Shown in pieces: positions 1 to 11,060 of a stretch of DNA of 11,060 nucleotides. The translations under genes and the position numbers were made by a program. The DNA is taken from NCBI GenBank assembly GCA_050293845.1, contig JBNKNM010000191.1:1-11060 (forward strand), in the 5' to 3' direction. The notes beneath the pieces are model-generated. The model made no database searches. It had not been told where the DNA came from and was given only the letters and a program-made list of their open reading frames with translations. Positions within the stretch are counted from its first letter, which is position 1. The number at the start of each line of letters is the position of its first letter. This DNA is from Pseudobacteriovorax sp. (GTDB lineage: Bacteria > Bdellovibrionota_B > Oligoflexia > Oligoflexales > Oligoflexaceae).

Positions 1-77
1 GCGGGAGTAGCTCAGTTGGCTAGAGCGACGCGTTGCCATCGCGTAGGTCGAGGGTTCGAGTCCCTTTTCCCGCTCCA
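1..77 (+). tRNA. tRNA-Gly (anticodon GCC)
   Basis: Cloverleaf: acceptor GCGGGAG(1-7)/TTCCCGC(67-73); D-arm GCTC/GAGC; anticodon stem ACGCG(28-32)/CGCGT(40-44) with loop TTGCCAT, GCC at 35-37; T-arm GAGGG-TTCGAGT-CCCTT; discriminator T74 (typical of bacterial Gly); encoded CCA 75-77. Confidence 0.98.
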
Positions 78-221
78 AACTTCTTTAATCCTTAGATTAA
101 GTTATCTTTAATGTTCCTCTTCCGCCAGCTCATTTATTGCCCAGCCCCAGAAAAATCAATATGGTTGTTGGTAAATAGAGTATATATCACAAATTAATTA
201 ACAGAAACTCTAGAGCACTCT

Positions 222-1757
222 TTGCAGTATATTGACATGGGCGATTTTTTAAGAAAGCGATCACTCTCCTATAGGCTATCACTAGGTATCCTAATTGGAA
301 GCTCTATTATCACATTTTGTTTTAGCGTTGTAACCCTCTATTGGGATTATCGAACCGAGCTTCGCCAGATCGAGCAAACCCTGGATCAAGTACAATCTTT
401 ATACCTAGAGAGTATCAGTCAAAATCTTTGGAACATGAATGACGAAAGCATCAAGTTAAACCTGCAGAGTATTACCAGTTTAGGCGATATAAACTATGCT
501 CATATTTTGATTCAAGATAAAATAGTCTATTCTTCAGGGGATAAACTACCTCCTTCCAACCAGCAAAAAAAAATCTTCTCCATCAATTATCATCGTGATG
601 GTCGTAATTACCATTTAGGCGATCTTGTCGTTTCCGCAGATCTTGGCGGTGCTTACACACGATTACAAGAAGAAGTTCTGTACGAATTTGCCACTTCTTT
701 CTGTAAAACCCTTATTCTCTTACTTTTTATCCTAGCTTTTTTCCATAAGCTCGTAACCAGACACTTGATTCATATCGCTCACTATCTGTCTGAGTTTTCG
801 CCATCTACTAAAGATTTAGCGCTCTTCCGTAGGCCAGGAATCAGCGATGAGCTTACCATGGTGGTTAATGCAATCTCAAGAATGAAGCATGAGATAAATG
901 ACCAGCTGAGTAAACGACTGGAAGCTGAAGAGCAGCTAAAAGCTCTCAATATCAGCTTAGAGGCTGAAGTAAAAAAAAGAATCAAAGAAAATGAGCTTCA
1001 GCAAATGGCCATAGAAAGCACTGCTCGCCTCTCATCCTTGGGTGAAATGGCTGGTGGTGTCGCCCACGAAATCAATAACCCCCTAACAATTATTTATGGA
1101 TATGTAACCATGCTCCGTAAAGCGGTGGACAACAACAGTTTGAGCCCTGCAAAAATTGACCTGATCGTAGAAAAGATTGAAGTGACAGTCGATCGTATCA
1201 CGCAAACCATCGAAGGCTTACTCCGTCTGGCGCAAAACCAATGCGAAAGCCCTCCCCAAGTCCACTCCCTGAGCCTCATTATTAGAGACATATTGGCCAT
1301 CAGTCGGGAAAAGTTTACCCGCAGTGGTATAGAGATAAAACTAGATATCCCTGACTATGAAATAAAGGCTCCCTGTCAGCCGGCGGAAATTGGACAAATT
1401 CTGATTAACCTCCTTAATAACGCCTACTATGAAATTAAAGATAGGGGATCTCCTTGGGTAAAAATCACCCTAAAGGATACCCCCGATAACATGGCTGAAA
1501 TTGCTATTATAGATTCGGGTCCAGGGATAGAGACCAAAATACGAAGTAAAATTCTAAAGCCGTTCTTTACAACAAAGCCTCCGGGTAAAGGAGCGGGGCT
1601 TGGGCTTAGTATTTCCCAAGCTATCGCCCAAGGTCACCACGGGCAGCTTTATTTAGATGAATCTAGCAAACATACACGCTTTGTGCTCGCACTGCCTGCA
1701 GATATCTCAGCCATTCATTCCCCCCACAGTTTGTCCAATCAATTAAGCTTTCATTAG
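222..1757 (+). CDS. Membrane-bound sensor histidine kinase (2 TM, periplasmic sensor, HAMP-like/coiled-coil linker, HisKA, HATPase_c; NtrB/AtoS-like class)
   Basis: Two hydrophobic segments (LSLGILIGSSIITFCFSVVTLY; TLILLLFILAFF) flank a ~110-aa periplasmic region; DEL..VVNAISRM HAMP-like; H-box GEMAGGVAHEINNPL (His codon at 1065); N-box QILINLLNNA; G1 DSGPGI; F-box PFFTTK; G2 GKGAGLGL. Start may be TTG 222 or ATG 237. Confidence 0.95.
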   Translation: MQYIDMGDFLRKRSLSYRLSLGILIGSSIITFCFSVVTLYWDYRTELRQIEQTLDQVQSLYLESISQNLWNMNDESIKLNLQSITSLGDINYAHILIQDKIVYSSGDKLPPSNQQKKIFSINYHRDGRNYHLGDLVVSADLGGAYTRLQEEVLYEFATSFCKTLILLLFILAFFHKLVTRHLIHIAHYLSEFSPSTKDLALFRRPGISDELTMVVNAISRMKHEINDQLSKRLEAEEQLKALNISLEAEVKKRIKENELQQMAIESTARLSSLGEMAGGVAHEINNPLTIIYGYVTMLRKAVDNNSLSPAKIDLIVEKIEVTVDRITQTIEGLLRLAQNQCESPPQVHSLSLIIRDILAISREKFTRSGIEIKLDIPDYEIKAPCQPAEIGQILINLLNNAYYEIKDRGSPWVKITLKDTPDNMAEIAIIDSGPGIETKIRSKILKPFFTTKPPGKGAGLGLSISQAIAQGHHGQLYLDESSKHTRFVLALPADISAIHSPHSLSNQLSFH

Positions 1758-1884
1758 CATGATGGAGTTCATTCTCCCTATTCTATCTACTGAATTTCCA
1801 TCTCTCTTGTCGCCTTGAGATTGCAATATAAGCCATTTTAGGTTACTTAGTAATGGCAACTCTGAATGGATAGGAAGACTACGC

Positions 1885-2562
1885 ATGACTGATGCAAAAT
1901 CTTATTGGGAGCGATACTACGCTGAAAATAAATTTTTAAATGGCAAAGAACCAAACGCCTTCCTTGTCAAAATGCTTCCGCGTATGCAGAAAGGTAAGGT
2001 TCTGGATGTAGCCATGGGTGAAGGCACAAATGCTGTATACCTCGCCCAAAAGGAGTACAAGGTTAAAGGCTTTGATATTTCTAAAACTGCCATTGAGAGA
2101 TCTAAATCCCTCGCTCGGGAAACCGGAGTAGATATCGATGCAAATTTTGCCGACTTGGACTTGTTCTTGATGGGATTGCTGGAGTATGACTCCATTATTA
2201 TGACTTACTTTAAACCCACTGTTACCCGTTACTATAATTCGATCATCAGCGCACTCAAGCAGGGGGGAACTTTGCTGGTTCACTCCTATAGCAATGCAGA
2301 AATGACAGAGGCCATTGGGAAAGGCGAAGGCTACCGCGACTACTTTTTTTCCGCTAATGAACTGCTTCGGAACTTACAAGGTTTGCGCATTTTGTTTTAT
2401 CAGGAAGGCCTTATTGATGGGCATCATGTGGTACAGTGCTTAGCACAAAAACCGGTCGATAAAGACGCTGCAAAGTTAGGAATTTTCGACATGCATACAG
2501 CTGGTCATCGCGGAGAAAAATCAAAGCAATTGGAACTCGCCGAAAAGCTCTTTAAAAAGTAA
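1885..2562 (+). CDS. Class I SAM-dependent methyltransferase (TehB/Methyltransf_25-like)
   Basis: N-terminal YWERYY...GKEPN, motif I KVLDVAMGEGTNAVYLA, motif II VKGFDIS, YDSII, ALKQGGTLL; AGGA RBS at 1872-1875. Confidence 0.9.
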   Translation: MTDAKSYWERYYAENKFLNGKEPNAFLVKMLPRMQKGKVLDVAMGEGTNAVYLAQKEYKVKGFDISKTAIERSKSLARETGVDIDANFADLDLFLMGLLEYDSIIMTYFKPTVTRYYNSIISALKQGGTLLVHSYSNAEMTEAIGKGEGYRDYFFSANELLRNLQGLRILFYQEGLIDGHHVVQCLAQKPVDKDAAKLGIFDMHTAGHRGEKSKQLELAEKLFKK

Positions 2563-2575
2563 GTTAACAATCAGT

Positions 2576-2601
2576 GAGAGGCTCTATCCAACCTCTTTTT
2601 T
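2576..2601 (+). terminator. Weak candidate intrinsic terminator after the small methyltransferase
   Basis: GAGAGG(2576-2581)-10 nt loop-CCTCTT(2592-2597) running into a T tract to 2601; short stem, large loop. Confidence 0.35.
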
Positions 2602-2695
2602 AGGTGTGGCGGGAATTTTAAAAAAAATTGCAGAAAAACCTATTTTATAACATAGGGTTGGTAGCCTTTGTTTATCGCCCATTAGGAAAAATTAT

Positions 2696-5600
2696 ATGAG
2701 CAAGGATCTAAAACTTGGTAATCACTTTCTTTCCCAATGCAATACCAGTGCCTCAACGTATCAAGCATTTAAGCAGCTTCTTACACAACTCCAACAAGAA
2801 TCAAGCCGGCTGGAAGCCCATCAGACGTTAAAAGAGCTCCTGCTCATTCATGACTCTACCCTAGACCCCATAGGATTTAGTAAGCGCCACTTTTTTAGCT
2901 TCTATAATATCTCTTTGGCTCAAAATCAAAAACTAAAACTGCTCCAGTTCCCCAGTACTTTTACTCCTGAAGAATGGTCTTTCACATTTTATGAAGGTCT
3001 ATCTCGCTTTCCTATTAACGAATTCACCAACAAGGTCATAACTGAGCTAGGTTGCGGCAACGGATGGGTTTCCATCGCCCTAGCTCAACGTAGCCCCTTG
3101 AGTAAAATATACGGCTTAGATATCAACCCACGAGCTATAACTTGCGCCCAAATCAATGTTTTTCTTAACGGTATGGATGATAGCAGTTCTCCCATTAGAG
3201 ATGGTAGTGGACGCCCGCTATGGGATAAGGTTGAGTTTTATCATAGCGATTTGCTAGAAGCACTTAGGGAACGGAGCATTGGCCTAGACCTAGTTATCGG
3301 CTGTATCCCCCAAGTCCTAGCACCTGACCCTGACGCTCTTCTTGAAATTGTAACCGAATCTGCTTCCGATCAAGAACTGTACGATCTCTCTAATTATACA
3401 GAAGCACACGGATATATAGAAGATCAGTTTGGCCTCGGCCTGATAGCCAAAGCCACTGAAGAAGCTGTCCAGGTTCTTCATCCCAACGGCCGTATGATCT
3501 TTAACTTAGGGGGCCGGCCCGGAACAAAAGTCCTTGAGGGACTCTTTAAGAGGCGTGGTTTTACCGTAAAAAAAATCTGGAGTACACGGGTGGTACAAGC
3601 TGGTGATACTGAAATCGATGCGCTTGTCAAAATTGAAAAGAGCAGCCAGCATCGCTTCGAATTCTATATGGGTCCCAATGCCCAGGAATCTATTTCCGCT
3701 AAAACGGCGCAAGCTTTGCTTGCTGCGGGAGGAGAAATTTCTCACTCATTAAGTGTCTATGAAGCTTCACTCCCGGCCCATGAGCAAGTCGCTAATATAC
3801 TTCGCTTTTTAGCGAAACCGGAACACAAGAGCTTACATGAAGGCCTTGATTTGTCCTCAGAAGATCCTGAAGTCTATCAAGAGAGAGTAAATTTTTTGAG
3901 CCATCTGGCTTCATTTCTTGAAGACCGCAGCGAATTACCTTATGGAGAGACGCAGGGGCACTCAAGCCTGCGTCGGAGCATATCGCTATTCCTGCGAAGT
4001 TACTTCCGTTGCCCTGTCCAAAGTGAAAATATTTTTATCGCTCCTTCTCGGGCTGATGTGATTTCCAATATGATAAAGGTTTATGGGCCACAGGTTATTC
4101 TTTTTGATCAAAAATTACTATATGCGATCCAGGGCGATAGCGGAGTCGGATCATTACAAAATCTGTTTCCACAGATTCTAGAATCTCCCCAGCGTGTTGA
4201 TCTTCTCAAAGAACTCATACATCGCATCCGTCCTGACCTCGTTGTGACCTCCTTGAACAAATTCGAAAATGAATCTCCTGAGTTTTTGCGTCAACTATTC
4301 ATAGCGACGAAAGAATCATCTTCGCGACTGGTGCTAGATATGAGTGACTATTTTGACCTATCCAGTCAACCAACCACAAATGCAGCACTATCCCTTTTAT
4401 CGGAACAACATTTACCTTCTCATGTCACATTGATTTGCGGGCTTGTAAAAAATAAAGTATATGCCGACCTTCATTTGTGCTTTACCATCAGTGAAAATCA
4501 ACCCTTTTTCAATGACATGATTGCTGCGGCAGAATTAACATATAGTCGCGCTCCCCTGTTTACTCAATCATATTACCATAAAATATTTGATGATCTTCTC
4601 ACTTTCCATCTAGCAGATGCGCGGGGACTTGGGGTAGTAGAAAGGCAATTACAAAGTGATCAAAACCATAGTGAACTATCACCGGTTTCCCCCCATGTTG
4701 AGAAGGCATTTTTTCATCCAGCCATTGCAAGAGCAAAACTATCTCTAAATACCGCAACAATAAGATTAGATTATGGAGAAAACATACTTCCTATTCCTCG
4801 CATTCTACAAACCAGCATTTATGAGGCTTTTGTCCGTAGCGATATCTCTCTGACTGACTCGATGGTTAAGGATGAAATAATTCTTTATATGCAAAAAATT
4901 TTCAAAATCTTTCCTAAAGCTGATACTGAAGTATTTCAAGGATCTGGAGTAGCTCCGCTATTTGCCAATACCCTTGAAGGAATTTGTAAACAAGATAGTT
5001 CTCTGGTATTTCCCTCAGGAAGCTATGGAGAGTTTCACGCCACTGCATTATTTTTCGATGTTCCCATTATCAACTGCGAAACACAAGAGAGCAATTTCTT
5101 CAAATACTCCCCTAAGGCTCTACATGAATGCTTAACGGGCAAAAAAAATCCGTGGATTTTCTTGAACGCTCCCTGCGTTAATCCTACAGGAGCTTTATAT
5201 TCATCAGCTGAAATTGCTGAAATAATAGCTATAGCCAAGTCCCATGGTGCGGGTATTATTTTTGATGCCACATTTGCTGGTCTTGAATTTAATCCCAAAA
5301 ATGGGAATCTAGATCTTGATAACTTGTTCGATGACTCCTTCCCTTGGATATTCCTAATTGGGATTGCAAAACTGTTTGCTGCAGGAGGTTTACGGTTTGG
5401 AGCAGCCGTCACGAACTACCCTGACCTCAAGGAAGCTCTTTTTCGCAGCCCCTATCGCCCCCCTCACTTTACTGTTGCCTATGCCGCAAAACAGCTGTTT
5501 CAGAAATTACGATTGGAAAACCCCAACCTACAGGCATCTTTAGGTGAGCAAAGGCACACTCTTTGCAAAAGGGCTCAGCAACTTGAAGTGATGCTGAAAC

Positions 5601-5893
5601 AAAGCGGTTGGCATGTTATAGAACCCCAAGGCGGCTTATTTTTAATAGCCAAGCCAATATACTTTATCGGTAAAAATTGGCAATCTGCAAAAAGCAACGA
5701 AGCTTATACTATTGATAGTCAAAATATTGCCGAAATTTTATTCAAAGAAAAAAACTTACTCATTAACGGTAGCGATTGGACGGGGATCCCTGGATACTGC
5801 CGCTTCGTCCTCTCGGTTGAGCAGGAGGAGTTCGCAACCAGTCTTACACTGCTTCAAGAATTCTATCAGGAATTTAAAGAAAACGAGAACTAG
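2696..5893 (+). CDS. Full-length plant-type methionine S-methyltransferase (MMT): N-terminal MmtN-like SAM methyltransferase plus aminotransferase class I/II-like C-terminal region
   Basis: Collinear motifs that I recognise from plant MMT: PSTFTPEEWSFTFYEGL, ELGCGNGWVSIA (3044-), YGLDINPRA, VEFYHSDLL, GCIPQVL, EDQFGLGLIA, IFNLGGRPG, HRFEFYMG, ISHSLSVY, CGLVKNKVYADL, NPTG, PHFTVAYAAK, WTGIPGYCRF. Length 1065 aa is similar to plant MMT (~1070-1090 aa). AGGA RBS at 2684-2687. Confidence 0.93.
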   Translation: MSKDLKLGNHFLSQCNTSASTYQAFKQLLTQLQQESSRLEAHQTLKELLLIHDSTLDPIGFSKRHFFSFYNISLAQNQKLKLLQFPSTFTPEEWSFTFYEGLSRFPINEFTNKVITELGCGNGWVSIALAQRSPLSKIYGLDINPRAITCAQINVFLNGMDDSSSPIRDGSGRPLWDKVEFYHSDLLEALRERSIGLDLVIGCIPQVLAPDPDALLEIVTESASDQELYDLSNYTEAHGYIEDQFGLGLIAKATEEAVQVLHPNGRMIFNLGGRPGTKVLEGLFKRRGFTVKKIWSTRVVQAGDTEIDALVKIEKSSQHRFEFYMGPNAQESISAKTAQALLAAGGEISHSLSVYEASLPAHEQVANILRFLAKPEHKSLHEGLDLSSEDPEVYQERVNFLSHLASFLEDRSELPYGETQGHSSLRRSISLFLRSYFRCPVQSENIFIAPSRADVISNMIKVYGPQVILFDQKLLYAIQGDSGVGSLQNLFPQILESPQRVDLLKELIHRIRPDLVVTSLNKFENESPEFLRQLFIATKESSSRLVLDMSDYFDLSSQPTTNAALSLLSEQHLPSHVTLICGLVKNKVYADLHLCFTISENQPFFNDMIAAAELTYSRAPLFTQSYYHKIFDDLLTFHLADARGLGVVERQLQSDQNHSELSPVSPHVEKAFFHPAIARAKLSLNTATIRLDYGENILPIPRILQTSIYEAFVRSDISLTDSMVKDEIILYMQKIFKIFPKADTEVFQGSGVAPLFANTLEGICKQDSSLVFPSGSYGEFHATALFFDVPIINCETQESNFFKYSPKALHECLTGKKNPWIFLNAPCVNPTGALYSSAEIAEIIAIAKSHGAGIIFDATFAGLEFNPKNGNLDLDNLFDDSFPWIFLIGIAKLFAAGGLRFGAAVTNYPDLKEALFRSPYRPPHFTVAYAAKQLFQKLRLENPNLQASLGEQRHTLCKRAQQLEVMLKQSGWHVIEPQGGLFLIAKPIYFIGKNWQSAKSNEAYTIDSQNIAEILFKEKNLLINGSDWTGIPGYCRFVLSVEQEEFATSLTLLQEFYQEFKENEN

Positions 5894-5904
5894 CAATTCA
5901 TCGA

Positions 5905-5940
5905 AGAGGGGATACCATTGGTATCCCCTCTATCTTTTTT
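5905..5940. terminator. Intrinsic terminator between convergent MMT and htpG (possibly bidirectional)
   Basis: Perfect 12-bp stem AGAGGGGATACC(5905-5916)-ATT-GGTATCCCCTCT(5920-5931), T-run 5935-5940 on +; lies in the 45-bp gap between the two stop codons. Confidence 0.85.
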
Positions 5941-7861
5941 AAGAGTTTGTATGAGCCATAAGATTTGAAATTTGTTTAGAAAACTTTAATGGATCTTCAA
6001 TGGGAGATCCTTCTGTGAGCAAAGCCTGGTTGTAGAGAATTTCTGCCCATTCTTTCTGTGCATCCTCAGTAAGGCTTTGCATCTTTGTGAATACTGGATG
6101 ATCCGGATTGATTTCCATAATTCGTTTAGATTTAGGAACAGACTGTCCCATAGCTTCCATCATTCTTTCCATCCGCGCAGAAGGATCGTAAGCCCCTGAG
6201 ACTAAGCAGCAAGGGGAGTCAACTAACCGCGGTGAAATTTTAACTTCTTTTACGTTTGCTGCCACAGCACCTTTGATCGTTTCTAAGAGGGATTTATATT
6301 CTTTTTCTTTAGACTTAATATCCTCTTCGTTTTGCTTTTTTTCTTCCTCAGAATCCAGCTCCAAGCCTTCCTTAGTAATACTACGCAAGTGCTTTTCCTG
6401 GTATTGCGTCATAGACTGCATGACCCACTCATCAACAGGATCGATACAATATAAGACTTCATAGCCCTTTTGCTTTAATTTTTCTAAGTATGGGCTACAC
6501 TCCACTTGTTTAATGGATTCACCGGTAATGTAATAAATCTCTTTCTGAGCTTCCTTCATTCTTTCAACATATTCTCTTAACGTTGTTAAGGAATCTGTTT
6601 CATTGGAGTGAAAGAGTGCCAGTTCCTGAAGCTTATCTTTATTGCTAAAGTCATTAGCAATACCTTCTTTCAAGGTGGAGCCAAAGTTCTTCCAAATTCC
6701 CTCGTACTTTTCTCGATCCTTGCTCAGCATTGTTTTAAAGGTTTTTAGAAGCTTAGTTGACAAGGCTTTTTTAATACCTTGAATTTGTTTATCTTTCTGT
6801 AAAATTTCTCGAGAAACATTTAAAGAGAGATCGTTGGCTTCTATCACACCTTTAATGAATCTGAAATGCGGAGGAAGTAGTTCCTCACAGTGATCCATTA
6901 TGAATACCCTATTTACATAGAGAGATAGTCCCCACTTGGTGTCTCGATAATTGTAGTCCATAGGAACTTGGCCAGGAATAAACATCAAGGCCGTAAACTC
7001 TTGAGATCCCTCGGCTTTATAGAATATACGATCAACAGGTGGTACCCAATCATGGGTGACATGTTTATAAAATTCTGTATATTCGTCTTCAGTAACTTCT
7101 GATGGATCTCGCAACCATATGGCTTTACGGCTATTTAGAGTTTCGTCTTCGATAGTAGTTTTGGTTTTACCTTCTATAGGCTTACCATCCTTATCGAGTT
7201 CTGGTTCTTCCTTCGTTACTTCCATTTTTATAGGGAAGTCAATGAAGTCAGAATATTTTTTAACGGTGCTTTTAAGGGTCCATTCATCGGTAAAGTCCTG
7301 AGCTTCGTCATCATCTGGAAATGATTTCAAAAACAAAGTAATTTTCGTTCCCTGACCATCAGTACTTCCGGAAGCTCCTTCGATTGTATAAGAGCCATCC
7401 CCTGCGGATTCCCAGATAACCTTTTCCTGAGAGCCAGCTTTTTGGGTTTCAAGCCTCACTTTATCAGCAACCATAAAAGAAGAATAAAAACCCACACCGA
7501 ACTGTCCAATCAGATCAGGTGAATCCTTAAGTTCTTGAGATTTTTTTAGGAATTCCTTTGTACCAGAACGTGCAATGGTACCGATATTAGTTAAAACTTC
7601 TTCTTCGCTCATCCCTATTCCATTATCTATAATGGTAAGAGTTTTATTATTTTTATCAGGAACCAAGCGAATAAATTTGTCTTCGCCAGAAGTGCTGAGG
7701 TCAGCATTTGCAGCTTCTTCATATCTTAATTTATCTAATGCATCCGAGGCATTAGATATCAATTCCCTGAGAAAGATTTCTCGATGGGAATACAAAGAAT
7801 GTACCATAAGGTCCAGTATTTCTTTGACTTCAGCTTGGAATTGTTTGGTTTCTTTGGACAT
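5939..7861 (-). CDS. htpG: Molecular chaperone HtpG (bacterial Hsp90)
   Basis: FQAEVKEILDLMVHSLYSHREIFLRELISNASDALDKLR, DNGIGM, IGTIARSGT, IGQFGVGFYSSF, LNVSREILQ, EINPDHP. Start placed at ATG 7861 (MSKETKQF, 640 aa) because a GAGGG RBS precedes it; the ORF-track TTG at 7873 overlaps that RBS. Confidence 0.98.
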   Translation of the reverse strand: MSKETKQFQAEVKEILDLMVHSLYSHREIFLRELISNASDALDKLRYEEAANADLSTSGEDKFIRLVPDKNNKTLTIIDNGIGMSEEEVLTNIGTIARSGTKEFLKKSQELKDSPDLIGQFGVGFYSSFMVADKVRLETQKAGSQEKVIWESAGDGSYTIEGASGSTDGQGTKITLFLKSFPDDDEAQDFTDEWTLKSTVKKYSDFIDFPIKMEVTKEEPELDKDGKPIEGKTKTTIEDETLNSRKAIWLRDPSEVTEDEYTEFYKHVTHDWVPPVDRIFYKAEGSQEFTALMFIPGQVPMDYNYRDTKWGLSLYVNRVFIMDHCEELLPPHFRFIKGVIEANDLSLNVSREILQKDKQIQGIKKALSTKLLKTFKTMLSKDREKYEGIWKNFGSTLKEGIANDFSNKDKLQELALFHSNETDSLTTLREYVERMKEAQKEIYYITGESIKQVECSPYLEKLKQKGYEVLYCIDPVDEWVMQSMTQYQEKHLRSITKEGLELDSEEEKKQNEEDIKSKEKEYKSLLETIKGAVAANVKEVKISPRLVDSPCCLVSGAYDPSARMERMMEAMGQSVPKSKRIMEINPDHPVFTKMQSLTEDAQKEWAEILYNQALLTEGSPIEDPLKFSKQISNLMAHTNS

Positions 7862-7899
7862 TTTTACCCTCAAAAATGGAAAAGTTTCTCAGTATCTGA

Positions 7900-7928
7900 A
7901 TAATGAGTCCCCTTCTGGGATTGTCAAG
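7900..7928 (-). promoter_or_regulatory. Candidate htpG promoter (sigma32/RpoH-like or sigma70)
   Basis: Minus strand reads CTTGAC(7928-7923)-N15-CTCATTAT(7907-7900), resembling RpoH consensus CTTGAA-N13-17-CCCCATNT; it can also be read as TTGACA-N16-CATTAT. About 40 nt upstream of the htpG start. Confidence 0.55.
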
Positions 7929-8009
7929 TATCTGATCAAAAAAAGTCATAATAGATACATCTTGCATAAGTGTAAAAAATGATTGATTTTAACAGATTGC
8001 ACACAGTTG

Positions 8010-8038
8010 CGGTTTTACCGTAGGAAGCAGTAAAACCG
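8010..8038. repeat. Inverted repeat CGGTTTTAC-N11-GTAAAACCG (terminator-like hairpin or operator)
   Basis: Perfect 9-bp arms at 8010-8018 and 8030-8038, extending to 11 bp with one G-U on the minus-strand RNA; 27 nt downstream of the 85-aa ORF stop; no U-tract on the minus strand. Confidence 0.7.
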
Positions 8039-8065
8039 TAAAAAGAAAGGTCTCATGGCAAGATA

Positions 8066-8323
8066 TTATTCAGCGTGGGAACTATGTTTTTTTGACTGAC
8101 CAACTCCCATTACCATGGAAAACAAGGAATTCTCACTCTTGCGGTAAGGATTGATTTTACTTTGAAAGCGTTCTCCTGCAGTCATCTTTTCCGTATCATG
8201 GCGGGTGATGAACTCAAATAAGGGGCTGCGCGATCGGATGGGAGCAGATTGCTCAATTGATTTTTCGAAGGTTCCTGACTCATTTTCCACGACTTGCCTC
8301 CTAACCGCATCAAAAGTCAACAC
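8066..8323 (-). CDS. Small hypothetical protein (85 aa)
   Basis: ORF fills the gap between htpG and the DUF2225 gene, has protein-like composition and is followed by a hairpin; GTG start with no clear RBS; no family recognised. Confidence 0.5.
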   Translation of the reverse strand: MLTFDAVRRQVVENESGTFEKSIEQSAPIRSRSPLFEFITRHDTEKMTAGERFQSKINPYRKSENSLFSMVMGVGQSKKHSSHAE

Positions 8324-8457
8324 GAAATTACTGCATATTTTAGGCCACTTCCCTTTAATACCTCTGGTTTATTATAATCGCACCGATAGCATGAGAGAAG
8401 GATTAATAGAAAGTTAGTTTTAATCCAAGACTTTACGCCATAATAAGGGCCCTGTTC

Positions 8458-8501
8458 TTAGTATTTTAGCTAACTTACCGAAAAAATCCTATGGGTATAA
8501 T
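8458..8501 (+). promoter_or_regulatory. Candidate promoter elements for the DUF2225-like gene
   Basis: Perfect TATAAT at 8496-8501 with a weak -35; overlapping sigma28/FliA-like TTAG(8458-8461)-N15-ACCGAAAA(8477-8484). Confidence 0.3.
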
Positions 8502-8530
8502 CATCACAAATCATTTTTGAGGAATCTCGT

Positions 8531-9622
8531 TTGGGCACAAAAGTCATCGTTAATTCCTTTCAGCAATTAACAATATCTTGTCCCTTATGTGAGATTGAGG
8601 ATACTCATCATAGGATCAAACCTACTTTATATCGAGAAACCAGTCGCGATATCGATCTGCGCCCAAAGTCTGTAGACTGGAACCCCAAAGCCTCTCCCAA
8701 AGTAGATCCCAAAGTATATTTTTTTTGGAAGTGTAATCATTGTCATTTTTGCTCCGACCAAAAGAGCTATATTACTCCCTTTGCAGAAGGTATTATGAGC
8801 GCCGTTCGCTTTAGAAAGCTCTTAAAACCAGCTTTGGAGCAAGATGCGGCCTATATGGAACTGAAAGAACTACTCGCTCCCCAGGACGAAGACAAAACCC
8901 CGCAATTCGTTAAAGCGATGCGCCGCTGTTTTTTGGCCATCTATCAGCATGAGGCTGTTGAGGAAATTGCCATTAAGGAGAGCCTAAAAATTGGCTCTTA
9001 TTACCTCCGGCTCGCATGGATGATACGCGATATCAAAACCTCAAAAACAAAGGCTAATTTATACAAATTGCCCACCCGGGAGTTACTACGTCAAACTAAA
9101 AGGATATGGCCTTCCCTCCCCATAACAGAACTTTCTATTGTCCAACGCGCCATAGAATATTATACCCGTTCGCTCAAACAATCCCATGCCATAAAAACTA
9201 CACTCTCGGAAATCCAAATCAACTTGGTGATTGCTCGTATGTACTTACAAATAGGTGAACTGAAGTCGGCTCACCATCTGTTGCTAGAAAATCGAACCCG
9301 TGCAAAAAATTATGAACTAATCGTAAAACAAAAAGAAAAGTCAGCTAAACAAGGTGATAGTGAGATAGATCAGATGTCAATGGATGCAAGCAAAGCGGTA
9401 AATTCAGTAAGAAACGTGTACCTTATCTACGAACATCTCGATCAAATAAGGTTTAAAAAGGAAGTGGACCAAGCTTTGAAGTTTTTTATACAAGAGGAAC
9501 TTGGCAAAAAGGAAATCACTGAACAGCGGGACTCCCTTAAGAAAAAAGGTTATGAAGAAGAGATCATCGATAAGATTGCCCCTATTCAGAAGAAAAAAGG
9601 GATCTTTGAGTTTTTAAAATAA
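8531..9622 (+). CDS. DUF2225-like protein (N-terminal Zn ribbon plus TPR-like helical domain)
   Basis: CPLC ... RDIDLRP ... VDPKVYFFWKCNHCHF zinc-ribbon pair and YYLRLAWMIR motif typical of DUF2225; TTG start with GAGGA RBS at 8519-8523 (7-nt spacing). Confidence 0.8.
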   Translation: MGTKVIVNSFQQLTISCPLCEIEDTHHRIKPTLYRETSRDIDLRPKSVDWNPKASPKVDPKVYFFWKCNHCHFCSDQKSYITPFAEGIMSAVRFRKLLKPALEQDAAYMELKELLAPQDEDKTPQFVKAMRRCFLAIYQHEAVEEIAIKESLKIGSYYLRLAWMIRDIKTSKTKANLYKLPTRELLRQTKRIWPSLPITELSIVQRAIEYYTRSLKQSHAIKTTLSEIQINLVIARMYLQIGELKSAHHLLLENRTRAKNYELIVKQKEKSAKQGDSEIDQMSMDASKAVNSVRNVYLIYEHLDQIRFKKEVDQALKFFIQEELGKKEITEQRDSLKKKGYEEEIIDKIAPIQKKKGIFEFLK

Positions 9623-9672
9623 AGTTGACCTCCTTCAGTATTTACTTAGTACTGTGCAGCCTTAAGCAAAGG

Positions 9673-9681
9673 TTATCCACA
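9673..9681 (+). promoter_or_regulatory. Perfect DnaA box
   Basis: TTATCCACA, exact consensus; single copy, 4 bp upstream of a TTGACA hexamer. Confidence 0.5.
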
Positions 9682-9685
9682 CATC

Positions 9686-9714
9686 TTGACACACCACTTA
9701 ATTCAGCGCATACT
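9686..9714 (+). promoter_or_regulatory. Candidate sigma70 promoter
   Basis: TTGACA(9686-9691)-N17-CATACT(9709-9714): perfect -35, optimal spacer, 4/6 -10. Confidence 0.5.
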
Positions 9715-9902
9715 AGGCTAAGTACTCATTTATTTTTAGTGGCTTATAGAAAAAAATGACCTACACAACTCTGTCGAACATACTATCACTCCCTCCACAG
9801 TTACAATATCCTTTAATAACAGATAGTTAAGACCTACTATGCGCTAGATTATTCTGTTACTGTCCATATTTTAGTACTCTCTTAGCCTATTGACCCATGA
9901 AA

Positions 9903-9915
9903 TATCAATAACTTA
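9903..9915 (+). promoter_or_regulatory. IHF binding site
   Basis: TATCAATAACTTA matches WATCAANNNNTTR exactly and lies at about -53 to -41 relative to the predicted sigma54 start, the usual position between enhancer and promoter. Confidence 0.75.
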
Positions 9916-9929
9916 ACAAAGGCAGTTTT

Positions 9930-9945
9930 TGGCAAGACCTTTGCT
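9930..9945 (+). promoter_or_regulatory. sigma54 (RpoN) -24/-12 promoter
   Basis: TGGCAAG-ACCT-TTGCT versus consensus TGGCACG-N4-TTGCW; GG at 9931-9932 and GC at 9943-9944 have exact spacing; predicted +1 about 9956. Confidence 0.85.
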
Positions 9946-9955
9946 TTAACATAAG

Positions 9956-10155
9956 CACAGGCAAAATATAATCTTCAAAGTTACAAGGCTGGATGCCAAG
10001 ATCTAACATGATGTTGATCTTTGAAGGTTATTTGCTAAATAGCATAATACTAGTGGGATTTATTCCACTGATCTCATAGGTAAACCCCTGTGATGTTTCG
10101 CTCCTCACTCTTGCGGGACCACCTTTTTTCGGAAAAGGTGGCCTTGTTTTTTTTT
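9956..10155 (+). ncRNA. Putative sigma54-dependent small RNA (~200 nt), family not recognised
   Basis: Bounded by the sigma54 promoter and a strong terminator, with no credible ORF. Helices: GCAAA(9961-9965)/TTTGC(10031-10035) plus TAATCTTCAAAG(9969-9980)/CTTTGAAGGTTA(10019-10030); TAGTGGGA(10051-10058)/TTCCACTG(10063-10070); TCATAGG(10074-10080)/CCTGTGA(10087-10093); unpaired CU-rich 10096-10112; terminator. G-U pairs in all stems favour the + strand. Confidence 0.7.
10115..10155 (+). terminator. Intrinsic terminator of the putative sRNA
   Basis: CCACCTTTT(10119-10127)/AAAAGGTGG(10133-10141) stem, extendable by GG/CC, followed by a 9-T run at 10147-10155. Confidence 0.9.
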
Positions 10156-10244
10156 GGGGAGAAAATTATTTCCTTGTACCAGAAGCTGCTAACAACTTTC
10201 TGGATCATAACATGTGACATGCTCTCGCGACTGAAGGTGAAACT

Positions 10245-10284
10245 AAAAAAACAACCCGGCTATAAAAAATAGCTGGGTTGTTTT
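10245..10284 (-). terminator. Intrinsic terminator for the minus-strand lipoprotein operon (possibly bidirectional)
   Basis: AAAACAACCCGGCTAT(10248-10263)/ATAGCTGGGTTGTTTT(10269-10284), one imperfect pair; A7 at 10245-10251 gives a U-tract on the minus strand, 42 nt after the stop at 10327. Confidence 0.85.
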
Positions 10285-10326
10285 CAGCATGTATAGAAAA
10301 CCTCTAGACTTAGAAATTCTTTTCTT

Positions 10327-10809
10327 TCAAAAGGTAAAAGAAAAGAAACTAATATGAAGATTAAAAAATTCTTCTGACATTAAATCGCCCATATTCTCCA
10401 TAAAAAACACCTGGCAATCCTCAGACCGCAAGTCTGCAGATTCAGAATATACAACACGGCTTTTAGGGCTCAAAGTTAACTCGCTTGATATGTTTGCTGA
10501 AGAAAAATCTCCTCCCGGCCATACCATCAGACAGCGCCCTTTTTCAGTCTCTCCTAATGCGCTGTCGCCTCCATTTATCTGTAACAAATCGATCTGCGAA
10601 CGTAGCATGATAGCAGCCAATGCATCCCCACCGTCTCCTTCTTTCAAATCATCCACTTGTGCCACAACTGATGAAAAGGCTAACTGAGTCCCTGCAGACC
10701 CCGCAGCTACTTCTTTCTTTTGAATCTGGGGAGCGCTTTCAAAAATATTGCTTCCACAACTTAGAATCAAGCTAGATAGTACTGCTATGCAAATATATAA
10801 ATGCTTCAT
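10327..10809 (-). CDS. Hypothetical lipoprotein (160 aa)
   Basis: Signal peptide MKHLYICIAVLSSLILS-C18 with lipobox-like ILSC followed by GS; GAGGA RBS upstream (10818-10822, minus strand); two further Cys in the mature part; no family recognised. Confidence 0.8.
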   Translation of the reverse strand: MKHLYICIAVLSSLILSCGSNIFESAPQIQKKEVAAGSAGTQLAFSSVVAQVDDLKEGDGGDALAAIMLRSQIDLLQINGGDSALGETEKGRCLMVWPGGDFSSANISSELTLSPKSRVVYSESADLRSEDCQVFFMENMGDLMSEEFFNLHISFFSFTF

Positions 10810-10826
10810 CTTTTTCTTCCTCTAGC

Positions 10827-11060
10827 TTAGTTAGTGACTCGTTTTTGATAGATAATTGTCTCATTCTGAGAGCAGGTGATCTCACCCTGGGAAGAAAACA
10901 CCATGGGACCTATGATATCGCAGAATTTTTGACATTCTCTTTGACTGGAAACGCTTGCATTATAGAATACTTGAGAACCTGTCGCGGTCTGCCTCCCCAA
11001 AGAGCAGGACGTTGTCCCACTAAGATTCATATCATCAACTTTATCAAATGCAATGAGCTT
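10827..11060 (-). CDS. 3' end of a hypothetical protein with a 4-Cys C-terminal segment (partial; starts outside the window)
   Basis: Frame stays open from 11030 to the window edge (...KLIAFDKVDD-MNLSGTTSC...); ends 17 nt before the lipoprotein start, consistent with an operon. Confidence 0.7.
   Translation of the reverse strand, partial: KLIAFDKVDDMNLSGTTSCSLGRQTATGSQVFYNASVSSQRECQKFCDIIGPMVFSSQGEITCSQNETIIYQKRVTN

Follow-up and report, generated by a model that had tools for sequence, protein, structure and literature searches.

A long open reading frame in the genome of Pseudobacteriovorax sp. (GenBank assembly GCA_050293845.1) was previously noted, in a preliminary description, as a plant-type methionine S-methyltransferase (MMT), which raises the questions of whether such a gene really belongs to a bacterium, what its product might do and how it is related to plant MMT. 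Here, we analyzed the whole stretch of 11,060 nucleotides that contains this frame (contig JBNKNM010000191.1, positions 1 to 11,060 of the forward strand; hereafter the window). It is likely that the gene is native to the bacterium and encodes a methionine S-methyltransferase of the long form (Group III), in which the N-terminal MmtN-like domain would bind SAM and methylate L-methionine at its sulfur atom to form S-methylmethionine (SMM) plus SAH. The coding region and its parts are as follows:

2696..5893, plus strand: MMT open reading frame, ATG start, 1065 aa in a single unbroken frame, stop codon included in the coordinates (open reading frame list and translation)
2696..3760, plus strand: N-terminal helical cap and MmtN-like class I SAM methyltransferase domain, residues 1-355
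3761..4672, plus strand: middle region, residues 356-659, no Pfam match; a degenerate repeat, within the protein, of the large domain of the aminotransferase
4673..5890, plus strand: complete fold-type I, class I aminotransferase domain, residues 660-1065 (Pfam Aminotran_1_2)
5369..5371, plus strand: lysine codon (K892); this residue of the motif GIAKLFAAGGLRFG is predicted to form the Schiff base with PLP and is aligned with the SK...R of solved aminotransferases

The list of open reading frames contained no rival long frame overlapping this gene, and the genome held no second match to the protein, indicating a single copy. With phmmer, residues 10-1056 were collinear with residues 14-1083 of the Selaginella moellendorffii methionine S-methyltransferase XP_024516277.1 (E 8.8e-228, 40% identity), which bears out the full-length plant-type assignment. 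The overall identity to plant MMTs was 36-38% in a multiple alignment, and in the ESM Atlas the protein lies beside Streptophyta 'methionine S-methyltransferase' clusters (0.99-1.00). On the other hand, the best PDB sequence match, MmtN (7vvv, phmmer E 9e-13), covered residues 89-355 only, in agreement with the earlier statement that MmtN corresponds to just the N-terminal domain.

Plant-like two-domain MMTs ('Group III') have been described in some Deltaproteobacteria and Oligoflexia by Peng et al. (2022, PMC9135737), who refer to Williams et al. (2019). Because Group III MMTs are already in print, the window gene is a further member of a known family, and the preliminary description was right to consider it 'probably not unprecedented'. 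Judged by its sequence, the protein is a full-length Group III long-form MMT of a family already described in Oligoflexia. Its closest named homologue is the MMT of Pseudobacteriovorax antillogorgiicola (51% identity over 99% of the query). Contrary to what had been supposed, the long form is not rare in bacteria: 843 cluster representatives were found at E<=1e-3, and the gene is carried by 32 of the 131 sampled genomes of the phylum.

The C-terminal third of the protein has the characteristics of a complete aminotransferase. Pfam Aminotran_1_2 matched residues 737-984 (1.3e-17), the best match of a profile search against the PDB was 4my5 (7e-27), and the structural model of residues 662-1061 was superimposed by VIA-align on prephenate aminotransferase 6f77_A with a Z of 42.2 and an rmsd of 2.5 A over 382 aligned residues. 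Five residues (K892, D857, N829, R900 and R1036) align with PLP/carboxylate-site residues of solved aminotransferases, and all of them were invariant in 58/58 aligned homologues, including the distant clade described below, at sequence identities of only 27-51%. By the roles that we assume from AspAT, K892 would form the Schiff base, D857 would contact the pyridine nitrogen and N829 the O3', R900 (the predicted phosphate arginine, also within GIAKLFAAGGLRFG) would bind the phosphate and R1036 the alpha-carboxylate. The equivalent of AspAT Tyr225, which contacts PLP O3', is F860 (D-A-T-F aligned to D-E-V-Y), and Phe occupies this position in 168/171 non-plant sequences. Since all canonical PLP-site residues except the Tyr225 equivalent are kept, the C-terminal domain is probably able to bind PLP, with an alpha-amino acid as its substrate.

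An ACC-synthase-like function of this domain was also considered, ACC synthase being an enzyme that handles sulfonium amino acids. ACC synthases scored below ordinary aminotransferases (7.8e-17 vs 7e-27 in the profile search; Z of 37-38 vs 42), GEN lines up with the GEP motif of ordinary aminotransferases, and specific support for this candidate was not found.

The middle third of the protein is a pseudo-aminotransferase, that is, a degenerate copy of the aminotransferase domain. The sub-alignments of the middle and C-terminal regions matched each other in hhalign with a probability of 97.3% (E 1.8e-11, 184 columns), and residues 356-659 were folded at high confidence in the AF2 model.

The distribution of the PLP site differs sharply between plants and other organisms. 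The PLP lysine is kept in 168 of the 171 non-plant long homologues and in none of the plant (0/123) or algal (0/7) entries; streptophytes have also mostly lost the phosphate arginine, and in plants the RLDYGEN motif has decayed. The C-terminal domain of streptophytes is 28-30% identical to the query, versus 36-45% for other bacteria. The preliminary description had the protein matching plant MMT in each motif along its entire length; this is not supported by the PLP-site motifs, which are intact here and destroyed in all plants examined. Since the PLP-site residues are kept in this protein and the lysine shows the above distribution, the bacterial enzyme may be bifunctional and the plant domain a relic.

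We tentatively extend this to a possible scenario for the whole family, in which long-form bacterial MMTs would be bifunctional, the PLP domain would form an intramolecular pair with its degenerate duplicate and, once the N-terminal domain has made SMM, convert a sulfur amino acid on the same polypeptide, and streptophytes would have received the fusion from a bacterium, after which their PLP site decayed. The most economical guess is that the PLP domain would act on Met or on SMM itself. It might transaminate SMM to 4-dimethylsulfonio-2-oxobutyrate, which would be the first committed step of DMSP synthesis by the transamination-decarboxylation route, or it might form Met from its 2-oxo acid, 2-oxo-4-methylthiobutyrate.

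The strongest competing view is that the PLP domain lacks catalytic activity in bacteria as well and has a role in structure or regulation, presumably like that of the plant domain; the enzyme would then be a monofunctional MMT. The phenylalanine found almost throughout the non-plant sequences in place of Tyr225 would fit this view, as would the fact that plants manage with a dead domain. No second activity of MMT is given in the parts of PMC9135737 and PMC10585787 used here, the latter restating only the domain layout under the term 'aminotransferase domain', and our literature search found nothing on the PLP lysine or on a second activity of MMT. However, Lys, Asp, Asn and both Arg are invariant at such low identities, even in the distant clade, and the loss of the lysine in every streptophyte entry is accompanied by the stronger divergence of their C-terminal domain. 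Conservation in bacteria together with loss in streptophytes is the pattern expected if these residues are functionally required in bacteria. We therefore regard a non-catalytic domain as rather unlikely.

With respect to the methyltransferase part, Pfam recognized a SAM-methyltransferase region (MTS, 1.5e-07) at residues 111-162. The SAM-site positions, i.e., the GxGxG motif (G119, G121 and G123), D142 and C203, were invariant in 58 homologues, and in the alignment to 7vvv, D142 and C203 fall at the positions of MmtN Asp69 and Cys121, respectively. In the portion of Peng et al. (2022, PMC9135737) available to us, Asp69 and Cys121 are assigned to the SAM site and Glu127, Arg132 and Glu250 to Met binding, and 'most' binding residues are said to be conserved in MMT. 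In our pairwise HMMER alignment, Glu127 and Arg132 align to A209 and A214, Glu250 lies within an insertion, and the loop 210-216 was modelled at pLDDT <50. At the Glu127 and Arg132 positions, plants and bacteria carry identical substitutions within a common GCIPQVL-x-P motif. In the methyltransferase core, the identity to plant MMTs is 55-60%. By homology to the biochemically proven plant MMT and MmtN, we infer that the N-terminal domain converts Met and SAM to SMM and SAH.

It is also conceivable, though improbable in our opinion, that the methyltransferase domain has a substrate other than Met, and that the protein serves mainly as a PLP enzyme in another pathway (e.g., a small-molecule biosynthetic step), with SMM being incidental or absent. 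Such a role could be read from the failure to recover the MmtN Met-binding residues in the alignment, from the strict conservation of the PLP site, which implies an important second chemistry, and from the existence of other bacterial methyltransferase-aminotransferase fusions in the ESM Atlas. In addition, DMSP was made by only one of the four Group III strains tested, namely P. antillogorgiicola, and not by the other three, according to the part of PMC9135737 cited here. However, because plants share the substitutions at the Glu127 and Arg132 positions, these differences fail to set the bacterial protein apart from proven MMTs, and the high identity of the core is to plant enzymes with established Met S-methylation. 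Methylation of Met thus remains our preferred reaction for the N-terminal domain.

The phylogenetic trees placed the protein in a Pseudobacteriovorax clade and not next to plants. They do not support the earlier suggestion in the sense that this protein would be particularly informative about where plant MMT came from. The clade containing the P. antillogorgiicola protein comprised six rows (SH-like support of 100 in one tree and SH-aLRT of 99 in another). In trees without MmtN Groups I and II, the ingroup, to which the query and the streptophytes belong, was separated with a support of 100 from a distant fusion clade at 27-31% identity. A tree with all ingroup bacteria and a rotifer sequence as one clade was not rejected by the AU test (p = 0.185), so it is only the SH-type branch supports that place plants within bacteria. 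If bacterial MMTs are bifunctional and the PLP site decayed later in streptophytes, the polarity of transfer would be from bacterium to plant; this direction is suggested by our data but not proven.

The following features flank the gene in the window:

1-77: tRNA-Gly
2684..2687, plus strand: Shine-Dalgarno-like AGGA, 8 nt before the ATG at 2696 (direct reading of the sequence)
5905..5941, strand not assigned: intrinsic-terminator-like hairpin with a 12-bp stem (7 GC pairs) and a 3-nt loop, followed by a T-run (terminator scan and sequence)

The hairpin (5905-5931) lies directly past the MMT stop codon, in the gap towards htpG, which is convergent with MMT. As the terminator scan gave four sites overall versus 4.4 expected, it is the position and the stem strength only that speak for a functional hairpin. 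Other neighbours in the window include genes for a CHASE5 histidine kinase and HtpG (identified with Pfam at the protein level). The gene order kinase/small methyltransferase/MMT/htpG was found again in a genome of the same genus, where HtpG is 82% and the small methyltransferase 77% identical. The GC content of the contig (40.8%) equals that of the 6.7 Mb bacterial genome (41.2%). The contig is native to the bacterial genome and is not a contamination. The absence of introns, the bacterial signals and the tRNA, kinase and htpG neighbours, from which the preliminary description had argued against plant contamination, were all found as described, and the argument is strengthened by the GC content and the recurring gene order. 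The idea that the assembly contains mis-binned DNA of a plant or alga, or that a recent transfer ran from plant to bacterium, to which the high whole-length similarity to plant MMT might lead, is effectively refuted by the intron-free frame, its signals, its syntenic surroundings and its base composition, by nearest relatives that are bacterial, and by the intact PLP site, which the distant outgroup clade also has but all streptophytes lack, so that a plant source would require several reversions.

Among the 14 MMT loci compared, no Met-, SMM- or DMSP-pathway genes adjoined MMT. Two kinds of recurrent neighbours, a protein of 340-440 aa without Pfam match and the ribosomal protein genes L11/L1/L10, were both restricted to one family (f19), in which they occurred at 10/10 loci. 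A homocysteine S-methyltransferase, for which a genome search had been proposed, is present in another form: a stand-alone mmuM was not found in the genome, the only two PF02574 matches being a YitJ-like bifunctional HMT/MTHFR gene and metH, and the HMT-family model NF006396 was matched at 692.5 bits (cut-off 453). SMM might feed the homocysteine S-methyltransferase domain of the YitJ-like protein or of MetH, as in an SMM cycle. Alternatively, it could serve as a DMSP precursor, as in the related P. antillogorgiicola.

These results add one more Oligoflexia genome to the family reported to have a plant-like MMT, and make this organism a candidate producer of SMM and possibly of DMSP. The intact PLP site in the C-terminal domain of a bacterial MMT, and its contrast with plants, were not found in print. 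Being strictly conserved in bacteria and destroyed in all streptophytes examined, this site provides a character that polarises the relationship between bacteria and plants independently of tree topology.

Compared with known systems, the window protein is most similar to the Group III MMT of P. antillogorgiicola, with the same three-module architecture and nearly the same length (1065 vs 1070 aa). The two organisms belong to the same GTDB family but to different genera. Their loci have no neighbour in common, and both genes are unlinked to DMSP or Met-cycling genes; DMSP production has been reported for P. antillogorgiicola in the part of the literature cited above. MmtN (Group I, ~300 aa) has the methyltransferase fold and the SAM-site Asp69 and Cys121 in common with the window protein, and the same reaction would be expected, but it lacks the aminotransferase modules. 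In addition, mmtN genes lie in DMSP or NRPS clusters according to the relevant part of PMC9135737, whereas the window gene does not.

Class I aspartate/aromatic/prephenate aminotransferases (subgroup I-gamma type) match the C-terminal 400 residues in fold (Z 40-42) and have the same Lys, Asp, Asn and two Arg in the PLP/carboxylate site. However, the C-terminal domain of the window protein is only 14-20% identical to them, follows a methyltransferase and its own degenerate copy in one fused chain, and has Phe for the PLP-O3' tyrosine and GEN for GEP.

Plant MMT genes have introns, and their products take part in the SMM cycle and in phloem sulfur transport. We take plant MMT to be EC 2.1.1.12 (Bourgis et al., 1999). 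In our alignments, it is collinear with the window protein over the full length, and GxGxG, D142, C203 and an RFEF motif are common to both. The plant protein has its PLP lysine replaced, mostly its phosphate arginine as well, and its RLDYGEN motif decayed, whereas the window protein keeps all three.

The 1065-aa product of the ORF at 2696..5893 is collinear with land-plant methionine S-methyltransferase (MMT), matching that of Selaginella moellendorffii (P0130, XP_024516277.1) at 40% identity and an E value of 8.8e-228, with query residues 10-1056 aligned to residues 14-1083. A single frame encodes this protein, and the preliminary description of a full-length plant-type MMT in a bacterium was thus confirmed. 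Over 73 aligned rows, the query was 55-60% identical to plant MMTs in the methyltransferase core (residues 77-355), against 31-35% for the middle region and 28-30% for the C-terminal domain. In the ESM Atlas, the query lay beside Streptophyta clusters named methionine S-methyltransferase (0.99-1.00). A search with the Selaginella MMT as query retrieved named MMTs from liverworts, ferns, conifers and angiosperms. Two unnamed proteins, P0105 and P0111, shared 40% and 39% identity with the query and 62% and 61% with the Selaginella MMT; they are therefore plant sequences. The nearest named protein was that of Pseudobacteriovorax antillogorgiicola (51% identity, 99% coverage), and exactly this protein is carried by a genome (G002) of the same GTDB family as the window genome.

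The following features were located in the window, which is one entire contig of 11,060 bases:

1-77: tRNA-Gly
222-1757: CHASE5 histidine kinase
1885-2562, + strand: SAM methyltransferase, 225 aa (Methyltransf_31, 6.6e-11; weak TehB and TPMT-like matches)
8 nt 5' of the MMT ATG, + strand: Shine-Dalgarno-like AGGA, read from the sequence
2696..5893, + strand: MMT ORF, 1065 aa, ATG start; the sole frame there in the ORF list, translated
5905-5931: hairpin with a 12-bp GC-rich stem followed by a T-run, from terminator scan and sequence, between the MMT stop and the convergent htpG
5939-7873, - strand: htpG, convergent with MMT
8531-9622, + strand: DUF2225 protein (4.3e-11)
10327-10809, - strand: 160-aa ORF without Pfam or NCBIfam match

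The ribosome-binding site, the terminator and the neighbouring tRNA, kinase and htpG genes noted previously were all recovered, although the terminator scan showed no enrichment across the window (4 sites observed vs 4.4 expected). The host draft genome (6.68 Mb, 741 contigs, completeness 96.4%, contamination 1.2%) has a GC content of 41.2%, close to the 40.8% of the contig, and the order kinase, small methyltransferase, MMT and htpG recurs in the single other genome of its GTDB genus (G001, locus L014 on contig C72). Taken together, the ORF signals, neighbours, GC content and gene order show that the MMT gene is native to the bacterium, and plant contamination was rightly dismissed.

Between these two same-genus loci, MMT (49% identity), the kinase (42%) and the 160-aa ORF, which also has a counterpart there (36%), diverge far more than the flanking htpG (82%) and small methyltransferase (77%). 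For MMT, fast divergence seems likelier than replacement, because the G001 protein is still the closest to the window MMT among all fetched proteins. The small methyltransferase gene lies 133 nt upstream of MMT; it also adjoins MMT in the same-genus genome but does not do so at the remaining 12 MMT loci. A short hairpin and T-run downstream of it (~2577-2601), seen by reading the sequence and unflagged by the terminator scan, may be its separate terminator.

The domain composition of the protein, the conserved positions of its SAM site and an intact PLP-site signature were established by the analysis. Pfam detected a class I SAM-methyltransferase signature (residues 111-165) and Aminotran_1_2 (residues 737-984, 1.3e-17), and the best sequence match among solved structures was Roseovarius indicus MmtN (7vvv, 9e-13), which covered residues 89-355 only. 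The AlphaFold2 model, made from an alignment of 58 sequences, was confident, having a mean pLDDT of 90.7 and a pTM of 0.89, with pLDDT below 50 only at residues 1-5 and 210-216. In this model, structure comparison identified residues ~660-1062 as a complete class I aminotransferase fold, best matched by prephenate aminotransferase (6f77_A; Z 42.2, rmsd 2.5 A, 382 residues aligned), while ACC synthase 7 gave Z 37-38. The middle region (356-659) had no match in the Pfam search; in profile-profile comparison it proved to be a homologue of the C-terminal domain (hhalign probability 97.3%, E 1.8e-11, 184 columns). Thus, the protein consists of a methyltransferase, a degenerate aminotransferase module and an intact one.

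Alignment to solved aminotransferases placed N829 (in NPTG) at the O3' Asn position, D857 at the pyridine Asp, K892 at the Schiff-base Lys, R900 at the phosphate Arg (the latter two inside GIAKLFAAGGLRFG) and R1036 at the alpha-carboxylate Arg. We take the catalytic roles of these positions to be those known from the aspartate aminotransferase literature. All five residues were invariant in 58/58 aligned sequences from bacteria, rotifers and the distant clade, at only 27-51% identity to the query; one canonical residue, the Tyr225 equivalent, is Phe throughout (F860). In contrast, both the Schiff-base Lys and the phosphate Arg were substituted in all 11 streptophytes aligned (Mesostigma, Closterium, two liverworts, two lycophytes, a fern, a conifer, Amborella, rice and poplar), Lys by Q, P, T, S, F or L and Arg by Q, E, D or K. 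The tally was extended with hmmalign to every fetched sequence of 900 aa or longer (316 in total). The Schiff-base Lys was kept in 168/171 sequences outside plants, rotifers and the distant clade (many of them unnamed metagenome proteins not proven to be bacterial), 13/13 of the distant clade, 1/2 rotifer, 0/7 streptophyte-alga and 0/123 plant entries; Arg at the R900 position was kept in 170/171 non-plant vs 8/123 plant sequences. Literature searches found no paper on this contrast, and the lysine of the plant enzyme may be discussed in the original plant paper.

Phylogenetic trees were reconstructed with FastTree (73 rows) and IQ-TREE (quick, LG+G4, 45 rows; 28 long or redundant rows, picked before the run, were dropped for time), both rooted on the distant clade. 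Streptophyte MMTs were monophyletic (support 100 and 99, respectively) and fell inside the bacterial ingroup in both trees, and the branch that makes a single bacterial representative sister to the rest of the ingroup had support of 93 and 97. However, a tree with all bacteria as a single clade was not rejected by the AU test (p = 0.185), and therefore topology alone leaves the direction of transfer unsettled. The residues help with this question: plant MMT is the derived form, because the PLP site is intact in bacteria and the outgroup and lost in all streptophytes. A special bearing of the window gene on plant MMT origin was not supported: the gene is no more informative than hundreds of other bacterial homologues and was not close to streptophytes in either tree. 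The PLP lysine is already missing from the streptophyte algal homologues P0141 (Closterium) and P0149 (Mesostigma), which are basal to land-plant MMT; the consulted text of a 2018 survey (PMC6284425) reports MMT as not found in algae.

By analogy with plant MMT and MmtN, the N-terminal domain very probably methylates Met with SAM to S-methylmethionine (SMM). Some caution is needed, since the Met-contact residues of MmtN (Glu127, Arg132 and Glu250) were not recovered by alignment, where the query has A209, A214 and an insertion. However, plants carry the same GCIPQVL-x-P motif as the query, and therefore these differences do not set it apart from proven MMTs. We infer with moderate confidence that the C-terminal domain is PLP-binding, with an alpha-amino acid as its substrate. 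Since this domain is most closely related to ordinary aspartate, aromatic and prephenate aminotransferases, transamination would be the default guess, and SMM or Met would be obvious candidate substrates. The host genome encodes MetH and a YitJ-like bifunctional homocysteine S-methyltransferase/MTHFR (NF006396, 692.5 bits, cut-off 453), and a stand-alone mmuM was not found in it; an SMM cycle is possible. None of the 14 loci compared had SMM, Met or DMSP pathway genes flanking MMT. In the second MMT-bearing family, MMT divergently adjoins an unnamed 340-440-aa protein without Pfam match (10/10 loci, L016-L025), beyond which rplK-rplA-rplJ ribosomal genes lie in 6/10.

With regard to distribution, long-form MMT was present in 32/131 sampled genomes of the phylum (E<=1e-50): 4/22 in the family of the window genome, 28/33 in the second family (3 matches partial) and 0/76 in 17 others. 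Among 1.84 billion cluster representatives, 843 matched at E<=1e-3, 391 at E<=1e-10 and 158 at E<=1e-30. Other named homologues came from Silvanigrella, Fluviispira, Bacteroidota, Acidobacteriota, cyanobacteria (Moorea, Pleurocapsa), Aliikangiella and bdelloid rotifers. Contrary to what had been supposed, the long form cannot be called rare. The rotifer proteins (Rotaria spp., P0077 and P0107, on scaffolds of 370 kb and 78 kb) are nested in a Bacteroidota-type clade (support 99), and the PLP lysine is K in one copy and Glu in the other; for the rotifer Adineta, only the short Group II MmtN is reported in the consulted text of Peng et al. (2022; PMC9135737). The distant clade (P0153-P0171, 27-33% identical to the query), named 'aminotransferase/methylase' by JGI, has the same long methyltransferase and aminotransferase-like architecture and an intact PLP site.

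The initial interpretation was therefore supported in part: it stood for MMT identity and precedent and fell for rarity. As had been guessed, plant-like bacterial MMT was already published: the same text names plant and bacterial MMT jointly as Group III and cites Williams et al. (2019) for the plant-like bacterial form (Peng et al., 2022; PMC9135737). According to that text, a plant-like MMT of two domains occurs in some Deltaproteobacteria and Oligoflexia, and of four strains with it that were tested, P. antillogorgiicola alone produced DMSP. The window gene adds a member to this known enzyme family, its host belonging to the same bacterial family from which such an enzyme had been described, and its interest comes mainly from the family-wide and directly testable contrast in the PLP site between the bacterial and the plant enzymes.

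What the first reader, a model, noticed from the sequence alone, without database searches (positions are those of the whole stretch)
4763..5893. C-terminal aminotransferase domain of the MMT retains a PLP catalytic motif set
Seen: NPTG (N829), D857 in IIFDATF, GIAK892LFAAGGLR900FG matching the class I/II pattern SxxKxxxxxGxRxG (Schiff-base Lys, phosphate-binding Arg; Lys codon 5369-5371), and R1036 in YCRF (substrate carboxylate). From my recollection of plant MMT sequences the equivalent segment lacks this Lys and the domain has no established catalytic role. Inference: the bacterial protein may be bifunctional, methylating Met and then transaminating or decarboxylating SMM (the next chemistry in the methylation route to DMSP), and may represent the ancestral active state.
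Basis: partly seen in the sequence, partly recalled or inferred. Interest (0 to 1): 0.75.

Follow-up and report, generated by a model that had tools for sequence, protein, structure and literature searches.

The report
Bacterial methionine methyltransferase with live PLP site
This bacterial relative of the plant enzyme that makes S-methylmethionine still carries a complete vitamin-B6 (PLP) active site that plants have lost, so it probably performs a second, still unknown reaction.

Summary
ORF 2696-5893 (+) encodes a 1065-aa plant-type ("Group III") methionine S-methyltransferase. Its last 386 residues are a complete class I aminotransferase fold. All five are invariant in 117 of 117 long bacterial-type homologues and K892 in 74 of 74 full-length copies from species genomes.

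Seven streptophyte MMTs (Selaginella, Brachypodium, Striga, Kingdonia, Ginkgo, Closterium, Mesostigma) lack the Lys, and the six aligned there lack R900. In a quick tree the plant clade is nested among Lys-bearing bacteria, so the loss is derived.

New here: residues 372-679 are a second, degenerate aminotransferase-like domain. It keeps the Tyr motif (Y416) and the Y616-S617-R618 loop that, in aminotransferase dimers, reach into the partner's active site. The C-domain lacks its own such Tyr. Plants lost Y416 and S617 together with K892. A complex model puts both loops at the C-domain's cofactor site (score 0.90, best control 0.00).

The reaction is unknown. The link to DMSP is not supported in general.

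The parts
2696..5893 (+). Whole gene: 1065-aa long (Group III, plant-type) methionine S-methyltransferase
   Evidence: ORF list and translation. It is collinear with Selaginella MMT P0136 over residues 10-1056 (40% identity, 775 bits).
2696..3808 (+). N-terminal SAM-dependent Met S-methyltransferase domain (residues 1-371; GxGxG at 119-123, nt 3050-3064)
   Evidence: Pfam methyltransferase families. PDB 7vvv (which I take, from recall, to be the MmtN of Peng et al. 2022) at E 2.6e-13 over residues 89-354. Of 43 bacterially conserved positions, 40 are kept in all aligned plants and none is lost.
3809..4732 (+). Middle domain (residues 372-679): degenerate class I aminotransferase-like domain without its own PLP set
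   Evidence: No Pfam hit. hhalign against the C-domain gives probability 81.5%, E 1.1e-5. AlphaFold2 pLDDT 86.8. Foldseek top hits are all class I aminotransferases (1o4s, 2gb3, 2x5d; E about 2e-10, TM 0.55-0.59, about 270 columns).
3938..3973 (+). P415-Y416-x4-G421-x3-L-R426: the Tyr motif that in class I aminotransferases reaches the partner subunit's PLP phosphate (role recalled)
   Evidence: The profile hit to 2zc0 aligns exactly on this motif (E 5.8e-4). Y416 and G421 are present in 117 of 117 homologues. Y416 is C or A in the three streptophytes aligned there. Residues 412-417 lie in the confident modelled interface.
4541..4549 (+). Y616-S617-R618 loop of the middle domain, modelled against the C-domain's phosphate-binding elements
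   Evidence: Y616 is present in 111 of 117 homologues, S617 in 115 of 117, R618 in 117 of 117. S617 is lost in 5 of 6 aligned plants. Lowest-error modelled contacts are A753/P754 with T615/Y616/S617 and G898-R900 with A619-F622.
4733..5890 (+). C-terminal complete class I aminotransferase fold (residues 680-1065)
   Evidence: PF00155; PDB profile search; AlphaFold2 and Foldseek.
4769..4783 (+). D692-Y693-G694-E695-N696, aligned on the G-E-P-D-F segment of aminotransferases
   Evidence: Alignment to 4my5 and 6f77. D692, E695 and N696 are invariant in alignment A1. G694 and E695 are lost in 4 of 5 aligned plants.
4946..4957 (+). G751-V-A-P loop (phosphate-binding loop position)
   Evidence: G751 is invariant and lost in 5 of 6 aligned plants. 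It aligns on G-G-K-Q of 6f77. It lies in the modelled interface.
5024..5026 (+). Y777, at the position of the aromatic residue that stacks on the PLP ring (role recalled)
   Evidence: Present in 117 of 117 homologues. Aligns on the Trp of P-Y-W in 6f77. It is Asn in 5 of 6 aligned plants.
5180..5191 (+). N829-P-T-G
   Evidence: (N829 117 of 117).
5264..5275 (+). D857-A-T-F860: Asp for the pyridine N; Phe where aminotransferases have Tyr
   Evidence: D 117 of 117; F 116 of 117. In the printed alignments to 4my5, 8fft, 1dju and 6f77, F860 lies on Tyr.
5360..5401 (+). G889-I-A-K892-x5-G-x-R900-x-G902: Schiff-base Lys and phosphate Arg
5801..5803 (+). R1036, the alpha-carboxylate Arg position
   Evidence: Present in 117 of 117 homologues. 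Aligns on the Arg of 6f77. Kept in the plants aligned there.
5905..5931 (+). Terminator-like hairpin (12 pairs, then a T run) between the MMT stop and the convergent htpG
   Evidence: The number of such sites in the region is not above shuffles, so this is a pattern match only.

Best explanation
The gene encodes a three-part enzyme.

1. Residues 1-371 are the Met S-methyltransferase that makes S-methylmethionine (SMM) from Met and SAM. This is inferred from homology to MmtN and plant MMT.
2. Residues 372-679 and 680-1065 are two aminotransferase-type domains in one chain. They pack against each other like the two subunits of a class I aminotransferase dimer.
3. Only the C-terminal one has a cofactor site: K892 for the Schiff base, D857, N829, R900, and R1036 for the substrate carboxylate.
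4. That site is completed across the interface by the middle domain's Y416 and its Y616-S617-R618 loop. The module therefore has one live PLP site and one dead one.
5. In bacteria this site is under strong constraint and is functional. In the plant lineage it decayed, and the module was kept for a non-catalytic role.

Shown here: the residues, their alignment on solved enzymes, their conservation, their joint loss in plants, both folds, and a modelled interface.

Inferred: PLP binding, and the chemistry. My best guess for the chemistry (about 0.35-0.4 on its own) is transamination of a Met-family amino acid, either Met/4-methylthio-2-oxobutanoate or SMM/4-dimethylsulfonio-2-oxobutanoate. The reason is that the nearest solved relatives are aminotransferases.
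For: - Residue identity and alignment on the catalytic residues of solved enzymes.
- K892, N829, D857, R900, R1036 and Y777 are each present in 117 of 117 long homologues, which are only 35-50% identical to the window protein.
- K892 is present in 219 of 232 C-domain hits and in 74 of 74 full-length copies from species genomes.
- The C-domain is a full aminotransferase fold (pLDDT 95.4; TM about 0.8).
- The middle domain is an aminotransferase-like fold.
- The C-domain has no Tyr at the cross-subunit Tyr position, while the middle domain has the full motif.
- Among 200 proteins of 900 aa or more, Y416, R618 and K892 occur together in 182. Fourteen lack both Y416 and K892. Three have K without an aligned Y416, and one has Y without K.
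- An unbiased scan took 69 positions that are at least 95% conserved in 181 bacterial-type rows. In the methyltransferase domain plants lose 0 of 43, in the C-domain 6 of 21, in the middle domain 2 of 5. The eight lost positions are Y416, S617, G694, E695, G751, Y777, K892 and R900.
- Complex model of the middle domain with the C-domain, PLP riding along: ipSAE 0.90 in three runs, best of 3 controls 0.00. That mark was reached by 116 of 157 solved complexes and 2 of 215 mismatched pairs. The runs share at least 91% of contacts and the partner's pLDDT is at least 82. The interface includes residues 412-417 and 613-623 of the middle domain, against A753/P754 and G898-R900 of the C-domain.
Against: - No experiment shows PLP binding or any second activity in any MMT.
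- F860 replaces the Tyr that aminotransferases use at this position. By recall, that Tyr hydrogen-bonds the cofactor O3', and replacing it with Phe in aspartate aminotransferase greatly slows catalysis.
- The window has Ala at K-1, where most homologues have Ser.
- The complex model may pass from memory, because aminotransferase homodimers are abundantly solved. The calibration held no riding ligand and did not use my own alignments. A homodimer of C-domains was not tested.
- The joint loss of Y416 and K892 rests on very few independent events: one in streptophytes, perhaps Mastigella, perhaps P0195.
- R618 itself is kept in Selaginella and Closterium.
- Placing the Y616-R618 loop at the position of the cross-subunit Arg/Ser loop of aspartate aminotransferase rests on secondary-structure order and chained alignments, not on superposition.
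Confidence: 0.6

Rival explanations
1. The PLP site is catalytic but is not a transaminase. It exploits the sulfonium leaving group or the carboxylate of SMM made by the first domain. Options are gamma-elimination or cyclisation as in ACC synthase (releasing dimethyl sulfide), or decarboxylation to DMSP-amine. The last is the reader's DMSP-route reading.
For: - ACC synthases have the same fold, act on the sulfonium amino acid SAM, and score nearly as well as aminotransferases (E about 5e-24 against 1.8e-29).
- The best NCBIfam hit and an early fold hit is GntC, a non-transaminase PLP enzyme.
- A threonine-phosphate decarboxylase-like enzyme also appears among the PDB hits (6oux).
- The invariant Phe at 860 shows a site tuned differently from ordinary transaminases.
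- Fusion to an SMM-forming domain suggests consecutive steps.
- The window protein groups with Pseudobacteriovorax, the one DMSP producer.
Against: - No family-specific signature was found. All NCBIfam scores lie far below their cut-offs (68 bits against 415 for GntC).
- Only 1 of 4 tested bacteria with this MMT made DMSP.
- No downstream DMSP gene is conserved nearby.
- An invariant Arg in the cross-domain loop (R618) would repel a cationic sulfonium side chain. It fits a carboxylate co-substrate better (inference).
Confidence: 0.2
2. The PLP site binds the cofactor and a ligand but does not turn over. It would act as a sensor that tunes the methyltransferase, as in GabR/MocR regulators, where an aminotransferase-like domain forms an external aldimine with the effector (recalled).
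For: - Plants keep the whole module after losing the catalytic residues, so the module has a role beyond catalysis.
- Phe at 860 would be expected to slow catalysis (recalled).
- GabR (4n0b) appears among the structural neighbours of the middle domain.
Against: - Every residue needed for chemistry is invariant across deep bacterial divergence, including the carboxylate Arg.
- If sensing were the role, its complete loss in plants with retention of the module needs a second explanation.
Confidence: 0.13
3. The domain no longer binds PLP in bacteria either. The conserved residues serve folding or domain packing only.
For: F860 for Tyr, Ala at K-1 in the window, and a G-V-A-P loop where aminotransferases usually have Ser or Thr for the phosphate. 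No published second activity turned up in 8 literature searches.
Against: - A Lys, two Arg, an Asp and an Asn are invariant at exactly the cofactor and substrate positions in at least 181 sequences of 28-50% identity.
- All of these except Asp857, Arg1036 and mostly Asn829 were replaced in plants while the fold was kept. This is what relaxed selection on a formerly functional site looks like.
Confidence: 0.07

Closest known systems
Plant methionine S-methyltransferase (MMT, EC 2.1.1.12), e.g. Selaginella moellendorffii XP_024516277.1 (P0136) and Brachypodium KQK12958.1 (P0270)
   Same: Same three-part architecture and collinear alignment over residues 10-1056 (40% identity to Selaginella). The methyltransferase domain is conserved position for position: 40 of 43 conserved positions are kept in all aligned plants. 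F860, D857 and R1036 are shared.
   Different: Plants have replaced K892 (T, L, F, F, F, P, Q), R900, Y777, G751, G694/E695, Y416 and S617. The window protein keeps all of them.
Bacterial 'Group III' MMT of Peng et al. 2022 (PMC9135737) and Williams et al. 2019 (cited there, not read), e.g. Pseudobacteriovorax antillogorgiicola (P0003)
   Same: The window protein belongs to this group. It is 51% identical to P0003 (tree output) and groups with it at SH-aLRT 99. The two-domain, plant-like build is already in print.
   Different: The passages I read treat the C-terminal part only as 'an aminotransferase domain' and call the function hard to predict. I found no statement on the intact PLP residues, their loss in plants, or the middle domain.
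MmtN, the short bacterial Met S-methyltransferase (PDB 7vvv)
   Same: Homologous to residues 89-354 (E 2.6e-13), with the GxGxG SAM motif.
   Different: MmtN is about 300 aa and has no aminotransferase-type domains.
Class I (aspartate/aromatic/prephenate) aminotransferases: 4my5, 1gd9, 1dju, 6f77, Thermus 1bjw
   Same: Fold (TM about 0.8 over about 390 columns) and the aligned Lys, Asp, Asn and two Arg.
   Different: Sequence identity is 16-19%. Phe replaces the D-x-x-Y Tyr. The C-domain has no cross-subunit Tyr motif of its own. It is fused behind a degenerate copy and a methyltransferase. It meets no NCBIfam equivalog cut-off.
ACC synthase (1m4n, 1b8g, 1iax)
   Same: Same fold; a PLP enzyme whose substrate is a sulfonium amino acid; E about 5e-24 with the domain profile.
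   Different: The match starts at profile position 62, so the N-terminal substrate segment is not aligned. No ACC-synthase-specific feature was tested.
Serine palmitoyltransferase LCB1/LCB2 heterodimer and the single-chain viral form (recalled, not checked here)
   Same: A PLP fold-type I pair in which one partner has lost the Lys and serves only to complete the other's single active site. In the viral enzyme both lie in one chain.
   Different: A different subfamily and reaction. The likeness is one of design only.

Membership tests
Long (Group III, plant-type) methionine S-methyltransferase | N-terminal SAM methyltransferase domain homologous to MmtN, with the GxGxG motif | tested here: met
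   PDB 7vvv at E 2.6e-13 over residues 89-354. G119, G121 and G123 are invariant. Pfam methyltransferase hits.
Long (Group III, plant-type) methionine S-methyltransferase | Full-length collinearity with plant MMT (about 1050-1100 aa, methyltransferase plus aminotransferase-like region) | tested here: met
   Selaginella MMT P0136: 775 bits, 40% identity, residues 10-1056 on 14-1083.
Long (Group III, plant-type) methionine S-methyltransferase | Met + SAM gives SMM + SAH | not testable with these tools
   Inferred from homology only.
Class I/II aminotransferase fold (Pfam PF00155) | Score above Pfam's gathering cut-off | tested here: met
   64.5 bits against 19.7; 65.4 bits for the domain alone.
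Class I/II aminotransferase fold (Pfam PF00155) | Complete large and small domain fold | tested here: met
   AlphaFold2 pLDDT 95.4. Foldseek: 1gd9 E 1.2e-24, TM 0.81, 393 columns.
Catalytically competent class I aminotransferase | Schiff-base Lys, Asp to the ring N, Asn to O3', Arg to the phosphate, Arg to the substrate carboxylate | tested here: met
   K892, D857, N829, R900 and R1036 align on these residues of 4my5 and 6f77. Each is present in 117 of 117 homologues. The roles are taken from established knowledge of the family.
Catalytically competent class I aminotransferase | Tyr of D-x-x-Y that hydrogen-bonds the cofactor O3' | tested here: not met
   F860; Phe in 116 of 117 homologues. 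Tyr in all four solved enzymes whose alignments were printed.
Catalytically competent class I aminotransferase | Tyr from the partner subunit reaching the phosphate (Y-x4-G-x3-L-R motif) | tested here: inconclusive
   Absent from the C-domain. Present and invariant in the middle domain (Y416) and in the modelled interface. Contact with PLP itself was not reported by the tool.
Catalytically competent class I aminotransferase | PLP bound; amino-group transfer | not testable with these tools
   Needs spectroscopy and assays.
Any named NCBIfam aminotransferase or PLP equivalog (GntC, AspAT, HisC, CobD, VioD and others) | Score above the curated cut-off | tested here: not met
   The best hit is GntC at 68.2 bits against 415. 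All 25 listed families score far below their cut-offs.
ACC synthase | Family-specific substrate residues and activity on a sulfonium amino acid | not tested
   Only general fold and sequence similarity was seen (E about 5e-24).
Bacterial DMSP methylation-pathway cluster | Linkage to downstream genes (decarboxylase, amine aminotransferase or oxidase, aldehyde dehydrogenase) | tested here: not met
   No such neighbour in the window. In 81 loci the commonest neighbour family occurs in 19, has no Pfam match, and is confined to one group of loci. This agrees with Peng et al. 2022.

The most novel reading that the evidence does not exclude
The long bacterial MMT is a single-chain, two-step machine. 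It makes SMM and then processes the sulfonium amino acid at a PLP site built from two fused aminotransferase-type domains. The second step could give 4-dimethylsulfonio-2-oxobutanoate or DMSP-aldehyde, or it could release dimethyl sulfide directly by gamma-elimination. That would define an unrecognised organosulfur route. The gene occurs in at least 213 bacterial species genomes, including freshwater and soil lineages. It would also explain the plant MMT C-terminal region as the fossil of that second enzyme.
Probability: 0.2. Interest if true: 0.85.

Novelty: new variant of a known kind. Interest (0 to 1): 0.66.

Why it matters
Plant MMT has carried an unexplained aminotransferase-like region since it was cloned, and bacterial long MMTs are called hard to interpret (Peng et al. 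2022, passages read).

The results here turn that puzzle into a direct experiment:
- The bacterial proteins keep every cofactor residue and plants have lost exactly those.
- The region is really two aminotransferase-type domains that seem to share one site.
- K892, Y416 and R618 are obvious mutational targets.

If the site is catalytic, a family found in at least 213 species genomes has a second, unassigned reaction next to SMM synthesis. The family spans Bdellovibrionota, Kangiellaceae, cyanobacteria, Acidobacteriota, Bacteroidota and Myxococcota. This bears on where SMM, DMSP and possibly dimethyl sulfide come from outside the sea.

It is also a clean case of an enzyme domain becoming a pseudo-enzyme after what looks like transfer into the plant lineage.

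Tried and rejected
- **Papers not held.** Bourgis et al. 1999 (PMC144290) and Kocsis et al. 2003 (PMC166937) are not held. I could not check whether the missing Lys of plant MMT is already stated there.
- **Literature searches.** Eight searches and passages of six papers turned up nothing on the PLP residues of bacterial MMT. Williams et al. 2019 is not in the library, and I looked at no supplements.
- **Finding plant sequences.** The first word-indexed search listed only bacterial-type proteins, 120 of 177 hits. A first look-up of 10 distant representatives gave no plant name. Plants were found only after I picked the rows lacking the Lys.
- **Pfam on the middle region.** No hit even at E 10. 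Its nature came from hhalign, a PDB profile search and the fold.
- **Conserved neighbours as a clue to the reaction.** None was general.
- **NCBIfam equivalogs.** None reached its cut-off.
- **Own genome.** There is no second copy of any of the three domains. A homocysteine S-methyltransferase/MTHFR fusion and a MetH-like frame exist. These allow an SMM cycle but do not point to the PLP reaction.
- **The G-E-N segment.** I considered it as an ACC-synthase-type sulfonium-binding signature and rejected it. It aligns on the ordinary G-E-P of aminotransferases.
- **Mapping R618.** I tried to map R618 residue for residue onto the cross-subunit Arg of aspartate aminotransferase. Chained alignments place it in the same loop but about two residues off, so I claim only the loop.
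- **Slips and queues.** Script one search failed on an index and was corrected. The complex job was turned back four times by a full queue before it ran.
- **Earlier notes.** A look-up near this place found nothing.


Full report
**What is in the window**

The window is a whole 11,060-base contig (C191) of a 6.68-Mb draft genome with 41% G+C. ORF 2696-5893 (+) encodes 1065 residues. Its neighbours are:
- a CHASE5 histidine kinase (222-1757);
- a small TehB-like SAM methyltransferase (1885-2562);
- a convergent htpG (5939-7873, minus strand);
- a DUF2225 protein (8531-9622).

A terminator-like hairpin (5905-5931) follows the stop codon.

**Checking the observation**

- Pfam places PF00155 on residues 737-984 (64.5 bits, cut-off 19.7).
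- In alignments to solved enzymes, K892 falls on the Schiff-base Lys, N829 on the N-P-T/S-G Asn, D857 on the D-x-x-Y Asp, R900 on the G-x-R-x-G Arg, and R1036 on the C-terminal carboxylate Arg.
- An AlphaFold2 model of residues 680-1062 (72-row alignment, pLDDT 95.4) matches class I aminotransferases over about 390 columns. The hits include 1gd9, 6f77, 4my5 and 1dju, with TM 0.78-0.84 and E about 1e-24 to 1e-23.

K-3 is Gly and K-1 is Ala, not Ser. The Tyr of D-x-x-Y is Phe (F860).

**Conservation in bacteria**

A search with residues 690-1065 found 177 proteins at E of 1e-5 or better, of which 120 were listed. I dropped 3 that were shorter than 900 aa and aligned the remaining 117.
- K892, N829, D857, R900, R1036 and Y777 are each present in 117 of 117.
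- F860 is present in 116 of 117.
- These proteins are only 35-50% identical to the window protein in this region.

A scan of one genome per species found 213 genomes with a relative, and 80 loci were kept. All 74 full-length copies (73 loci plus the window) have the Lys.

The hosts, by record title, are Bdellovibrionota/Oligoflexia, Kangiellaceae, cyanobacteria such as Xenococcus and Waterburya, Acidobacteriota, Bacteroidota, Myxococcota and Sericytochromatia. Within the window's own family the gene is patchy: a full-length copy occurs in 3 of 30 relatives searched.

**Plants**

A full-library search with the whole protein gave 158 representatives at E of 1e-30 or better, and 150 were listed. 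I aligned every protein in hand that had a C-domain hit, 232 of 262. Of these, 219 have Lys at column 892.

The exceptions with good alignments turned out, on name look-up, to be streptophytes:

| Organism | Residue at 892 | Residue at 900 |
|---|---|---|
| Selaginella | T | E |
| Brachypodium | L | D |
| Striga | F | S |
| Kingdonia | F | A |
| Ginkgo | F | E |
| Closterium | P | Q |
| Mesostigma | Q | Q |

Mesostigma aligns only over part of the domain (79 bits), and the stricter full-length alignment does not align it at these columns.

Other rows that do not fit:
- Mastigella (an amoebozoan transcript, partial alignment) has Ser.
- Three unnamed metagenomic proteins (P0195, P0247, P0237) align weakly.
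- A rotifer protein (Rotaria) keeps the whole set.

**Direction of change**

I built a quick maximum-likelihood tree of 43 rows chosen by hand from the 281 proteins in hand: named taxa plus spread representatives (LG+G4, SH-aLRT only, midpoint root for drawing).
- Streptophytes form one clade (98).
- That clade sits inside a group with Acidobacteriota/Thermoanaerobaculia and Mastigella (96).
- This group in turn lies inside Lys-bearing bacterial diversity.
- A deeply separate Lys-bearing clade (28-33% identity) sits on the other side of the midpoint.

The loss is therefore derived in the plant lineage. The root and the donor are not established.

**The middle region is a second aminotransferase-type domain**

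Pfam sees nothing in residues 301-689. Other evidence shows what the region is:
- A profile of the region aligns to the C-domain profile (hhalign probability 81.5%, E 1.1e-5).
- It hits solved aminotransferases on one motif, P-Y-x4-G-x3-L-R (2zc0, E 5.8e-4).
- Its AlphaFold2 model (pLDDT 86.8) finds class I aminotransferases as its top Foldseek matches (E about 2e-10, TM 0.55-0.59, about 270 columns).

It lacks the Asn and both Arg, and its Lys-position residue varies (K in 54 of 117, N in 39). It cannot be a cofactor site of its own.

**A shared site**

In class I aminotransferases the Tyr of that motif reaches across the dimer to the partner's PLP phosphate. This is established knowledge of the family, recalled here.
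- The C-domain has no such Tyr: the segment aligned to it in 6f77 and 4my5 is variable and shorter.
- The middle domain has it, invariant (Y416 and G421 in 117 of 117), along with an invariant R618 in a Y-S-R loop.

I then asked, without choosing positions, where plants differ from the bacterial consensus. The scan used 69 positions that are at least 95% conserved in 181 bacterial-type rows.

| Domain | Conserved positions | Lost in at least two-thirds of aligned plants |
|---|---|---|
| Methyltransferase | 43 | 0 (40 kept in all) |
| C-domain | 21 | 6 (G694, E695, G751, Y777, K892, R900) |
| Middle domain | 5 | 2 (Y416, S617) |

Across 200 proteins of 900 aa or more, Y416, R618 and K892 occur together in 182. 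Fourteen lack both Y416 and K892, three have K without an aligned Y416, and one has Y without K. These are few independent events, so this is suggestive and not statistical proof.

**Complex model**

The job held the C-domain alignment, a riding PLP, and the middle-domain alignment as the scored partner.
- The score was ipSAE 0.90 in each of three runs; the best of 3 controls was 0.00.
- That mark was reached by 116 of 157 solved complexes and 2 of 215 mismatched pairs.
- The runs share at least 91% of contacts, and the partner's pLDDT is at least 82.

The confident interface includes middle-domain residues 412-417 (with Y416) and 613-623 (with Y616, S617 and R618). The lowest-error pairs join T615/Y616/S617 to A753/P754 of the G-V-A-P loop, and A619-F622 to G898-R900.

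Caveats stated by the tool apply:
- Aminotransferase dimers are well represented among solved structures, so the pass may reflect likeness.
- The calibration had no riding ligand and did not use my alignments.
- I could not test a C-domain homodimer.

**What it most likely does**

The methyltransferase domain matches the solved MmtN over residues 89-354 (7vvv, E 2.6e-13). It is the part plants conserve fully, so SMM synthesis is the safe inference.

The two aminotransferase-type domains most likely form an intramolecular pseudo-dimer with one live PLP site. That the site is functional in bacteria follows from its invariance and from its specific decay in plants.

The chemistry is open:
- The nearest solved relatives are transaminases, and an invariant Arg in the cross-domain loop would suit a carboxylate co-substrate. 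I therefore rank transamination of Met or SMM first.
- ACC synthases, which act on a sulfonium amino acid, score almost as well. The invariant Phe at 860 marks an unusual site. Elimination or decarboxylation of SMM therefore remains a serious rival.
- A sensor role of the GabR type is the third possibility.

**The DMSP reading**

Peng et al. 2022 (passages read) state three things:
- some Deltaproteobacteria and Oligoflexia have a plant-like two-domain MMT;
- only 1 of 4 strains tested (Pseudobacteriovorax antillogorgiicola) made DMSP;

My neighbourhood analysis agrees. In 81 loci the commonest neighbour family occurs in 19 and has no Pfam match. The next commonest are a cytidylate-kinase-like gene (14 loci) and ribosomal proteins. 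Judging from their record titles and my own reading of the taxon names, many hosts are freshwater or soil lineages.

The window's protein does group with that of the one DMSP producer (SH-aLRT 99), so the reading is not excluded for this clade. The own genome has a homocysteine S-methyltransferase/MTHFR fusion, which would allow a plant-like SMM cycle.

**Novelty**

The family and its build are in print. A 2025 review table still lists the enzyme as not present in microbes (PMC12489301, passage read).

I found nothing in print on the intact cofactor residues of the bacterial form, their loss in plants, the second aminotransferase-type domain, or the shared site. This rests on the searches. The two key older plant papers and Williams et al. 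2019 could not be read.

My calls reproduce that independently. They add the conservation counts, the plant table, the tree, the middle-domain fold, the joint loss of Y416 and S617, and the complex model.

Noticed in passing
window 222-1757 (+); also L005, L008, L010, L013, L022, L061, L074: A CHASE5-type sensor histidine kinase lies near the MMT gene in 8 of 81 loci, including the window and one cyanobacterium (Waterburya). In 4 cases it is within 1.5 kb. This may be a regulatory link, or just a common kinase family.
   Followed up: partly
window 1885-2562 (+): A small TehB-like SAM methyltransferase (225 aa) sits 133 bases upstream of the MMT gene on the same strand. It was not a conserved neighbour in the other loci.
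   Followed up: partly
P0014 (Rotaria sp., 1009 aa): A rotifer MMT keeps the full PLP set, Y416 and R618. In the quick tree it sits inside a Bacteroidota clade (SH-aLRT 99), which suggests transfer from bacteria to rotifers.
   Followed up: partly
P0219, P0223, P0226, P0230, P0241, P0259 (about 1500-2450 aa): Much longer relatives carry the methyltransferase and aminotransferase parts behind about 600-700 extra N-terminal residues. P0259 has a further methyltransferase hit near residue 2050. Their origin was not looked up.
   Followed up: no
P0074 (586 aa, on an 83-kb contig): This protein has only the C-terminal aminotransferase-type domain (38% identical) behind about 200 residues with no Pfam family. 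It could be a free-standing form of the PLP part.
   Followed up: no
G001:C72:83535-86663 (L085): The genome labelled 'same genus' carries an MMT only 49% identical to the window's, no closer than that of another genus of the family (51%). This hints at old divergence or exchange of the gene.
   Followed up: no
window 8531-9622 (+) and 10327-10809 (-): A DUF2225 protein, and a 160-aa ORF with no Pfam or NCBIfam match.
   Followed up: no
window 4427-4432 region (K585) of the middle domain: The middle domain often keeps a Lys (54 of 117) or Asn (39 of 117) at the position equivalent to K892, and an invariant Asp (D548) equivalent to D857. These look like remnants of its own former cofactor site.
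   Followed up: partly

Follow-up and report, generated by a model that had tools for sequence, protein, structure and literature searches.

The window analysed here is an 11,060-nt stretch of genomic DNA from Pseudobacteriovorax sp. (contig JBNKNM010000191.1, positions 1 to 11,060). It carries htpG on the minus strand (5939-7873), a DUF2225 gene on the plus strand (8531-9622), and a minus-strand gene for a predicted lipoprotein of 160 aa that belongs to no Pfam family (10327-10809). The lipoprotein gene serves as a syntenic marker of the locus; the DUF2225 gene, upstream of the RNA gene described below, and htpG, which lies beyond it, provide syntenic context only. The gap between the DUF2225 gene and the lipoprotein gene contains just three short open reading frames (ORFs) of 44-60 aa and, as its sequence indicates, very likely holds a gene of about 200 nt for a predicted regulatory RNA under the control of sigma-54. 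Upstream of htpG, positions 222-5893 encode a CHASE5 histidine kinase, a small methyltransferase, and a fusion protein of 1065 aa whose methyltransferase-like N-terminus is followed by an aminotransferase domain; the order kinase, methyltransferase and htpG was found again in one relative.

A sigma-54 -24/-12 promoter element, TGGCAAGACCTTTGCT, is located at 9930-9945 on the plus strand, with the GG at 9931-32 and the GC at 9943-44, which places the predicted +1 near 9956. From the -12 GC and from a downstream T-run, a primary transcript of ~200 nt is predicted at 9956-10155 on the same strand. Its variable 5' domain (9968-10044) consists of a long composite hairpin (9968-10031) and a small hairpin (10033-10044). 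Two more hairpins in the single-sequence fold (10051-10070 and 10074-10093) lie 5' of the proposed seed, a 20-nt block, ATGTTTCGCTCCTCACTCTT (10093-10112), which is invariant among four genomes except for one Y position and which includes the anti-Shine-Dalgarno-like CUCCUCACUCUU (10101-10112). The RNA ends at an intrinsic terminator (10119-10155), a stem-loop at 10119-10141 followed by T9 at 10147-10155, evident both in the sequence and in a terminator scan. The lipoprotein gene, which comes next, is convergent. A separate terminator serves it on the minus strand at about 10243-10283, a hairpin and T-run read in the sequence; a simple terminator scan did not have this one in its list, and the hairpin is visible in an Rfam-match alignment. 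The only ORFs of at least 40 aa that touch 9956-10155 are 10090-10272 on the plus strand and 10074-10220 on the minus strand, and neither is conserved. A preliminary description, made from the letters alone, had read the promoter, the strong T9 terminator, the convergent neighbour and the lack of a credible ORF in the same way, and all of these points held. With no conserved ORF, a terminator of its own and no same-strand gene downstream, the element has the features of a non-coding small RNA (sRNA) and is neither the leader nor the riboswitch of a downstream gene, as had been proposed.

The preliminary description had also suggested a comparison across related genomes. A BLAST search with 9880-10170 against 40 relatives returned three matches, all confined to window positions 10083-10170, and comparison of the matching regions showed that the 3' part of the RNA and the promoter recur in four syntenic loci. 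The carriers, all from uncultured bacteria, are four of the 22 family genomes, namely the window's own (G000), G001, G002 and G005. These four genomes share one plan, in which a -24/-12 element is followed by an unalignable stretch, the invariant block ATGTTTYGCTCCTCACTCTT and a terminator. Promoter, block and terminator are thus conserved at four syntenic loci, and it is this conservation that makes the promoter, the terminator and the absence of an ORF in the preliminary description credible. All four RNA genes are situated between htpG and a gene pair encoding the lipoprotein and an S8 subtilase. The immediate upstream neighbour varies, being the DUF2225 gene, a VCPO-like gene, htpG itself or an RND operon, so that the element does not belong to one conserved gene as its terminator or leader. 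The orthologs of the lipoprotein are only 33-40% identical while the RNA block is invariant, and no RNA-like element was found beside the distant lipoprotein homologs of four further family genomes. The RNA gene and the lipoprotein gene converge in three genomes out of four, across a gap of about 170-290 nt. Such an arrangement would suit a cis-acting element whose transcription or terminator interferes with, or insulates, the convergent lipoprotein/subtilase operon, the RNA product itself being unimportant. We consider this highly improbable, because both units possess their own terminators and do not overlap, because the block is unchanged in the fourth genome, where the RNA gene lies inverted and an RND efflux operon stands between it and the lipoprotein gene, and because interference would have no need of an invariant 20-nt block.

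A covariance model built on the 3' domain of the RNA was used to search 131 class genomes and 22 family genomes. The four carriers, the window included, scored 78-101 bits, and the best non-carriers reached at most 28 bits among the class genomes and 30.3 bits among the family genomes. Nine weak matches at class level were rejected, as none passes a check by the strict promoter pattern, and the weak matches for which 500 nt upstream were read (six at class level and six at family level) were judged by eye to be gene-end terminators or coding sequence. No TGGC-N7-TTGC was present within 300 nt upstream of the weak matches that were read; one of them has a 9/12 promoter match at -488 and an 8/12 match at -208, in what appears by eye to be coding sequence. 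A pattern scan of 185,579 species representatives yielded two records, metagenome-assembled genomes (MAGs) of Oligoflexus sp. and Pseudobacteriovorax sp., and two metagenome scans yielded 0 and 12 stretches, none of which fits the full model, the best being a partial match of 16.5 bits. No second copy was found in the window's own genome. This distribution is credibly that of a conserved, sigma-54-promoted family of predicted non-coding RNAs (ncRNAs) limited to a small clade of Oligoflexia. Among the weak matches of the covariance model was a stretch of about 300 nt that is nearly identical at two loci (L022 and L025) in two species from a different family within the order; it lies 3' of a gene, contains CUUCUCC, ends in a terminator, and may from its sequence be another unannotated RNA.

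The invariant block opens with an ATG at 10093. In each of the four genomes this ATG starts a frame that crosses the block, and the resulting peptides are similar over their first 6-7 residues. The locus could on this basis be an mRNA for a small protein beginning MF(C/R)SSL, a reading that we regard as extremely improbable. The peptides would be 13, 20, 27 and 59 aa long with no likeness beyond the block, no Shine-Dalgarno (SD) sequence lies within 20 nt 5' of the ATG in any of the four genomes, in three of them the stop codon comes only after the T-run, and the three codon positions of the block are equally invariant. On the minus strand no frame is consistent across the genomes. The four loci thus have no coding potential. 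Known RNA families did not account for the element either: within the RNA there was no match at the gathering level of Rfam 15, whose sole such match in the window is a tRNA at 1-74, and the best plus-strand score in 9956-10155 was that of suhB/mmgR (17.8 bits against a gathering threshold of 41, E = 0.58), which falls on the terminator. The Rfam search is in line with the earlier statement that the sequence was not recognised as any of the Qrr, GlmY or Pxr families.

In the window, the sigma-54 pattern occurs once against 0.08 expected, and at least one match arose in 16 of 200 shuffles. Genome-wide, TGGCA-N6-TTGCW gave 67 matches compared with 42-65 at other spacings and is not enriched. TGGC-N7-TTGC is enriched outside long ORFs, with 91 matches compared with 17-44 at seven other spacings, and shows no excess over other spacings inside ORFs. 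Most of the 91 intergenic sites lie from a few to a few hundred bases 5' of an ORF, and the consensus of these sigma-54-like sites of the genome itself, TTGGCATAnnCTTTGCTTA, is one that the window element fits. In addition, rpoN is present in all four RNA-bearing genomes, which encode 21, 14, 21 and 14 Sigma54_activat domains, the window's own genome having 21. The intergenic enrichment, rpoN and the 21 activator domains together indicate that sigma-54 promoters of this type are used in this organism. The three orthologous loci have the -24/-12 elements TGGCAAGGGCTTTGCT, TGGCCTGGCACTTGCT and TGGCAATCGCTTTGCA, so that TGGC-N7-TTGC is found at all four loci, 127-270 nt 5' of the invariant block. 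The DNA between promoter and block, and that 5' of the promoter, cannot be aligned among the four. By a rough estimate from the genome-wide density (334 matches per 13.4 Mb of strand), the chance of finding TGGC-N7-TTGC within 300 nt at every one of three further loci is <1e-6. Since it occurs 5' of the same conserved RNA at all four orthologous loci, the promoter stands above chance.

A different explanation is that there is no gene, with silent -24/-12 matches and with a block and hairpin that serve as a conserved terminator or as a DNA site bound by a protein. The lack of genome-wide enrichment of TGGCA-N6-TTGCW fits this explanation. We give it only a very slim chance, as the promoter recurs at every locus at a variable distance, the upstream gene is a different one at each, and the sequence between promoter and block is strongly structured in all four genomes. 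As judged from sequence, the predicted sigma-54 dependence put forward in the preliminary description is supported by a correctly spaced -24 GG/-12 GC element that is placed to drive the RNA and kept at all four loci, and by rpoN and 14-21 enhancer-binding proteins encoded per genome. The -12 region (9937-9946) also forms a perfect 10-nt inverted repeat, AAGCAAAGGT / ACCTTTGCTT, with a site 263 nt upstream (9664-9673), which could be due to chance.

Upstream of the promoter, an exact match to the integration host factor (IHF) consensus, TATCAATAACTTA, which fits WATCAANNNNTTR, lies at 9903-9915 on the plus strand with its centre at -47 from the predicted start. The site is present as the preliminary description had it, but a functional role for it, as stated there, did not find support; its position is not conserved and its frequency is that of chance. 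The window holds two consensus matches against 1.10 expected, and two or more were found in 67 of 200 shuffles. Two of the four orthologous upstream regions have an exact consensus, which lies at -47 in the window and at -219 in the ortholog; the remaining two have none in the 400 nt upstream. The window site and that of the ortholog share the 13-mer ATCAATAACTTAA, a length of 13 being reached in two of 200 shuffles. Each of the four RNA-bearing genomes has 4-9 matches to the HU/IHF family, and the best himA scores (103-105 bits) are below the equivalog cut-off of 120.25.

Neither shared k-mers nor inverted repeats revealed an activator motif common to the four upstream regions. Within 310 nt 5' of the promoter, TWAGTACT, which holds the palindrome AGTACT, occurs three times (9646-9653, 9719-9726 and 9871-9878). 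For the whole window these three copies compare with 0.58 expected, and at least three were found in eight of 200 shuffles. An inverted repeat, CTATTGA-N11-TCAATAA, with 7-nt arms and one mismatch, spans 9887-9911 and overlaps the IHF-like site. By their sequence, the TWAGTACT copies are candidate activator sites and the inverted repeat is a possible site for a regulator or activator; the orthologous upstream regions showed no such copies, and in none of the three was the repeat found, which is specific to this genome, so that neither is conserved. For the three genomes whose contigs are long, no gene for an enhancer-binding protein is present within 10 kb on either side of the RNA gene. The best-scoring such gene of the genome shares a contig with the RNA in three genomes, at 22-58 kb from it, which is too far to have much meaning.

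The predicted 200-nt RNA folds with -62.9 kcal/mol (z = -4.97), and none of 200 shuffled sequences folded as well. Across the four orthologs, in which the RNA is 150-295 nt long, fold z-scores range from -3.5 to -5. Instead of the three stem-loops of the preliminary description, the minimum free energy (MFE) fold comprises about five local hairpins and the terminator. As to conservation of the stems and covariation, which the same description had put forward as a check, covariation is minimal; the terminator stem carries a compensatory change, and the hairpin that would display the seed is broken in two genomes. Pairing in helix 3, in the terminator, is complete (100%), and two of the four sequences share one double change there, from UA to CG; covariation was judged on four sequences only, which have no statistical power, and the terminator alone shows any. 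A hairpin stands at the equivalent place before the block in every ortholog, its sequence differing from one to the next, with just 75% of the cells of helix 1 paired in the four-sequence alignment. In the single-sequence fold, a weak stem made mostly of G-U pairs (10095-10101 with 10113-10119) closes an 11-nt loop that holds the block. In the consensus fold, the block is unpaired, with a small hairpin on its 5' side and the terminator on its 3' side. The invariant block is accessible in both of these predicted folds.

Within the block lies CUCCUCA, which is complementary to the SD-like UGAGGAG. A base-pairing seed would be expected to look like this, with an invariant segment near the 3' end that follows a structured 5' body of variable sequence, and it may be freed by processing. 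In the model that we infer, from transcription and start site through activator and pairing mechanism to targets, RNA polymerase with sigma-54 would transcribe 9956-10155 from the promoter at 9930-9945 and would stop at the intrinsic terminator at 10119-10155. The promoter being of the sigma-54 type, the RNA would be made solely while an enhancer-binding protein is active. Its functional part would be the block AUGUUUYGCUCCUCACUCUU, exposed as a loop or single strand directly before the terminator, which would pair in trans with the SD regions (UGAGGAG-like) of one or more mRNAs and lower their translation. The variable 5' hairpins would probably provide stability or be processed away. Hfq (PF17209) was detected in none of the four RNA-bearing genomes, which are 94-96% complete, and control genomes matched as expected; since the Hfq gene was not detected, the pairing would be independent of Hfq, and the usual chaperone route would not be open to it. 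We infer the anti-Shine-Dalgarno mechanism through CUCCUCA, because the searches yielded neither an activator site nor a conserved mRNA target, and by analogy it is the most likely option. The whole account, a stand-alone sigma-54 ncRNA gene acting by trans pairing with SD regions, is in our judgement reasonably probable.

Scans of the four genomes for 13-mer and 14-mer complements gave no conserved target site. A duplex-energy scan of 5712 putative initiation regions in the one genome covered in full, which makes the target search a weak negative, gave a minimum of -31.7 kcal/mol for the real seed. In a subset of 3000 regions the real seed reached -28.6, compared with -28.7 to -33.4 for six shuffled control seeds, which is the level of background. 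The three best target candidates were examined and rejected, all because their complementarity is lost in orthologs; by eye they are an ATP-grasp type protein of 483 aa, a CoaBC-like protein of 391 aa and a GHMP-type kinase of 338 aa. Among the neighbouring genes, the genes for enhancer-binding proteins and rpoN, none stands out as a target.

With mRNA targets neither above background nor conserved, the RNA could be real and driven by sigma-54 and yet bind or titrate a protein or another RNA through the block, as a decoy or sponge of the GlmY/CsrB type; GlmY acts by protein sequestration. The failure to detect Hfq would suit such a role, as would an invariant stretch of 20 nt, which is more than most seeds require. 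We nevertheless consider it unlikely, since the RNA has no repeated protein-binding motif, the block occurring once per RNA, since the CU-rich content of the block is typical of anti-SD seeds, and since no partner protein gene is linked to the RNA gene. Under a broader form of the pairing model, this Hfq-less Oligoflexia clade would run a small set of sigma-54-gated riboregulators, which may include two or more unrelated families in which an invariant, CU-rich 3' block follows a 5' body that varies, and the CUCCUCA RNA would be a general competitor for SD-led mRNAs. General competition is conceivable because CUCCUCA resembles the anti-Shine-Dalgarno sequence of 16S rRNA, and it would account for the lack of a single conserved target. 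Translation would then be broadly reprogrammed when one enhancer-binding protein fires, in place of an effect on a few specific targets. We hold this broader form to be quite improbable and retain trans pairing with the SD regions of one or more mRNAs as the preferred reading.

The Qrr RNAs of Vibrio are trans-acting RNAs of about 100 nt that depend on Hfq; they are transcribed with sigma-54 and the activator LuxO, and have an intrinsic terminator and a conserved pairing region within a variable remainder. The window RNA resembles them in its sigma-54 promoter, its intrinsic terminator and its conserved block with a variable rest, and differs from them in that RNAs of the window type are 150-295 nt long, Hfq was not detected in their genomes, and no Rfam family, Qrr included, was matched. 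The principle is not new, sigma-54-dependent sRNAs being established in Vibrio, enterobacteria, Campylobacter, Burkholderia and Desulfovibrio. Excerpts of the respective reports describe Vibrio Qrr as a sigma-54-dependent sRNA (PMC10162802) and GlmY/GlmZ of Enterobacteriaceae as sRNA genes with sigma-54 promoters (PMC3045617). The GlmY/GlmZ type of promoter is the source of the IHF-plus-activator model of the preliminary description; here, there is no match to GlmY/GlmZ in sequence or structure, the position of the IHF site is not conserved, and no activator sites were found. RpoN-dependent sRNAs with known targets are likewise described, in excerpt, in the flagellar cascade of Campylobacter jejuni (PMC11187230) and as NcS25 of Burkholderia cenocepacia (PMC10117139). 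These examples place single sigma-54-controlled base-pairing sRNAs in several phyla; the organisms are unrelated, and the excerpts offer no tie to the window RNA. For Desulfovibrio vulgaris Hildenborough, four sigma-54-dependent ncRNAs are reported, their function being given in the excerpted text as 'posttranscriptional regulation' (Kazakov et al. 2015, PMC4641369). In the same text, they are named by the adjoining gene, which in two cases is their own activator gene (DVU0653 and DVU0679). As far as that description goes, the likeness to the window RNA lies in stand-alone genes behind sigma-54 promoters in a free-living former deltaproteobacterium that has many enhancer-binding proteins, and the difference is the absence here of an activator gene within 10 kb. 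A search of titles and abstracts found no description of an sRNA of Oligoflexia or of bacteria of the Pseudobacteriovorax/Oligoflexus type, and nothing relevant on Bdellovibrio sRNAs with RpoN. Given this result and the lack of an Rfam match, the window RNA would constitute a new family among sigma-54 sRNAs.

Several further intergenic sigma-54-like promoters with no ORF start within about 390 nt are present in the genome, for example on contigs C50, C209, C142, C124 and C8. A crude scan found no terminator 3' of them, and they could represent false positives, long leaders or more RNA genes. One of the 91 intergenic sites, TGGCATAGCGCTTGCT, stands out as a second orphan sigma-54 promoter; it is located in the window's genome on the minus strand of contig C23, at about 25,138-25,354 (L129 1514-1731), with a strong terminator about 180 nt 3' of the promoter and no ORF between the two. 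The window locus and this second locus would be the first sRNA candidates for Oligoflexia. They would offer a handle on which of the 14-21 enhancer-binding proteins feeds post-transcriptional control and, with Hfq undetected in the carriers, on base-pairing RNAs that work without it. Beyond the terminator, the C23 candidate cannot be aligned with the window RNA. Its 3' half is kept in two of the same relatives, where -24/-12 elements, TGGCACAGGCTTTGCT and TGGTACAGCCTTTGCT, lie about 90-100 nt upstream, and its conserved core, GATGTTCCCT...TCCCCTA, is CU-rich.
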